Positions 1 to 64,000 of a stretch of DNA of 64,000 nt are shown here, piece after piece (positions within the stretch are counted from its first letter, which is position 1; the number at the start of each line of letters is the position of its first letter). Position numbers and translations under genes: made by a program. The notes under the pieces are model-generated. The model was not told the origin of the DNA. It searched no databases and saw only the letters and a list, made by a program, of their open reading frames with translations. The DNA is from Alphaproteobacteria bacterium (GTDB lineage Bacteria; Pseudomonadota; Alphaproteobacteria; MPNO01; UBA830), in NCBI GenBank assembly GCA_964291215.2, contig OZ219791.1, forward strand, positions 1,600,001-1,664,000, read 5' to 3'.

Positions 1-881
1 TCGCCGGTGCCGAACTGCGACTTGTCGCGCGCGGTCTGGACGACATGGCCGTAAGCGATCCAGTCGACCACGGATCCGCCCAGGCCCGGAATGGCTCCGA
101 TCAGCGTGCCGATGCCGGCGCAACGCAGGCACAGCCACCGGTGCCGGATCATGTCCTTCAGACCGTCAAGCCAGCCCCGGCCCAGCGCCGCGCCGCTCGC
201 GATTGTTCCAGACCTGCGAAGGAGGTCGATGACCTCGGGGAATGCGAAGATACCGAGGCCGATCACGACCAGCGGGATGCCGTCCGCCAGATAGTCGACG
301 CCGAGTGTCATCCGCCACTCACCGGTTGCCGGCGCGCCGCCGATCACGCCCATGACGAGACCGAGACCGCAGGACGCGACGCCCTTCCAGAGATTCCGGC
401 CGGAAAGGACGCCGACCATCGAGATGCCGAGCACCGCCAGCATGAACAGTTCCGCCGAGGTAAAGAATAGGATGACGGGCTTGGCGACGAGCACGAAGAA
501 GGTCAGAATCAGGGCGCCGAACAGCCCACCGAACAGCGAAGCCGAGAAGGCCGCGCCGAGGGCGCGGGCGGCCTCGCCCTTCTTGGCAAGCGGAAACCCG
601 TCCAGCACCGTCGCCTGGGAGGCGGACGAGCCGGGTATGCCCATCAGCACCGAGGTGAAGGTGTCGGAGGTCGGAATGACCGCAACGAGACCGACCAGCA
701 TGGCGAGCGCCGAGACCGCGTCCATGCCGTAGAGGAACGGGATCAGCAACGACAGGCCGACGATCCCGCCGAGCCCCGGAAACACGCCAACCACGAGCCC
801 GAGAAGCACGCCCACCACCATGAAGATCAGGTGCTGGGCGGTGAACAGGACCGTGAAGGCTTCGGCAAGCGCCTCGAAGAT
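1..881 (-). CDS. tctA: Tripartite tricarboxylate transporter permease TctA (runs off left edge; start uncertain, first in-frame ATG at 821)
   Basis: Manual translation gives GVFPGLGG...TSDTFTSVLMGIPGSSASQATVLDGFPLAKKG...WIAYGH, typical TctA motifs; lies downstream of tctC. Confidence 0.85.
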   Translation of the reverse strand, partial: MFEALAEAFTVLFTAQHLIFMVVGVLLGLVVGVFPGLGGIVGLSLLIPFLYGMDAVSALAMLVGLVAVIPTSDTFTSVLMGIPGSSASQATVLDGFPLAKKGEAARALGAAFSASLFGGLFGALILTFFVLVAKPVILFFTSAELFMLAVLGISMVGVLSGRNLWKGVASCGLGLVMGVIGGAPATGEWRMTLGVDYLADGIPLVVIGLGIFAFPEVIDLLRRSGTIASGAALGRGWLDGLKDMIRHRWLCLRCAGIGTLIGAIPGLGGSVVDWIAYGHVVQTARDKSQFGTG

Positions 882-902
882 GGGACCCGTATCTCCGTGA
901 GA

Positions 903-930
903 GCCGGCGGCGGGTTACCCCGCCGCCGGC
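903..930. terminator. GC-rich stem-loop between tctC and tctA (likely mRNA-stabilising hairpin or attenuator)
   Basis: gccggcggcggg-ttac-cccgccgccggc perfect inverted repeat just after the tctC stop; no U-tract. Confidence 0.55.
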
Positions 931-940
931 CGATGGAACG

Positions 941-2023
941 CTAGAACTTGACGTTGTACTTCGTCGTCAGCCAATCGCGCACCCAGGCCTTTGCTGCCGG
1001 GGGCACGTGGGTCGCCGACTTGTAGCGGACCTCGGCCTCCGCCCCGGTGACCTGGGCGTACTTGCCGATCTTCTTGTCCTTGGTGCCGACATATTCGGGA
1101 TCCGCGAACATGCGCTTGAACGCGTCCTGATAAGCTTTGACCATGTCCGTTGGCGTTTCCTTCGGGACGACCATGAACTTCTGCGCCGGGAAGCCGGCGA
1201 TGAAGAAGGCCTTCCAGGCCTCGAAAGCAGGTCCGGATGGCTTCTTGCCCTTCACCTGCTCATACACCTCGGCGAAGTGCGGGAGATCGGGGAAGGTCGG
1301 ATCACGGATGAGGTTGCCGTCGGCATCAAGGAAGCCCCAACTCATGATCGGAGCGGCGTTGCCCTCCTTGACCAGGGGCGTGACCTTGGACAGGTAGGCG
1401 GCCGATGTTTGGTAGTCGATCTGGGTCTCGCCCGTCATGAAGGCCTTGCGGCCTGCCGACCGGCCCTTCATCCCGAAGACCGCCTTCACGTTCAGGCCCA
1501 GCATCTCGAAGGCGAGAAGCGGCACCAGATCAAGCGAGGTCGCGCCCTGGGAGCCGTATTTGAGCGCCGGGTTCTTCTTCGCCAGATCGGCCGCCGACTT
1601 CGCGCCGAGTTTCGGGCTGATATAGACGACGCCGCCGGTCGCGTAGGCGAGAAGCGGACGCCACTTCGCGTAGTCGTACTTCACGCGCCTGTCCCCAAGG
1701 AGAAACGGAAACTGTGTCGAGCCGGAGGTGCCGAACAGTTCGAGCCCGTTGGCGCGCGCGCGAGACGCGTAGAGATTGGCGCCCTTCGTGGATCCGCCGC
1801 CGGGGACGAACTTGAGCTGGATGGTGGCCCCGATCTGCTTTTCGAGGAGCGGCGCGACGTAGCGCGCCCAGCGCCCGGACCCGCCGCCTTCTTTGAACGG
1901 GATCATCCACGAGATGGTCTTGCCCTTGAGGTCGGCAGCGACCGCGGGTGCGGCCGGCAGGGCCAGCCCGGCCGCTGCCGTGATAGCAAGACCGGAGAGC
2001 GTTCCCTTGATCAGATGTTTCAT
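941..2023 (-). CDS. tctC: Tripartite tricarboxylate transporter substrate-binding protein (Bug/TctC)
   Basis: Signal peptide; IPFKEGGG and VPGGG motifs; purine-rich RBS before ATG at 2023; adjacent to tctA. Confidence 0.85.
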   Translation of the reverse strand: MKHLIKGTLSGLAITAAAGLALPAAPAVAADLKGKTISWMIPFKEGGGSGRWARYVAPLLEKQIGATIQLKFVPGGGSTKGANLYASRARANGLELFGTSGSTQFPFLLGDRRVKYDYAKWRPLLAYATGGVVYISPKLGAKSAADLAKKNPALKYGSQGATSLDLVPLLAFEMLGLNVKAVFGMKGRSAGRKAFMTGETQIDYQTSAAYLSKVTPLVKEGNAAPIMSWGFLDADGNLIRDPTFPDLPHFAEVYEQVKGKKPSGPAFEAWKAFFIAGFPAQKFMVVPKETPTDMVKAYQDAFKRMFADPEYVGTKDKKIGKYAQVTGAEAEVRYKSATHVPPAAKAWVRDWLTTKYNVKF

Positions 2024-2597
2024 TTGGCTTCTTTCCTTTTCGGGAATCGTCATTACACGATGGCGTTATATAGGAAGCGCCGCGCCGCGGCCACAACTGG
2101 ATCTTTTCGCGGAGCATCGCCGCGCAACTGCCCGGAACCGCCAAGAAAACGGCCAAGCGCGAACCGGTCTCGGATACGCAGTGTATCAAATGCAAGATCC
2201 CGGGCGCATGCCGGAAGTAGCTGGCAGAGGCAGATCCTGAGTGTGCGGAACAGGCGCCATCGATCGATAACCGGTCGTCAATGTCCTTGTCGATGCCGGG
2301 AAGATGTCCGCGGCTTCGACGGGCAGGATTCGGGCAGTCGGTGGCGTCCCGGGAACTCGGTGCGGAACACCAGCCGGCTGTTTCCGGAACAGCCGCTACC
2401 CGCCGGAAAAGTGCAACCCGGCTCCGCAATGGTGTATGTCTGTACGCCTCCCCCCCCCCCCCGAACGTCGGGCGGGGGCTTTCGAAGGGCGGTATCGGCA
2501 ATGGAGCGCGGCAAGCCATGATGACGGTTTCTGGTCCGAACGCGGTTTTGCGGACCTCCATCCATCGCCCGTGCACCTCGCGTCGGCAGCAGCCGGC

Positions 2598-4169
2598 ATG
2601 ACGTCTCTGCCGCAACTCGACATCGCGTTCCGTACGCTCGGCGCGGCGTTCGAGGATTTCGCGGCGCGCCACCCGCACAAGCTCGCAATACACTCAATCG
2701 ACCAGGACATCTCCCTGGATTTCGCGGCCCTCGACGAGTTCGTCGAACGCACCGCCGCAAGAATGGTCGAGTTCGGCATCTCGCGGGGCAGCCGCGTCGC
2801 AATCCTGTCGGGCGAATGCGTGGAAAAGCTCATCCTCATGTTCGCGGCGTGGCGCTGCGGCGCGTCCGCGTGCCCGTTTCACACGGAAATCCCGGCTGGC
2901 CATCTCGGTTCCATTCTTGCGGCCATCGAGCCGTCCCTCGTCGTCTGGCATTGCGACCTGGACGGCCCTGCAATCCTCGGCGGCCTCTCTTGCCCGCAGG
3001 TGTCTTTCAGTCGCATCGGCGAATGCGAAGGGTTTCTCGCACGGCCGGGAACCGGTCCGCTGCCGCAACGGGGTGAAGAGTACGGTCCCACGGACGAGGG
3101 ATGCATCTTCGCGACCTCGGGCACGACCGACCGGCCCAAATGCGTGGTCTGGGATCACCTGGGGCTCTGGATGTGCGGGCTGTCGACCATCGACTTCACC
3201 GGCATGACGGCAGAGGACCGCATTCTCGAGTACCGCACCTTCAGCTGGTTGTCTCCCCAGATTGTCACCTTCATGCCCTTCGTGTCGCTGGGGCTGACGA
3301 TCGTGATCGCGGACGGATTTTCGAGGGCCCGCTTCTTCGACTGGATCCGCGATCATGCGATCACGGTCGCGGCCGGCGTCCCGACGGTCATCAACATGCT
3401 GCTCGACGACCCCGTCAACGTGCCGCCCGGAGACCTGGCGTCGCTGCGGCTGATGACAGCCAGTTCGGCACCGCTCGCCCCGGACCGCTGGCGGCGTTTC
3501 GAGGACCGCTACGGCATTACGGTGCTCCAGTTCTACGGCGCCTCGGAAGGCGGCTGGCTGTGCGGCAACCGGCATGACCGCAGGCGGGTCGGAACCGCGG
3601 GGCCCTCTGCCCGGTACATGGATCTCGCAATCGTTGACGACGACGGAGGAATCTGCCCGCCGGGTGTCGCCGGCGAGATCACCATTCGCGGCCCCCAGAC
3701 TGCCACCGCCGCCATCTCGTCAAACGGTGAGTGGGAGGACCGGACGGGCTTCCGTCTGTCGGAACGCACGAGGACCGGAGATCTCGGTGTCATGGACGGC
3801 GATGGCTTCGTAAGTGTTACCGGACGGGTGAAGGATGTCATTCTTCGCGGCGGAGTCTCAATCGCGCCGCTCGAGATCGACGCAGCGATGGTCCGAAATC
3901 CCGGCATCAGCGAGGCCGCAGCCATCGGCATACCCGATCCGGTCTGGGGGGAGGAGATCGCCTGCTATGTGGTCCTGGCCCCCGGCGCAAAGCTCGATGA
4001 CGCCTCGATTCTGGCACACGCGGAGACAGTCCTTCCTCCTTCGCGACAACCCCGGCGCGTAGTAATTGTCGACCAGCTGCCCAGAAACGACCGTGCCAAG
4101 GTCAAACGGGACGCGCTCAAACGGATGTGGATCGAGACCGGGGAGCCAGAGGGGCAGGACGAAGGCTGA
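2598..4169 (+). CDS. Acyl-CoA synthetase / AMP-binding enzyme
   Basis: TSGTTDRPK P-loop, YGASE, RTGDLG, GRVKDVILRGG and C-terminal LPRN..AKV motifs. Confidence 0.88.
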   Translation: MTSLPQLDIAFRTLGAAFEDFAARHPHKLAIHSIDQDISLDFAALDEFVERTAARMVEFGISRGSRVAILSGECVEKLILMFAAWRCGASACPFHTEIPAGHLGSILAAIEPSLVVWHCDLDGPAILGGLSCPQVSFSRIGECEGFLARPGTGPLPQRGEEYGPTDEGCIFATSGTTDRPKCVVWDHLGLWMCGLSTIDFTGMTAEDRILEYRTFSWLSPQIVTFMPFVSLGLTIVIADGFSRARFFDWIRDHAITVAAGVPTVINMLLDDPVNVPPGDLASLRLMTASSAPLAPDRWRRFEDRYGITVLQFYGASEGGWLCGNRHDRRRVGTAGPSARYMDLAIVDDDGGICPPGVAGEITIRGPQTATAAISSNGEWEDRTGFRLSERTRTGDLGVMDGDGFVSVTGRVKDVILRGGVSIAPLEIDAAMVRNPGISEAAAIGIPDPVWGEEIACYVVLAPGAKLDDASILAHAETVLPPSRQPRRVVIVDQLPRNDRAKVKRDALKRMWIETGEPEGQDEG

Positions 4170-4225
4170 CAGGTACTAGTGCCGAAGAACGCTCGCCGAG
4201 ATCGAGGCGAACACCAAGATCGGCT

Positions 4226-4292
4226 GTAACTGTTCACCCCCTGGTTCCGGCTTGATGTCGGGGTAGAGCAACGCGGAATGGATCGGGTCATT
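4226..4292 (+). mobile_element. Orphan IS66-family left end, interrupted by group II intron A
   Basis: gtaactgttcaccccctggttccggcttgatgtcggggtagagcaacg is nearly identical to the IS66 end at 4631. Confidence 0.7.
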
Positions 4293-4618
4293 GTGCAGCG
4301 GTCTAGCTGCTGATCTTGCGGGTGCAAGTCCCGCCGACGCAATTCCCAGTTTGGCACCGTAGCATATCCCACTGGTTCAGGGGTAACCCTAGGCCAGCGA
4401 GCTGGGATGTAGAAGCCGTTGTGGGCTGGCTGGAACACAATGTCCGGCCGGTCTGGTCAGCCAGAGCGGTGAGCGAACCGGAGGGCGAAAGCGAACGATG
4501 AAGCCTCGAAAAGGAAATTCCCACACGAATCTGATTTGTGGGGCAATCGGGAATGCCAAGGGCCTGTCTCCTGCCTAGTGGCTAGTGTCGATGCGGAAGA
4601 GCTGGGTGCGCCAGGCTA

Positions 4619-6976
4619 GGTTGTGGACTCGTAACTGCTCACCCCCTGGTTCCGGCTTGATGTCGGGGTAGAGCAACGAACGGGTTTTCGTGGAGATTTG
4701 ACACTGCATGCCGATTCGCTTAGTGGTGGTCATCGAGAACGACGGGGACCGCCAGTGGGCTACTTTGGATCGAAGGCGACGAGCGGGCTGTGCCAGTTGC
4801 TTCCGGGGCTCCAGCCTCCGCATGATCTGTATGTGGAAACGCATCTCGGAAGCGGCGCGCTGATGAAGCGCAAGGCCGGGTGATGGCGACGGTCAACGCG
4901 GCGCGCGAGGAGTTCGAAGCGGCCAAGACCGCGGCGCTGCCGGCAAGGTGGCGGAAGAGGCCGTGATCCGCGTCCTCGTCATCCTGCTCGACATCCTCAT
5001 CGTCGTCCTTCTGGAGAAGACCACGCACGAGCCGGAACTCCGGTCTGCCGCCGTCACAGACGGACAAGAGCGTGCCGGAAGCAACGGCAAGGGCCCGAAG
5101 CCGAACCGGCAGATGGGCGACAACCTGCGCAAGACCATCGTCGAGGAAACGGTCGCGGCCTGCGACGCCTGCGGCGCCGACGGCCCCGTCGATCGGGAGC
5201 GCCGCACGACATCGTGTTCGAGGTCGTCGAGCGCCGCGTCGACACCGAGGAATGCCCGAAGTGCAAGGGCCGGTTCCCCGACAACATCCCGTGCAGTACG
5301 GCATCGGCATCCAAGCCCTCGTCATCAACCTGCTGGTCGCCCAGATGCTGTCCCTGCGCCGTGCCGTCGCGTTCGTGCAGTCGATCTCCGGCATCAAGCT
5401 CTCCGAGGCAACCTGCCTCGGCTATGCTTTCACGATGCGTCATGGGAGGAGGCCGCCGTGGCGCACCTCCTGCAACGCCCGATGTCGACGATTTCGGATC
5501 AACAGCAAGTGGCTCCATGTCGTGGGACCCTGACGTGCAAGTTCCCGCACCGCAAGCGCGGCCGGGAGGCAAGAGATCGGCCCGTGCTACAAGGGCGTCC
5601 TGGGCCTCGTACATGGGCCAGTGTAGCCACCAGCGGCAGCCACCTGCTGCGCGAACTGACCTTTGTCGTCGAGGCTACCGCGCGACTGATGAAGAGCCTG
5701 TTCCGCGAGGTCTGCCACAAGGTCAACAAGAGCGCATCCAAAACCCTGAACGACGCCGGGCGCAAGCGCTACCGCACCATCAGGGCGCCAGGGAACTGCC
5801 CGATATCCCGACGAAAGGAAAACGTGGACGCAAGTCCGACGCGCACAACCTGCACGAACGTCTCGTGAAACACGAAAACCTGCGCTTCACAGACGACCCC
5901 GACGTCAGCTTCACCAACAATGCCGGAGAACAGAAAATCAGGATGGCAAAGGTCAAGGTGTCCGGATGCTTCCGCACCATGCTCGACGCAAAAGCATGGT
6001 GCCGGGGCTCAAGCTACCTCACCTCCATGGCCGCACTCGGCTACAATCATCACGTTGCCACCCAGATCGCCCTCGACGGAAAAGCCGCAGACATCATCAA
6101 CGAGCACCACGACCAATCAGAACCCAACTAGGGGTGAGTAGATACGTGGACTCAAATAATTGGTTTGCGATTCTGCGGAGCAAGAATCGGCTGGCAGCCA
6201 GTTGCACGGCGGAGAGGAAGTTCCTTGTCATAACGGGTGGCGACTCGTCGGAACTCCTTGATCTTGCCGAAAAACCGCTCGATCAGGTTGCGAATCCTGT
6301 AGATCTCGCGGTCGAGCGGCCGTGGCGATGTCCGGTTGGATTTCATGACCGCGGTTGCTCCTGCCGTCTCGATCAGATGGCGTCGGTGTCGTAGGCCTTG
6401 TCGCCGACCACCGTCTCGCTCGAGGTCGGCGAGAAGCGCCTCCGCCTGCGCGCAGTCGGCCGCTTGGCCCGGGGTCAGGAACACGGTCTTCACCCTCTCG
6501 TTCTCGCCAAGATGGACCTTCGTCGTTCGTCCGCCACGGCCCGATTTGCGAAGGCTCGTCGTCCCGGGACGCCTCAGCTTGTGAACGCGCACCGACAAGG
6601 AGTCGACCATGCGCAGGTGAACCGAGCCGGGCGGGCCATCGTCGCTCCCGTCACCATCGCTCGTAAGCCTTTGAAGCTTCTCCATGCCCAAGTGCCGTTC
6701 TTGCTCCACCGGTTGAAGCGGTTGAAGCAGACGGACCGTAGCGCAGGTCGCGCCACGGCGTACCGGTGCGAAGCACGAAGAATATCCCGTTCATGACCCT
6801 CCGGTCATGCACCCGCTCCGGGCCCTGGTGCTTGTCAGGAAGCACCGAGCGGAGAACTTTTCATTCCGCGTCGCTCATGTCGTGTCGGTCGCCGCTCATC
6901 CTTCACTCTCCTTGTGAATCGCTTTCGACAAGAATAAGGCAGATCATGCAAAATGTCAACATTTGGGTACACAACC
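4619..6976 (-). mobile_element. IS5-family (IS427-like) element, transposase pseudogene 6152-6899, with IS66 inserted in its end
   Basis: TIRs ggttgtggactc/ggttgtgtaccc; TA duplication restoring intron B ggcTAactgg; RRVMNGIFFVLRTG.PWRDL and IERFFGKIKEFRRVATRYDK motifs. Confidence 0.85.
4631..6145 (+). mobile_element. IS66-family element type 1: truncated adenine MTase (4755-4883) plus frameshifted TnpC (4883-6131)
   Basis: TIRs gtaactgctcacccc/gtatctactcacccc; 8-bp TSD gtggactc at 4623-4630 and 6146-6153; FTNNAGEQKIRMAK...SGCFR motif. Confidence 0.9.
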
Positions 6977-8202
6977 TAACTGGTGGAATGTTGCCGGGTG
7001 CAAGTCCCGGCAGGAAGAGAGGCTAACCACCACTTTCTCCGTGAACCATGCGTCGTGAGGCGAAGCGTTGGTGAGCGGCAGGCCGGGCTATTGAGCCACG
7101 AGATTCTGTGAAACCGGAGTGCCGAGGTCGTGGCCGAAGGCAACACCCTGTGTGCCGTATTGGTGAGGCAGACGGGGGCTCCGCGGGGTCTGAGAACCAT
7201 GGCCGAAGCAGGGACCTGGGAGGTCTTTCAATTGTCCCTCTGTCGTGGAGGGGCCGCAGAGGAAAGGAACTAATCCGTAAACCGATGATGAACGAGAAGT
7301 CAGATTCGGCCATAGTACCGTTGAAGGCGGCGAACAAGGGTTCTTCGGAGCCTGCGGAGTTGTTTGAGGGAAGGGCAATGCGGTTGGCCCGCGCCGCGCG
7401 CAGAAGCGGGGGTCACAGGCGGCTGAACGCAGGTAGCGAAGAGGAACCCGGAAGAGCGTCTTTACTCCACCACGTGACGGTCGACATTCTGCACGATGCG
7501 TTCCATTCCTTGAGGAAGGACGCGGCGGCGGGCGTGGACGGCGTTGTGTGGCAAGCGTACGCGGAGGGTTTGGAAGACCGTCTGGTTGACCTGCACGCCC
7601 GTGTGCACAGGGGTGCGTACCGGGCGCCTCCAGGGTCTACATACCCAAGGAGGATGGAGGGCAACGACCGCTTGCCTCGCTGGAGGACAAGATTCTTCAG
7701 CGGGCGGTGTGATTCTGGTGCCGCGAGACGGAGTTCCTCGGGTTCAGTTACGGCTTCCGGCCGGGGCGCACAACGCGCTCGATGCAGTCACGGTGGAACG
7801 GCGGAAGGTCAACTGGATCGTTGACGCCCCTTCGACAACCGCGACCACCTGGTCGCGATGCTCGAGAGACGGATCGGGGGGTCTGATCATCAAGTGACGC
7901 CGGCATCATGGAAGGGACCGACTGGCAAGGGGACACCGCAGGGGGGCGATTGTAACGCCCCAAACGCAAAAGGCAACTTCCGCTTTGAGCGCGAAATTGT
8001 GCATTGGCGCGACCGCCCTTTGATTGATTTGAGACGCAAACGGTAATATCGTTATGACAAATGGCGCGATCATCGCGATCCCAAAAGGTCGAGCGGCACC
8101 GCGTACACCTTGCTCGCCCAAGGCGTGACGGCAAGCGAAGCGGTGCCTGTCTCAGCGCTTCGGTTTGTCACGGCGTATCGCTACCTCCAGGAGGCGTGCG
8201 CC

Positions 8203-8361
8203 ATGAGCCAGCCGGTCGAGCCGGCCGAGGCGGTGATCCCGATCACCATCAAGATTCCAGGCACGGAGGCTTTGCGGGCGCATTCCAGGAGCAGCGGCGA
8301 TTCGATAGGGGAGATTGTCGCGCGGGCTTTGAGACGCTCGGACATGGGTCGTCATTGCTGA
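8203..8361 (+). CDS. Small putative ribbon-helix-helix-like protein of the recombinase element
   Basis: caggagg RBS; ITIKIP...LR...SIGEIVARAL pattern. Confidence 0.4.
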   Translation: MSQPVEPAEAVIPITIKIPGTEALRAHSRSSGDSIGEIVARALRRSDMGRHC

Positions 8362-8490
8362 ACGCCGCTCAAGCTCTCGGCCCGCCGTTCACCTTGACTT
8401 TGATCGTCTGCTCGCCGCCAAGCTCCAGAACGCCTACGCGATCCTGGTGCCCGGCCCACAAGATCCCAACCCACGACGTAGGAGACGATC

Positions 8491-9942
8491 ATGAAGATTG
8501 CAGCCCTGTGGGTCTCGGGCGAGCAGGGATAGCAACACGATCGCCAGCCAGGCCTTGGTTGCCTACACGCCATGGCTACTGCGTGGCGCCCGACATGGTC
8601 ATCGAGGATGACGGCTATACCGGCGCGGTTCTCGAACGCTGGAGCGTGTCAGGGACCTCGCCGCGGAGGGGCGCGCCGTCCTGGTCCATGCCCCGGATCG
8701 CTTGAGCCGCCGCCTATCAGGTTCTGATCATCGAGGAGCTGGCCCGGCGTTGAGACCGTGTTCCTGAACGCGCCGTCGATGGAAACCCCCGAAGACCATC
8801 TCCTCGTCTAGGGAATGATCGCGGAATACGAGCGCGCGCAGATTCTGGAGCGTTCCCGTCGCGGCAAGCGTCGTCGGGCGCGGCGAGGTCGCCGGCGCAC
8901 CCTATGGCTACCACAAGAAAACCCAGGACAGCGACGCTTTCTACGAAATCACCGAACCGCAGGCGTCCGTGATCTACCGCCATTACACCGAAGATCACGT
9001 CAGCATCGGCGCGATCGCTCGCACACTCAACAAGTGTCCCCACGTCTTCCGGGCGCTGGGAACGCTCGGTGGTGATCCTGCGGAGTACAAGGGAAGAGCG
9101 TGCAAGACCCGGGTTGCGCCGCAGCGTGCGGCCTCTGCGCCGCCGCGACAGCAACACTGCCGGTCACGAACGGCCGCGACTGGATCGAGATCCCGGTGCC
9201 AGCGATCGTCAGCGAAGAGACCTTCGCCCTCGCCGAAGAGCAACGCAACAAGGTCTTCTCCAGGCGTAGGACCAAAACGCCCAGCGTCTCGCAGGGGCGT
9301 GCGGCAAATGCGGCTACGTCGGCCCGAACCACTGCCCGCAAGATCTCCTACTACCGCTGCCTGGGTTCCGACGCCTGGCGCCATCTCAACGGCCCGCTGT
9401 GCAACAGCCGTCCCGTGCATCTGCTCGATGACATCGTATGGCTGGTCCGCTTGCTCGAAGATCCGGCGCTCGTGAAAGCAGAGATCGGACTGGAGGCAGC
9501 CCGTGTCTCCGATCCAAGCCAGCAGCGCGAGGCCGACCTTCGGCATCGGCTGGGTCCGCAAGGCCATCGACCGCTTCGTCACGGCCTATCAGGAGGAGTT
9601 GATCACCATCGACGAGTTGCGCAACAGAACGCCCGAGCTCCGCCGTCAGGAACAAGCGCTGCATCGCGAACTGCAATCCACCGTCGATCGCGCCAAGGAT
9701 CGAGAGACTTATCTTCGGCTCGCCGAGACTCTGACCGGCTTTCTGGCGCGGCTGCGTTCGTCAGCCGAAACTCTGGACATCGCCGAACGGCAGCGTATCG
9801 TCCCGCTCCTCGTGAAGGAGATACTTGTCACCGAGGACAAAATCACTATCCGCCATTCCATCTCGCCGGGCGCGGACCCGTCGAGACCCGACAACGGCGG
9901 ACCCGAAGGCGAGAGTTACCTTTTGCGTTCGGGGCGTCGTCA
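8491..9942 (+). pseudogene. Large serine recombinase (catalytic, recombinase, Zn-ribbon and coiled-coil domains), frameshifted
   Basis: ggag RBS then MKIAAL; EDDGYTG, PDRLSR, GMIAEYERAQILERSRRGK, IPVPAIVSEETF, YYRC and LLVKEILV motifs spread across frames. Confidence 0.85.
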
Positions 9943-10782
9943 GCCCCTGCCTGGCGAACGTTTACCTGCACTACGTGACTGGTTCCAGAACCATTGGCGC
10001 AAACGGATGACTGACACGATCATCGTGCGCTATGCGGATGATTTTGTGTGCGGCTTTCAGGATCAGGGCGATGCGAAGCGCTGGGACCTCGGGGAGAGGT
10101 TGGCTCACTTGAACTGCACCCGGACAATCATCGAGTTCGGTCGGTTTGCGAGAGCGAACCGCCGGAAGCGGGGGCAAGGCGTTCGACTTCCTCGGTATGA
10201 CGCACTATTGCGAGCAGACGAGGAAGGGCAAGTTCAGGGTCGGCCGCAAACTATCCCAGAAACGGGCACCCTGCGGCGGATCAAGGAGGCGCTGCGCAAG
10301 CGGTGGCACGACAATCGGCACAAGACGGCCAAGTGGCGAGTGATCAAAGGCTGCTACTACGCCGTTCCGGGAAGCAGCCTGCGGGAGTTCATATACCAAT
10401 GCAAACTGCTGCGTGCCCTTCGGCGACGCTCCCAAAAGGACCGCACCGATTGGAGGGTCTTGGACACCCTTATCGCTGCCCACTGAGCCAGCATCCGCCA
10501 CCCGTGGCCAAACCAGCGCCTTGTCGTCAGGACCTGAGGGAGGAGCCGGATGCGAACAGCGCACGTCCGGATCCGTGCGGGGGGACCGGGGTAACCCGGT
10601 TCCCTACCGCGATGGAGCACGCATCGGGTTTCCCGGGGTAGAGACGGCGGCAATTCGGGACGGTACAGCAGTGAAAGACCGGAAGGTGAGGAGGACAGAC
10701 AGGATGGTGTGAGCCTTGAATGTCAAGGACCGCGTCCATGACCGCGAACCGGGAAAGGACGCGGAGTCCTCCTGACTGGCGG

Positions 10783-10797
10783 GTGCGCCAGGCTAAC
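10783..10797 (+). ncRNA. 5' stub of another intron B copy inserted in intron A and cut off by IS1634
   Basis: gtgcgccaggctaac is identical to the intron B 5' end and begins exactly where intron A homology stops. Confidence 0.65.
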
Positions 10798-11447
10798 CCG
10801 AAGTTCCAGAAAATTCCGGCTGAAATGCACGTCAAATCATTGATGCAGCGTGGTTTATCGGATTTTTCGTGCGTCATATTGTACCCATGTAATACTGTGT
10901 TGGATGCTTGAGATCCATGAATCTGCCGCCTATATGCAGTAGCCATGTATATCGAATCCATCCCCAACCGCTCGTCCCCGCCCGCCATCCTGCTCCGCGA
11001 GTCCTGTCGCGAAGCCGGAACGGTCAAGAAGCGCACTCTCGCCAACCTTTCCAGGTGGTCGCCCGCTCTCATCGAGGGATTGCGCATTCTGCTCAAGGGA
11101 GGAACCGCAGGTCTCGACGACGCCTCGTCCGCTCTCTTCCCCATGGTCATGTGGCCGCAGTGCTGGGAACCCTGAAGAAACTGGACCGGCGGATCGACAT
11201 GAAGCCTTCTCCCGAGCGCGATCAGGTTCTCGCCATGATCGTGGCACGCATCCTTGAGCCCGCCTCGAAGCTGGCCAGGGGGCTGGCCGAGGCCACCGCG
11301 GTCAGCGCCTTGGGTGAGCTCCTCGATGCGGAGTTGGACGAGAATGCCCTCTACGGCGCCGGCTCCTGGAACGTCAGGAGAGGATTAAGCGATCCCTGGC
11401 GGCACCTCGAAGAAGGCTGTCTGGTGCTGTATGACCTGACTTCAGTG
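10798..11447 (+). mobile_element. IS1634-family element, 5' part, truncated by IS256
   Basis: End ccgaagttccaga; MYIESIPNRSSPPAILLRES and LVLYDLTS; homologous to 52816-54617. Confidence 0.85.
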
Positions 11448-11630
11448 GATTACGCAACCTGATGTCTGGAAATTGTCGTGAAGCTCTCAGTCATCGAGCT
11501 GTTCCCATTTGATCTTGGTTTCGGTTTCCCATTTGTAACTGCCCAGGTCTGCTTCCGGCGATCAGCCACGGGTTATGGACTGAATCTTCCGGTCTGCTGC
11601 CGCGGACGCGGAGGCGAGCGGCGGGGGATT

Positions 11631-13033
11631 TCAGAGGCGCAGTCTCGGGATCAGCTGCATGGGATCGGGATGCGCCAGGGTTTCGAGGACATTCCAGCGT
11701 TGCTTTCGGGCTGTTGCGATGACGGAACGCAGGCTGGCGAAGTCGCGGGCGCCTTGCATTGATCGGAAGCCGCCCGAGATTTTCTGGCGCAGCTTGCCCA
11801 TGCGGAGGTCGCGCTCGGCCTGGTTGTTCGAGAAGGGGGTTCTCGGGTCGGTGAGGAAGCGCAGGCAGCCCTCCTTGTATTTCTGGAGCCGGAGGGCGAG
11901 GTTGTGACCGATGCGGCGCTTTTGTCGTCCGTGCTTTCCGCTCTGGAGGGGCGCCATCTCTTCGTGAGAGGCGATGGCCTGCTCAAGGATGCGGTCCCAG
12001 GCTCGGGAGATGCGGGCCACCAGTGAAGCGGGCAGGTCGCGGTCATTCTTGCGGGCGAAGCGGGCGGCTCTGTTGGCACGGCTGAGGAGCGGGTGCGTGG
12101 TGGCTGCCCAGTTCTCGATCTCGATCAGGGCTTGGAGTTCGCGCAGGTGATGGGCATTGCAGGCCCCGTGGCGCACGCCTTGGAGAGCGAAGTAGGTGGC
12201 GTAGTCGTCATGGATGACGATGCCGTTGAGCTTCTCGTCGATGTGGCTGCGCCCGGCGGCGATGCGCAGGATGGTCAGCAACGGGGTGCACAGTACGTGG
12301 AGCCATTGGGTCCGGGCGGCGATGCGGATGCCGGTCTCGTCGAGGTGTTTGACCGGGGCCGCGGTGCGGATGATCTCGCCGACACGGTCGAGGAAGCCCT
12401 CGAAGCGCCGGGCGGTGCGTCTGCCCATGGCGGCGATGGTGGCGGTTGAGAGCCTGACCGCGAAGAGGTCGCTCATGACTTCGGCGACGCGCTTCTCCGG
12501 AATGAACTGCGCGTGCAGCAGGTAGGTCACCCACGCGGTGATACGCGGCCCGTACTGGACCGGGGCGCCGTTCGGGAAGACGGCTGTCGTCACGGTGCCG
12601 CAGGCGGCACAGAGGCAGCGGTGCTCGGTGACCTGCGGTTCGGGCACATCGAAGACCTGCCGGCAGACGGGGGCTCGGTGACGCTCAGCGGCCGACAGCG
12701 GCGCGCCGCAGCCCGCACAGGCGCAGGGATCATGATCGACGACGTGGTCGGGCGTCGCGGTCCGCTCCAGAGTGGTTCCCTTGTGGCTGGCCGCCGCCTG
12801 TCGGACGTGCCGCTCCGGGTGCGCTGGGGTCCGCTCTTCTTCTTCAGACCGTCGCTGGCCGGCGACCGGGAGCTGGTGGTGCTGTCGAGCGCGGCACTGC
12901 GCTCGAGTTCGGCAATCCGCTCGCGCAAGTGGGCGTTCTCCCGCTCCAGCGCGTCGTTCTCCCTGACCAGCGCCGCGCTCAGGCGCAGCAGCCCCTGGCC
13001 CGGATGGCTTTGATGACCGTCATCGCCAGGCAT
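11631..13033 (-). pseudogene. IS66 TnpC transposase, frameshifted
   Basis: Leucine zipper with DSTTSSRSPASDG, Zn-finger, HLDETG, HDDY, CNAHHLREL, FSNNQAERDLR, KISGGFRS. Confidence 0.9.
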
Positions 13034-13101
13034 TGTGGGGTGAAAAGGTCCTGCAGGCACGCAAAAGCCTCGTCGTGGCCGGCGAGGTCCTCGCGCCACC
13101 G

Positions 13102-13761
13102 TCACGGGACCTCGACGGCCATGATCGCGGCCAGCACCGCCAGGCGTTCGCCCGCCGGCATGGCCTCGTAGAGCCGGCCCCAGTTGGCCGCCTTGCGCTT
13201 GATGCGCTGGCGGTCGGTGAAGTTCCGGCCGGCGAAGCGCGCCCAGTGCACCCGGTCGGGCGCGAAGTTGAACCACACCACCTCGGTCCGCACCCGGGCC
13301 TGGGTCGTCACCTGCAGCGCCAGCCGGCGCCAGCCCGACAGCAGGTCGTCATAGAGCGCAGACGGGTGGCCCGAGACCATCACCTGGCAGGGCAGACCCT
13401 TGAGCAGCTCAAGCAGCGCGACGTGGTCGGCCTCCGCATACTCGAAGCGGTAGCGCTGCGACGAACGCCGGGTCGCGTGCAGATAGGGCGGATCGCTGTA
13501 GACCAGCTCCGGGCCCAGAAACGCAAACGACGCCAGAAAGGAGTGGGCGCAGCCATGCACCAACTCCACCGGGTAGTCGCAGCCAAAGGCCTCAAGCGCC
13601 CGCTCATCGAGGTCGATCCCGATCGAGCGCACGGCAGCAGGCTTGCGCTTCATCAGCGCACCGCCCCCCAGGTGACTCTCGATATAGACAGAGTGCGGCG
13701 GCATCAGCGCAATCAGCGCCTGGCTCAGACCCGTCGTCGCCTTCGATCCGAAATACCCCAC
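13102..13761 (-). CDS. Compact D12-class (Dam-like) N6-adenine DNA methyltransferase
   Basis: GAGGAG RBS plus GTG; YFGSK (motif X), YIESHLGGG (motif I), GIDLD and catalytic DPPY; uninterrupted 219 aa. Confidence 0.88.
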   Translation of the reverse strand: MGYFGSKATTGLSQALIALMPPHSVYIESHLGGGALMKRKPAAVRSIGIDLDERALEAFGCDYPVELVHGCAHSFLASFAFLGPELVYSDPPYLHATRRSSQRYRFEYAEADHVALLELLKGLPCQVMVSGHPSALYDDLLSGWRRLALQVTTQARVRTEVVWFNFAPDRVHWARFAGRNFTDRQRIKRKAANWGRLYEAMPAGERLAVLAAIMAVEVP

Positions 13762-14231
13762 CAGCCGCTCCTCCCATGCGAGAGGGCAACCCATAGGCGC
13801 GCGCGCCTATGCAGTCAAGGCCGAGAGCAGCGACACGGCGAACAAAATCAGCAAGCTCTCACACTTGGCAGGGTACCTGGGTAGTTACTCCCATTTTTCG
13901 TCGATGAGGACCGCGGTTAAGAGGCGCTCCAACGAGGCGAGGTTCGGAAAGACCCTGACTTTGGAGGTGCGCCGCTTGAGCTCTTGCTGGATCGGCCGCT
14001 CGATACCGTTCGAGGTTCGCATGCGCTTGCGGTGAGCATCGGGCAAGGTGAAGACAGCGAGCCCCGCATTCTTTTCCAGCCAGGAAGCTTGGATGCTTGT
14101 CGCGATAGCTGGCCACGAGGGCGCCCAGTTCAGCCTCGGCGGTTTGGAGTGAGGAGGCGTTCCAGACGGTTCCGAGCTGTTTTCCAATACGTTTCCTGAT
14201 GTCGTTGTTCGGTGCACGGCGTTTTGCGCTA

Positions 14232-15350
14232 GTGTCTTGTCATTCGTCAAATATCGGATAAAGGCGTTTGAGTTTCACGCGGGCATCGTCGGTGGTGAAC
14301 TGCCAATCCACCTTGGCCTGGATGCGGTCGCCTGCCAAGCGGCAACTTCCCGGCGTAGCACCTCGATGCAGTCGATGCGGCGGTTCAGGCGGATCATGAC
14401 GTTGAGTTCCACCACGTTCAGCCAACTGCCATGCTTGGGGGTGTAGACGAACTCGAAGCGGTCCCACAGGGCCTTGGCCTCGTCCGGCGGGTAGGCCTCG
14501 TAGAGGGCGCCGGGGAGTGTTGAGATTGTCCATCACCAGGGTGATGGTGGTGGCATCTTGGTAGCGCCCGGCGATGTCGGCCAGGAACTGCGCCCAATCG
14601 ATCTTGCGCTCGGTTACCTTGGTCATGCGCTTGCCGGCCAGGGGTTCCATGAAGACGTTGCAGGTACCGCAACGTCGATACTCGTAGTCGTTACGCGCTG
14701 GCTGTCCCGGCGCCATGGCGATCGGTTGCCGTGTCTCGCCGGTCGGGGCGTTTCGTCCATGCAGACCACGGGGAAAGCGGCGGGACGGCGATCGAGTACC
14801 TTCGCTGCGGCGAAGTCGGCGTTCCCTTGAGGAGGAATCACCCACCCGCTGCCATGGCTTGAGGCAGTTTTTTTAGAACACGCCGCACCGTCTCGTGTGA
14901 CACGGTGTAACCAAGCTCGACAACGCGGTCGGCCAGCAGCCGCAACGACCATTGCGCGTAACCCTCAGGCGGTTCACCACAACTCAGGGCCACCAAGCGC
15001 GCCTCGAAGACGCCGTCGGCTTTTCGCATGTAGGTAGGACGGCGTCCTTGCCGGCCACCCAATGCCGCCTCCAACCCCTCGAAACGCTTCTTTACTCGGT
15101 CTACTTTGCGCATGCTGATGCGCAGAATCTCAGCAATGACCTTCCCAGTCATCTGGCATTCATTGAACGCGCTCTCGTCGCAGTTAAGCAGGGCGTTGAT
15201 TACCTTTTGCGACAGGTGCGAGCCCTTGATCTCCGAAAGTTCTGCCCGTTCGTCCAGGGTCACCACGTAGCGTTTCATACTCCGACCTCCATCCCGAATG
15301 GACGGACAGTCTAGCACCAAATGTACGACATATCATTGCTGACATAACAC
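14232..15350 (-). mobile_element. IS630-family element (degraded) inserted in IS256
   Basis: TIRs gtgttatgtca/gtgtcttgtca; TA duplication; WSLRLLADR, VCMDE, LVMDNLNT and TPKHGSWLN motifs. Confidence 0.9.
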
Positions 15351-15804
15351 TAGGTGGAACTGGCAGCGCTGCCACGTCGCCGTGCCCAGCACCGCGCGTC
15401 GTGCCGCTTTCAGCCCGGCATCCGAGACGATGAAGGTCGTACCATGCAGGGCTAGCAAGCTTTCCAGGAAGGCTCTCCAATGGACCTCGGCCTCGGAGAG
15501 CGCCACAGAGAGCCCCAGAACGTGCCTGCAGCCCCTATTCCGATGGCCGAGAGCACTGCAACATCGCGCACAACGCCGTCATGGCGGGCTTTTTCATAGC
15601 GCGCATCCAGGATCAGGTATTTCATCAGGGGCCGGTTGCGCGGCGAGTTCTTCATCGAGCAACCTGGTGGCCCGGCTGACCTGAGAAGAGGACAGGCTCC
15701 CGAACTCGCGCATTACATCCTGCCGCGTGGAAACACCTTTGATGTACATCTCGGCTACGGCGCGAGAAGATCGCTGGCCGCGTTCAAGCGACTGGGGACG
15801 GGTC

Positions 15805-17057
15805 GATTACGCAACCTGATGTCTGGAAATTGTCGTGAAGCTCTCAGTCATCGAGCTGTTCCCATTTGATGTATGCCTTGGTTTCGGTTTCCCATTTTTC
15901 GTCGATGAGGACCGCGGTTGAGAGGCGCTCCAACAAGGCGAGGTTCGGAAAGACCCTGACTTTGGAGGTGCGCCGCTTGAGTTCTTGCTGGATCGGTCGC
16001 TCGATGCCGTTCGAGGTTCGCATGCGCTTGCGGTGAGCATCGGGCAAGGTGAAGACAGCGAGCCCCTCGGGCGCATTCTTTGATGCTTGTCGCGATAGCT
16101 GGCCACGAGGGCGCCCAGTTCAGCCTCGGCGGTTTGGAGTGAGGACGCATGGCTCCGAGCTGTTTTCCAATACGTTTCCTGATGTCGTTGTTCGGTGCAC
16201 GGCGTTTTGCGCCAAGTGGAACTGGCAGCGCTGCCACGTCGCCGCGCCCAGCACCGCGCGTCGTGCCGCTTTCAACCCAGCATGGTCATCCGAGACGATG
16301 AAAGTCGTGCTATGCAGGGCTAGCAAGCTTTCCAGGAAGGCTCTCCAATGGACCTCGGCCTCGGAGAGCGCCACAGAGAGCCCCGGAACGTGCCTGCAGC
16401 CCCTATTCCAATGGCCGAGAGTACCGCGACATCGCGCACAACGCCGTCATGGCGGGCTTTTTCGTAGCGCGCATCCAGGTATTTCATCAGGGGCCGGTTG
16501 CGCGGCGAGTTCTTCATCGAGCAACTTGGTGGCCCGGCTGACCTGAGAAGAGGATAGGCTCCCGAACTCGCGCATTACATCTTCGGCTTGCCGCGTGGAA
16601 ACACCCTTGATGTACATCTCGGCTACGGCCAGCATGACGGCGCGAGAAGATCGCTGGCCGCGTTCAAGCGACTGGGGGGTCGTCCCCGTGACCGGCCGTC
16701 TTTGGCACCTGAACGGTAACAGTGGGGGTGTCGATCCGCTTGTAGCCGTTGGCATAGCCCTGTCGTTCCGGTGTCCGGTGGCCCGCTTTCAAGTGCTGCT
16801 CGCGCTCGATTTGCATCGCAAGCTCGAAGAGCTGACCAAAGATCCGCCCCAGATCCGTTGCTCCGTTTGCGATCAGATGTTCCAAAACAGTCCCGATCGT
16901 CGTAGTGTGTCGCAGGTCCATTCGCTTCCTCCATGAATGTTTACAGCTCCATGGGATAGCACGATGGCGCCGCGTTTCACTGGGGGGCTAGCCCCCCCAG
17001 TGAAACGCCTCAAAGCGCAAACCTCAGACAAATTTCCAGACATCAAGTTACAGTACC
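15805..17057 (-). mobile_element. IS256-family element copy 2 (both ends present, degraded)
   Basis: TIRs ggtactgtaacttgatgtctggaaat/gattacgcaacctgatgtctggaaat; AEMYIKGVSTR and WQRCQFH motifs. Confidence 0.88.
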
Positions 17058-17444
17058 ACGACCCACGACTCTACCACGACTCTTTCTCTCCATGCTCCGA
17101 ACGCGCCCGCAAACAACGCGATCACCCTCGCAATCATCATCCGCAACAAGCGCAAGCTGCGCAAACCCTTCAACAGCTTCGTCGACACCACCATGCGGAC
17201 AAGCGCAAGCAGGTCCTGCACGCAATCACAAGACCAGGCTGACCGCGCCTCTCTCCCCGACAGAAACTGCAAGCTTTCGAGCCCGGCAACCAAGGCCTCT
17301 CGCCCGCCCCGGATACGCCGACCAATCGCGCCCCGCGCCGTAACAGCGCGTCAGCAAATCTCAAAATCGCAGCCTCGAACGCGTCGACCCGTGCCGCGAT
17401 CAGGACTCCGATCACATCACATCAACAAGCATGGGATCACCTTG
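17058..17444 (+). mobile_element. Probable ISAs1-family 3' remnant
   Basis: C-terminal-like NAPANNAITLAII...VLHAITRPG*; end catgggatcaccttg resembles an ISAs1-type TIR. Confidence 0.45.
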
Positions 17445-17454
17445 GGCTTCCACC

Positions 17455-17647
17455 CACGACGATCCCATGCTAATTCGGAGACGCGAAATCCGAATACGTT
17501 GGGGCTCGGCTCATCACAAATCGCCTCCTTGATCGCAATTTTCGTGCTGAGAAGGCCCCATCGAGCCTTGGCGGCACGATTGCAGCGCGACGCAAACTGT
17601 AAAAATCTCGCCAGTCGTCGCCGGATTAGCAGCGTGGGATCACCGTG
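17455..17647. mobile_element. 193-bp MITE with ends related to the adjacent ISAs1-like end
   Basis: TIRs cacgacgatcccatgct/cacggtgatcccacgct (14/17); flanking 9-bp direct repeat gcttccacc. Confidence 0.7.
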
Positions 17648-17728
17648 GCTTCCACCGGTTGGTTGCATCCCGTCCGAAGTGATAAACAAGGGTTCGGGCT
17701 GCCATCTGTTCCGCTTGGAGGATGCTAA

Positions 17729-17876
17729 GAGTTTGTTCCTAAAGTCGTGGGTGGCCCTGAGCCATGGTATTTTATCAAGCTACAACCCACAGATGGAGGG
17801 TATCATGGCTTCCGGGGCGGCGCGGCCTCCATCCAACCAGAATCTTGGGGTTGTCCGCGACTTTAGGAACAAACTC
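17729..17876. mobile_element. 148-bp MITE, IS5/IS1031-like
   Basis: TIRs gagtttgttcctaaagtcg(t/c)gg; 3-bp TSD taa. Confidence 0.8.
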
Positions 17877-17887
17877 TAAGTCCGCCG

Positions 17888-20083
17888 ATGTCGAACCTGG
17901 GCAAACCACTGGATGAACGCGGTGAACCCGAGGTACTTGCGGGTCTCGTCGAACGTGTGACCTTTCACAATGACGAGAACGGTTTCAGCGTTCTTCGCGT
18001 CAAGGTCAGGGGCCGCCGCGATCTCGAAACGGTGATCGGCCATGCCCCGGCGATCGGAGCCGGGGAATGGATCACGGCTTCCGGCGAGTGGGTGGAAGAC
18101 CGCAGCTACGGCCGTCAGTTCAAGGCACGCTTTCTCCGAACGTCGCAGCCGACCTCTATCGAGGGGGTCCGGAGGTATCTGGCCTCCGGCATGATCCACG
18201 GTATCGGCAAGGTCTACGCGGCGAAGCTGGTGCAGGCGTTTGGAGAGGATGTCTTTGACGTCATCGAGAACCGTCCCGAGAGACTACGGGAAGTGAGCGG
18301 GATCGGTCCGGTACGGGCTGCCCGCATCGTCGAGGCGTGGGCGGAGCAGAAGGTCGTGCGCGAGATCATGGTGTTCCTCCATGAGCACGGCGTCAGCACC
18401 GCTCGTGCAGTCCGCATCTTCAAGACATACGGCGTCGACTCGGTGCAGGTGATGTCCGAAAACCCGTACCGTCTCGCGCGCGACATCCGCGGCATCGGAT
18501 TCAGGACGGCCGACGTGATCGCGATGCAGCTCGGCATCGAGAAGACGGCGATGATCCGGATCCGTTCAGGAATTTCCTTCGCTCTTGCCGAAGCGATGAA
18601 TGACGGCCATTGCGGATTACCGCGCGACAGGCTGATTGCGGATACCGCCAGCCTTCTGGAAGTTGCTCCGGACCTCGTCGCCGATGCACTGGAGCAGGAG
18701 ATTGGCGACGGTTTCGTGGTGGTCGACAGGGTCGGGGACACGGAATGCGTCTTTCTGCTTGCGCTGTACCGCGCCGAGGCTTATATCGCGCGCCGGCTTC
18801 ATGCGTTGCGTCGCGGCGACCGCCCGTGGCCGGAGATAGACGGCGACAGGGCTATCCCGTGGGTGCAGCAGCATACCGGCCTCAAGCTCGCCGACAGCCA
18901 GAAGGAAGCGGTGCGCACGGCGCTTCTTTCAAAGGTCATGGTCGTCACCGGCGGGCCCGGTGTTGGCAAGACGACGATCGTCAACGCGATATTACGGATT
19001 CTCGCCGCCAAGCAGGTCCGGATTGCGCTGTGTGCGCCGACGGGCCGCGCCGCTAAACGCATGGCCGAGGCCACCGGACGCGAGGCAAAGACGATTCACC
19101 GGCTGCTCGAGGTGGATCCGCGCTACGGTACCTTCCGGCGAACCGAGGAAAACCCGCTTGAGTGCGACCTCCTGGTTGTCGACGAGGCCTCGATGGTCGA
19201 TGTCATGCTGATGTACGCGTTGCTGAGCGCTCTGCCGGGGAACGCGGCGTTGCTCGTGGTCGGCGACGTGGACCAGTTGCCCTCGGTCGGGCCGGGACAG
19301 GTGCTTGCGGACGTGATCGGAAGCGGCATGCTGCCGGTCGCCCGCCTTACCGAAGTCTTCCGGCAGGCGGCGGAGAGCCGGATAATCGTCAATGCCCACC
19401 GCATAAACGAGGGCGAGATCCCCGAACTTGGCCGGCCCGACGGCGAAAGCGATTTCTATTTCGTGCGGGCGGATAAACCGGAAACCGCTCTGCAGCGCAT
19501 CATCGAGCTTGTCGGTACCCGCATACCGGGACGTTTCGGGCTCGATCCGGTCGAGGACATCCAGGTGCTGTGCCCGATGCAGCGCGGCGATGTCGGTGCC
19601 CGACGGCTCAACAAGGAGCTTCAGGAGACTCTCAACCCTTCGGAAGAGCGCAAGGTGGAGCGTTTCGGCTGGACCTTTTCTCGCGGCGATAAGGTGATGC
19701 AGACCGAAAACGATTACGACCGCGAGGTCTATAACGGCGATATCGGTTTCGTTCAGGATGTCGATCCGGAGGCTGCGGAGGTCACGGTCGAATTCGACGG
19801 CCGGACGCTAGCCTACGGATTCGGCGAGCTTGATGCGCTGGTGCCAGCCTATGCGACGACGATTCACAAGGCGCAGGGTTCCGAATATCCCGCCGTCGTC
19901 ATTCCTGTGACGACCCAGCATTACATCATGCTACAACGCAATCTCCTCTATACTGGCGTAACGCGTGGCAAGCGGCTGGTGGTTCTGGTCGGCCAGCACA
20001 AGGCCGTCGCCATAGCCGTCGGAGCGGCGTCGGGGCGGCGCAGATGGTCGAAGCTTCGCGAATGGCTTGAGGGCAACGCATAG
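17888..20083 (+). CDS. recD2: ATP-dependent RecD-like helicase RecD2
   Basis: HhH N-terminus; GGPGVGKT, APTGRAAKR, VDEASM, GDVDQL, YATTIHKAQGSEY, LYTGVTR. Confidence 0.95.
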   Translation: MSNLGKPLDERGEPEVLAGLVERVTFHNDENGFSVLRVKVRGRRDLETVIGHAPAIGAGEWITASGEWVEDRSYGRQFKARFLRTSQPTSIEGVRRYLASGMIHGIGKVYAAKLVQAFGEDVFDVIENRPERLREVSGIGPVRAARIVEAWAEQKVVREIMVFLHEHGVSTARAVRIFKTYGVDSVQVMSENPYRLARDIRGIGFRTADVIAMQLGIEKTAMIRIRSGISFALAEAMNDGHCGLPRDRLIADTASLLEVAPDLVADALEQEIGDGFVVVDRVGDTECVFLLALYRAEAYIARRLHALRRGDRPWPEIDGDRAIPWVQQHTGLKLADSQKEAVRTALLSKVMVVTGGPGVGKTTIVNAILRILAAKQVRIALCAPTGRAAKRMAEATGREAKTIHRLLEVDPRYGTFRRTEENPLECDLLVVDEASMVDVMLMYALLSALPGNAALLVVGDVDQLPSVGPGQVLADVIGSGMLPVARLTEVFRQAAESRIIVNAHRINEGEIPELGRPDGESDFYFVRADKPETALQRIIELVGTRIPGRFGLDPVEDIQVLCPMQRGDVGARRLNKELQETLNPSEERKVERFGWTFSRGDKVMQTENDYDREVYNGDIGFVQDVDPEAAEVTVEFDGRTLAYGFGELDALVPAYATTIHKAQGSEYPAVVIPVTTQHYIMLQRNLLYTGVTRGKRLVVLVGQHKAVAIAVGAASGRRRWSKLREWLEGNA

Positions 20084-20197
20084 GAGGCGCTGGCGGACCA
20101 GCCGGCATTCGACGCGCTGGCATGAGTGCGGCGGCCGTCCGGCGCGGCAGAGGATGAGCGCGGGCCGCGGAGCGGGCCCGGATGATGATGTCGCGGA

Positions 20198-21412
20198 TCA
20201 GCCCGACGGTATCGAGAATCGCGGCCGCAGGAGCCAATACCGCCCGCTCGACTTCATGTGGCCCGCAATTTCGGCTGCCCGCGGTCCCGCGCCCCAGAAG
20301 ATGTCCGCGCGGACGGCGCCGCTGATCGCGCCGCCTGTGTCCTGCGAGACAACGAGCCGCCGGAATGGTTCCGCGCGCCCCCCGGGTAGGGTCGTTTCCA
20401 GCCATAGCGGCATCCCCAGCGGAATCCGGTGACGGTCGACGGCAACGCTTCTGCCGGGCGTCAGCGCCACGCCGGCGGTGCCGACCGGACCGGGGCCGGA
20501 CAGTTGCCGGAAGAACACGTAGGACCTGTTGGTGTGCATCAGCTTCCGACCGGCCTTCGGATTGGCCTTGAGCCATCGCCGGATGGCCTGCATCGACATC
20601 TTTTCCGCCGGAATGGCGCCGTTGCGGATGAGTGCGCGGCCGATCGCCGTGTAGGGCTGTCCGTTGAATCCGGCATAGCCCAGCCGCATGACGGTTCCAT
20701 CGTGCAGGCGTACCTGTCCCGAACCCTGGATCTGCAGGAAGAACGCGTCGATGGCGCTGTCGACCCAGACCAGTTCAAGGCCGCGGTTGTCGAGGGCGCC
20801 CCCGTCGATGCTGGCGCGGTCGTGATAGGGCTTGAGGGCGCCGTTGACCGCGAGGCCTGCAACCCGCCGGCCCTTGAGATCGTTCCGGAACCGGCTGAGG
20901 TCGACCGTTATCAGTTCCGGAGGACGCTTGTAGAGAGGGACGCTGTAGCGGGCGTCGCGCTTGCGAGATCCGCGGAGCTGGGGCTCGAAATAGCCGGTGA
21001 TCAGCCCATCCGGATTGCCGTCCCCGGCGGTAACCTGGACCGGGATGAAGTTGTGCTCGAAGAATCTCCTGGCGTCCGGGGCGCGCCCCGTGGAGGCCCG
21101 CGCTTCCCTGCACACCGCCTGCCAGTCGGCCGCGCGTCCGAACCGCCCCGTGCCGTGCCGGAGCAGCCATCTGCAGGATTTCAGGAAGGTAGCGAGTGCT
21201 GCCCGATGGTTGTCGTCGGCCCAGCCGCGCAGATCGGAGAACCGGGCGGGTTCGAAACGGACCCCGGCGCTTTCCTTGCGTTCCGCCGGGGCGCAGGCGC
21301 CGGCGGAGAGGACGAACAGCGCCAACGCGCATGTTCGCACCGGCCGCGGAGCGCCGCCTCGCTGTTGTCGGGCCGTTCGGGCCGACGCCATTGCCGCCGT
21401 GCCCGACATCAC
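20198..21412 (-). CDS. mltA: Membrane-bound lytic murein transglycosylase A
   Basis: Lipobox; TGYFEP, FFLQIQGSG, NRSYVFF and 3D domain QDTGGAI...RADIFWG. Confidence 0.93.
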   Translation of the reverse strand: MMSGTAAMASARTARQQRGGAPRPVRTCALALFVLSAGACAPAERKESAGVRFEPARFSDLRGWADDNHRAALATFLKSCRWLLRHGTGRFGRAADWQAVCREARASTGRAPDARRFFEHNFIPVQVTAGDGNPDGLITGYFEPQLRGSRKRDARYSVPLYKRPPELITVDLSRFRNDLKGRRVAGLAVNGALKPYHDRASIDGGALDNRGLELVWVDSAIDAFFLQIQGSGQVRLHDGTVMRLGYAGFNGQPYTAIGRALIRNGAIPAEKMSMQAIRRWLKANPKAGRKLMHTNRSYVFFRQLSGPGPVGTAGVALTPGRSVAVDRHRIPLGMPLWLETTLPGGRAEPFRRLVVSQDTGGAISGAVRADIFWGAGPRAAEIAGHMKSSGRYWLLRPRFSIPSG

Positions 21413-22134
21413 TGCTGCGCGCCGGTCTCCACCAGCTTCCAGTTGGGATCGGCCGATTGCGTGTCGCGGCGGAAGGTCCAGATATCCTCGATCTCCGTAA
21501 CGTCGTTGGGATCGCCGTCAATGATCCTGTTCTCCGCGTCCCGTGTGACGTTGATCTGGCCCGACTGGAAACGGACGGTTACGACCGCATCCCGCCCTGC
21601 CATGCCGGCGTCGACGATGCTTGACGAGATACTCGTGATTTCCGTCTCAAGTGTCTCGTTTGCCCGGGTGCGTTCCTCGACGGCGTCCCTGAATTGTTCG
21701 AAGACATCTTCCGCAAGCAGGGACTGGAGTCTGTCGAGTTCGCCAGCGGAAAACGCTCTGACGATCATTTCGAACGCGTCGTTCGCGCCCTCAAGGAACC
21801 CGGCGGGATCGAAGAACCTGTCCACCTCGCGGATATTCTCGATGCCCGTCACCAATCTGTCGTCGTCGGCATCGTATGCGGGGTCCGGGCGGTGCGCCTG
21901 GGCGGCGGTCTCCTCATCGTCTTCAAAGTCGGGGTCCGCACCGTTGTCCGCGCGGCGATTGGGAAGTTCGACGACCTTGTCCCCCTTCATTTCCTGGCTG
22001 CGCTCGGCGAACGGGTTCTGCCGCCCCCGCTGATGCCCCGTCTTCTTGCCGAGCACATTCCGCAGCCTGAGCACCAGGAAAGCTGCAACCATGGCGAAGA
22101 GGATGATGTCCAGGAATTGAAATCCGTTGCCCAT
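21409..22134 (-). CDS. Tim44/TimA-domain membrane protein
   Basis: N-terminal TM LRLRNVLGK; C-terminal DIWTFRR...PNWKL; mltA-Tim44-fxsA synteny. Confidence 0.9.
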   Translation of the reverse strand: MGNGFQFLDIILFAMVAAFLVLRLRNVLGKKTGHQRGRQNPFAERSQEMKGDKVVELPNRRADNGADPDFEDDEETAAQAHRPDPAYDADDDRLVTGIENIREVDRFFDPAGFLEGANDAFEMIVRAFSAGELDRLQSLLAEDVFEQFRDAVEERTRANETLETEITSISSSIVDAGMAGRDAVVTVRFQSGQINVTRDAENRIIDGDPNDVTEIEDIWTFRRDTQSADPNWKLVETGAQQ

Positions 22135-22311
22135 TTGACCAGCTTTCTGCAGATGCCCCGAAATGGCCCCGGCCAAGTCTTCCGCCGCCAAGGCTGGCGG
22201 GCACACACAGGACATGATGACGCAACCGCGCTCCGGCATTGAACTTTCGTCCGAAAGCGTACACCCTGCCGTCAGTACTGTACATAAGACGTTAGCCCGG
22301 AAATCGCAAGC

Positions 22312-22818
22312 ATGGCAGTCATCTTACTGGCAGCGTTCATCGCCATTCCGGTTATCGAGATCGCCGCCTTCATCGAGATCGGCAGTTGGATCGGTCTGTG
22401 GTCGACGATCGGCGTGGTGATTGCCACGGCGGTTGCCGGTTCCGTGCTGCTGCGCCTGCAGGGCTTGGCCGTTCTGCGCCGTTTTCGCGAGAGCATGTTC
22501 CGCAACGAGATTCCCGTGGCCGAGGTCTTCGATGGCCTGTGCTTGCTCGTCGCCGGCGCATTCCTTCTCACGCCGGGGTTCTTTACCGACCTTGCCGGGT
22601 TCGCCCTCATGATTCCGTCCTTCCGGCGATGGGTTGCAAGAGGGCTGCTCAGGGGTCTCGCGAAGCGCGGGCATGTGATCTCGGCTGCCGCGAGCGTCGG
22701 TCCGGATGGCTGGTCCGGCGATTCCGGCGGGTGTGACGGGGCTGGTCCGGTAATCGACGGGGAGTTCGAGGAAATCGACAGGAAATCAGGAGCCCGGGAC
22801 AGGCGATTGACTCCCTGA
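22312..22818 (+). CDS. fxsA: FxsA family membrane protein
   Basis: PVIEI...IG, LLTPGFFTD and VIDGEFEE motifs. Confidence 0.9.
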   Translation: MAVILLAAFIAIPVIEIAAFIEIGSWIGLWSTIGVVIATAVAGSVLLRLQGLAVLRRFRESMFRNEIPVAEVFDGLCLLVAGAFLLTPGFFTDLAGFALMIPSFRRWVARGLLRGLAKRGHVISAAASVGPDGWSGDSGGCDGAGPVIDGEFEEIDRKSGARDRRLTP

Positions 22819-23057
22819 CGCGGCAGCTATCCGGTCATCCGGATCGGATCCCGGTCTGGTGGACGGTAGTGGAGCCAACTCTTTCCGGCCGCCGGCGCAC
22901 GGGAAGTCATTGCCCGCATGCGGCCGCGCAGGCGCGAAACCGCGCAGCCGCAGGTCTTGAAACGCGGTGGGAGATGCGAAGGGCTCTCGGGGCGGAACGC
23001 CGACCGGGCCTCCTCAGCGCGGCAAGACGCGTTGTGTCGGCTTGCGGCGCCAGATCG

Positions 23058-23720
23058 TCACGAGTTCCTTCGCTTGCTTTCGTCCGTTCCGCGCCCGGAC
23101 AGATCCCTGCGGGCGGGGATATCGAAGAGTCCCCGGTTCCGGTCCTCGCGGACCGCACCAGTTCGCGATCTGAGCAACGATGCCAGGCACGCGGCGTCGC
23201 TGCCGCCGCTGCGCAGGCGACGGAGTTCGATGTGGTCGAGCACATGCACGTTGTTCCGCCGGTAGAAATAGAGTTCGACAAGGCAGTCCGGTGTCCGGTA
23301 GCGCCGGAACTCTGCCGGCGGTTCGCTGCGAACGAAGGCCGGCCTGCCCAGCAGCCCGTCGATTTCGGCACGGGTCATGCCGAGCATCTGTTCTGGCTTG
23401 AGGGAAACCTGCTGCTCGTCGCCTGCGGTTCCGGGAGACGGCTCCGGCGTGCTGGCCGCTGACTTTGGTTCCCGCTCTGGCGCTGGCTCGGCGGCGGAAG
23501 TCCGGTCGCCGGTATAGGTCGCGGATGCGGCGGGAGGAGGAGATGCTGAGGACATATCCGCGAGATGGCATCCCGACATGCCGAGGCCGGCAGCCAGGGC
23601 GAGGCCGAGGAGTCCCGGGGACAAGCCGTGCCGCGAGCGCATTGCGCCAGAGATCAGCCAACCGCGCGTTCGGTCGCGGAGGCGAGCCGCTCGGCCGGAT
23701 GACGACGGTGAAGGCGCCAA
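23058..23720 (-). CDS. Hypothetical lipoprotein (start uncertain)
   Basis: LGMSGC lipobox, low-complexity linker, LGRP..VR.E....Y....C..LYFY domain. Confidence 0.55.
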   Translation of the reverse strand: MAPSPSSSGRAARLRDRTRGWLISGAMRSRHGLSPGLLGLALAAGLGMSGCHLADMSSASPPPAASATYTGDRTSAAEPAPEREPKSAASTPEPSPGTAGDEQQVSLKPEQMLGMTRAEIDGLLGRPAFVRSEPPAEFRRYRTPDCLVELYFYRRNNVHVLDHIELRRLRSGGSDAACLASLLRSRTGAVREDRNRGLFDIPARRDLSGRGTDESKRRNS

Positions 23721-23732
23721 CTGCCGTTCACC

Positions 23733-24227
23733 TTAGGACTTCCGGTCGGATACGGTCCCGATGTCGCCGACTATTTCTCCACCGGGCTCCACTTCGAGCT
23801 GGCCGAACCTGATGGTGCCTGCTACTCGCCCGCCCGAGCGGACGGAAAGCGTGTTGCGGACGGTAAGCTTGCCTTCGAATTTCCCGCTTATGACGGCCTT
23901 TTCCACATCGGCTTCGCCGCTGAAAGTTCCGTTGGAAGAGATCTCAATTTCCCGGCAATCCGTCAGCTCTGCCTCGACATCGCCCTCGACAATGATTCTC
24001 TCGCAGGAACCGATATTCCCAGTCAGCTTGATGTCGCGGCCAACGATGAGTTTCTTGTTGTCCGGCTCCGCCTGTCTTGGTGCAGCCCGGCCCGAGTGCA
24101 GGGGATCAGGAGCCCGCATCGGGTTCGCCGCTGCAGGGGGAAGCCGGGCGCCGGCCCGCACATCGGCCGGTTCCCCGTCCGCCTTCGGCGGGGCCTTAGG
24201 TTTGGTGGCTTCCTCGTTGCTGTCCAT
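23733..24227 (-). CDS. Bactofilin (polymer-forming cytoskeletal protein)
   Basis: LIVG.DI.L.G.I...VEG.V repeating beta-helix pattern; aggaaagg RBS. Confidence 0.88.
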   Translation of the reverse strand: MDSNEEATKPKAPPKADGEPADVRAGARLPPAAANPMRAPDPLHSGRAAPRQAEPDNKKLIVGRDIKLTGNIGSCERIIVEGDVEAELTDCREIEISSNGTFSGEADVEKAVISGKFEGKLTVRNTLSVRSGGRVAGTIRFGQLEVEPGGEIVGDIGTVSDRKS

Positions 24228-24902
24228 GATGCCTTTCCTGTTGGCGACTCTTCGATTGCACCAAGATACTGCCGGTTGCGGGTGCGCTCTTCCGGCTGCC
24301 CATCCGTCCAAAAGCGATCAGGTCCTCCACCGCAACATCGTTTCGTGTGGCCGTGCGCGTCTGGACAACTCGCTGCAGAGCCGGTGGGTCTGCGCCACCG
24401 TGCCGTGGTGTTGCGACCTGTCCCGTGACCGTTGCAGCACAGCCTGTTCCGCCGACAGATGCACAGGGAGAGACACGGCTGCATTATAGTTCATCGTCCC
24501 CGGACATGACAATCGGGAATCGGCGGCGCCCTCCGGCCGGGAACTACGGTCACCGCTCATTATTCGGGCCGGATGCTCCGACACCGCGGCCTGCAGGCGA
24601 AGCCGGTTGCCGTCGGCAGGTCGCTTGCTGGGCCGCACCGGCCTTCGCTTCCGGGTGACTGTACTCACATCTCGAGCGGTTCGCCGAAGGAGTCCCGGCC
24701 TTGCTTGCTCTCGAAGGCGAGCCGGGACCGTTGCTGTCGTCGCCGATCGAGGCGGCGGGATCCGCAGGTTCTGACGGGTCCACCGACATGGAGTTGCGGG
24801 AACCTGCCGCCATGATCCCGTGATCCGGCGCGAGGATGTCTCGTGGCGCGATCCCGGCTATAAACGCCGCTGATCGTTGTCACTGTAGTACCGGAGCGTG
24901 AA

Positions 24903-25883
24903 ATGTATGATGTGGTTGGGGTCGGCAACGCTGTTGTCGACGTCATTGCTCGGGCCGACTTTGCCGACATCGAGCGGCTTGCCCTCAACAAGGGCGCGAT
25001 GACGCTTATCGAGTCCGGAGAGGCGGATCGCCTGATGGGCGAGATGACGACTGCGAAGCTGAGCTCCGGCGGCTCCGTCGCCAACAGCCTCGCCGCCATG
25101 GCCTCGCTCGGAAGCAGTGTCGCCTTTGTCGGCAAGGTGCAGGACGATGATTCCGGCCGGACGTTCCAGCGCGACATGGCGGCAATCGGGGTCGACTGCT
25201 GTCTGCCGCTCGCTGCCGAGGGCCCGGCGACCGCGCGCTGCCTGATCTTTGTCACGCCGGACGCTGACCGCACCATGCAGACATCGCTGGGCGTTAGCAG
25301 CCTGCTCGGTCCGGACGATATCGATCCCGCGGCCATCCGCGACGCGCAGATCACTTATCTCGAAGGCTACTTGTTCGACCTCGACCTGGCGAAGCAGGCG
25401 TTCGTGCGTGCCGCCGAACTCTCCCACGCGGCCGGCAACCGGGTTGCGCTGACGCTCTCGGATCCGTTCTGCGTTGCGCGCCATCGTGTCGCATTCCGTC
25501 AACTCGTCGCGGGCCATGTGGATATCCTGTTTGCCAACAGCGACGAAATCACCTCTCTGTACGAGGTGGAGTCCTTCGATGATGCGGCTGACTTGGTCTC
25601 GGCCCAGGTCGAGACCGCCGTGATCACGTGCGGCGAGGCGGGATCCGTGGTCATCGGCGGCGGAGAGAGGTTCCACGTCGACGCCGAGCCGGTTGCTGAC
25701 GTCGTCGATACGACAGGAGCCGGCGACCTCTATGCGGCCGGCGTGCTGTTCGGCCTGACGAGGGGGTACGAGCTCGATGTTGCGGGACGGATCGGAGCCA
25801 TCTGCGCCGCCGAGATTATTAGCCAGTACGGGGCGAGGCCCGAGACGTCGCTGAACGGCATCGTCAGAGAGGCGCTCGGCTAG
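24903..25883 (+). CDS. PfkB family adenosine/carbohydrate kinase
   Basis: GNAVVD, GGSVAN, YLEGY, DTTGAGD. Confidence 0.92.
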   Translation: MYDVVGVGNAVVDVIARADFADIERLALNKGAMTLIESGEADRLMGEMTTAKLSSGGSVANSLAAMASLGSSVAFVGKVQDDDSGRTFQRDMAAIGVDCCLPLAAEGPATARCLIFVTPDADRTMQTSLGVSSLLGPDDIDPAAIRDAQITYLEGYLFDLDLAKQAFVRAAELSHAAGNRVALTLSDPFCVARHRVAFRQLVAGHVDILFANSDEITSLYEVESFDDAADLVSAQVETAVITCGEAGSVVIGGGERFHVDAEPVADVVDTTGAGDLYAAGVLFGLTRGYELDVAGRIGAICAAEIISQYGARPETSLNGIVREALG

Positions 25884-25928
25884 GCTCCCGGCTCCATTCG
25901 ATTCGGAGTAGGCCCAGGCGGTTGAACG

Positions 25929-27767
25929 ATGACCGGACTTCGCAACATTGCGATCATTGCTCATGTCGATCATGGCAAGACCAGCCTGGTCGACCAGTTG
26001 CTGCGGCAGTCCGGGAGTTTCCGCGACGGACAGCAGGTTGCCGATCGCATCATGGATTCCGGCGCTCTCGAACGGGAACGCGGGATCACGATCCTTGCCA
26101 AATGCGGTTCGGTGACGTGGAACGGCGTGCGAATCAATCTTGTCGATACCCCCGGCCATGCGGATTTCGGGGGCGAGGTCGAGCGCATCCTGACCATGGT
26201 GGACGGAGTTCTGGTCCTCGTCGATGCCACGGAAGGACCGATGCCGCAGACCAAGTTCGTGACCGCGAAGGCTCTGGCGCTTGGCTTGCGGCCGATCGTG
26301 GTTATCAACAAGCTCGATCGTCCTGACCAGCGTGCGGAAGAGGTCGAGGTCGAAATCTTCGACCTGTTTGCCGCACTCGGCGCAAGCGATGAGCAGCTCG
26401 ACTTCACGACGCTCTACGCCTCGGCCAGGGAAGGCTGGTCGACGGCCTCTCCCGACGACCCGCGCGAAACGATGGCGCCGCTGTTCAACACCATCGTTGC
26501 CCATGTGCCGCCGCCCGCCGCCCGCGGAGATGCGTCGTTCGCCATGCTGGCGACTATTCTCGAGAACGATGCTTATCTCGGTCGCGTCCTGATCGGACGC
26601 GTCGAACGCGGCACGGCGCGAAACAACGCGCCGGTGGTTGCCGTCGGGCGCGACGGCGCGGCCTTGGAAACCGCGCGCCTGACCAAGCTCCTGGCGTTCC
26701 GCGGCGTCGAGCGGGTTCCGGTCGCCGAGGTCGCCGCCGGAGATATCGTCGCCGTCGCCGGTCTCCGGCACGCGTCCGTTGCCGACACGGTTTGTGATCC
26801 CGAACACCCCGAGCCGATTCCCGCGCGCCCCGTCGATCCGCCGACATTGTCGATGTATTTCTCGATCAATGATTCGCCCCTGGCCGGCAACGATGGCGAC
26901 AAGCTCACCTCGCGCATGCTCGGCGCGCGCCTCTATCGTGAGGCGGAAGGCAACGTCGCGATTTCAGTGGGGCACACGGAAGACGAGAATGTGTTCGAGG
27001 TCCGGGGCCGTGGCGAGCTGCAACTCGGCGTCCTCGTCGAGACGATGCGGCGCGAGGGGTACGAGCTGTCGCTGTCGCGTCCGCGCGTGCTCTTGCGCAC
27101 CGACGACGGGACCGGCGCGCGGGTCGAGCCGATCGAGGAGGTCGTCATCGATGTCGATGACGAATTCGTTGGTGTGGTGATCGGCGCCATGGGGGAGCGC
27201 CATGGCGAGATGATCGACATGGGGCCGTCGGGCGGCGGCAAGACGAGGCTGGTCTTCTACGCACCGTCGCGCGGACTGATCGGCTGGCACGGAAGATTCC
27301 TGAATGAAACCCGCGGGACTGGCGCCATGAGCCGGATCTTTCACGCCTACGGCCCCGTGAAGGGACCGGTTGCCGGCCGCCGCGCCGGCGTGCTCGTTGC
27401 CAACGGCGCTGGGCGGGCGGTGCCCTATGCGCTGGCAGCTCTTGAGGAACGCGGCGAACTGTTCATTGATCGCGGCGCTGATGTCTACGAAGGCATGATC
27501 GTCGGCGAGCACAGCCGGGATGTCGATCTTGTCGTAAACGTGTTCCGGACTAAGAAGCTGACCAATATCCGTGCTGTCGGGAACGACGACGCGATACGGC
27601 TGACGCCGCCGAGACGGTTCAGTCTTGAAGAGGCCATCGGCTATATCGAGGACGATGAACTCGTCGAAGTGACACCGGCCCACGTCAGGCTGCGCAAACG
27701 CGTGCTTGACGCCACTACGCGCAAGCGCGAGAGCCGCAGGCAGGCCTCCGGTGCCGGCCCTGCATAG
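25929..27767 (+). CDS. typA: Translational GTPase TypA/BipA
   Basis: [39 protein letters not shown]. Confidence 0.97.
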
Positions 27768-27842
27768 GCCTGCCGGGGCCTGCGGATCATGCCTAGCCGT
27801 GCCGTTGCGGCCGGGGAGACTCCCAGACTCCTGCAGGACGGC

Positions 27843-29138
27843 ATGAAGTATCTCCTTGATTCCCGGTTTCGGACGATCTTCCTGTTCGGGATGGCAAGCG
27901 GGCTGCCGGCGCCGCTGGTGTTTGCGACGCTGTCCATATGGTTGCGCGAGGAAGGCCTTTCGCGAACATCGATCGGCTTGATCGGAGCGGTCACGACCCC
28001 CTATGCGATCAATTTCCTGTGGGCGCCGCTCGTCGACCGGCTGCGCCTGCCCCGCCTGCATCGCGCGCTCGGGCAGCGGCGGTCATGGCTGCTGGCCTGC
28101 CAGCTTGTCCTGGTACCGGCGGTGATCGCCATGGGACTGCAGAAGCCGGCGGAAGCAACCGCCGTCCTTGCCATTGCCGCCCTCATGATCTCGATCGTGT
28201 CCGCGACCCAGGATGTCGCCATCGACGCCTACCGGATCGAGATCCTCGAGCCCGAGGAGTATGGGGCCGGCGCGGCGGTCGCGATCTATGGCTGGTATGC
28301 CGGCGCGTTCATTACCGGCGCCGGGGCGCTCTATGCTGCCGCTTGGGGCGGCTGGACGACGGCCTACATGCTGTCGGCGCTGGCCATCGCAACGGTTGCA
28401 TCCGCCGTTTTCTTTGCGCGTGAGCCTGACCGTCTCCGTGAGCCGGCGCTTCCCTCGGCAGGCGTCGCTGACCGGCTGCGTCTTGCGGCCTTGGTGCCGC
28501 TGGCGGAGTTCTTCCGGCGGCTTGGCTGGCTGGCCGCCCTCGTCCTGGCCGTGATCGTGTTCTACAAGTTCGGAGACGCAATGCTCGGCCGCATGGCGGG
28601 CGTGTTCTATGTCGATTTCGGTTTCACGAGGGTCGAGATCGCGAACTACTCGAAATCCGTCGGTCTTGTCGCCACGCTGCTCGGCGTTGCCGTCGGCGGA
28701 TGGGCCTGCGTGCGCATCGGCGTGATGCGGGCGCTGTTCCTCGGCGCCTTCCTGATGATGGCCACCAATCTCGCGTTCGCCTTGCTCGCTTCGGGAGGCA
28801 AGGATTTCGGACTGTTCGCGGCAGTGGTCTTCCTGGACAACCTGACCGGAGGCATGGCGACGACCGCGTTCGTTGCCTATCTCTCGGGCCTGTGCAATCT
28901 GGCGTTCACCGCCACGCAGTACGCGCTGCTCGCGTCGATCGGCAATTTCGCGCGCATTCAGCTCGGCTCGGTTTCGGGCTGGGCGGTGGACGCCCTCGGC
29001 GGCGACTGGACTCTGTTCTTCGTCGGTGTCGGCGCAGCGTCCCTGCCCGCGATCCTGCTCCTGTGGTGGCTGGTGCGCGCCATGCGGAAGCGCGAAGGCG
29101 AGCAGCCGGCCGGAGAGACGGGCGCCGCGTCCGGCTAG
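27843..29138 (+). CDS. ampG: AmpG family muropeptide MFS transporter
   Basis: GMASGLP, FLWAPLVD, GQRRSW, SATQDVAIDAYRIE, TATQYALL. Confidence 0.92.
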   Translation: MKYLLDSRFRTIFLFGMASGLPAPLVFATLSIWLREEGLSRTSIGLIGAVTTPYAINFLWAPLVDRLRLPRLHRALGQRRSWLLACQLVLVPAVIAMGLQKPAEATAVLAIAALMISIVSATQDVAIDAYRIEILEPEEYGAGAAVAIYGWYAGAFITGAGALYAAAWGGWTTAYMLSALAIATVASAVFFAREPDRLREPALPSAGVADRLRLAALVPLAEFFRRLGWLAALVLAVIVFYKFGDAMLGRMAGVFYVDFGFTRVEIANYSKSVGLVATLLGVAVGGWACVRIGVMRALFLGAFLMMATNLAFALLASGGKDFGLFAAVVFLDNLTGGMATTAFVAYLSGLCNLAFTATQYALLASIGNFARIQLGSVSGWAVDALGGDWTLFFVGVGAASLPAILLLWWLVRAMRKREGEQPAGETGAASG

Positions 29139-29219
29139 GCGTAGCCATGCTGCTCCGTGGGCCTGTGTAGGTCATGGCCTGCGCGGCCGGCCGCGTCGGA
29201 GGAACACTCAGCGCTGGCG

Positions 29220-29906
29220 CTATCCCGCGTCGAGGGCGTAGCCGGCCGACCTGACGGTCCGGATCAGGTCCTTTTTGTTGTCCTTGTTGAGCGCCTTTCG
29301 CAACCGGCGGATATGCACGTCGACGGTTCTGGAATCGATGTAGAAATCGTGCCCCCAGATTGCGTCGATGAGCTGGTTGCGGGAGAACACGCGGCCCGGC
29401 CGTTCCATGAAATGGCGCAGCAGGCGGAACTCCGTCGGGCCGAGCGCGACCAGTTCGCTACCGCGCCGCACCTTGTACTCGGAAAGGCTCATTTCGACAT
29501 CTGCGTAGATCAGCTTCTCTTCGGTCAGAGCCGGGCGGGCGCGGCGGAGAACGGCGCGCATCCGTGCAAGCAGTTCGTCGGGTGCGACCGGCTTGGAAAT
29601 ATAGTCGTCGGCGCCGGTATCGAGGCCGCGTACGCGATCTGTTCGATCGCTGCGCGCAGTCAGCATGATGATCGGCAGGTCGCGGGTGGTGGTCCGGCGT
29701 CGCAGTTGGCGGCAGACCTCGATGCCGGACATGTGCGGCAGCATCCAGTCGAGAAGTACGATGTCTACGGGCCGTTCGTCGACGATCTCGAGAGCCCTTT
29801 CGCCGCTCTCAGTCGCCACGACATCGAACCCTCCGCGTTCGAGATTGTAGCGGAGGACATCCACAAGCGCGGTTTCGTCTTCGACGAGGAGCACTAGCGG
29901 CGTCAT
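29220..29906 (-). CDS. phoB: Phosphate regulon response regulator PhoB
   Basis: LLDWMLP receiver domain; winged helix RTVDVHIRRLRK; operon context. Confidence 0.95.
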   Translation of the reverse strand: MTPLVLLVEDETALVDVLRYNLERGGFDVVATESGERALEIVDERPVDIVLLDWMLPHMSGIEVCRQLRRRTTTRDLPIIMLTARSDRTDRVRGLDTGADDYISKPVAPDELLARMRAVLRRARPALTEEKLIYADVEMSLSEYKVRRGSELVALGPTEFRLLRHFMERPGRVFSRNQLIDAIWGHDFYIDSRTVDVHIRRLRKALNKDNKKDLIRTVRSAGYALDAG

Positions 29907-30676
29907 TCCATCGCGTCCTCCGTCGTTCCCGAGAGTGGAAGTTCGAATGCTTCCGCTTCCCGGCCCCGCGGCCTCGCCGTGCGCAGCCGTTCTCCGTGCA
30001 CCAGGAAATAGATGGTTTCGGCGACGTTAGTGACGTGGTCGCCGATTCGCTCGACATTCTTGGCGATGAACAGGATCTGGGTGCAGACCGCGACGTGTTT
30101 GGGATTTTGGATTACCTGCAGCGCTTCGTGAAATACGCTGGCATAGGCGTTGTCCAGTGTTTCGTCGGCATGCCAGGCTTCGATGGCCCGGTCGGCGTCG
30201 CGGGCGATATAGGCGTCGAGCACGGTCTTGAGCATCTGCTGGGCAAGCTTGCTCATGCCCGGAATGGACTGGACCGGGCCAGCCGGCGGGGCTGCGGACA
30301 GCGTGATCGAGCGTTTCGCGATATTGGCCGCGTAGTCCCCGATCCGCTCGAGGTCGGATGAGATCTTGAGAGCGGCCACGATCTGGCGAAGATCTTGGGC
30401 CATCGGCTGGCGCAGCGCCAGCAGCCGCGTCGCCTTGATGTCGATCTCGTAGTTCAGATCGTCGATCAGGTCGTCGTCCGAGATGATCTCCTGCGCAAGG
30501 TCCGGATTGCGCTGCACGACAGCTTCCACCGCGCGGGTGATCTGCGATTCGGCGAGTCCGCCCATGTGGACGATGTCCTTGTCCAGATGTTCGAGTTCCT
30601 GAGCGTACGACTTGACGATGTGATCGCCGGGTGTCGGGGTACTGCTTGCCATGGCTGCGTCTCCGGATGCCCGCAT
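29903..30676 (-). CDS. phoU: Phosphate signalling protein PhoU
   Basis: HIVKSY, RQPMAQDLR, DLERIGDY, ERIGDH; start at 30676 or 30652. Confidence 0.95.
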   Translation of the reverse strand: MRASGDAAMASSTPTPGDHIVKSYAQELEHLDKDIVHMGGLAESQITRAVEAVVQRNPDLAQEIISDDDLIDDLNYEIDIKATRLLALRQPMAQDLRQIVAALKISSDLERIGDYAANIAKRSITLSAAPPAGPVQSIPGMSKLAQQMLKTVLDAYIARDADRAIEAWHADETLDNAYASVFHEALQVIQNPKHVAVCTQILFIAKNVERIGDHVTNVAETIYFLVHGERLRTARPRGREAEAFELPLSGTTEDAME

Positions 30677-31512
30677 CAACCATATCTGCCGGTGATGTAG
30701 CCGTGCGTCCGTTCGTCTTTCGGGTTGGTGAACATGTTCTCGGTTTCGTCGACCTCGACGAGGCACCCGAGGTGGAAGAAGGCCGTTCTCTGGGAAACGC
30801 GGGCGGCTTGCTGCATCGAGTGCGTGACGATGACGATTGTGAAGCGTTCGCGCAACTCGTCGATCAACTCCTCGATGCGCGCGGTGGCAATCGGATCCAG
30901 GGCCGAGCACGGTTCGTCCATCAGGATGACGTCCGGGCTGACCGCGATGGCGCGGGCGATGCACAGGCGCTGCTGCTGACCGCCGGACAATCCGGTTCCG
31001 GGATCGCCGAGGCGGTCCTTTACCTCGTTGAGCAGGCCCGCCCGTTCCAGGCTGGAATGCACGACTTCGTCGAGATCGGTGCGGTTCGAGACGAGGCCGT
31101 GAATGCGCGGGCCGTAGGCGATGTTGTCGTAGATCGACTTGGGAAACGGGTTGGGCTTCTGGAACACCATGCCGACGCGCGCGCGAAGCTGCACGACATC
31201 CAGATTGCGGTCGTGGATGTCCTCGTTGTCGATCGCGATCTCTCCAGTAACGCGGCATCCCTCGATAACGTCGTTCATCCTGTTGAGGCAGCGCAGGAAG
31301 GTCGACTTGCCGCAACCCGACGGACCGATCAGCGCAATGACGCGGTTCTCGGGCACATCGAGATCGACATTGAACAGCGCCTGCTTTCCGCCATAGAAGA
31401 CCGACACGTCGCGCGCCCTGATCTTGATTGCCGGCGCCGCCGTCTCAAGCTCTTTGGTCATGTCCCCCGCCGCCAGCGCGGCCGATGCGATGTTCATGTC
31501 ATCCCTCATCAA
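30676..31512 (-). CDS. pstB: Phosphate ABC transporter ATPase
   Basis: [39 protein letters not shown]. Confidence 0.97.
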
Positions 31513-31521
31513 ATTCGCATG

Positions 31522-32853
31522 CTACCAGCGCCGTTCAAATTTCTTTCGGAGGAGAACGGCAAGCAGGTTCATGATCACCAGGAAGCCGAGCAGCACGATG
31601 ATTGCAGCGCCGGTTCTCTCGGCAAACGCCCGTTCCGGGAGATCGCTCCAGAGGAAAATCTGCACCGGCAGGACGGTCGAGGCGCTGAGCGGCCCGCCGG
31701 GAATGTCGACGATGAAGGCGACCATGCCGATCATCAAGAGCGGCGCCGTCTCTCCCAGGGCCTGGGCCATGCCGATGATGGTGCCGGTCAGGATGCCGGG
31801 CAGCGCCAGCGGCAGGACATGGTGGGTCACGGTCTGCACCTGTGAAGCGCCGACGCCGAGCGCCGCTTCGCGGATCGATGGCGGCACCGCCTTGAGAGCG
31901 GCGCGAGTGGCGATGATGATGGTCGGCAGCGTCATCAGCGCGAGCACGATGCCGCCGACCAGGGGGGCCGACCGCGGCAGGCCGAAGAAATTGAGAAAGA
32001 CGGCGAGTCCGAGGAGGCCGAACACGATCGACGGTACCGCGGCGAGGTTGTTGATGTTGACCTCTATCAGGTCGGTCCAGCGATTCTTGGGCGCGAATTC
32101 CTCAAGATAGATGGCGGCCGAAACGCCGACGGGGAAACTTAGCAGCAGGGTGACCAGCATGGTCCAGAAGGAACCGACGATCGCGCCCCAGATGCCGGCC
32201 TGCTCGGCTTCGCGCGACGCGCCAGCGGAAAACAGCGTCGTGTTGAAATTCGCCTCGATCCGCCCGTCCGCTGCGAGCCGCTCGTACCACGCCACCTCGC
32301 GGTCCTTGAGCGGCCGCTCGTCCTCCGGCGTGTCGACGCCGTACTTTCCCTTGTGGAACTGATCGAGATCGTCGGAGGCCGTCAGCCAGATCTCGCGGGT
32401 GGTTCCGATGAAGTCCGGTTTGTCGATCACCATGCTCCGCAAGGCGATGTCGGCGCCCGAACTGACGAGCCTGCGGAGCTGCCGTTTGTCGCGGCGCTTG
32501 CGCACCTCCGGAAACAGTTTCTCGATTGCCCGGCGGTAGAGAACCGCGTAGTTGGCCGTTCTCAGGGTCTCGGCATCGCGCGTCCCGTCAGGATCGATCA
32601 CTTCGGTGTCGAAATGGATGTCGAGACGAATCTCGGTCTGGACGAAGGCGCTGTAGCCGGTTCCGATGATCGTGATCATCAGCCACAGCAACACCGCAAT
32701 GGCCATGCCCACGGCGAGAATGCCGTAGGCGCGGAACCGGCGTTCGGCCCGGTGCCTCTTGGCGAGGCCGGGCGACCGGCCGCCGGCGGTCCCTGCCGTC
32801 TGCGTTTTCGCCTGCGTTGCGTCAGTCATACTGTTCCCTGTATTTGCGGACAA
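31522..32853 (-). CDS. pstA: Phosphate ABC transporter permease PstA
   Basis: NLAAVPSIVFGL and GETAPL motifs. Confidence 0.95.
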   Translation of the reverse strand: MSANTGNSMTDATQAKTQTAGTAGGRSPGLAKRHRAERRFRAYGILAVGMAIAVLLWLMITIIGTGYSAFVQTEIRLDIHFDTEVIDPDGTRDAETLRTANYAVLYRRAIEKLFPEVRKRRDKRQLRRLVSSGADIALRSMVIDKPDFIGTTREIWLTASDDLDQFHKGKYGVDTPEDERPLKDREVAWYERLAADGRIEANFNTTLFSAGASREAEQAGIWGAIVGSFWTMLVTLLLSFPVGVSAAIYLEEFAPKNRWTDLIEVNINNLAAVPSIVFGLLGLAVFLNFFGLPRSAPLVGGIVLALMTLPTIIIATRAALKAVPPSIREAALGVGASQVQTVTHHVLPLALPGILTGTIIGMAQALGETAPLLMIGMVAFIVDIPGGPLSASTVLPVQIFLWSDLPERAFAERTGAAIIVLLGFLVIMNLLAVLLRKKFERRW

Positions 32854-34213
32854 CGTGCAGCGCGACCATGTTCATTGCGAGCGTCGCGACGAAAAGCACG
32901 AGGCCGAGCGCGAACGCGGCAAGCGTCTTGGCGCTGTCGAACTCCTGATCGCCGACAAGCAGCGTGACGATCTGGACGGTGACGGTAGTAACCGCCTCGA
33001 ACGGGTTGGCCGTGAGGTTGGCCGCGAGACCGGCGGCCATGACGACGATCATCGTCTCGCCGATGGCGCGGCTGACAGCGAGCAGGCAGGCAGCGAAAAC
33101 TCCCGGCAACGCGGCGGGCAGGATGACGCGCTTGATGGTCTCGGACCGGGTCGAGCCAAGCGCATAGGACCCGTCGCGCAGGGATTGCGGTACGGCGCTG
33201 ATGACGTCGTCGGAGAGCGACGAGACGAAGGGGATGATCATGATCCCCATCACCAGGCCGGCTGCGAGCGCGCTTTCGGACGCGACGTCGAACCCCAGCA
33301 CGTCGCCGAGCTCGCGCAGATGGGGAGCGACGGTCAGGGCGGCAAAGAACCCGTAGACCACCGTCGGAACGCCGGCGAGAATCTCCAGTGCCGGCTTGAT
33401 GGCGGCCCGCACGCGTGGCGCCGCGTATTCCGACAGGTAGATGGCCGAGAACAGCCCGACCGGAACCGCGATCATCATGGCGATGGCGGTGATCAGCAGC
33501 GTGCCCGAGAACAGCGGGATGGCTCCGAAACTGCCGGATGCCCCGACCTGATCCTTGCGCAGCGCCGTCTGCGGACTCCATTCGACCCCGAACAGGAAAT
33601 CCACGAACGATACCTTGCCGAAGAAGCGGATCGATTCGAAGATCAGCGACAGGACGATACCGGCGGTGGTTACGATCGCGATCGTGGAACAGGCGATCAG
33701 GAAAATGCGGAGCGTCCGCTCGACGTGATTGCGGGCGCGCATTGCCGGAGTTATCGTGCGCAGCGTCAGGAGGCCGCACCCGATCGCAATGGCGAGCGCC
33801 AGCACGAACAGTGCGCCGTTGCCGATGACGCGCAACTCCCGGAGATGCTCGGTGCCAGCGGCTGCGGCCTGGCCGAGCAGCGTGTCGGCGCCGCGGCCGG
33901 TTATGTTGCCGTTGGCAAGCGAGCGGATGTCGCTCATCAGCAGGCCGAGCTGATCCGGAGGCAGGTTCCGGGCTTCGGGCGGAAGCGACGACGTCACGAG
34001 ATCCTCGAGGATCGCGGGCTGCACGATCAGCCACAGCGCCGCCACGAGCACGGCCGGCACCGCGCACCACAGGGCAACGTATGTGCCGTGATAGACCGGC
34101 CGGGAGTGCAGGAGATGGGGCCGACTGCCAGTCGATGCCACCGCCCGCCTCCGCCCCATGACGTATCCGATGGCGGTGAGCAGGAGGAGGACGGCGATCA
34201 GCATCGTGGGCGA
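32822..34213 (-). CDS. pstC: Phosphate ABC transporter permease PstC
   Basis: LAGVPTVVYG and SRAIGETM motifs; start approximate. Confidence 0.93.
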   Translation of the reverse strand, partial: SPTMLIAVLLLLTAIGYVMGRRRAVASTGSRPHLLHSRPVYHGTYVALWCAVPAVLVAALWLIVQPAILEDLVTSSLPPEARNLPPDQLGLLMSDIRSLANGNITGRGADTLLGQAAAAGTEHLRELRVIGNGALFVLALAIAIGCGLLTLRTITPAMRARNHVERTLRIFLIACSTIAIVTTAGIVLSLIFESIRFFGKVSFVDFLFGVEWSPQTALRKDQVGASGSFGAIPLFSGTLLITAIAMMIAVPVGLFSAIYLSEYAAPRVRAAIKPALEILAGVPTVVYGFFAALTVAPHLRELGDVLGFDVASESALAAGLVMGIMIIPFVSSLSDDVISAVPQSLRDGSYALGSTRSETIKRVILPAALPGVFAACLLAVSRAIGETMIVVMAAGLAANLTANPFEAVTTVTVQIVTLLVGDQEFDSAKTLAAFALGLVLFVATLAMNMVALHVVRKYREQYD

Positions 34214-34358
34214 CATCCTGTTCTCCGCATTCCCATCCCGGTCCGCGCCCCCGCGGGGACCCAGCATTGCCGCCGGTACGGCCCATACCCGGCATCATGC
34301 GCGCCCGTGACCCGCAGGACCCTGCCTGAACCCGCTAGGTACGCGTACTCCAAGTCCT

Positions 34359-34391
34359 GTATATGACAGTTTTATTAATGTTATGTGACGG
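34359..34391 (-). promoter_or_regulatory. Pho box upstream of pstC
   Basis: Minus strand ccgtcacataa-cattaataaaa-ctgtcatatac: 11-bp periodic CTGTCAT-like repeats. Confidence 0.8.
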
Positions 34392-34435
34392 TCGCGCCGC
34401 CAGTTCGGTTGTCGCCCGATACCGCTCTGCCGGGA

Positions 34436-35863
34436 TCACGAGGGCGTGGCGTCGTCGGCCGGATCGCGCATTTCTGCCGCGGGCAGGCGGACGGTGAAGG
34501 TGCTGCCCCGGCCGACCTCTGATTCGATCTCGAGCCGGCCACGATGGCGGTTCACGATGTGCTTGACAATGGCGAGGCCGAGCCCGGTGCCACCGAGTTC
34601 GCGCGATCTGGCGGCGTCGACGCGGTAGAAGCGCTCGGTCAGGCGGAGCTTGTGCTCGTCGGCTATTCCTGGACCGTCATCGATGACCGATATCTCGATG
34701 CTGATGCCGTCCGCGGACCCCGGCAGCGGCTCGCTGCTGTTGTGGGCGCTGATGAGCACCGCCGAGTTGTCGCCGCTGTACTTGACGGCGTTGTCGACCA
34801 GATTCTGCAGGAGCTGCGTGATTTCCTCCTCGTCGCCGCGGATGCCGGGTAGGGAAAGCGCCGATTCCACCCTGATGTCGATACCGCGTTCCGCCGCTGG
34901 AATCCGGAGGGAGCGGGCGATATCGGAGAGCAGGTCGGGAAGGTTGACGACACCGTCGGGCGGCGTCATCTCGTTCATCTCGATGCACGACAGTGACAGC
35001 AGATCCTCGGTCAGCCGGGTCATGCGGGCAATATGCGTGTCCATCATCTCGATGAACTTGCGCTGCGCCTCGGGATCGTCCGTGGCCGCTCCTTGGAGCG
35101 TCTTGATGCAGCCCGCAAGCACGGCAAGCGGAGTCTTGAGTTCGTGGCTGGCGTTGGCCACGAAGTCGGCCCGGGCCTGATGAATCTTCCGGATCTCGGT
35201 GGTGTCATGAAACGCGAGCACGGCCGCCGCTTCGCTTTCCGGCGATACCGCGAGTTTCCGCATCTGGACAGTGAACGTACTCTGGGTGGGAAACAGGGTC
35301 TCGAACTCGACGAGCTCGCGGTCGCCGCCCGCGAGGATCCGGTCGGCAGCCGCAAGCACGCCGGGATCGCGGACCACGGACGACAGGTCGGCGCCGCGGC
35401 TTGCCGTGCCGAGCAGTTCCGTCACCCCGACGGTTGCGTGAGCTATGTAGCGGTTGCTGTCGATCAGGATCAGCGGATAGGGGAGGCCTTCTAGGATCGT
35501 TTCTGCAGCCGCCGCCTGTGCGGTGAGCTGCTGGTATTCCCGCTCCCAGGCCGAATTGGCCCTGTCGATTGCGGCGGCGAACTCCGGCAGCAGCCCCGGG
35601 TGGTGATCCGGATGCGCCGTGCCGGTCCCCGGTTCCCGGGCGCGTCCGGCAATCTCAGCGATGTTGCGCAGCAGGTGGCGGGCGACGGCGAAAAGCGCCA
35701 TCGCGCACGCGATGCCGGCGATCAGGACGGCATCGGGCTCAAGCACGCCGAGTGTGGCGAGGACGGCGAGGACGGCGAGGACGGGCGCCGAGGCCATGCC
35801 GGCCAACGCAAGAACCCGCCACCAGGATATGTCCCCCCTATTCATCCCTTCCTGCTGCCGCAC
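34436..35863 (-). CDS. phoR: Phosphate regulon sensor kinase PhoR
   Basis: DFVANASHELKTPL, NLVDNAVKY, ERFYRVD...GGTGLGLAIVKH. Confidence 0.92.
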   Translation of the reverse strand: MRQQEGMNRGDISWWRVLALAGMASAPVLAVLAVLATLGVLEPDAVLIAGIACAMALFAVARHLLRNIAEIAGRAREPGTGTAHPDHHPGLLPEFAAAIDRANSAWEREYQQLTAQAAAAETILEGLPYPLILIDSNRYIAHATVGVTELLGTASRGADLSSVVRDPGVLAAADRILAGGDRELVEFETLFPTQSTFTVQMRKLAVSPESEAAAVLAFHDTTEIRKIHQARADFVANASHELKTPLAVLAGCIKTLQGAATDDPEAQRKFIEMMDTHIARMTRLTEDLLSLSCIEMNEMTPPDGVVNLPDLLSDIARSLRIPAAERGIDIRVESALSLPGIRGDEEEITQLLQNLVDNAVKYSGDNSAVLISAHNSSEPLPGSADGISIEISVIDDGPGIADEHKLRLTERFYRVDAARSRELGGTGLGLAIVKHIVNRHRGRLEIESEVGRGSTFTVRLPAAEMRDPADDATPS

Positions 35864-35892
35864 CGGCTTCCGGCGCCCGCACCATCAGCGTG

Positions 35893-38193
35893 TCAGCGGC
35901 CTCGCGCGCAATCCCCGGCGCGAGCGGCCATTTCCAGCGCGTCATGGGCGGCCATGGTCGCAAAGTTCACGAGCTCGGCATCGTTGGCGCTCATCGGCGC
36001 GATCTGCACCGAATGCCGGAGCCCGATCAGAAGCGGGCCGATGACGGTGCCGCCGCCGAGCTTGTGGAGGATGTGCGAAGAGATCGCGGCCGAATGCAGG
36101 CTCGGCATGATCAGGACGTTGGCCGCGCCCGACAGGCGGCAGAACGGATAGACGTGCCGCAAATCCATGTCGAGCGCGACTTCGGCTGTCATTTCCCCGT
36201 CATATTCGAAATCCGCGCCTTCGTCGTCGAGAATCCCGACGGCCTCACGGACGTGCGAGGCGAAGGTGCCGGGCGGGTTGCCGAAATTGGCTGATGACAG
36301 GAACGCAACCAGCGGCTCGTGTCCCACCGATCGCGCCTTGGCGGCGCACTGGTGGGCGATGCGCGCGAGCTGCGCCGCGTCGGGGCTCTGGTGGATGGCC
36401 GTGTCGGCGATGAACACGGTGCGGCCGCGCGACATCATCATCTCGAGTCCAAAGACCTCGTGCCCGGGGACGGGATCGACGGCGCGGCGGATATCGGCGT
36501 AGCACACCGAATAGTTGCGCGACAGGCCGGTGACCATGGCGTCTATGTCGCCATGGGCAAGCATGCAGGCGGAGAACACGTTGCGGTCGGTATGAACGAG
36601 GCGCTGGCAGTCGCGATAGAGGAGTCCTTCGCGTTGCAGGCGGCGGTAGAGAAACTCGATGTAATGGGTGTTGCCACCCGAGAGCCGGGCATTGTGGATC
36701 TCGATCCCCCCGGCTCCGGTCAGCCCGAGCTGCTGGATGGTCCGCTGGACGCGCTCTTCGCGGCCGATCAGCACTGGCGTACCAAGCCCGGACTGGGCGA
36801 AGGCGATGGCGGCGCGGATCGTGGTTTCCTCCTCGCCTTCGGCAAATCCGACCCGGCGCGGGCTCGCCCGCACATCGGCATGAATCGTCTGGAGCATGGA
36901 GACTGTGGGATCAAGGCGCGCCGACAGCGCGACCTCGTAGGACTTGACCTCCGGCATCTCCATGCGCGCGACGCCGCTGTCGACGGCCGCCTGGGCGACG
37001 GCCGGCGGAACCCATGATATCAGGCGCGGATCGAAGGGAACCGGGATGATGTAGTCCGGTCCGAACTGCAGGCGCCGGCCCGAATAGGCGGCGGCGACCT
37101 CGTCGGGAACGTCGTTGCGCGCGAGTTCGGCCAGTGCGCGCGCCGCCGCCATCTTCATCTCGTCATTGATGGTGCGGGCGCGGACATCGAGTGCGCCGCG
37201 GAAGATGTAGGGAAAGCCGAGAACGTTGTTGACCTGGTTGGGATAGTCGGACCGGCCGGTGGCGATTATCGCGTCGGAACGCGCGCGCTGTGCCGCCTCG
37301 GGAAAGATCTCGGGGTCCGGATTGGCCATGGCGAAGATGATCGGCTGCGCCGACATCGACTTGACCATATCCGGCGTCACCGATCCGGCCACCGAGACCC
37401 CGAAGAACACGTCCGCGCCCTTCATCGCGTCGGCCAGGCTGCGCGCGCATGTGTCGACGGCGTGCGCCGACTTCCATTGGTTCATTCCGTCCTCGCGGCC
37501 GGTATGGACCACGCCGTTGGTGTCGCACAGGAGCACGCTGTCGTGGCGCATCCCGAAGGCCTTGAGCAGTTCGGCGCAGGCGATGCCCGCGGCGCCGGCG
37601 CCGTTGATGACCAGGGTCGTCGTGGCGATGTCGCGTCCGGTTAGCTCGATCGCGTTGATCAGGCCGGCGGCGGCAATGATCGCGGTGCCATGCTGGTCGT
37701 CATGAAAGATCGGAATGTTCATCGCCTCGCGAAGCCGACTTTCGATCTGGAAGCAGTCGGGGGCGCGAATGTCTTCGAGGTTGATGCCGCCGAAGGAGGG
37801 GCCGAGATGGCGCACGCAATTGACGAAGGCGTCGACATCCTCGGTGTCGAGCTCGAGGTCGATGGCGTCGATGTCGGCAAAGCGCTTGAATAGGACCGCC
37901 TTGCCCTCCATGACCGGCTTGGAAGCGAGGCCGCCGAGATTTCCGAGTCCGAGAACCGCAGTGCCGTTGGAAATCACGGCAACGAGGTTGCCTTTGGCGG
38001 TGTATTCGAAGGCGTCGGCCGGATCGTCGGCGATCTGCAGGCACGGGGCGGCGACCCCGGGCGAATAGGCCAGCGCGAGGTCGCGCTGGGTTGCGAGGGG
38101 TTTGGTCGGTGCAATCTCGATCTTGCCCGGCCGTCCGGAGCGATGCATCGCAAGGGCGTCCCGGTCAAGATCGCTGAGCTTCCGTTCCGCCAT
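35893..38193 (-). CDS. maeB: NADP-dependent malic enzyme with phosphotransacetylase-like domain
   Basis: [35 protein letters not shown] plus PTA domain. Confidence 0.93.
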
Positions 38194-38414
38194 ATGTATC
38201 GATCCCGCCAAGCTGCGATACCGGCAGGATAGTCACTAAATCGACGGCGTCCAGCCGGGTCGCTCGCGGGCTGCCGTCAGGGCCGGAGCGCGGTGAACGG
38301 ACGCTGTCCCGGACCGCATCCCGTCGCGAAGGCAGGCGGCCGCAGCGCGAATTCGTTGACTTGGCAAGTCTGAAAATTCACTATCGTGCGGCAGCAACAG
38401 CGTACGAGTGCGCC

Positions 38415-41123
38415 ATGATGGACAAGGTTGCGGACTTGGTCGGGACAGCGGACATAGCCGGGGTGAAGGCGTCGGAGCCCGAACGCCCGTCTTCCGGCGC
38501 CGCGCAGTCGCCGATGATGGTCCAGTACTTCCAGATCAAGAAGGATCATCCGGACGCCATCCTCTTCTACCAGATGGGCGATTTCTACGAGATGTTCTTC
38601 GACGATGCTGTGAAGGCCGCCGAGGCGCTCGACATCACCCTGACCCGGCGGGGCAAGCACGGGGACGAGAACATCCCCATGTGCGGGGTTCCGGTCCAGA
38701 CTGCCCAGACCTATCTGGCGCGCCTGATCCGGCGCGGCTTCCGCGTTGCCGTTTGCGAGCAGACGGAAGATCCCCGGGCTGTGAAACAGCGCGGTTCGAA
38801 GGAGGTCATGCGCCGCGAGGTGACGCGCGTCATCACGCCGGGCACGCTGGTCGAGGACGCGCTCCTCGATGCCCGGCGTCACAACTATCTTGCGGCCGTT
38901 GCTGACGCTGCCGGCGGGCACGGGCTGGCCTGGCTCGACATCTCGACCGGCGCCTTCTTTACCGAACCGGTCACAGCTCCGGCGCTTGCGGCTGCGATCG
39001 CCCGCATCGAGCCCGGCGAACTCCTGGTTCCCGAACGGCTTGCGTCCAGGCCCGAGGTGGCCGCCATCTCGCGGGATCTCGGCGACAGGCTGGCGATGGT
39101 CCCTTCGGCGTCGTTTGACAGCGAGGCGGCGCGCCGCCGGCTCGAGAAGATATTTGCCGTCCGGTCGCTTGATGGATTCGGCGATTTCACCCGTGCGGAA
39201 CTGTCGGCCGGAGGCGCGCTCCTCGATTACATCGAACTGACCCAGCGTGGCAAGATGCCCGGGTTGCAGCGCCCGCGGCGCCTGCGCCAGGGCGCGGTCA
39301 TGGACATCGATCCCGCCACCCGTCGCAATCTCGAGCTGGTCCAGACCATGTCCGGCGCTCGCGAGGGCTCGCTCTTGGACGTGATCGACTGCACCGTGAC
39401 CGGAGCGGGTGCGCGGCTGCTGGCCGCCCGGTTGTCGGCTCCGCTGACCGACACTGCCGCCATTCGTGCGCGTCACGACGCCGTCGACTGGTTTGCCGCA
39501 CAGAGAGACATGCGCGACGACATGCGCGGCGCGCTGCGTTCGGCTCCCGACATGGAGCGCGCGTTGTCGCGCCTGCTTATGGGGCGTGGTGCGCCCCGCG
39601 ACCTCGGTTCGCTGCGTGGCGGGCTCGCCGCCGCAGCCGACCTGCGGCCGTCGCTGGCCACCGCCGGCGAGCTGCCGCAGGAAATCGCGGGCGCCATGGA
39701 GGAACTTGGGGATCACGGCGCGCTCATCGACCGTCTCGACCGTGCGCTCATGGACGACTTGCCGCTCTCGACCCGGGACGGCGGCTTCGTCAGGGCCGGT
39801 TTCTCGGAGGATCTCGATGAACAGAGACACCTCCGCGACCAGAGCCGTACCCACATTGCCGTCCTGCAGGCGAGATACGCGGAGGAGACCGGAATCGCGT
39901 CGCTCAAGATCCGGCACAACAACGTGCTCGGATATTTCGTCGACATCAAGCCGGGCCATGCCGACAGGGTTGCGGCCGTGGGCGGAGACCGGTTCATCCA
40001 CCGCCAGACCCTCGCCTCCGCAGTCCGCTATACCACGGTCGAGCTCGGCGAGCTCGAAGGCCGGCTCGCTCAGGCCGGGGAGCGCGCGGTGGCGCTCGAA
40101 CTCGACCTGTTCGAGGAGCTGGTTGCCGGCGTCGCGGAGCGCGCCGACGCCATCTTGCGCACCGCCGCGGCGCTTGCGGTGCTCGATGTCGCCTGCGCGC
40201 TCGCGGGGCTTGCCGTGCGCTGTCGCTACGCGCGTCCCGAGATGGCTGACGACACCTCCTTCAGCGTCACCGCAGGCCGCCATCCCGTCGTCGAGGCGGC
40301 GCCCGGGGGCACGGCGGGTGCAAACTTTGTCGCCAACGACTGCGACCTCGACGAGGCGCAGCGCCTGTGGCTCATGACCGGGCCCAACATGGCCGGCAAG
40401 TCCACCTTTCTGCGCCAGAACGCGCTGATCGCGGTACTCGCCCAGATGGGCTCCTTCGTTCCGGCCGAGGCGGCGCGCATCGGCGTCATCGACCGGCTGT
40501 TCAGCCGCGTCGGTGCCGCCGACGATCTCGCACGCGGCCGCTCGACCTTCATGGTCGAGATGGTGGAAACGGCGATCATCCTGAACCAGGCGACCGAGCG
40601 GTCGCTGGTCATACTCGACGAAATCGGCCGCGGCACTGCAACCTTCGACGGGCTGTCCATCGCCTGGGCGACCCTTGAGCATCTGCATGACCTGAATCGC
40701 TGCCGGACCCTGTTCGCCACCCATTTTCACGAACTGACCTCGTTGACGGAGCAGCTGCCGGCGCTCTGCTGCCACACGATGCGGGTCAAGGAGTGGGAGG
40801 GCGAGGTCGTCTTCCTGCATGAGGTCGTCGGCGGCACCGCCGACCGCTCCTATGGCATCCATGTTGCCAAGCTGGCCGGTCTTCCCGAGGCGGTGGTCGT
40901 CCGCGCGCGCGAGGTGCTGAGCGTGCTCGAACAGGGCGAGCAGTCCGGCGCGCTGGCGCAGCTGGCGGAGGACCTGCCGCTGTTTTCGGCGCCGGTGCGA
41001 AGGGGGCCAGCAGCACCGGCTGCGCCGTCGCCGGTCGAGGAGGCGTTGCGGGCGGTCAATCCCGACGAGCTTTCTCCGCGCGATGCGCTCGACGCGCTGT
41101 ACCGGTTGCGGGCGATGCTGTGA
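38415..41123 (+). CDS. mutS: DNA mismatch repair protein MutS
   Basis: [38 protein letters not shown]; start approximate. Confidence 0.97.
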
Positions 41124-41309
41124 GATGGCGCGGTCGCGGGAGGCGGTGATGGAGGGTCCGGTGGCGCCGGGCGGGTACGACCCGGCAGGCTGCGGCATGG
41201 CCGTCGTCTGCTTCATCGTCGTCATCCTTCGAGCCAGGGGTTTCGGACGGGCGGAGAGTCTGCGGAGCGGGAGATTGCAGCCTTGGGCACTGTCAAGCTG
41301 AACCGGCGG

Positions 41310-43546
41310 GTGCGCCAGGCTAACTGGCAGAATGTCGCCGGGTGAAAGTCCCGGCAGGAAGAGAGGCTAACCACCACTTTCTCCGTGAACCATGCGTCGT
41401 GAGGCGTCAGGCAAAGCGTTGGGGAGCGGCAGGCGTGCAGCGAGTCTAGCTGCTGATCTTGCGGGTGAAAGTCCCGCAATTCTCAGTTTGGCGCCGTAGC
41501 ATTGGTTCAGGGGCGACCCTGGATCAGCGAGCTGGGACGTAGAAAGCCGTCGTGGGCTGGCTGGAACGCAGTGTCCAGCCGATCCGGTCAGCCAGGGCGG
41601 CGAGCAAACCGGAGGGCGAAAGCGAACGGGAAGCCCCGAAATTCCCCACCCACACGAAGCTGATTTGTGGGATAGGCGGCGAACGCCAAGGTTGCTACCC
41701 GATGGCCAGTGTCGATGCGGAAGAACTGAGGAACACGCATCGGGTTCCCCGGGGTACAGACGGCGGCAATTCGGGACAGATCAGCAGTGAAAGACCGGAA
41801 GGTGAGGAGGACAGACAGGATGAAGAGACCCGTCAAGGACCGCGTCTATAACCGGGAGACGGGAAAGGACGCGGAGTCCTCCTGACTGGCGGATGAGGTC
41901 GCCTAAGGGGCGGGACAACACAACCCGTCCCGAGCGAGGACCTCAGGGCTCAGGTAGCCTATGCGGCAGGTCAAGCCGGTACGCAGACCGACAGACTGCA
42001 AGGCCGAAGGACGGAGCAAACGCTCGGAGATGCCGTGGGTATGGTTGGGTCAGCCTTGACTATGGCGTGGGAAGGCTTCGCACCGAACTCCAAGTGGGTG
42101 CCTGATGCTTGAACCGGGAAAACCGGACGTACGGAATTTTAGGGGGGCTGCTGGAAACGTGGTCTATGGCGATTCTGCGAACCCGCCCGCAATCGAAAGA
42201 GCGGTGACGGATAAAGCCTTCGCCTAAGGATGCGCGCGCCAGCGGCCTACCCGACGTGGGCCGGGCTATCGAGCTACGAGATTCAGGTCAAACCGGAGTG
42301 CCGAGGTCGTCCGCCAAGCCGAAGGCAACACCCTGCGAGCCGCGTTGGTGAGGCGAGCAGGTGCTCCGCGGGGTCCGAGAACCATGGCCGAAGCAGGGAC
42401 CCGGGAGGTCTTGCCCCACTGTCGTAGAGGGGTCGCAGAGGAAAGGAACTATTCCGTAACCCGATGATGAACGAGAAGTCGGATTCGGCCATGGTACCGT
42501 CGAAGGCGGCGAACAAGGGCTCTTCGGAGCCTGCGGAGTTGCTGGAGGGAAGGGCAATGCGGTTGACCCGCGCCGCACGCAGAAGCGGGGGTCACAGGCG
42601 GCGCATACGACAAGCTGCGAAGAGGAATCCGGAAGAGCGTCTTGTGACGTTGCTCCACCACGTGACGTTCTGCACGCTGCGTTTCACTCCTTGAGAAAGG
42701 ACGCGGCAGCGGGGGTGGACGAAGTTACGTGGCACGCGTACGCGGAAGGTGTGGAACTGCCTGCACGCCCGTGTGCACAGGGGCGGGCGCCCTTGTCGCG
42801 GCGGGTATACATACCCAAGGAGGGCAACGACCGCTTGCCTCGCTGGAGGACAAGATTCTGCAGCGGGCGGTGACGGACACGATTCTGGTACCGCGAGACG
42901 GAGTTCCTCGGGTTACGGTTTCCGGCCGGGGCGCACGATGCGCTCGATGCAGTCGGAGTGGAACGGCGGAAGGTCGACTGGATCGTTGACGCCCCTTCGA
43001 CAACCGCGACCACCTAGTCGCGATGCTCGAGAGACGGATCGGGGGCTCTGATCATCAAGTGACGCTGGCGTCATGGAGCGACACCGGTGTTGGTTCGCCG
43101 CAGGGCGCAGCCCCTGCCTGGCGAACGTTTACCTGGACTACGTGCGACTGGTTTCAGAACCATTGGCGCAAACGGATGACTGACACGATCATCGTGCGCT
43201 ATGCGGACGACCTTGTGTGCGGCTTTCAGTATCAGGGCGATGCGAAGCGCTGGGACCTCGGGGAGAGGTTGGCTCACTTGAACTGCACCCGGACAATCAT
43301 CGAGTTCGGTCGGTTTGCCGGAGCGAGCCGCCGGAAGCGGGGGCAAGACGTTCGACTTCCTCGGCATGACGCACTATTGCGAGCAAACGAGGAAGGGCAA
43401 GTTCAGGGTCGGCCGCAAACCATCCCGGAAACGGGCACCCTGCGGCGGATCAAGGAGGCATTGCGCAAGCTGTGGCACGACAACCGGCACAAGACGGCCA
43501 AGTGGCGAGTGATCAAGGGATGGCTCAACTACTACGCCGTTCCGGG
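41310..43546 (+). mobile_element. Group II intron B, copy 2 (degraded RT, 3' truncated), interrupted by intron A
   Basis: GTGCG start; homologous to 4606-10613; RYADDL, FDFLG and GWLNYY remnants. Confidence 0.88.
41435..42255 (+). ncRNA. Group II intron A, ORF-less, 821 nt
   Basis: Starts gtgcag; gggtgaaagtccc element; DV remnant ccgggaaaaccggacgtacggaatt; long DVI ending cctacccgac; intron B resumes on both sides. Confidence 0.8.
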
Positions 43547-43619
43547 AATACGGAGAGCGGTGTCCGTATGATGCTCCGAAGGGCCGGGTTTCGTTTTGTC
43601 TCGGGACGGCCGGTCCACC

Positions 43620-46028
43620 CTAGCGCTACCATGTCCTGAAAAAGAGGGCTGGACATTGCCGATCGGGCGGTGTACGGTCCCTCGCCATGCGGACCCAATC
43701 GAACATTCTTCGGACGCTGCGCGGCGCGGAAGCGCGGTCCCGGGTGGCCGGGATCCTGTCGCGGGAGTCGTTTGCCAGCCGGCAGTCTCTGGGCCGCCGG
43801 GTGTGCGAGGAGTTTGCCTTTGTCGACGCCCTCGGCCGGTGGCAGGTTTCGGGATGCCTCAAGGCCCTGCGCACCCTGGCGGCGTCCTCGCCGGAGATCG
43901 TCCTGCCGCCGCCCCGGGTGCCGCCGCCGGACCGAACGCCGCGTCAGCTGGATGAGGCCGTTCCGGCGCCCGTCGGGGTGCCGGGGCGGGTGTCGGAGAT
44001 CGAAGGGCTGGAGGTGTTTCCGGTGACGACGGTGGTGCAGCGCACGGTGTGGAACACGCTGATCGCGCGCGAGCATCCGCACGGCCTGACGACCTTCGCG
44101 GGCCATCAGGTGCGCTATTTGGTGACCTCGGGACACGGAATCCTGGGCGCGGCCGGGTTCTCGGCCGCCGCCTTGCAGGTGCAGGCCCGGGACCGCTGGA
44201 TCGGGTGGAGTGCGCCGCAGCGCCGGGATCACCTCCACCGGGTGATCGGTCTCAGCCGCTTCCTGATCCGTCCGGCGGTCCGCTGTCCCCACCTCGCCAG
44301 CCAAGTGCTGGGCCGTCTGTTGCGACGGCTGCCCGCGGATTTCGAGGCCCGCTACGGCCTGCGGGTGTGGCTGGTGGAAAGCTATGCGGATGCGGGCGTG
44401 CCGGGCACCTGCCTGCGGGCTGCCAATTTCGTGTGCGTGGGCGAGACGAAGGGGCGGGGCCGCCAGGACCGGTATCATCGCCGGGAGAAGACCGGGAAGA
44501 CGGTCTGGATGTACCCGTTGCACCGGCGTTGGCGCCGGGATCTCGGGGTGGCCGAAGTGGAGCGATGGCCGTCGCTCGAGCCCGGCGAAGGTCTCGGTGC
44601 ACGGGAGTGGGCCGCGAACGAGCTGGGAGGAGCACCCTTGGGGGATCGGCGACGGGCGGCGCGACTGGTGAAGAGCGCTTCGCTGCTGGCGGAGTATCCG
44701 GGGCAGAAGATCCAGGCCCACCCGGACAGCAGCCGTACGGTCATCAGTGCCTTCTACCGGTTGATCGAGCAACCGGTGGACAGCGCCATCACGGTGGACA
44801 ACATCCTGGCGCCTCACCGGGAGCGTACCCTCCAGCGCATCCGGGGGCAGCGGACGGTGCTGGCGATCGAGGACGGGAGCGATCTGAACTTTGCGCGGCG
44901 TCCGGGGTGTGACGGTCTGCAGGTCATCGGCACGAACCAGACCCGTGCCTCGACCCTGCACGCCACGCTGGCGGTGACCGACACCGGCCTGCCCCTGGGG
45001 GTGCTGCGGTTGGGGTTCGACCCGAAGCATGCGAAGACCGTCGCCGCCGGGACGAAAAGCCGGCGATGGCTCCACGGATTCACGGATACCGTCGACGCCG
45101 TCCGGGAAGTCGGCGGCAAGACCCGCGTGATCATGGTCTGCGATCGGGAGGCGGATTTCTTCGAACTGTTCGATCTCCAGCGCCAGCACCCGCGGGTCGA
45201 GGTGCTGGTACGGGCCCGGCACGATCGGGTCCTGGGGCCCCACCGCCCGAAGCTGTTCGCTGCCATGCAAGCCGGCCCGTCCGACGATCAGATCGAGATC
45301 GAGATCGACGGCCTGACCGAACGCCGGAAATCGCGCGGGAAACCGGCCCGGCGCAAGCGTGTGGCCAACTGCGAACTCCGACATCGTCGCCTGACCCTGC
45401 CGTCGACCCTGGAGGGCAAGGATCCGGTGTCCGTCTCGACGGTCCATCTGGTCGAAACCCACCCGCCCGAGGGCGAGAATCCGGTGCAGTGGTTCCTGCT
45501 CACCACGCTCCCGGTGCGCACCGGGCCGCAAGCCGCCGAGGTGGTCGGCCACTATCTCCAGCGCTGGAAGATCGAGGATTTCTTCCGCGTCCTGAAATCC
45601 GGCTGCCAGGTGCAGTCCCTGCTGTTCCGCAAGGCCGAACGCCTACAACGGGTCACCGCCATCCATGCCGTGATCGCCTGGCGCATCATGGTCCTGACCC
45701 TGCTCGGACGACAGGTCCCGGACTGTGAACCCGCGCTGATGTTCACCGATCCGGAACTGGCCTTCCTCCGCGACTACGCGCGCGAGCAGGCCATGCCGGC
45801 TCCCGACACCCTCGGCGGCGCCGTGCGTCTGGTCGCCCATCTCGGAGGGTATCGGGACCGCAAGCACGACCCTGAACCCGGATACCAGATCATGTGGCAC
45901 GGCTCCAACCGGCTGAGCGGCGCCACCCTCGGTCATCGAATCGGCTTCCAGGCCGGCCAGCGGCAGGCCCTGGTCCGGGATCGGGCTCCCCTGGTTCAGC
46001 CATAATTGTCATGCCTCGGTAGGGCTAG
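43620..46028 (+). mobile_element. IS4-family element
   Basis: Imperfect TIRs ctagcgctacc...tga / ctagccctacc...tga enclosing one long ORF. Confidence 0.75.
43687..46005 (+). CDS. DUF4338 (DruA-like)-IS4/Tn5-type transposase fusion
   Basis: N-half: WN.LI..EH, RDRWIGW, RFLIRP, GTCLRAANF..VGETKGRGRQD; C-half: LGDRR, AFYR, EDGSDLNF, CDREAD, Y..RW.IE.FFRVLKSGC. Confidence 0.85.
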   Translation: MRTQSNILRTLRGAEARSRVAGILSRESFASRQSLGRRVCEEFAFVDALGRWQVSGCLKALRTLAASSPEIVLPPPRVPPPDRTPRQLDEAVPAPVGVPGRVSEIEGLEVFPVTTVVQRTVWNTLIAREHPHGLTTFAGHQVRYLVTSGHGILGAAGFSAAALQVQARDRWIGWSAPQRRDHLHRVIGLSRFLIRPAVRCPHLASQVLGRLLRRLPADFEARYGLRVWLVESYADAGVPGTCLRAANFVCVGETKGRGRQDRYHRREKTGKTVWMYPLHRRWRRDLGVAEVERWPSLEPGEGLGAREWAANELGGAPLGDRRRAARLVKSASLLAEYPGQKIQAHPDSSRTVISAFYRLIEQPVDSAITVDNILAPHRERTLQRIRGQRTVLAIEDGSDLNFARRPGCDGLQVIGTNQTRASTLHATLAVTDTGLPLGVLRLGFDPKHAKTVAAGTKSRRWLHGFTDTVDAVREVGGKTRVIMVCDREADFFELFDLQRQHPRVEVLVRARHDRVLGPHRPKLFAAMQAGPSDDQIEIEIDGLTERRKSRGKPARRKRVANCELRHRRLTLPSTLEGKDPVSVSTVHLVETHPPEGENPVQWFLLTTLPVRTGPQAAEVVGHYLQRWKIEDFFRVLKSGCQVQSLLFRKAERLQRVTAIHAVIAWRIMVLTLLGRQVPDCEPALMFTDPELAFLRDYAREQAMPAPDTLGGAVRLVAHLGGYRDRKHDPEPGYQIMWHGSNRLSGATLGHRIGFQAGQRQALVRDRAPLVQP

Positions 46029-46626
46029 TAGTCCACCGACATTGTATTGATGGTTTTTGGTGGGTAGTATTTCCGTGTCGGCGTTCGTTGGAATCCGGGC
46101 AGTGCCGATATCCACACGGGCAAGATGCCGAATAGGCAGGCAGCCCCATGCGCAGGTCCGGACAACGGGCATGTCCGCAGGTCTTCGGGGCAATGACAGG
46201 AGCGGCGCATATGGCCAACTCTCCTCAGGGCAGGAAGCTCTACCGGGTGACCCTTTCGGCGCAGGAGCGCCGGGATCTGAAGGCGATCGGGCATCGGGGG
46301 CGCCGGGGCCGCCTGGCACAGGTCCTGATGCTGAGGGGCGCTTGTCGATGCCGACATTGCGCAAGGGCTGGGCATCGGCACGGCGACGGTCGAGCGCTTG
46401 CGCAAGCGCTGCGTCCTGGAGGGACTGGAGGCCGCCCTCAGCCGCAAGGAGCAGGTGAACCGTCGGCCGAAACGGCTGGACGGGGCGATGGAGGCGAAGC
46501 TGGTCGCCCTGCTCGTCCCCGCCCGAGGGCTGTGGGCGCTGCTCGCCGGCCGTCTGGTGGAGATGGAGATCGTCGAGCGCATTTCGGAAGAGACGGTCAG
46601 GAATACGTGTATTACACCTTGGTGAC
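46029..46626 (+). mobile_element. IS630-family remnant(s), HTH part only
   Basis: YRVTLSAQER, ERLRKRCVLEGLEAAL, LDGAMEAKLVAL, ISEETVR; the two ends may derive from different elements. Confidence 0.7.
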
Positions 46627-48575
46627 TATGCGATTTGTGGTTCTTTCCCCGCGCGGAAATAATGCCATCCGACAAACAGGAAACTCGCCGCGAACGCCGG
46701 CCAGTGAAATACCGGATCAAGGTGGAGCACGAAGAACGCCAGGATCAGGCGTCCGCCGATCTCCCAAATTGCCAGGTGACGCTTATCGAAACCGAGGGTC
46801 GCGCTGGAAACCAGGTAAATCACCAGCAGGAGCCGTATGAGGGCCGAGGCGAAGTCGGGGATATTGAACTCGACGCCACTCTCCTCCACCAGCAGCAGCA
46901 CCGGGTAATAGGCGAAGGCAAAGGGAACGATGAACTTCACCATGCCGACCCGCAGCGCATAGATCGCGGTCTTGAGAGGGGGCGATTCGGCAATCGACGC
47001 CGCGGCGTAGGCCGCCACGGCCACCGGCGGCACGATCGACGACGCAACGCCGTAATAAAGAACGAACAAGTGGGAGACTAGGGGCGTCAGGCCAAGGTTC
47101 TGGAACGACGGCCCCATGATCAGAATGATGCTGAGATAGGCGGGTACCGTGGGCATGCCCATGGCCAGCATCAACGAGGCAAACGCAGCAATGAACAGGA
47201 CGCTAAAGAGGTTGTCGTCGGCGAGGTCGTTGATTACCTGAGCAAAGTCATTGGGCAGTCCGGTCGCGCCCAAAACCGCGACAATCACCCCAACCACGCC
47301 GATGGCCATCAGCAATTCGCTGTAGGTCTGGCCGCCGCGGCTCAGGGCGGTCAGGATTAATGTCGGTTTCCTGCGAATATCCGGATTGAGAAAACTGAGC
47401 GGGATCAGCATGGCCAAGGCGAACATGCCTGCGCCGGCGGCGGAGAATCCCATGACCAGCGTCGCGACCACCACGGTAATGGGCACGAACACCATGATCA
47501 GGTTCAGATAGTCCTGCGGTTTGACGGCCATGTTGGGATCCATGTCCGGGACGGCCTCGATCCCCAGGCGCCGGGCTTCGAAGACCACCGCGACGAACAA
47601 GCTGGAATAATAGGCAAGCGCTGGCACGATCGCGGCAACGATGATGGTGAGGTACGAGATGCCGGTAAGGTCGGCCATCACCAACGCGGCCGCGCCCATG
47701 ATCGGCGGCATGATCTGGCCGGCGCTGGAAGCGGTTGCCTCGACACCGCCGGCGAAGGCCGGATCGAAGCCCCGCCGCTTGATGATCGGGATGGTGATGA
47801 CGCCCGTGGCAACGACATTGGTCACCGATCCGCCGGTAACCGTGCCGAACAGCCCGGAGGCGGCAATGGCCGCATGGGCCGGGCCGCCCCGGAAGTTACG
47901 GGTCAACAGGAAGGCGATCTTGATGAGCGACCGGCCGCCGCCCGTTTGCTGCAGGGTGACCCCCAGCAGGACAAAGGGCAGGACGGTGAATATGAGGATG
48001 CCCATGAGATTGCCGAGCACCCCGTCATTGAGGTTGAACCAAATGTCTTCGGCGGAATCGATGAACTCCACCTGTGCGGTCTCGAAAATCCACGGCCAGT
48101 GCTGGCCGGTGTAAAAATAGAAGATGATCAGCATGCCGAATACGGACAGGGCGGCGCCCCAGACCCGCCAACAAAGGATGATGAATATGGCGCAGCCGGT
48201 CAGGGCGATGATCGGATGAACGATGGAGAGAACGAACAGCCCGTCAATCAACTCGAGGGCGACGATGTGATAGACCCACAGCACCCACGCAGCGGCAACC
48301 GCCAATGCCGCGTCCGCCAGCCAGGCCACGGATTTTATGGCCGGGAGTCGGCGTGAAACAGGCTCCGATACCGGATACCGGATAAGCACGACAATGATGG
48401 CGGAAAAAACGATCAGCGGCCGGATATACTCACTCGGGAATGGACCGATACTGGGGACGATCCAGAAGCTCGGCGCGGAATTGACGATTCCGGTGAAGGC
48501 GATGACGAGGGCCGCCAAACCGGCAAACCTGTTCAGGAGTCGGCGCGCGTTCGACTGCTCGGATTCCGTCGGCAT
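46626..48575 (-). CDS. TAXI-TRAP transporter fused 4TM/12TM permease
   Basis: GGPAHAA, NVVATG, EATASSAGQIMPPIMGAAA, GMPTVPAY, PPVA. Confidence 0.92.
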   Translation of the reverse strand: MPTESEQSNARRLLNRFAGLAALVIAFTGIVNSAPSFWIVPSIGPFPSEYIRPLIVFSAIIVVLIRYPVSEPVSRRLPAIKSVAWLADAALAVAAAWVLWVYHIVALELIDGLFVLSIVHPIIALTGCAIFIILCWRVWGAALSVFGMLIIFYFYTGQHWPWIFETAQVEFIDSAEDIWFNLNDGVLGNLMGILIFTVLPFVLLGVTLQQTGGGRSLIKIAFLLTRNFRGGPAHAAIAASGLFGTVTGGSVTNVVATGVITIPIIKRRGFDPAFAGGVEATASSAGQIMPPIMGAAALVMADLTGISYLTIIVAAIVPALAYYSSLFVAVVFEARRLGIEAVPDMDPNMAVKPQDYLNLIMVFVPITVVVATLVMGFSAAGAGMFALAMLIPLSFLNPDIRRKPTLILTALSRGGQTYSELLMAIGVVGVIVAVLGATGLPNDFAQVINDLADDNLFSVLFIAAFASLMLAMGMPTVPAYLSIILIMGPSFQNLGLTPLVSHLFVLYYGVASSIVPPVAVAAYAAASIAESPPLKTAIYALRVGMVKFIVPFAFAYYPVLLLVEESGVEFNIPDFASALIRLLLVIYLVSSATLGFDKRHLAIWEIGGRLILAFFVLHLDPVFHWPAFAASFLFVGWHYFRAGKEPQIA

Positions 48576-48603
48576 TGTATTCCCCCATCAACCGAACTGG
48601 CGA

Positions 48604-48633
48604 CCTACCGGCCCCACGTACGGGGCCGGTAGG
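48604..48633. terminator. Stem-loop between TAXI binding protein and permease
   Basis: cctaccggcccc-acgtac-ggggccggtagg perfect 12-bp stem; no U-tract. Confidence 0.55.
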
Positions 48634-48657
48634 CGGCGGCATCGACCGACGGGTTGG

Positions 48658-49692
48658 TTAAGAGTTCGGGGGAAGGAGACGCTCCGGAATCTTTGTCCCG
48701 ATCTCCCGGTAATACTTCGCGGCCCCCGAATGGAGCCTCACATTCGAGCCGATGAAAGGCCGTTTCGGATCGACGCTCTTCAGTGTCACGGCGGTTTGCT
48801 GCATTTCACCCAAGTTTTCCCAGATGGCCTTGGTCATCTTGTAGACCATGTCTTCCGGAAGACTCGCCGCGACGCCCAGGTTGAACGTGCCGCCCGTCGT
48901 GACGACTTTCTTGTCGTTGTCAACCTGCGACTTATAGGTTCCCGGCGGAATTTCGAGGACAAACCGGTGGGGCGGAGCCGTGAATTTCTTCAAGCCTTCG
49001 GGATTTCCGGTCCGAGCATCGAGAATCCGGAATTTTTTCTTCAGCCCGATCTGTTCAACCGCGGCGGCGCCAAGTCCGGCGGGCCGGAAAAAGACATCCA
49101 GCTTGCCGTCCAGCATGGCCTGGAGACCGGAGCCCCAAGGCATCTTGATGGCTTTGTAGTCTTTGTTCGGCTCATATCCGGTCAGCGAACGGATGTAGTT
49201 CTGGGAGTTCACCGACGCACTACCGGACGGCGGCCCGACGAACACCCGCTTGCCCTTGATATCCTTGAAGCCCTTGATCCCGGAATCCTCAAACGTAAGC
49301 GGATGATTCGTTACGGCGAGCCACCCCAGAATGGAGCGTACTTCCTTTGACGCGGCGATCGCTTCCTTCTTGAACTTCTTGGCGTACATCCGGGAGCCTT
49401 TCTGAAGGTAACCGGCGACCGCCGTCGGCAGCGGCATAACCTCGAGCTTGCCGCTTCCCAGCTTCAGGGCCGACCGGGTCAAGGTCTGGCTGTCATTCAC
49501 CTGAACCGAGATACCCGCCTCGCGCTTCCAGATCTTGCTGGCGACGATAATCATGGTGTGACCGGGCGCCCCCTGTGCGTCCGTATCAGATCGTAAAATC
49601 TTGCCCTGCGCCTGAACGGCGGTCGGCGCGGAGATCAGCATGCCGGTGAGCAGCAGACCTCCGATAAAGCCTCTCTTTGTCAAATCTCGCAT
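48658..49692 (-). CDS. TAXI-family TRAP substrate-binding protein
   Basis: Signal peptide; DIKGKRV.VGPPSG, VYKMTKAIW, LHSGAAKYYRE. Confidence 0.9.
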   Translation of the reverse strand: MRDLTKRGFIGGLLLTGMLISAPTAVQAQGKILRSDTDAQGAPGHTMIIVASKIWKREAGISVQVNDSQTLTRSALKLGSGKLEVMPLPTAVAGYLQKGSRMYAKKFKKEAIAASKEVRSILGWLAVTNHPLTFEDSGIKGFKDIKGKRVFVGPPSGSASVNSQNYIRSLTGYEPNKDYKAIKMPWGSGLQAMLDGKLDVFFRPAGLGAAAVEQIGLKKKFRILDARTGNPEGLKKFTAPPHRFVLEIPPGTYKSQVDNDKKVVTTGGTFNLGVAASLPEDMVYKMTKAIWENLGEMQQTAVTLKSVDPKRPFIGSNVRLHSGAAKYYREIGTKIPERLLPPNS

Positions 49693-49947
49693 TGCACTCT
49701 CCTGTTAAGTTCGATTTTTCAATTTCCCGGGTCGCCGGTCTCGTCTCCGTGATCCGCAACGCACGAAAGGCACGCGTCCGATCATTCGATATTCGTCCCC
49801 TACGGAGTTGAAGAGTACGGTCACGGCAATTCGGCGTCCAATACCGATTACGCACTCTCACCATAACCAGGAGTTATTACGCCCTTCATCGGAAGGAAAA
49901 ATTTCGCTAAGATGGTTCACAATTATAACAATGAGTTATGGAGGACG

Positions 49948-50871
49948 ATGGCATACCAGGGTATCGACAGGCTTGTCGCCCACTTCCTGGCGGTTGCCGA
50001 CGAGGGCGGGGTAACCAGGGCCGCGGCCGAGCTCAATATTTCTCAGCCGGCTCTTTCTCGCAGCATCCGGATGCTTGAAGATCGCATCGGGGTTCCCCTC
50101 TTCCATCGCCGGTCCTTCGGCGTCGAGTTGACCGCGTACGGCCGGCTGCTTGCCCGCCGGGCGCGCGCCATGCAACTCGAGTATGAGCACGCGCTCACCG
50201 AGATCGACGCGCTGCTGCACGGGCGGGAGGGAATTATCCGGATCGGCGCCATTCCGGCGTGGGAAACCATCTACATCCCGCGGGCGCTCACCGCGGCCCG
50301 GGACAAACTGGAAGGCATAAACTTCACGGTCGTCGGCGGGGCCACCCGCCCCCTGCTCGCCCAGTTGCGGGAGGGCGCGATAGATTTGGCCTGCATCGCC
50401 CTGGAGGAACTGACCCCGCCGGACATCGTCACCGAGGTCCTGATGGACATGGAGCGGGTTGTCGTCAGCAGCGCGGCCCACCCTTTGGCCCGACAGAAGA
50501 CCGTCACTGCGGAGGATTTGCTGAAATATCCGTGGAGCCAACTCAAGGGCGACGAGATTACGCTATCGAGGCTAGGCGGCTACTTTTCCGCCTACGGACT
50601 GGAGCCGCCGAACATCGAACTGGAATGTGAGTCCAACTCTTCCCTGATTTCGATCATGAAGACATCCGAAATCATCAGCACCGCTCCCAAGCCCTTTGCC
50701 GAGCACAGGTGCTCCGAAGAGTTGACCATCCTGCCGATTCAGGGATCGCTCTGGCACTACAAGACCGGCATTGCCTACCGGCGGGAAACCTCGCCGCCGG
50801 CGTTTTTGATGTCGTTTATTTCCCACCTCCGCTCTTCCCTTTCGGATGACGCAAATGCCGCGGCCCCATAA
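49948..50871 (+). CDS. LysR-type transcriptional regulator
   Basis: VTRAAAELNISQPALSRSIRMLE...LF HTH; ggagg RBS. Confidence 0.93.
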   Translation: MAYQGIDRLVAHFLAVADEGGVTRAAAELNISQPALSRSIRMLEDRIGVPLFHRRSFGVELTAYGRLLARRARAMQLEYEHALTEIDALLHGREGIIRIGAIPAWETIYIPRALTAARDKLEGINFTVVGGATRPLLAQLREGAIDLACIALEELTPPDIVTEVLMDMERVVVSSAAHPLARQKTVTAEDLLKYPWSQLKGDEITLSRLGGYFSAYGLEPPNIELECESNSSLISIMKTSEIISTAPKPFAEHRCSEELTILPIQGSLWHYKTGIAYRRETSPPAFLMSFISHLRSSLSDDANAAAP

Positions 50872-51007
50872 GATTATCGCATGGCCTCAAGCCTAATGGG
50901 CATTAGACGGGCATGGACAATTCATGACTGAATAGCCGCGAGACTGTCCCGCCGGCCGCGCCGGGGCAAACGAGAGAGCCCGGCGTTCCGGGAACAACGG
51001 AGGAAAT

Positions 51008-51841
51008 ATGGCCATCAACCAGTATTACGCCGTCCCCGAATTGGAGGAGTACAGCGAGCGGTTTAAGGACTTTTTTCAGTTCAAGCGCGAGAACGGCATC
51101 CTCGAGGTCAAGATGCACACCAACGGCGGGCCGGTGAAATGGAGCTATCAGTTCCATCATGCGCTCGCCGAGCTTTGGACCGTCATCGGCCACGATAAGG
51201 AAAACGAGGTCCTGCTCCTCACCTCGACGGACCCATACTGGATCTACGAATGGGATACGGCGTCGTTCAAGGAGGTCGAGCAATCGCCCGATGACGATCA
51301 GCGCTATGACGTGCAGATCTACGACACGCTGAAAATCGTCGAGAACTTCGTCAACGACATCGAGATTCCGACCATTGCCGCTATCAACGGGCGGGGCATT
51401 CATTGGGAAATGGCGCTGATGAGCGACATCACCCTTTGCACCCCCGACTTCATCCTGCGGGACGGGCATTTCAGCATGGACAGCGGCCATGTCCCCGGCG
51501 ACGGCATGGGGCTGTGCCTGCAGCAGGTTCTCGGGATCAAGCGCGGCAATTACATGATGCTGACCAGCGGCAGCATGGATGCCGGGGAGTGCTTCGAACT
51601 CGGGGTCGTCAACGAGGTGGTGGAGCGGGACGACATCGTCGACCGCGCCTGGGAGCTTGCGCGCGACATCATGAAGAAGAGCCGGTCGGCCCGGCGGATG
51701 GCCCATTATATCTGTGTGCGGCCGTGGAAAGCGGTTCTCGAACGGGATTTCCGCATTCACGTGATCTCTGAGATGTATTCGTTCAACCTGTCCGCTTCCG
51801 AGCACGACTTCGGGCACCTCAAACACAAAGACGGCGATTGA
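51008..51841 (+). CDS. Crotonase-fold enzyme, 6-oxocamphor/beta-diketone hydrolase-like
   Basis: GILEV.MHTNGGP, PTIAAING..IH.E, DGHF and VPGDG motifs. Confidence 0.78.
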   Translation: MAINQYYAVPELEEYSERFKDFFQFKRENGILEVKMHTNGGPVKWSYQFHHALAELWTVIGHDKENEVLLLTSTDPYWIYEWDTASFKEVEQSPDDDQRYDVQIYDTLKIVENFVNDIEIPTIAAINGRGIHWEMALMSDITLCTPDFILRDGHFSMDSGHVPGDGMGLCLQQVLGIKRGNYMMLTSGSMDAGECFELGVVNEVVERDDIVDRAWELARDIMKKSRSARRMAHYICVRPWKAVLERDFRIHVISEMYSFNLSASEHDFGHLKHKDGD

Positions 51842-51860
51842 GGACGGACGGCGCTCGCCG

Positions 51861-52649
51861 ATGGCACAACTCACCGCACCATCTGCTCTCTTCGATCTTC
51901 GGGACAAGTCGGCCCTGATATCCGGGGCCTCGGGCGCCCTCGGCGAAGCCGCCGCGCGGGCGCTGGCTGGGGCCGGGGCGCACGTGACGCTCGCCGGCGG
52001 AAACATGCCGAAGCTCGATGTGTTGGCCGAGGAAATCGCCGGCGCGGAGCAAAGCGTATCCACCGTCGAAGGACGGCCCGTGGATGAAGCGGCGGCCGAA
52101 AGGCTGGTCGCGGCTGCCGCCGAGCCGCGGGGCCTCGACATCGTCGCCGCCGCCTCCGGCTTCTCAATCGTCAAACCGATCCTGGAGATGACCCCCGACG
52201 AATTCGGCAGCGTCATGGATGCAAACGTCCGGCAAACCTGGCTCCTGTCCCGGGCGGCGGCGAAGCGCTTCGTCGAGCAGGGACGCGGCGGAAAGATGAT
52301 CCTGATTTCGTCGGTCCGCGGACAATTCGCCGCGCCAGGCGGCACCTCGGCCTACGGGACGTCCAAGGCGGCGATAAATTTGCTCACCCGGTCCCTGGCG
52401 GTCGAGCTCGGGCCCCACGGGGTTTGCGTGAATGCCATCGCGCCGACGGTATTTCGATCCGAGCTCACCGCCTGGCTGTTCGAGGACGAGAACGAAAAAG
52501 CCCGCGCCAAGGTGTTGCAGCGCATCCCCCTCGGCCGGTTGGGGGAACCCGGGGATTTCACCGGAATTTTCATGTTCCTCGCCTCCAGGGCGTCGGATTT
52601 CCTTACCGGCGAAATCATCAACTTGGACGGCGGTTTCTCCGCCAACTAG
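51861..52649 (+). CDS. SDR family oxidoreductase
   Basis: SGASGALG, YGTSK, VNAIAP, RIPLGR, DGG. Confidence 0.92.
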   Translation: MAQLTAPSALFDLRDKSALISGASGALGEAAARALAGAGAHVTLAGGNMPKLDVLAEEIAGAEQSVSTVEGRPVDEAAAERLVAAAAEPRGLDIVAAASGFSIVKPILEMTPDEFGSVMDANVRQTWLLSRAAAKRFVEQGRGGKMILISSVRGQFAAPGGTSAYGTSKAAINLLTRSLAVELGPHGVCVNAIAPTVFRSELTAWLFEDENEKARAKVLQRIPLGRLGEPGDFTGIFMFLASRASDFLTGEIINLDGGFSAN

Positions 52650-52815
52650 TTTAGTGTCCCGTAAATAAGTGTGATATATTCTCGGTCTCGCTCGTAACAG
52701 GAGACCTTTCGAGATGCCCCGCGGCCGCCAACTTTCCCCCTCTGGTGCCCACCGATGAGCAACATGAACACCTGACCGCTCTCTCCCGCTCCACCTCAAT
52801 GCCCCACGCCTTAGC

Positions 52816-54617
52816 CCGAAGTTCCGGAAAATTCCGGCTGAAATGCACGTCAAGTCATTGATGCAGCGTGGTTTTTCGGATTTTTCGTGCGTCAGAATGT
52901 ACCCATGTAATACGGTTTTGGGTGCTTGACATCCATGGATCTTGCGCCTATATGCAGTAGCCATGTATATCGAATCCGTCCCCAACCGCTCGTCCCCGCC
53001 CGCCATCCTGCTCCGCGAGTCCTAGCGCAAAGCCGGAGCAGTCAAGAAGCGCACCCTCGCCAACCTTTCCAAGCCCGCTCTCATCGAGGGATTGCGCATT
53101 CTGCTCAAGGGAGGAACCGCAGGTCTCGACGACGCCTCGTCCGCTCCCTGCCCCATGTGGCCGCGGTGCTGGGAACCCTGAAGAAACTGGGCCGGCGGAT
53201 CGACCCGAAGCCTTCTCCCGAGCGCGATCAGGTTCTCGCCATGATCGTGGCACGCATCCTCGAGCCCGCCTCGAAGCTGGCCAGGGGGATGGCCGAGGCC
53301 ACAGCGGTCAGCACTCTGGGCGAGCTCCTCGATGCGGAGATGGACGAGGACGCCCTCTACGGCGCCATGGATTGGCTCCTGGAACGTCAGGAGAGGATCG
53401 AGCGGTCCCTGGCGAAGCGGCACCTCGAAGAAGGCTGCCTGGTGCTGTATGACCTGACTTCCGTGTGGATGGAGGGGAGAGCGTGCCCCTTGGCCAGGCG
53501 AGGTCATTCCCGGGATGGCAAGAAGGGCAAGCTGCAGTCGGCCTTCTGTGCGACCGGGACGGGTGTCGGTGTTCCCCGGCAACACCCGGCGACGCTGTCC
53601 TCGCAGATCACCACGCTGCAGGAGCGGTTCTCCTTGGCGAAGGTGGTGCTGGTGGGGGATCGGGGGATGCTGACCGAGGCGCGCATCCGCGAGGAGGTGA
53701 AGCCTGCGGGCCAGCGCCTTGAGGGGCATCCGTTCCCTGGTGGAGGCCGGCGATGTCGAGATGTCGCTCTTCGACGAGAGGGACTTGGTGGAGATCACCA
53801 GCGATGCGTATCCCGGCGAGCGCCTCTGCCGCAACCCGCTGCTGGCCGAGGACCGGAAGCGCCAGGAACTGCTCGAGGCCACCGAGGCTCGCACCGATTG
53901 CCGCAGCGAGACCAGCGCCGGGCGCCGGGAAGATCGGGGAGCGGAAGGTCATCGGCAAGTACAAGATGGCGAAGCATTTCACGTGGTCCATCGACGACGA
54001 GGGGATCTTCACCTATGGGCGCGATGCGGCTGCCATCGCCGCCGAGGCCCAGCTCGACGGCCTCTACGTGATTCGCCTGCCGCAGAGCGAGCTCGACGGT
54101 CCCGGCACGGTGCGGACCTACAAGCGGTTGAGCTCCGTGGAACGGACCTTCCGCAGCCTCAAGACCGTGGACCTGAAGGTGCGCCCCGTCTACCACCGCC
54201 CCGAGTCCGCGCCCACGTCTTCCTGTGCATGCTCGCCTACTACGTCGAATGGCACATGCGCCAGAGACTGAAGTCCATGCTGTTCGACGACGAGGATGCC
54301 GAAGGCGCCCGGCGGCCGTCCGTCGTGGCGCCGGCAGAAGTCTCGGCGAGCGCCCGGGCCAAGGCGGCCACGAAAAGGACGCCCGGAGGGGGCACAGCTT
54401 CCGCACCCTCATCGGCGATCTTGCGACCATCACCCGCAACACCGTGGCACCCCGCCTTGCGGGCGCCGAACCCTTCCCGGTCACCACACGGCCCACGCCG
54501 CTCCAGAGAAGGGCTTTCAAGCTTCTGGGCGTGAAGCCATAGTGTACCCAGACCGCTGAAATGTATAGAATGTCATTTCTATCAGGCACTTACGTCTGAT
54601 CGGCTCTGGAACTTCAG
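52816..54617 (+). mobile_element. IS1634-family element (complete ends, degraded transposase)
   Basis: TIRs ccgaagttccgga/ctgaagttccaga; 6-bp TSD cttagc; LYDLTS, GHSRDGK, VGDRGM, VERTFRSLK. Confidence 0.9.
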
Positions 54618-54703
54618 CTTAGCGTGCACGCATCGTGCTGCGCCCGGGGACAGACCAATTCGGCAGCTCAACGTTTCGCTGTCGGCAGTGGGCAAATGGC
54701 GGC

Positions 54704-56284
54704 GTATCTACTCACCCCTAATTGGGTTCTGATTGGTCGTAGTGTTCGTTGATGATGTCTGCGGCTTTTCCGTCGAGGGCGATCTGGGTGGCGACGAGTG
54801 GGTTGTAGCCGAGTGCCGCCATGGAGGTGAGGTAGCTCGAGCCCTAGCACCATGCTTTTGCGTGGAGCATGGTGCGGAAGCACCCGGACACCTTGACCTT
54901 TGCCATCCTGATCTTCTGTTCTCCGGCATTGTTGGTGAAGCTGACGTTGGGGTCGTCTGTAAAGCGCAGGTTTTCGTGTTTCACGAGACGTTCGTGCAGG
55001 TTGTGCGCGTTTGCGTCCACGTTTTCCTTTCGGCGGCGGCGGCGGGATGTCGGGCAGTTCCCTGGCGCCCTGAGTGAGGATGGTGCGGTAGCGCTTGCGC
55101 ACGGCCCGGAGGTCGGCCTCGTTCAGGGTTTTGGATGCGCTCTTGTTGACCTTGTGGCAGACCTCGCGGAGCAGGCTCTTCATCAGTCGCGCGGTAGCCT
55201 CGACGACAAAGGTCAGTTCGCGCAGCAGGTGGCTGCCGCACAGCTGGTGGCTACACTGGCCCATGTACGAGGCCCAGGACGCCCTTGTAGCACGGGATGA
55301 TGCCGATCTCTTGCCCGCGCTTGCGGTGCGGGAACTTGCACGTCAGGGTCCCACGACATGGAGCCACTTGCTGTTGATCCGAAAGCCGGTCTCATCGACA
55401 TTGGGCGTTGCAGGAGGTGCGCCACGGCGGCCTCCTCCCATGACGCATCGTGAAAGCATAGCCGAGGCAGGTTGCCTCGGAGAGCTTGATGCCGGAGATC
55501 GCCTGCACGAACGCGACGGCACGGCGCAGGGACAGCATTTGGGCGACCAGCAGGTTGATGACGAGGGCTTGGATGCCGATGCCGTACTGCACGGGATGTT
55601 GTCGGGGAACCGGCCCCGGGCCTTGCACTTCGGGCATTCCTCGGCGCGGCGCTCGACGACCTCGAACACGATGTCGTAGAGGACGCGGCGCTCCCGATCG
55701 ACGGGGCCGTCGATGTCAGCGCCGCAGGCGTCGCAGGCCGCGACCGTCTCCTCGACGATAGTCTTGCGCAGGTTGTCGCCCATCTGCCGGTTTGGCTTCG
55801 GGCCCTTGCCGTTGCTCCCGGCACGCTCTCGTCCTTGTCCGTCTGTGACGGCGGCAGACCGGAGTTCCGGCTCGTGTGTGGTCTTCTCCAGAAGGACGAC
55901 GATGAGGATGTCGAGCAGGATGACGAAGACGCGGATGACGGCCTCTTTCGGCACCTTGCCGGCCGCACGCAGCGCCGCGGTCCGGGTCTTGGCCGCTTCG
56001 AACTCCTCGCGCGCCGCGTTGACCGTCGCCATCACCCGGCCTTGCGCTTCATCAGCGCGCCGCTTCCGAGATGCGTTTCCACATACAGATCATGCGGGGG
56101 CTGGAGCTCCGGAAGCAGCTGGCACGGCCCGCTCGTCGCCTTCGATCCAAAGTAGCCCACTGGCGGTCCCCGTCGTTCTCGATTACCACCACTAAACGAA
56201 TCGGCCTGCAGTGTCAAATCTCCACGAAAACCCGTTCGTTGCTCTACCCCGACATCAAGCCGGAACCAGGGGGTGAGCAGTTAC
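54704..56284 (-). mobile_element. IS66-family element type 1, second copy (truncated MTase 56032-56160 plus degraded TnpC)
   Basis: Same TIRs as 4631-6145; 8-bp TSD atggcggc. Confidence 0.92.
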
Positions 56285-57096
56285 ATGGCGGCGATGATTC
56301 CTGGAGCGTGGTCTTGAGGGGCTGCGAATTGCACCCGGGACGACCCCGCACCTATGGTAAGGTCGCGAAGCTGATCAACCGGGCCCTGCAGTAAAAGCCA
56401 TGCGGGTGCCTGGAGTGTGCGACGGATGGCCGAAGCCGTGTCGAAAAGTACCGTGCAGCGCTGGTTTGCCCTGTTCGGGATCAAGCCACACTCGAGCGAC
56501 ACCTTCAAGCTCTCCAGCGATCCGTTTTTCGTCGAGAAGGTTCGGCACGGGCCTGACCCTCCAGATCATGCAGTGGTCTTGTGCGTGGACGAGAAGAGCC
56601 AGGCGCTCCAGCCCACATTGCCCATGGGCTATGTCGAAGACTATACTCATGACTACGGAACCACGACATTGTTTGCTGCTCTGGACGTGGCGACGGGTGA
56701 TGCTCCAAGCGGCATCGACACTAGGAGTTTCTCGCCTTCCTGCGGCTGATTGACCGTGATCCGAGCTCGATATCCATCTTGTCCTGGACAACTACGCCAC
56801 CCACAAGCATCCCAAGGTCCGGTCGCCAAACGACCGCGTTACCATCTCCACTTCCACCTCCTGGCTCAGGAACGCTGGTTCGGTCTCATCAGCCATCAAG
56901 CGCGGGTCGTTCGACAGTGTTCCTCAACTCATCAGAACGATTGAACACTTCATCACACACCACAATAAATCCCCTTTCGTATGGGTCGCAACCGCAGACT
57001 CGATCTTCGACAAGCTTGAACGGTTATCTGCTCGTATTTGCGGGACACAACACTAGGCGGTGCGGCCGGCAACGGTTCAAACCAGGGAGCCCTGAC

Positions 57097-58056
57097 ATGA
57101 CGGCGGCAAATTCGGATCCAATCAACACGGTGGTCGTCGTCGGCGCCGGCATCATGGGCGCCGGAATCGCCCTCAACTTCGCCCAGGCCGGCCTTGCGGT
57201 TCGGATGGTGGATGTCAGCGCCGACGCACTCGAGAACTGCCGCAATCAGATTGCGGTCAATCTCGACGCCTTCTATGAATTCGATCTGCTCGCCGAAGAC
57301 AAAGCGCGAATCGCGGAACGCATTGCGTACATGGACAACGACGCGCTCCCGGCGGCGACCGACAGCTGCGACTATATGGTCGAGGCCATGCCCGAGGTCC
57401 TGGACCTCAAACGGGAGTTTTTCGCCAAGCTGGATGATTTGCCGGGCGGCGTGATCATCGCCAGCAACACCAGCAGCCTGACGGTGACCAATATGGCCGC
57501 CGACATGCGGACGCCGGAGCGGCTCATCGGTCTCCACTATTTCAATCCTGCCCATATCATTCCGGCCGTCGAAGTCCACCGAGGCGACAGGACGGACCAG
57601 GCGGCCGTCGACGTCACCATGGCCCTGATGAATCGGGTCGGCAAAAAGCCCGTACTGGTCAGAAAGGAAGTGCCTGGCTTCATCATCAACCGGCTGACCG
57701 GCGCCATGGAGCGGGAAATCGACTATCTGCTGGATGAAGGAATCGTCACCCCGGAAGATCTGGATACGGCGGTCAAGGCGAGCTACGGATTCCGACTGGC
57801 CTGCCTGGGCCCCATGGAAGCGGAGGACATGATCGGCCTGGACACGTCGGCGCGCGCCTCGGGCAACATCTTCCCGAAGCTCAGCAACGCGACCGACCCC
57901 TCGCCCGGTATTCTGGAGAAGGTGGAGCGGGGCGAATTGGGCATCAAATCGGGGAAGGGTTGGTACGATTACACCGGCCGCACCAGGGAATCGGTGCTCA
58001 ACGCCAACAACCGGCGTTTGTTGCGCCAGCTGAAGCTGTTCACCGAGAACGAATAG
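57097..58056 (+). CDS. 3-hydroxyacyl-CoA dehydrogenase family protein
   Basis: VGAGIMGAGIA, EAMPE, ASNTSS, HYFNP, PGFIINR, GIKSGKGWY. Confidence 0.92.
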   Translation: MTAANSDPINTVVVVGAGIMGAGIALNFAQAGLAVRMVDVSADALENCRNQIAVNLDAFYEFDLLAEDKARIAERIAYMDNDALPAATDSCDYMVEAMPEVLDLKREFFAKLDDLPGGVIIASNTSSLTVTNMAADMRTPERLIGLHYFNPAHIIPAVEVHRGDRTDQAAVDVTMALMNRVGKKPVLVRKEVPGFIINRLTGAMEREIDYLLDEGIVTPEDLDTAVKASYGFRLACLGPMEAEDMIGLDTSARASGNIFPKLSNATDPSPGILEKVERGELGIKSGKGWYDYTGRTRESVLNANNRRLLRQLKLFTENE

Positions 58057-58068
58057 GAAATATCCGGT

Positions 58069-59034
58069 ATGAAGCTCGTCACCTTTGAGGTCCCCTCGCC
58101 GACCGGCCCGTTGCTGCGGATCGGCGCGCTCTCCGGCGGCCAAATCGTCGATCTCAATTTGGCCTACGCGGCATACCTCGAGGCAGCCGGACGAACCGAA
58201 CGGACGCGGGAGATCGCCGACGCCGTCATTCCCGCGGACATGATCGAGTTCTTCAAGGGCGGAAAAATCAGCCGGGACGCCGCGCATCAGGCACTGGACT
58301 TCTCCGCGGGCAATGCGGGGGCGGACATGCCGCCGGCCCACGAACCGGAAGACATCACACTCCTCGCCCCCGTGCCGCGGCCCCGGTCGATCCGGGACAC
58401 CATCAGCTTCGAGACCCATGCCAAGAATTTCGAGAAGCGCTCGGGCAAGCCGACACCCGACCTCTGGTATGAGCGGCCGATCTACTACAAGGGCAATTGC
58501 GACACGGTCATCGGGCCCGAGGAGGACATCATCTGGCCCGGCTACACGGAGAAACTGGACTACGAACTGGAGTTCGGGATTTACATCGGCAAAACGGGCA
58601 AGAACATTCCGGCCAGCGAAGCCGGGGACTATATCGCCGGCTATACCATTTTCAACGACATCAGCGCCCGGGACGCGCTGCAGCGCGAAATCACCATGAT
58701 GCTGGGGCCGGCCAAGGGCAAGGACATGGACACCGGCAACATCTTCGGGCCCTGCGTGGTCACCCCCGACGAAATCGACGCGGGGAACCTCAAAATGGAG
58801 GCCCGCATCAACAGTGAGGTCTGGTCCGAGGGCAACAGCTCCGACATGTATTGGAGCTTTCACCAGATCATCGAGTTCATCTCGAAAGACGAAACGCTCC
58901 ATCCCGGCGACTTCATCGGATCGGGCACCATCGCCTTCGGCTGCGGCGACGAACTGGACAGGTGGATTCAACGGGGCGATGTCATAGAGCTCGAAGTCGA
59001 GGGCATCGGGGTACTGCGGAACCGGGTCGCCTAG
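58069..59034 (+). CDS. Fumarylacetoacetate hydrolase family protein
   Basis: YYKGN, LDYELE, GYTIFNDISARD, KGKD, GDFIGSGT, GVLRNRV. Confidence 0.93.
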   Translation: MKLVTFEVPSPTGPLLRIGALSGGQIVDLNLAYAAYLEAAGRTERTREIADAVIPADMIEFFKGGKISRDAAHQALDFSAGNAGADMPPAHEPEDITLLAPVPRPRSIRDTISFETHAKNFEKRSGKPTPDLWYERPIYYKGNCDTVIGPEEDIIWPGYTEKLDYELEFGIYIGKTGKNIPASEAGDYIAGYTIFNDISARDALQREITMMLGPAKGKDMDTGNIFGPCVVTPDEIDAGNLKMEARINSEVWSEGNSSDMYWSFHQIIEFISKDETLHPGDFIGSGTIAFGCGDELDRWIQRGDVIELEVEGIGVLRNRVA

Positions 59035-60197
59035 TCATCTGGAACGGGAGTAGGTATCATTGTATTGTATCTGTCCGGGTGTGAGCATGTAGGTCATGGC
59101 GATGCCACACGCCCCTTGGCGGTGCTGGTCTTGAGCGACGAGGAACGGTCGTTTCTGGCGGGTCAGGTTTGGTGACACCGGATTGCGCGCTCGATGGCGG
59201 ATCGGTGCCGCATGATCCTGCGCTGTGCGGACGGTCTGGATAACAAGGCGGTGGCGGTCGAGCTTGGCGTGCACGAGCACACGGTGGGGAAGTGGCGCCG
59301 CCGTTTCGTGAAGGATCGGTTGAAGGGCCTGTCGGACGCTCCCCGGCCAGGACGGTCGCGGACCCTTGCGGACGAGCGGATCGCCGAGGTGATCGAGCGG
59401 ACGTTGACCACCACCCCGGCCGACGCCACCCATTGGTCGCTGCGCACGATGGCGCAGGAGACCGGTCTGTCGCACACGACGATCCGGCGCACGTTCGGCC
59501 TGCAGCCGCACCGGGCCGAGACCTTCAAGCTGTCCTCGGACCCGCTGTTCGTCGACAAGGTCCGCGATATCGTCGGGCTCTATCTCTCGCCGCCGGACCG
59601 CGCGTTGGTGCTGTGCGTCGACGAGAAGAGCCAGATCCAGGCCCTCGACCGCACCCAGCCCGTGCTGCCGATGCTGCCGGGCATGCCTGAACGCCGCCCC
59701 CACGATTACAAGCGCCACGGCACCACCTCGCTGTTCGCGGCGCTGGATGTCGCCACCGGCTCGGTGATCGGCAAGTACTACCGGCGCCACCGTGCCAGGG
59801 AGTTCCTCGACTTCCTCAAGGTGATCGACCGCAATGTCCCGGACGGGCTCGACATCCACATCGTCATGGACAACCACGCCACCCACAAGACGCCAGCGGT
59901 CAAGGCGTGGCTGGCACGGAGGCCGCACTGGCACGTCCACTTCACACCAACGTCCGCCTCCTGGCTCAATCAGGTCGAACGCTGGTTCGCCGAGTTGACC
60001 CGCAAGCAGTTGCAGCGTGGCGTGCACCGCTCGACCCGCCAACTCGAGGCCGACATCCGCGCCTTCATCGAAACCCACAACGAAAACCCCAAGCCCTTCA
60101 AATGGACCAAGTCCGCCGACGATATCCTCGCCGCCGTCAAACGCTTCTGCCTCCGCTTCGAACAAAACTTATGCAACGAACTTTAGATTCAGGTGAC
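59034..60197 (+). mobile_element. IS630-family element (transposase largely in frame, 59194-60186)
   Basis: TIRs gtcatctggaac/gtcacctgaatc; TA duplication; VDEKSQIQAL, MDNHATHK, SWLNQVERWF. Confidence 0.93.
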
Positions 60198-62200
60198 TAG
60201 ACGATCAGCCAGAACGGGAAGGTGTCGGGCAGAATGTTCGGCAGCCAGATCTTCAGATAAGAATGATGGAAGCTCAGGTGCATGATCCGCTCGTAGAATC
60301 CGACCAGGAACAACCAGCCGCCGGCCGCATACAGCAGAGCGACGCGCCGGGAATACCCTCCCCAACGAATGAGGTAGACGGCTATGAATATTGGAATAGC
60401 CAGTTTTTGACCGACCACGAGCATGATCAACAGCATCAGCGTCAAGTAGCCGAAGAACGCCGCCGACTTCGCCAGAACCGCCTGCTCGGAGCCTACGGCC
60501 ATCGCCCCGCCAAGGCCTCCGTTCATCGATGTCGCCGCCCGAAGATCCCGGGTATCGAAATAGAAGGTGAAGGCCGCGAATATCGCCCCCGGTATGGCGA
60601 TGGTAATGGGAAACGCCTGAACCGAATCCGGCCATTGCAGCGAGTGAAAACCCGCGCCCACGAAGATGACCAGCAATATCAGCGAAAAGGGCCAGGAAAT
60701 GATCGGGTTCCCTGCGCGGCCTTCGCCGGCATTGGGCTCGCTTCCCTCATCGTCGGAACGTTTTGCCTTGATGACGCCCCGCGCGGCAAAAATGATGGTG
60801 AGGACGATCAGCGCAAAAATGATGAGAACGATCGGCCGCTCAAGCCAACTAATGCCGTCGTAGGCGCGCATGCTGATCTGGAAGGAATTTTCCATTATGG
60901 AGCCGAGGATGAGGGCGAGGATGAGCGGGGGCCGCGGCCACCCGCCCTTCTTCATGGAGTAGCCCACGATCCCCATGATGATGCAGGTCACCCAGTCGCC
61001 GAGCGAGGAGCCCCCAAGCCACGCGCCCATGAAGACGAACAAGATCACGCCCGGGACGATCAGATAACTCGGGAGGAATGCGACCCGGGCGATCTGACGG
61101 CTCCAGACCATCAAGAGCGCGGTGGCCATGATATTGGCCACGACGATCATCCACACCATTCCAAAGGTCAGGTGCAGTTCGGAGGTCAGCATGTCCGGAC
61201 CGGGCTTCAGGCCCTGGATAAGTAGCGCCCCCAACAGGATGGCCGCACCCAGGCTCCCGGGGATTCCGAACGCCACGGTCGGAACCAATGAGCCCCCTTT
61301 GGTCGCGTTGTTGGCTGCTTCCGGCGCGATAACGCCGCGAATGTCGCCCTGGCCGAACTGCGATTTGTCTTTTGCGCTCTGAACCGCGTGACCGTACGCG
61401 ACCCAGTCGACAATCGCCGCGCCCAGGCCCGGCAACATGCCCACATAGGTCCCGATCGCCGCGCACCGCGTCGCAAGCCACCAATGACGAAAAGCGTCCT
61501 TGATGCCCTCGATCATGCCGCCGCCGGCGGTCTGTTCCTTGGGAACGCGGGAGATGGAGATATTGCGGGTCGCCAGCTCCATGAGTTCGGGAATCGCGAA
61601 GAGCCCCAGAACCACGGGAATGAGAGGCAAATTGTCGATGAGGTAGTCGGTGCCGAAATAGAAACGCGGAATGGCTACCGTCTCGGCATACCCGATTGTC
61701 GACATCAACAACTCGAGCGCCGCGACCGCAAGGCCCTTCATGATCGATCCGCCGCTAAGGGAACCGACCATCGCGAGGCCGAGAACGTCCAGCATGAAGA
61801 GCTCCGGAGACCCGAACGCGAGGATGATGGGCAGGATGAGCGGCAGCGATGCCGCGAGGATCAAGGCGCTGAATACCCCGCCGAACGCGGAAACGGTAAA
61901 GGCGGTGCCGAATGTCCGCGAGGCATGCCCTTTCTGGGCCAGTGGGTAACCATCCAATATCGTCGCCTGGGAGGCGACGGTGCCGGGAATTCCCAGCATC
62001 ACCGATGCGATGGTGTCACTGGTTGTGGTGACGGCGAACATCCCCAACAAAAGAGCGAAAGCCGGCACCGGATCCATGCCGAAGGTGAACGGCAACAGGA
62101 GAACCAGCCCGATGATGCCGTCGAGACCCGGAATGGCGCCAAGCCCAATCCCGATGAAAACGCCGAGAAACAGGAAGCCAATGGACGGCCACTCGAATAC
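60197..62200 (-). pseudogene. tctA: TctA permease with C-terminal TctB-like extension; 5' end cut by IS630
   Basis: TctA motifs GIPG..SQATILDGYP and GDIRGVIAPEAANNA; frame is open up to the IS junction at 62201. Confidence 0.8.
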
Positions 62201-62203
62201 CTA

Positions 62204-62718
62204 GTGTTATGTCAGCAATGATATGTCGTACATTTGGTGCTAGACTGTCCGTCCATTCGGGATGGAGGTCGGAGTATGAAACGCTACGTGGTGACCCTGG
62301 ACGAGGCGGAACGGGCAGAACTTTCGGAGATCACGACCAAGGGCTCGCACCTGTCGCAAAAGGTAATCAACGCCCTGATCCTGCTTAACTGCGACGAGGG
62401 CGCGTTCAATGAATGCCAGATGACCGGGAAGGTCATTGCTGAGATTCTGCGCATCAGCATGCGCAAAGTAGACCGAGTGAAGAAGCGTTTCGTTGAAGAG
62501 GGGCTGGAGGCGGCATTGGGTGGCCGGCAAGGACGCCGTCCTACCTATATGCGAAAAGCCGACGGCGTCTTCGAGGCGCGCTTGGTGGCCCTGAGTTGTG
62601 GTGAACCGCCTGAGGGTTACGCGCAATGGTCGTTGCGGCTGCTGGCCGACCGCGTTGTCGAGCTTGGTTACATTGATACCGTGTCACACGAGACGGTGCG
62701 GCGTGTTCTAAAAAAAAC
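62204..62718 (+). mobile_element. IS630-family 5' part (orfA up to the A-run frameshift site), cut by IS66
   Basis: Same element as 14232-15350; ends at aaaaaaac. Confidence 0.9.
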
Positions 62719-63129
62719 GTAACTACCCAGGTACCCTGCCAAGTGTGAGAGCTTGCTGATTTTGTTCGCCGTGTCGCTGCTCTCGGCCTTGACTGCATAG
62801 GCGCGCGCGCCTATGGGTTGCCCTCTCGCATGGGAGGAGCGGCTGGTGGGGTATTTCGGATCGAAGGCGACGACGGGTCTGAGCCAGGCGCTGATTGCGC
62901 TGATGCCGCCGCACTCTGTCTATATCGAGAGTCACCTGGGGGGCGGTGCGCTGATGAAGCGCAAGCCTGCTGCCGTGCGCTCGATCGGGATCGACCTCGA
63001 TGAGCGGGCGCTTGAGGCCTTTGGCTGCGACTACCCGGTGGAGTTGGTGCATGGCTGCGCCCACTCCTTTCTGGCGTCGTTTGCGTTTCTGGGCCCGGAG
63101 CTGGTCTACAGCGATCCGCCCTATCTGCA
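62719..63129 (+). mobile_element. IS66 type 2 left part with MTase N-terminus through DPPY, cut by IS256
   Basis: Appears identical to the reverse complement of about 13478-13888. Confidence 0.9.
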
Positions 63130-64000
63130 GATTACGCAACCTGATGTCTGGAAATTGTCGTGAAGCTCTCAGTCATCGAGCTGTTCCCATTTGATGTATG
63201 CCTTGGTTTCGGTTTCCCATTTTTCGTCGATGAGGATCGCGGTTGAGAGGCGCTCCAACGAGGCGAGGTTCGGAAAGACCCTGACTTTGGAGGTGCGCCG
63301 CTTGAGCTCTTGCTGGATCGGTCGCTCGATGCCGTTCGAGGTTCGCATACGCTTGTGGTGAGAATCGGGCAAGGTGAAGACAGCGAGCCCCTCGGGCGCA
63401 TTCTTTTCCAGCCAGTCTGCGAAGCCTGGATGCTTGTCGCGATAGCTGGCCACGAGGGCGCCCAGTTCAGCCTCGGCGGTTTGGAGTGAGGAGGCGTGGC
63501 TCCGAGCTGTTTTCCAATACGTTTCCTGATGTCGTTGTTCGGTGCGTGCTGCACGGCGTTTTGCGCCAGGTGGAACTGGCAGCGCTGCCACGTCGCCGCG
63601 CCCAGCACCGCGCGTCGTGCCGCTTTCAACCCGGCATGGTCATCCGAGACGATGAAGATCGTACCATGCAGGCCACGGGCTAACAAGCTTTCCAGGAAGG
63701 CTCTCCAATGGACCTCGGCCTCGGAGAGCGCCACAGAGAGCCCCAGAACGTGCCTGCAGCCCCTATTCCGATGGCCGAGAGCACTGCAACATCGCGCACA
63801 ACGCCGTCATGGCGGGCTTTTTCATAGCGCGCATCCAGGATCAGGTATTTCATCAGCCCAAGGGGCCGGTTGCGCCAGGCGGTGAGTTCTTCGTCGAGCA
63901 ACCTGGTGGCCCGGCTGACCTGAGAAGAGGACAGGCTTTCGATCCCGAACTCGCGCATTACATCTTCGGCCTGCCGGGTGGAAACACCCTTGATGTACAT
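63130..64000 (-). mobile_element. IS256-family element copy 3 (runs off right edge)
   Basis: Same end and transposase motifs as 15805-17057, with fewer deletions. Confidence 0.9.

Follow-up and report, generated by a model that had tools for sequence, protein, structure and literature searches.

Phage-type serine integrases recombine sites that share a matching central dinucleotide, in a fixed orientation, and their attP and attB sites show a 5-bp offset of the distal motif. Elements of the TndX/TnpX type move through a circle intermediate, and IS607 is moved by a small serine transposase that has an N-terminal HTH and is often accompanied by TnpB. The integrases of Mx8 and SSV1 carry the attP site within int. 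The accessible text of Coluzzi 2017 (PMC5357655) describes streptococcal IMEs whose serine integrases disrupt the traG, maff2 and snf2 genes of Tn5252-family ICEs, and that of PMC10083194 gives the DUF4368 domain for 63% of the multi-targeting TndX/TnpX clade.

The locus described here lies in the window, by which we mean the whole stretch of 64,000 nt of alphaproteobacterial DNA that was analysed; the genome from which it comes (G000) has 6.15 Mb in two contigs. As the sequence-only reading of the window had proposed, an insert of about 2 kb splits the RT of a group II intron: with the host RT of a related locus (L008) as query, tblastn matched 7456-7775 and 10022-10525, and the Rfam model group-II-D1D4-6 (RF02005) matched 7001-7198. 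The insert is a dead copy of an IS-sized element of about 2.24 kb, whose relatives occupy the codon between PQGxx and SP of intron RTs and which quite probably leaves as a circle and re-inserts by means of its own recombinase. Such movement would make the element a parasite of another genetic parasite. The features of the locus are listed below.

6152..6976, minus strand: IS5-family remnant (DUF4096 and DDE_Tnp_1), context outside the element, abutting and truncating the intron 5' end
6977..7951, plus strand: 5' half of the host group II intron, alpha subfamily beside the element (Rfam, tblastn, comparison of copies)
7952..7953, plus strand: left crossover core GT, bases 1-2 of the host Val codon
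7954..9938, plus strand: the element, between two GT crossover cores, with the RT split at the V codon between PQGAI and SP
7954..7978, plus strand: left att arm, inverted repeat of the right arm
7954..8046, plus strand: tail segment of 30 codons and a stop, completing the recombinase only across joined ends; intact in the window copy
8061..8361, plus strand: ORF1, HTH and ribbon-helix-helix (RHH), 109 aa in the intact relative L086, frameshifted in the window
8354..8494, plus strand: ORF2, small conserved protein, overlapping ORF1 and the recombinase start
8491..9938, plus strand: large serine recombinase pseudogene, final frame open through the element end
9914..9938, plus strand: right att arm, within the recombinase coding sequence
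9939..9940, plus strand: right crossover core GT, from comparison with intact empty sites
9941..10613, plus strand: 3' half of the host intron, beta subfamily beside the element (tblastn, comparison of copies)
43095..43125, plus strand: second intron copy (beta), target site without its core, 7-nt deletion

The ends of the element are set by the sequences of intact empty sites in the same genome, which read ATT-GT-ATCG (alpha) or ATT-GT-CAGC (beta). The insert first drawn at 7951..9942 is genuine, but its exact ends had to be corrected to 7954-9938, and of the residues GVV that the right end was thought to supply, the last V is the host's own codon, as the empty sites show. The terminal inverted arms are the longest highly complementary pair within 6900-10700 and are symmetric about the core. 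Their identity is 22/24 from the second base out of the core, the count originally given for an attP-like pair, and 21/24 from the first base. The absence of a TSD also stands in the relevant sense: the 2-bp repeat is the crossover core, and the two ends differ in 20/43 distinct simple insertions. A pair gcagggg...cccctgc, described as a palindromic attB, is present but is not centred on the core, because the window copy joins the left half of an alpha intron to the right half of a beta intron; in the family, symmetry about the core is confined to GG/CC at positions 5-6, and we rejected the palindrome as a family feature. The second intron copy, taken at 43095-43120 for an empty site, does not serve as one, its core having been removed by the 7-nt deletion.

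Both halves of the host RT in the window are decayed. The N-terminal half runs from an ATG at 7378 to PQGAI; the C-terminal half retains YADD and ends with a stop at 10535-10537, and the intron extends to 10613. At its 5' end the intron lacks the initial ~10 nt, displaced by the IS5-like element, and the G run ahead of the left core has one additional G when copies are compared. A promoter scan returned a single weak site, on the minus strand.

A genome scan yielded 561 relatives among 601 candidates; the 79 loci taken come from the best 80 of the 561 matches, so that distant members are under-sampled. Record titles among the matches listed name Alpha- and Gammaproteobacteria, Acidobacteriota, Gemmatimonadota, Spirochaetia and others. 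Five plasmid regions, from Rhizobium, Bradyrhizobium, Mesorhizobium, Rhodococcus and Streptomyces, have RT fragments on either side of a small gene and the recombinase. Paired arms with at least 20/25 identity were present at 66 of 84 loci among the matches listed; the other 18 were dropped, 13 having no arm pair (mostly at contig ends) and 5 a weak one. These 66 elements have 132 junctions, six of them too short for scoring, and 118 of the 126 scoreable junctions lie at PQGxx or SPxL (among the matches listed). By eye, five of the eight leftover junctions are RT-like variants and three are not (L007 on one side, L056 on both). Group II intron RNA was recognized at 15/17 and 12/17 of the loci scanned (27/34), with six D1-D4 models matched; the remaining 7/34 scanned loci had no Rfam intron match. 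With the element taken out, a long RT frame that includes YADD is open again in 27 of 48 simple insertions among the matches listed, and the 21 host frames that stay closed do so at contig ends or through other lesions. The host RTs (n=32) have a median identity of 36%, and two loci (L057 and L059) carry 100% identical elements in RTs only 33% alike. The proposal of a hyperparasite specialised on group II intron RT genes is borne out by these junction and intron RNA counts. It had come with the suggestion to examine the flanks of homologous recombinases for RT sequence, which is what the 118/126 junctions represent; insertion at random sites or with true TSDs was looked for among the relatives and did not occur.

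Simple insertions face both ways (27 forward vs 21 reverse among the matches listed), and there are rearranged elements, four with two N-sides and two with two C-sides. In at least three cases (L007, L056 and L113) the element is bordered on one side or both by sequence other than an RT. Scored with a matrix of 44 RT sites, these off-target sites rank in the top 0.1-1.7% of background, far below true sites, which fits relaxed recognition of DNA and nothing RT-specific. The insertion at L113:1641-3894 interrupts a DUF4158 gene on a Streptomyces plasmid, and the DNA of the site is partly RT-motif-like. At L099:675-3119 two different members, 80% alike, are integrated head-to-tail; one element's end can therefore serve as target for another. 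Two further loci, L030 and L037, are on the same complete chromosome, in opposite orientation, with seven element copies in all. Their flanks are reciprocal halves of the same nested introns, that is, reciprocal chimeras, which points to an inversion of ~0.74 Mb, as expected from recombination between element copies. Azospirillum matches (33% identity) were set aside as something else, the one inspected lying opposite an unrelated ORF amid glycosyltransferase genes.

Among 43 distinct simple insertions, 23 have the same core at both ends (0.36 expected by chance), 18 have cores one base apart and 2 have cores two bases apart (0.20 expected). In seven insertions a foreign core (AC, AG, AA or GA) is present, which is the reverse complement of a plausible host core (GT, CT, TT or TC). 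From these patterns we infer that the circle would carry the core from its last host and that the exchange would tolerate a one-base mismatch. A transposase that duplicates its target would leave identical flanks every time. The arms contain GTTACC at -24..-19, which is similar to GTTGGC at -19..-14 of the target, on the SP side only; RT codon conservation confounds this resemblance.

By its domains the element's recombinase is a large serine recombinase. The enzymes of two intact relatives, L086 and L051, contain Resolvase, Recombinase and Zn-ribbon domains, all above the Pfam cut-off, and the best fold matches of the recombinase model are the serine integrases of SPbeta, phiC31 and Bxb1. The pseudogene of the window is 89% identical to L086 over aligned columns; in Pfam, its nine fragments gave weak Resolvase matches only. 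L086 is an intact member from the same genus and encodes a 109-aa HTH-RHH protein, an ORF2 of ~70 aa and the recombinase. ORF1 is likely to be a regulator, its counterparts in the plasmid relatives being annotated as CopG-family RHH proteins and its own match to RHH_1 (E 0.013) lying under the Pfam cut-off. ORF2, which in the window has lost its start codon and is frameshifted, had no Pfam or NCBIfam assignment, and its Atlas matches were 0.82 or lower; position and conservation alone make it a candidate directionality factor. Where two to three tiny cargo ORFs were first noticed, one of them RHH-like, the number is two. The elements have three genes and a median length of 2,240 bp, with relaxase, phage or island genes absent.

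In 59/66 elements the recombinase frame continues through the right arm without a stop; five have an inner stop, and for two no start was found. The observation that the recombinase has no stop inside the element holds for the final frame in the window but not throughout the pseudogene, which has an in-frame TAG at 8809. The stop codon is absent because attP lies inside the recombinase gene. The integrated recombinase gains 0-203 arbitrary residues from the host, and joining of the element ends adds a tail of 31 residues in 38 of the 59 recombinases. Beyond the arm the tail evolves as protein: over 33 distinct ends, the synonymous share is 0.59 in the tail frame vs 0.19 and 0.10 in the other forward frames, and the 0.57 of the mirror reverse frame is as expected for two frames that have their wobble positions in common. 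Stops interrupt the three frames in 8, 41 and 51 of 53 ends. Joined ends were present in three metagenome contigs, and none was found in viral contigs. The joined form of L099, two elements in tandem, encodes a tail-bearing enzyme of 609 aa, and each of the joined contigs L097 and L098 represents a circle, tandem copies or an assembly loop. A natural tail was found in 4 of 120 proteins, one being the query, and in the structure model the tail has a pLDDT under 50 and is unplaced.

Compared with the systems introduced above, the element has the three-domain layout of phage-type integrases (SPbeta, phiC31, Bxb1, A118), its best sequence and fold matches, and likewise inverted arms with a 2-bp core. 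Unlike them, it is devoid of phage genes, inserts in either orientation, apparently tolerates core mismatch at a degenerate target and has its attP inside the integrase gene; the phage-type features of fixed orientation and matching core are absent (27 vs 21 orientations, 20/43 cores mismatched). The multi-targeting recombinases TndX and TnpX (Tn5397, Tn4451) resemble it in acting as transposases, according to the accessible part of PMC10083194, whereas the element lacks resistance or mobilisation cargo and has one protein motif as its target; DUF4368 had no match in the two intact recombinases at E up to 1. IS607 is likewise an IS-sized element moved by a serine recombinase, but the element's enzyme is a large three-domain protein without TnpB that scores 45.4 bits against the NCBIfam IS607 cut-off of 110. 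In phages with integration-dependent immunity of the BPs type, attP lies in a gene and integration swaps the C-terminus, as given in the accessible part of PMC9262239; BPs, Mx8 and SSV1 use tyrosine integrases and tRNA targets, whereas here a serine recombinase has its tail swapped, with a putative role. The nearest concept is that of the streptococcal IMEs, in which a serine integrase element hits a conserved gene of another mobile element, according to the available text of PMC5357655, whereas our element is relaxase-free, 2.2 kb long, and targets a retroelement RT across phyla. We found no description of this element family in the literature searched, a partial coverage with few subscription papers and with ISfinder outside it. 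In Durrant 2022 (PMC10083194, with its preprint), the parts of the main text and supplement that were searched mention no RT or intron target, although its target-gene data could contain one. Two further papers, PMC6053426 and PMC8496243, were unrelated in their accessible parts.

What the sequences show directly is the target codon, 25-bp inverted arms with a 2-bp core between them, insertion in either direction, frequent mismatch of the cores, three genes and a conserved tail of ~31 residues that completes the recombinase frame across joined ends only. In the cycle that we propose, the integrated, tail-less recombinase, probably together with ORF2, would excise a circle whose core may be heteroduplex. 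The circle would encode the full-length recombinase, which would integrate, in either orientation, wherever the DNA resembles the conserved RT motif. Such a target would offer the advantage of being dispensable, multicopy and widespread. Recombination between copies would reshuffle intron halves and produce alpha/beta chimeras like that of the window. If true, group II introns would be subject to a widespread brake, one usually annotated as two RT fragments and a 'recombinase family protein', whose copies also reshuffle intron halves. The recombinases apparently tolerate core mismatch, both orientations and a degenerate coding motif, which bears on the choice of target and direction by genome-engineering enzymes, and the att site within the recombinase gene would make for a testable directionality switch.

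Two other readings of the whole family deserve consideration. The size, the inverted ends and the 2-bp repeat at both ends in the window would suit a TSD-forming transposon, its arms being ordinary terminal inverted repeats. We consider this highly improbable, as the 2-bp flanks differ in 20/43 insertions, foreign cores among them, joining of the ends completes the gene, and in the intact relatives Pfam found no DDE domain, the sole large gene being a serine recombinase. Hardly more probable is an off-switch for the intron RT under host control, in which excision would restore the maturase when required. The sequence-only reading had raised a reversible switch of the maturase, and the idea can draw on the precise removal that reopens the RT frame in 27/48 relatives and on a minimal cargo that includes a regulator-like gene. 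Against it, both orientations occur (27 vs 21), mismatched cores would change the host codon after some excisions, within a single genome copies have spread over RTs unrelated to each other, RTs only 33% alike harbour identical elements, off-target and tandem insertions exist, and in the window both recombinase and RT are destroyed. Movement by the element's own recombinase is the reading that we retain. An extended form of it, a hyperparasite of retroelements with two routes, in which the tail swap flips insertion and excision, mismatched cores are tolerated and an element lodged in domain IV, even a dead one, is copied with the intron RNA by a trans-acting RT, is in our view rather unlikely.

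The copy in the window allows the fate of a dead element to be considered. G000 contains about 60-70 copies of the host intron (70 matches 3' of the site, 56 near-full-length and empty), and three of 59 intron copies carry the element: that of the window (W), and A and B on contig C1. No intact recombinase of the family was found in G000. W differs from L086 by 38 deletions, 0 insertions and 179 substitutions; compared with L051, W, A and B have 31 deletions in common, and substitutions between the elements number 19 for W-A and 3 for A-B. The element therefore died first in this genome and spread to three introns passively afterwards. W itself is a dead copy with recombinase and RT both destroyed, whose excision could not restore the RT, and the idea of a reversible switch at this locus fails on a pseudogene with 38 deletions relative to L086. 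Loss of the core from empty introns was considered as a possible evolved resistance: overlapping deletions reach their maximum of three at the core (1% of columns), where 63% of 59 copies are gapped, but 19% of columns are gapped equally and other spots are also hit repeatedly.

How the three introns came to hold a dead element may be explained at the level of RNA or of DNA. The laden intron could have been copied as RNA by an RT acting in trans, with the dead element riding along. The 31 deletions shared by the three copies, the lack of an intact recombinase in G000 and the one nearly open RT frame of this genome, near C2:3404058, are consistent with this. So are the outer intron parts of W and A, mutual nearest neighbours on both sides with 3 differences in 719 nt vs at least 30 for the other 57 copies; both end at the precise intron 3' end, and the sequence beyond differs. 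Introns are described as carrying domain IV cargo with the RT expressed separately in the accessible part of PMC3898094, where, on the other side, cargo of more than 1,000 nt cuts mobility sharply. Also against riding, the element of A is nearer to that of B (3 substitutions) than to that of W (19), A also matches B in the sequence close to the element, and the intron copies of G000 are mosaic, so conversion occurs. A pair of loci in a Pseudomonadales MAG, L029 and L031, was considered as proof of riding and discarded, since the copies of their intron X differ by 0-1 base and cannot separate riding from conversion. Riding is, on balance, a tentative explanation. Spread at the DNA level, by gene conversion among the ~60 introns or by a former recombinase acting in trans, seems somewhat the better supported: besides the mosaic introns, the arms are intact in all three laden copies, 21 intact-looking empty sites remain in G000, and a far less deleted sister form exists in sequencing run X3. 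It would, however, demand that each of two sister introns acquired an element present in only 3/59 copies. Riding on intron RNA is no more likely than conversion or an enzyme formerly supplied in trans. The special value of the window copy lies in this passive spread after death and in an unexplained process that makes 5-7-nt deletions in repeats.

Repeats make up 1.97 Mb of G000 in 851 regions, about 32% of the genome. Among pairs of long and short sequences in these repeats, the length difference is 5-7 nt in 1,852 of 3,163 distinct pairs, and a second peak falls at 11-13. In comparison with genome G001, 16.4 kb of single-copy genes had 914 substitutions and no 5-7-nt gap. Repeats rich in such deletions lie in the window, for example at 6977-10613, 10945-11460 and 42200-43550, where the deletions also come in multiples. 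An assembly artefact was considered and rejected because the deleted form recurs in contigs from runs X1 and X2, in X1 over 513 nt without a gap, although X1 may be the source sample. The sister form from run X3 differs over 8144-9552 by 11 letters but 213 gap letters, which suggests that deletions outpace substitutions. Microhomology of at least 2 nt is enriched at deletion sites (about 50% vs 20%), whereas no strong motif or hairpin was found there, and neither Piwi nor Ku had a match in G000. Part of the contrast between repeats and genes could come from purifying selection on the latter, and a repeat-directed process of defence or repair is possibly behind the deletions.

Several minor observations concern the surroundings of the element. 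Many host intron copies of G000 are nested in each other and in IS66-like elements. In the window, the second intron copy is interrupted at 41306-42236 by another group II intron-like fragment and truncated at 43687-46005 by a 772-aa ORF, a fusion of DruA (DUF4338-type) with an IS4/Tn5-like transposase. A 14-nt intron 5' start lies ahead of an IS at about 10783-10797, and the TA of the intron 5' end seems to have been struck by IS elements repeatedly. An ORF at 13102-13794, without a Pfam match at E 0.01, and a fragment at 4698-4883 look by eye like a DNA adenine methyltransferase and stand beside IS66-like elements. Finally, G000 encodes distant large serine recombinases of 25-28% identity at C1:1777857-1779227, C2:43685-44656 and C2:2415579-2416550, the aligned parts of which are free of frameshifts.

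Follow-up and report, generated by a model that had tools for sequence, protein, structure and literature searches.

Fungal RIP ruins repeated mobile DNA in a homology-dependent manner through C-to-T changes made by a methyltransferase-like enzyme; fresh duplications are hit and unique genes are largely spared. We know of no homology-dependent way of mutating repeated DNA in bacteria, and the end of insertion-sequence (IS) blooms in symbionts is usually ascribed to drift and large deletions.

Other described systems remove short pieces of DNA. In deletion-biased nonallelic gene conversion, short alleles overwrite long ones among paralogs and neutral repeats shrink cooperatively; the process is eukaryotic, with a bias of ~3.4-fold, and in primates it is stronger for long indels (PMC3280953). 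Large loop repair, as far as the available text of PMC2504288 describes it, removes unpaired loops beyond the mismatch-repair limit irrespective of nicks. It acts on loops from 8 to hundreds of nucleotides, the loop-directed mode of removal is known in yeast, and neither a narrow size window nor a sequence preference is among the features described there. According to the same text, bacterial mismatch repair is efficient only to ~4 nt and E. coli repairs 5-8-nt loops at falling efficiency, so the size edge set by MutS is not absolute. In bacterial pseudogenes, deletions outnumber insertions, ~40% show microhomology and Ku-LigD is absent; the available part of that study gives power-law sizes with an excess of multiples of three, with repeats masked (PMC6054270). 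The E. coli topA variant R35P is a single-gene mutator producing 1-7-bp deletions independent of repeats, with lengths that include 1-4 bp; spread among repeats is not described in the portion of the source available (PMC6954433). Topoisomerase I prefers C at -4 (PMC7587558, available in part).

The deletions reported here work like deletion-biased nonallelic gene conversion with a RIP-like outcome, yet lack the defining features of RIP. As in RIP, repeated mobile DNA is ruined in dependence on repetition and unique genes are largely spared. However, the product is a 5-7-nt deletion instead of a C-to-T change, and the rule that duplications are hit and unique DNA is spared does not hold, with young near-identical repeats spared and single-copy DNA marked at low density. 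Compared with deletion-biased conversion, the process here is bacterial, locked to 5-7 nt and patchy within one genus, has a start-site preference, leaves flanking SNPs behind and has removed 4-13% of each copy. The pattern also differs from ordinary pseudogene decay, in that lengths of 2-4 nt form a trough and losses of 5 or of 7 nt each occur about half as often as those of 6 nt. Searches of open-access literature, mostly at the level of listings, gave no account of a bacterial deletion pattern locked to such sizes.

The IS630 copy and other mobile elements of the window

The window, meaning the whole stretch of 64,000 nucleotides analysed, belongs to a genome of 6.15 Mb with 64% G+C, ~28% of which consists of repeats of six or more copies. 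Sequence related to this genome is present in sponge metagenomes. The TA-flanked IS630-family element at 14236..15352 (minus strand; Pfam HTH_32 and DDE_3) is one of 37 near-full copies in the genome and carries 13 deletions of 5-7 nt, each common to 9-35 of the 37 copies. At three more sites, gaps of 5-6 nt have reached fixation in the family or almost so. The frame of orfA (14838..15278, minus strand) has been kept through five 6-nt losses, whose junctions near 15251, 15228, 15192, 15080 and 14906 occur in 31, 29, 32, 26 and 26 of the 37 copies. The orfB remnant, which encodes the DDE domain (14240..14850, minus strand), has 5-7-nt losses near 14847, 14803, 14792, 14781, 14648, 14514, 14390 and 14331, together with a frameshifting loss near 14748.

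A 5' fragment of the same family (62200..62716, plus strand) retains the long allele at each of the five sites in orfA. The original prediction had described five 6-nt deletions and one amino-acid change between the two, and the alignment of 14236-15352 with 62200-62716 bears this out with exactly five 6-nt gaps and five mismatches, four synonymous and one Ser/Gly as the codons are read by eye. The microhomologies CCTGatCCTG and CAcgacCA are likewise present as claimed. The fragment is itself cut at a slippery A-run, and it abuts tctA (both within window:60197-62716), which is without approximately the first 30 profile positions.

Comparison with a reference combining the long alleles from the 37 near-full copies gave 13.9 deletions and 19 substitutions per copy. 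There are 22 segregating deletion alleles of 5-7 nt, most of them in 40-95% of copies. A relative with 74% identity, in the related genome G004, retains the long form throughout, including at the three gaps nearly or fully fixed here, so the gaps are deletions. The four IS630 copies of G004 itself are 28-51 substitutions apart with zero gaps.

Similar losses are found in the other old families of the window. A dead IS256-family copy (15805..17057, minus strand) belongs to a family of 75 copies, each with ~10 deletions of 5-8 nt per kb on average. The three IS256 deletions cited as examples in the original prediction are real and common to 32, 71 and 63 of the 75 copies; a second copy (63130..64000, minus strand), which extends past the window, has the long alleles at these sites. 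A 3' fragment of the family (13885..14235, minus strand) adjoins the IS630 copy. The largest family, with 123 copies analysed, is IS66-like in that its DNA is 65% similar to that of an intact IS66 transposase in the sister genome. Its dead copy at 4631..6146 (plus strand) has 18 deletions of 5-7 nt; between this copy and a second one at 54703..56284 (minus strand) there are 42 substitutions and 15 gaps, 13 of which measure 5-7 nt. A DDE_Tnp_1 (IS4/IS5-type) remnant (6200..6950, minus strand) represents 12 copies with 9.4 deletions of 5-8 nt per kb per copy. Repeats in the regions earlier assigned to IS1634 and an intron RT do show 5-6-nt gaps, but the fragments gave no Pfam match in support of these labels; a weak Pfam resolvase match lies at 8815-9075.

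Three elements served as internal controls. The young IS66 element at 11520..13888 (minus strand) has 11-12 near-identical copies without any 5-8-nt gap among them. An intact 330-aa IS630-family transposase (59194..60186, plus strand) has 5-6 diverged relatives in the genome with 1.3 deletions per kb, and a single-copy transposase ORF of 772 aa, a DruA domain fused to an IS4 transposase, is intact (43687..46005, plus strand). The view that mobile elements are riddled with deletions thus applies to the old families and not to these three. A Dam-like adenine methyltransferase of 230 aa is encoded within the young IS66 element (ORF at 13102-13794); it has about ten intact copies in the genome and matches in G001, G004 and, 28 in number, G036.

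Deletions in repeats and in single-copy DNA

Unique deletions of 1 to 9 nt numbered 113, 33, 33, 26, 150, 312, 165, 45 and 24 in 17 families plus IS630, with two families partly overlapping; the de-duplicated count of 5-8-nt deletions is 635. The lengths peak at 5-7 nt, have a trough at 2-4 nt and show echoes at 12 and 18, a pattern far beyond chance. The survey analysed 19 of 35 repeat seeds, the other sixteen being unselected and mostly overlapping earlier ones. Family 34 (3 copies) was left out and family 33 used solely as a control. Most later tallies exclude family 1 and the overlapping stretch of family 6, and the earlier ones of frequency and linkage also exclude family 1; indels with a local identity under 0.8 were omitted. 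Seventeen of the 18 families with enough copies have 7-19 deletions per kb per copy, and the one remaining family, which is young, is free of deletions in this size range. Small deletions, mostly of 5-7 nt, have cost the old families 4-13% of their bases. The density of pairwise 5-8-nt gaps rises with copy number: over eight rising copy-number bins (at most 60 pairs each, with functional genes among the low-copy bins) the values are 1.2, 1.8, 2.9, 3.1, 3.9, 6.9, 7.1 and 9.7 per kb. Substitutions over the same bins show no rise, going from 41 to 27 per kb. Microhomology is enriched at the breakpoints without being a requirement: of 627 unique 5-7-nt deletions, 211 lack it and 152 show a single base.

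The lost pieces show a weak, one-ended sequence preference, S followed by R-Y-C at the start, which holds in held-out families (cross-validated test score 0.28 vs. -0.27 ± 0.08). R-T-C starts account for 128 of 456 repeat events (71 expected) and A-T-C starts for 60 (30 expected); ATC starts 7 of 23 deletions in the related genome G002 (0.7 expected). The motif score correlates with allele frequency (rho 0.23, n=360); of the 276 sites with the best motif, only 55 have a deletion. C at -4 of the cut was found in 100 of 136 cases (74% vs. 55% expected). In 155 single-copy events the start preference is not significant (RTC 30 vs. 29.8, ATC 17 vs. 13.2), although the first 62 of these events had given a positive result in a matrix test. 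It would thus seem that the preference belongs chiefly to the step acting in repeats, and the step of original deletion and that of loop cutting may differ in cause.

Single-copy DNA was compared over 1.09 Mb aligned with the sister genome G001 (94% identical; 1.58 of its 5.0 Mb) using our own gene finder, with the polarity of losses taken from the asymmetry between the two genomes and no outgroup. Intergenic losses of 5-8 nt number 87 here and 13 in G001 (0.85 vs. 0.13 per kb). Intact genes have 53 losses of 6 nt here compared with 2 in G001, similar numbers of 3-nt losses (14 vs. 15) and one loss each of 5 and 7 nt. Disrupted genes, or pseudogenes, have 25 losses of 5-8 nt here and 2 in G001 (0.31 per kb), and intergenic one-base indels show no excess (171 vs. 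166). Because of the asymmetry and the in-frame-only losses in genes, a lineage-specific source of 5-8-nt losses acts genome-wide, with selection keeping only in-frame products in genes. The earlier impression that host genes are untouched is correct inside the window, where the sole short loss relative to the sister genome is intergenic, but does not extend to the genome, in view of the 53 in-frame 6-nt losses. This intergenic single-copy loss (24531..24532, unstranded) comprises 7 nt, or 8 nt relative to the sister genome; it is present here and in strain X2 and absent in the conspecific X3. A host gene of strain X2 has an in-frame loss of 12 bases at window:21934; the 3.2-kb contig concerned shows just 3 substitutions.

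Among the relatives, G002 (~75% identical) shows these deletions at 2.5 per kb, measured on 18 of the ~46 copies in one family. The corresponding value for G004 is 0.33 per kb, from 12 of ~20 homologous copies, and the single-copy DNA of G001 is free of an excess of 5-8-nt losses. One of the three tested relatives (G002) shows the pattern, and the distribution of the trait is patchy and does not track similarity.

In repeats, 599 distinct 5-8-nt events were counted in 796 copy-kb (0.75/kb vs. 0.85/kb in intergenic DNA). Repeats nevertheless carry 10.8 deletions per kb, as copies have the same deletions in common. The agreement between 0.75 and 0.85 per kb may be a coincidence, since intergenic DNA is partly constrained and covers a longer time span than the IS copies. 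The deletion density of single-copy DNA is ~12-fold too sparse to account for the repeats. Thus, the repeats need a homology-dependent step in which the same allele spreads between copies.

The frequencies and linkage of the alleles agree with such spreading; copies and pairs are non-independent, so the significance of these comparisons is overstated. Deletions of 5-7 nt have a mean allele frequency of 0.32-0.35, compared with 0.13-0.17 at lengths of 1-4 nt, 0.13 at 9-10 nt and 0.06-0.08 from 15 nt upwards. Most IS630 copies carry the derived state at 13 of 22 deletion sites, but at 5 of 64 SNPs. All four gametes occur in 71-77% of deletion pairs at least 20 nt apart, and the sharing of length alleles among paralogs fits no tree, a hallmark of deletion-biased conversion. 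Within 30 nt, the frequency-matched r2 is 0.58 for SNP-SNP pairs (141 pairs) and 0.21 for deletion-SNP pairs (67 pairs). At 69 common sites without microhomology, the main allele is present in 2360 copies and a same-end allele of other length in 107, which argues for copying and not for repeated cutting. Polymorphism inside the deleted hexamers (0.13-0.18) is like that of the flanks. Judged from the allele frequencies, conversion likely runs from long to short; the read-derived contigs of the strains end within the repeats.

Repair genes and candidate enzymes

The mutS gene (38415..41123, plus strand) is intact, as the original prediction had stated, and its five Pfam domains are all present; near the N-terminus it has lost 27 bases in frame in comparison with the sister genome (window:38493). 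Open frames of polA, dnaQ, mutL and topA are present in all five genomes. The recombination machinery is present, with open frames of recA, recF, recO, ruvABC, recG and an addA-like gene. Mismatch repair looks functional, given that one-base indels show no excess. Of 40 E. coli repair proteins, 31 were matched in this genome, some only to paralogs, and holE, recC, mutH, sbcB, recX, nfi, ung, rdgC and sbcD gave no match. A scan of 96 of 130 lost and 68 of 71 disrupted genes relative to the sister genome (1.58 of 5.0 Mb) contained no lost repair gene, and gyrA, which it had flagged, proved intact.

Two repair genes have unusual residues. At the position of E. coli D372, the topA product of the two affected genomes has Asn (here; L241, G000:C2:1592431-1596732) and Ser (G002). 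Among 31 other genomes, 29 have an acidic residue there and the remaining two have Asn. R35, R168 and the catalytic residues of TopA are intact, and the protein has no more odd residues than those of the relatives. Topoisomerase I is therefore a minor lead, and residue 372 a weak one. In mutL (L169, G000:C2:1389547-1392897), Arg-to-Trp and Gly-to-Arg changes lie at positions conserved in the other four genomes. A 1699-aa ORF at G000:C2:2751814-2756913 has RecQ-like and UvrD-like matches.

None of the searched enzyme families follows the trait across genomes. Type IB topoisomerase, ATP ligase (PF01068), Argonaute (Piwi) and Y1 transposase were each found in 0 of 5 genomes and Ku was not found in this genome, which speaks against Ku-LigD end joining. 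NucS/EndoMS or other mismatch-centred cutting was discarded because no NucS was found here and SNPs are not enriched at deletions. The presence of extra GIY-YIG, Toprim, HNH, DUF559 or Cas1 genes does not follow the trait; the DUF559 gene is absent here and present in the affected G002. The IS66-borne Dam-like methyltransferase was dismissed as a cause, being intact in the unaffected G004 and only a weak fragment in the affected G002. Hairpin extrusion is not supported, as flanking stems show no excess, and neither is a symmetric staggered cut, as the motif is at one end only and both ends match in 2% of 5-nt events vs. 15% if independent. Guided attack by Argonaute or CRISPR was rejected in view of the missing Piwi domain and of 111 spacers with four partial matches of 16-25 nt outside the arrays, none full length. 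The two CRISPR arrays, of ~96 and ~17 repeats, lie beside cas1 (G000:C1:574247-581180 and C2:2068487-2069543).

Proposed mechanism, alternatives and meaning

Our main reading, to which we give a probability of about 0.55, combines genome-wide low-level losses of 5-8 nt with a likely one-way copying of 5-7-nt losses between repeats by a putative loop-clipping enzyme. Its starting points are the lineage-specific excess of 5-8-nt losses in single-copy DNA, of which genes keep only the in-frame 6-nt class, and the state of the repeats, where each deletion is one fixed-breakpoint allele with mosaic sharing and a high derived frequency, largely without neighbouring SNPs. When copies with a long and a short allele pair in recombination, a 5-7-nt loop would form that MutS handles poorly. 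The loop would be cut out, preferably at R-T-C or A-T-C starts, and the strand sealed without fill-in. Flanking mismatches would then be restored or the pairing undone, so that the deletion alone is transferred. Each copy would both donate and receive alleles, and erosion would scale with copy number and age, killing old families and leaving newly arrived ones clean. A bolder version, which we hold tentatively and with some doubt, is that these sponge-associated alphaproteobacteria have an enzyme, probably mobile or of recent acquisition, by which single-stranded loops of 5-7 nt are cut at R-T-C/A-T-C and resealed, giving rise to a self-propagating deletion drive, a bacterial counterpart of RIP.

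The original prediction had offered three explanations: an extreme deletion bias filtered by selection, a repeat-targeted inactivation process, and an artefact of assembly or base calling in multicopy or modified DNA. The last is rejected as next to impossible. Read-derived contigs from three samples carry the deletions, and long and short alleles coexist in X1, X2 and X3. A 183-nt X1 contig with a depth of 1319 vs. 44 for unique DNA (~30 times) spans three junctions without a gap. Moreover, identical sequence keeps the bases in some copies and loses them in others, young multicopy families are clean, and only in-frame losses survive in genes. The check does rest on read-derived contigs instead of raw reads, and the three samples come from one study with the platform off record, X1 possibly being the source sample. 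The deletion bias exists, as the single-copy excess indicates, but is ~12-fold too sparse for the repeats. A corresponding reading, in which a genome-wide mutator such as a topoisomerase I variant acts together with proliferating deleted master copies and unbiased recombination, and selection spares host genes, is improbable. The ~100-fold rate of 1-7-bp repeat-independent deletions in E. coli topA R35P (PMC6954433, available in part), the enrichment of C at -4 and the non-acidic TopA residue 372 in both affected genomes speak for it. However, the residues equivalent to those of R35P, R168 and the catalytic site are unchanged, allele frequency depends on deletion length, and under unbiased processes the frequency spectrum and linkage of deletions should equal those of SNPs, whereas they differ here.

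Repeat targeting is correct insofar as a homology-dependent step is needed, but the step acts through the spread of a deletion allele between copies. A RIP-like induction, in which repeat pairing triggers fresh cut-and-rejoin at preferred sites and shared deletions are independent events, would explain why density rises with copy number, why deletions are unlinked from SNPs, and why the motif is seen in repeats and not clearly in single-copy events and correlates with frequency. We consider it unlikely, because independent cuts of 5, 6 or 7 nt should mix lengths whereas microhomology-free sites have nearly one allele, because a deletion occupies so few of the best-motif sites, and because near-identical young repeats are untouched. 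In addition, the size signature occurs in single-copy DNA too, and the deletions are not centred on polymorphic sites. A passive filter is somewhat more plausible than induction, though still improbable. Here short donor strands would invade copies, and mismatch repair would cancel events with SNPs or 1-4-nt loops and miss loops of at least 5 nt. Pairing geometry would slightly favour short-allele donors, an advantage that would raise deletion frequencies as events accumulate, and allelic recombination between strains would act likewise in single-copy DNA. The lower size edge equals the MutS limit (PMC2504288, in its available text), mutS and mutL are intact, and the share of microhomology is like that of ordinary pseudogene deletions (171/396 in the available part of PMC6054270). 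The filter also predicts the decoupling from SNPs and needs no new gene, and none was found. It predicts neither a start-site preference that tracks frequency nor the sharp fall above 7-8 nt, and G001 and G004 have the same core genes yet lack the pattern. The earlier proposal that slippage loops escape MutS meets similar difficulties: it fits the lower edge of 5 nt, but not the upper edge of ~8 nt, the microhomology-free third, the sister genome without an excess or the R-T-C preference.

The genus offers a natural test of deletion-biased conversion and loop repair in bacteria. The trait is present in two genomes and missing in two others, so its cause can be found by comparison. It is possibly a new enzyme system, and an enzyme that precisely removes short loops would, if true, be a new DNA-processing activity. 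One-way spread from copy to copy would progressively destroy repeated mobile DNA: if the self-propagating version is true, small deletions would spread across all homologous copies and extinguish whole insertion-sequence families.
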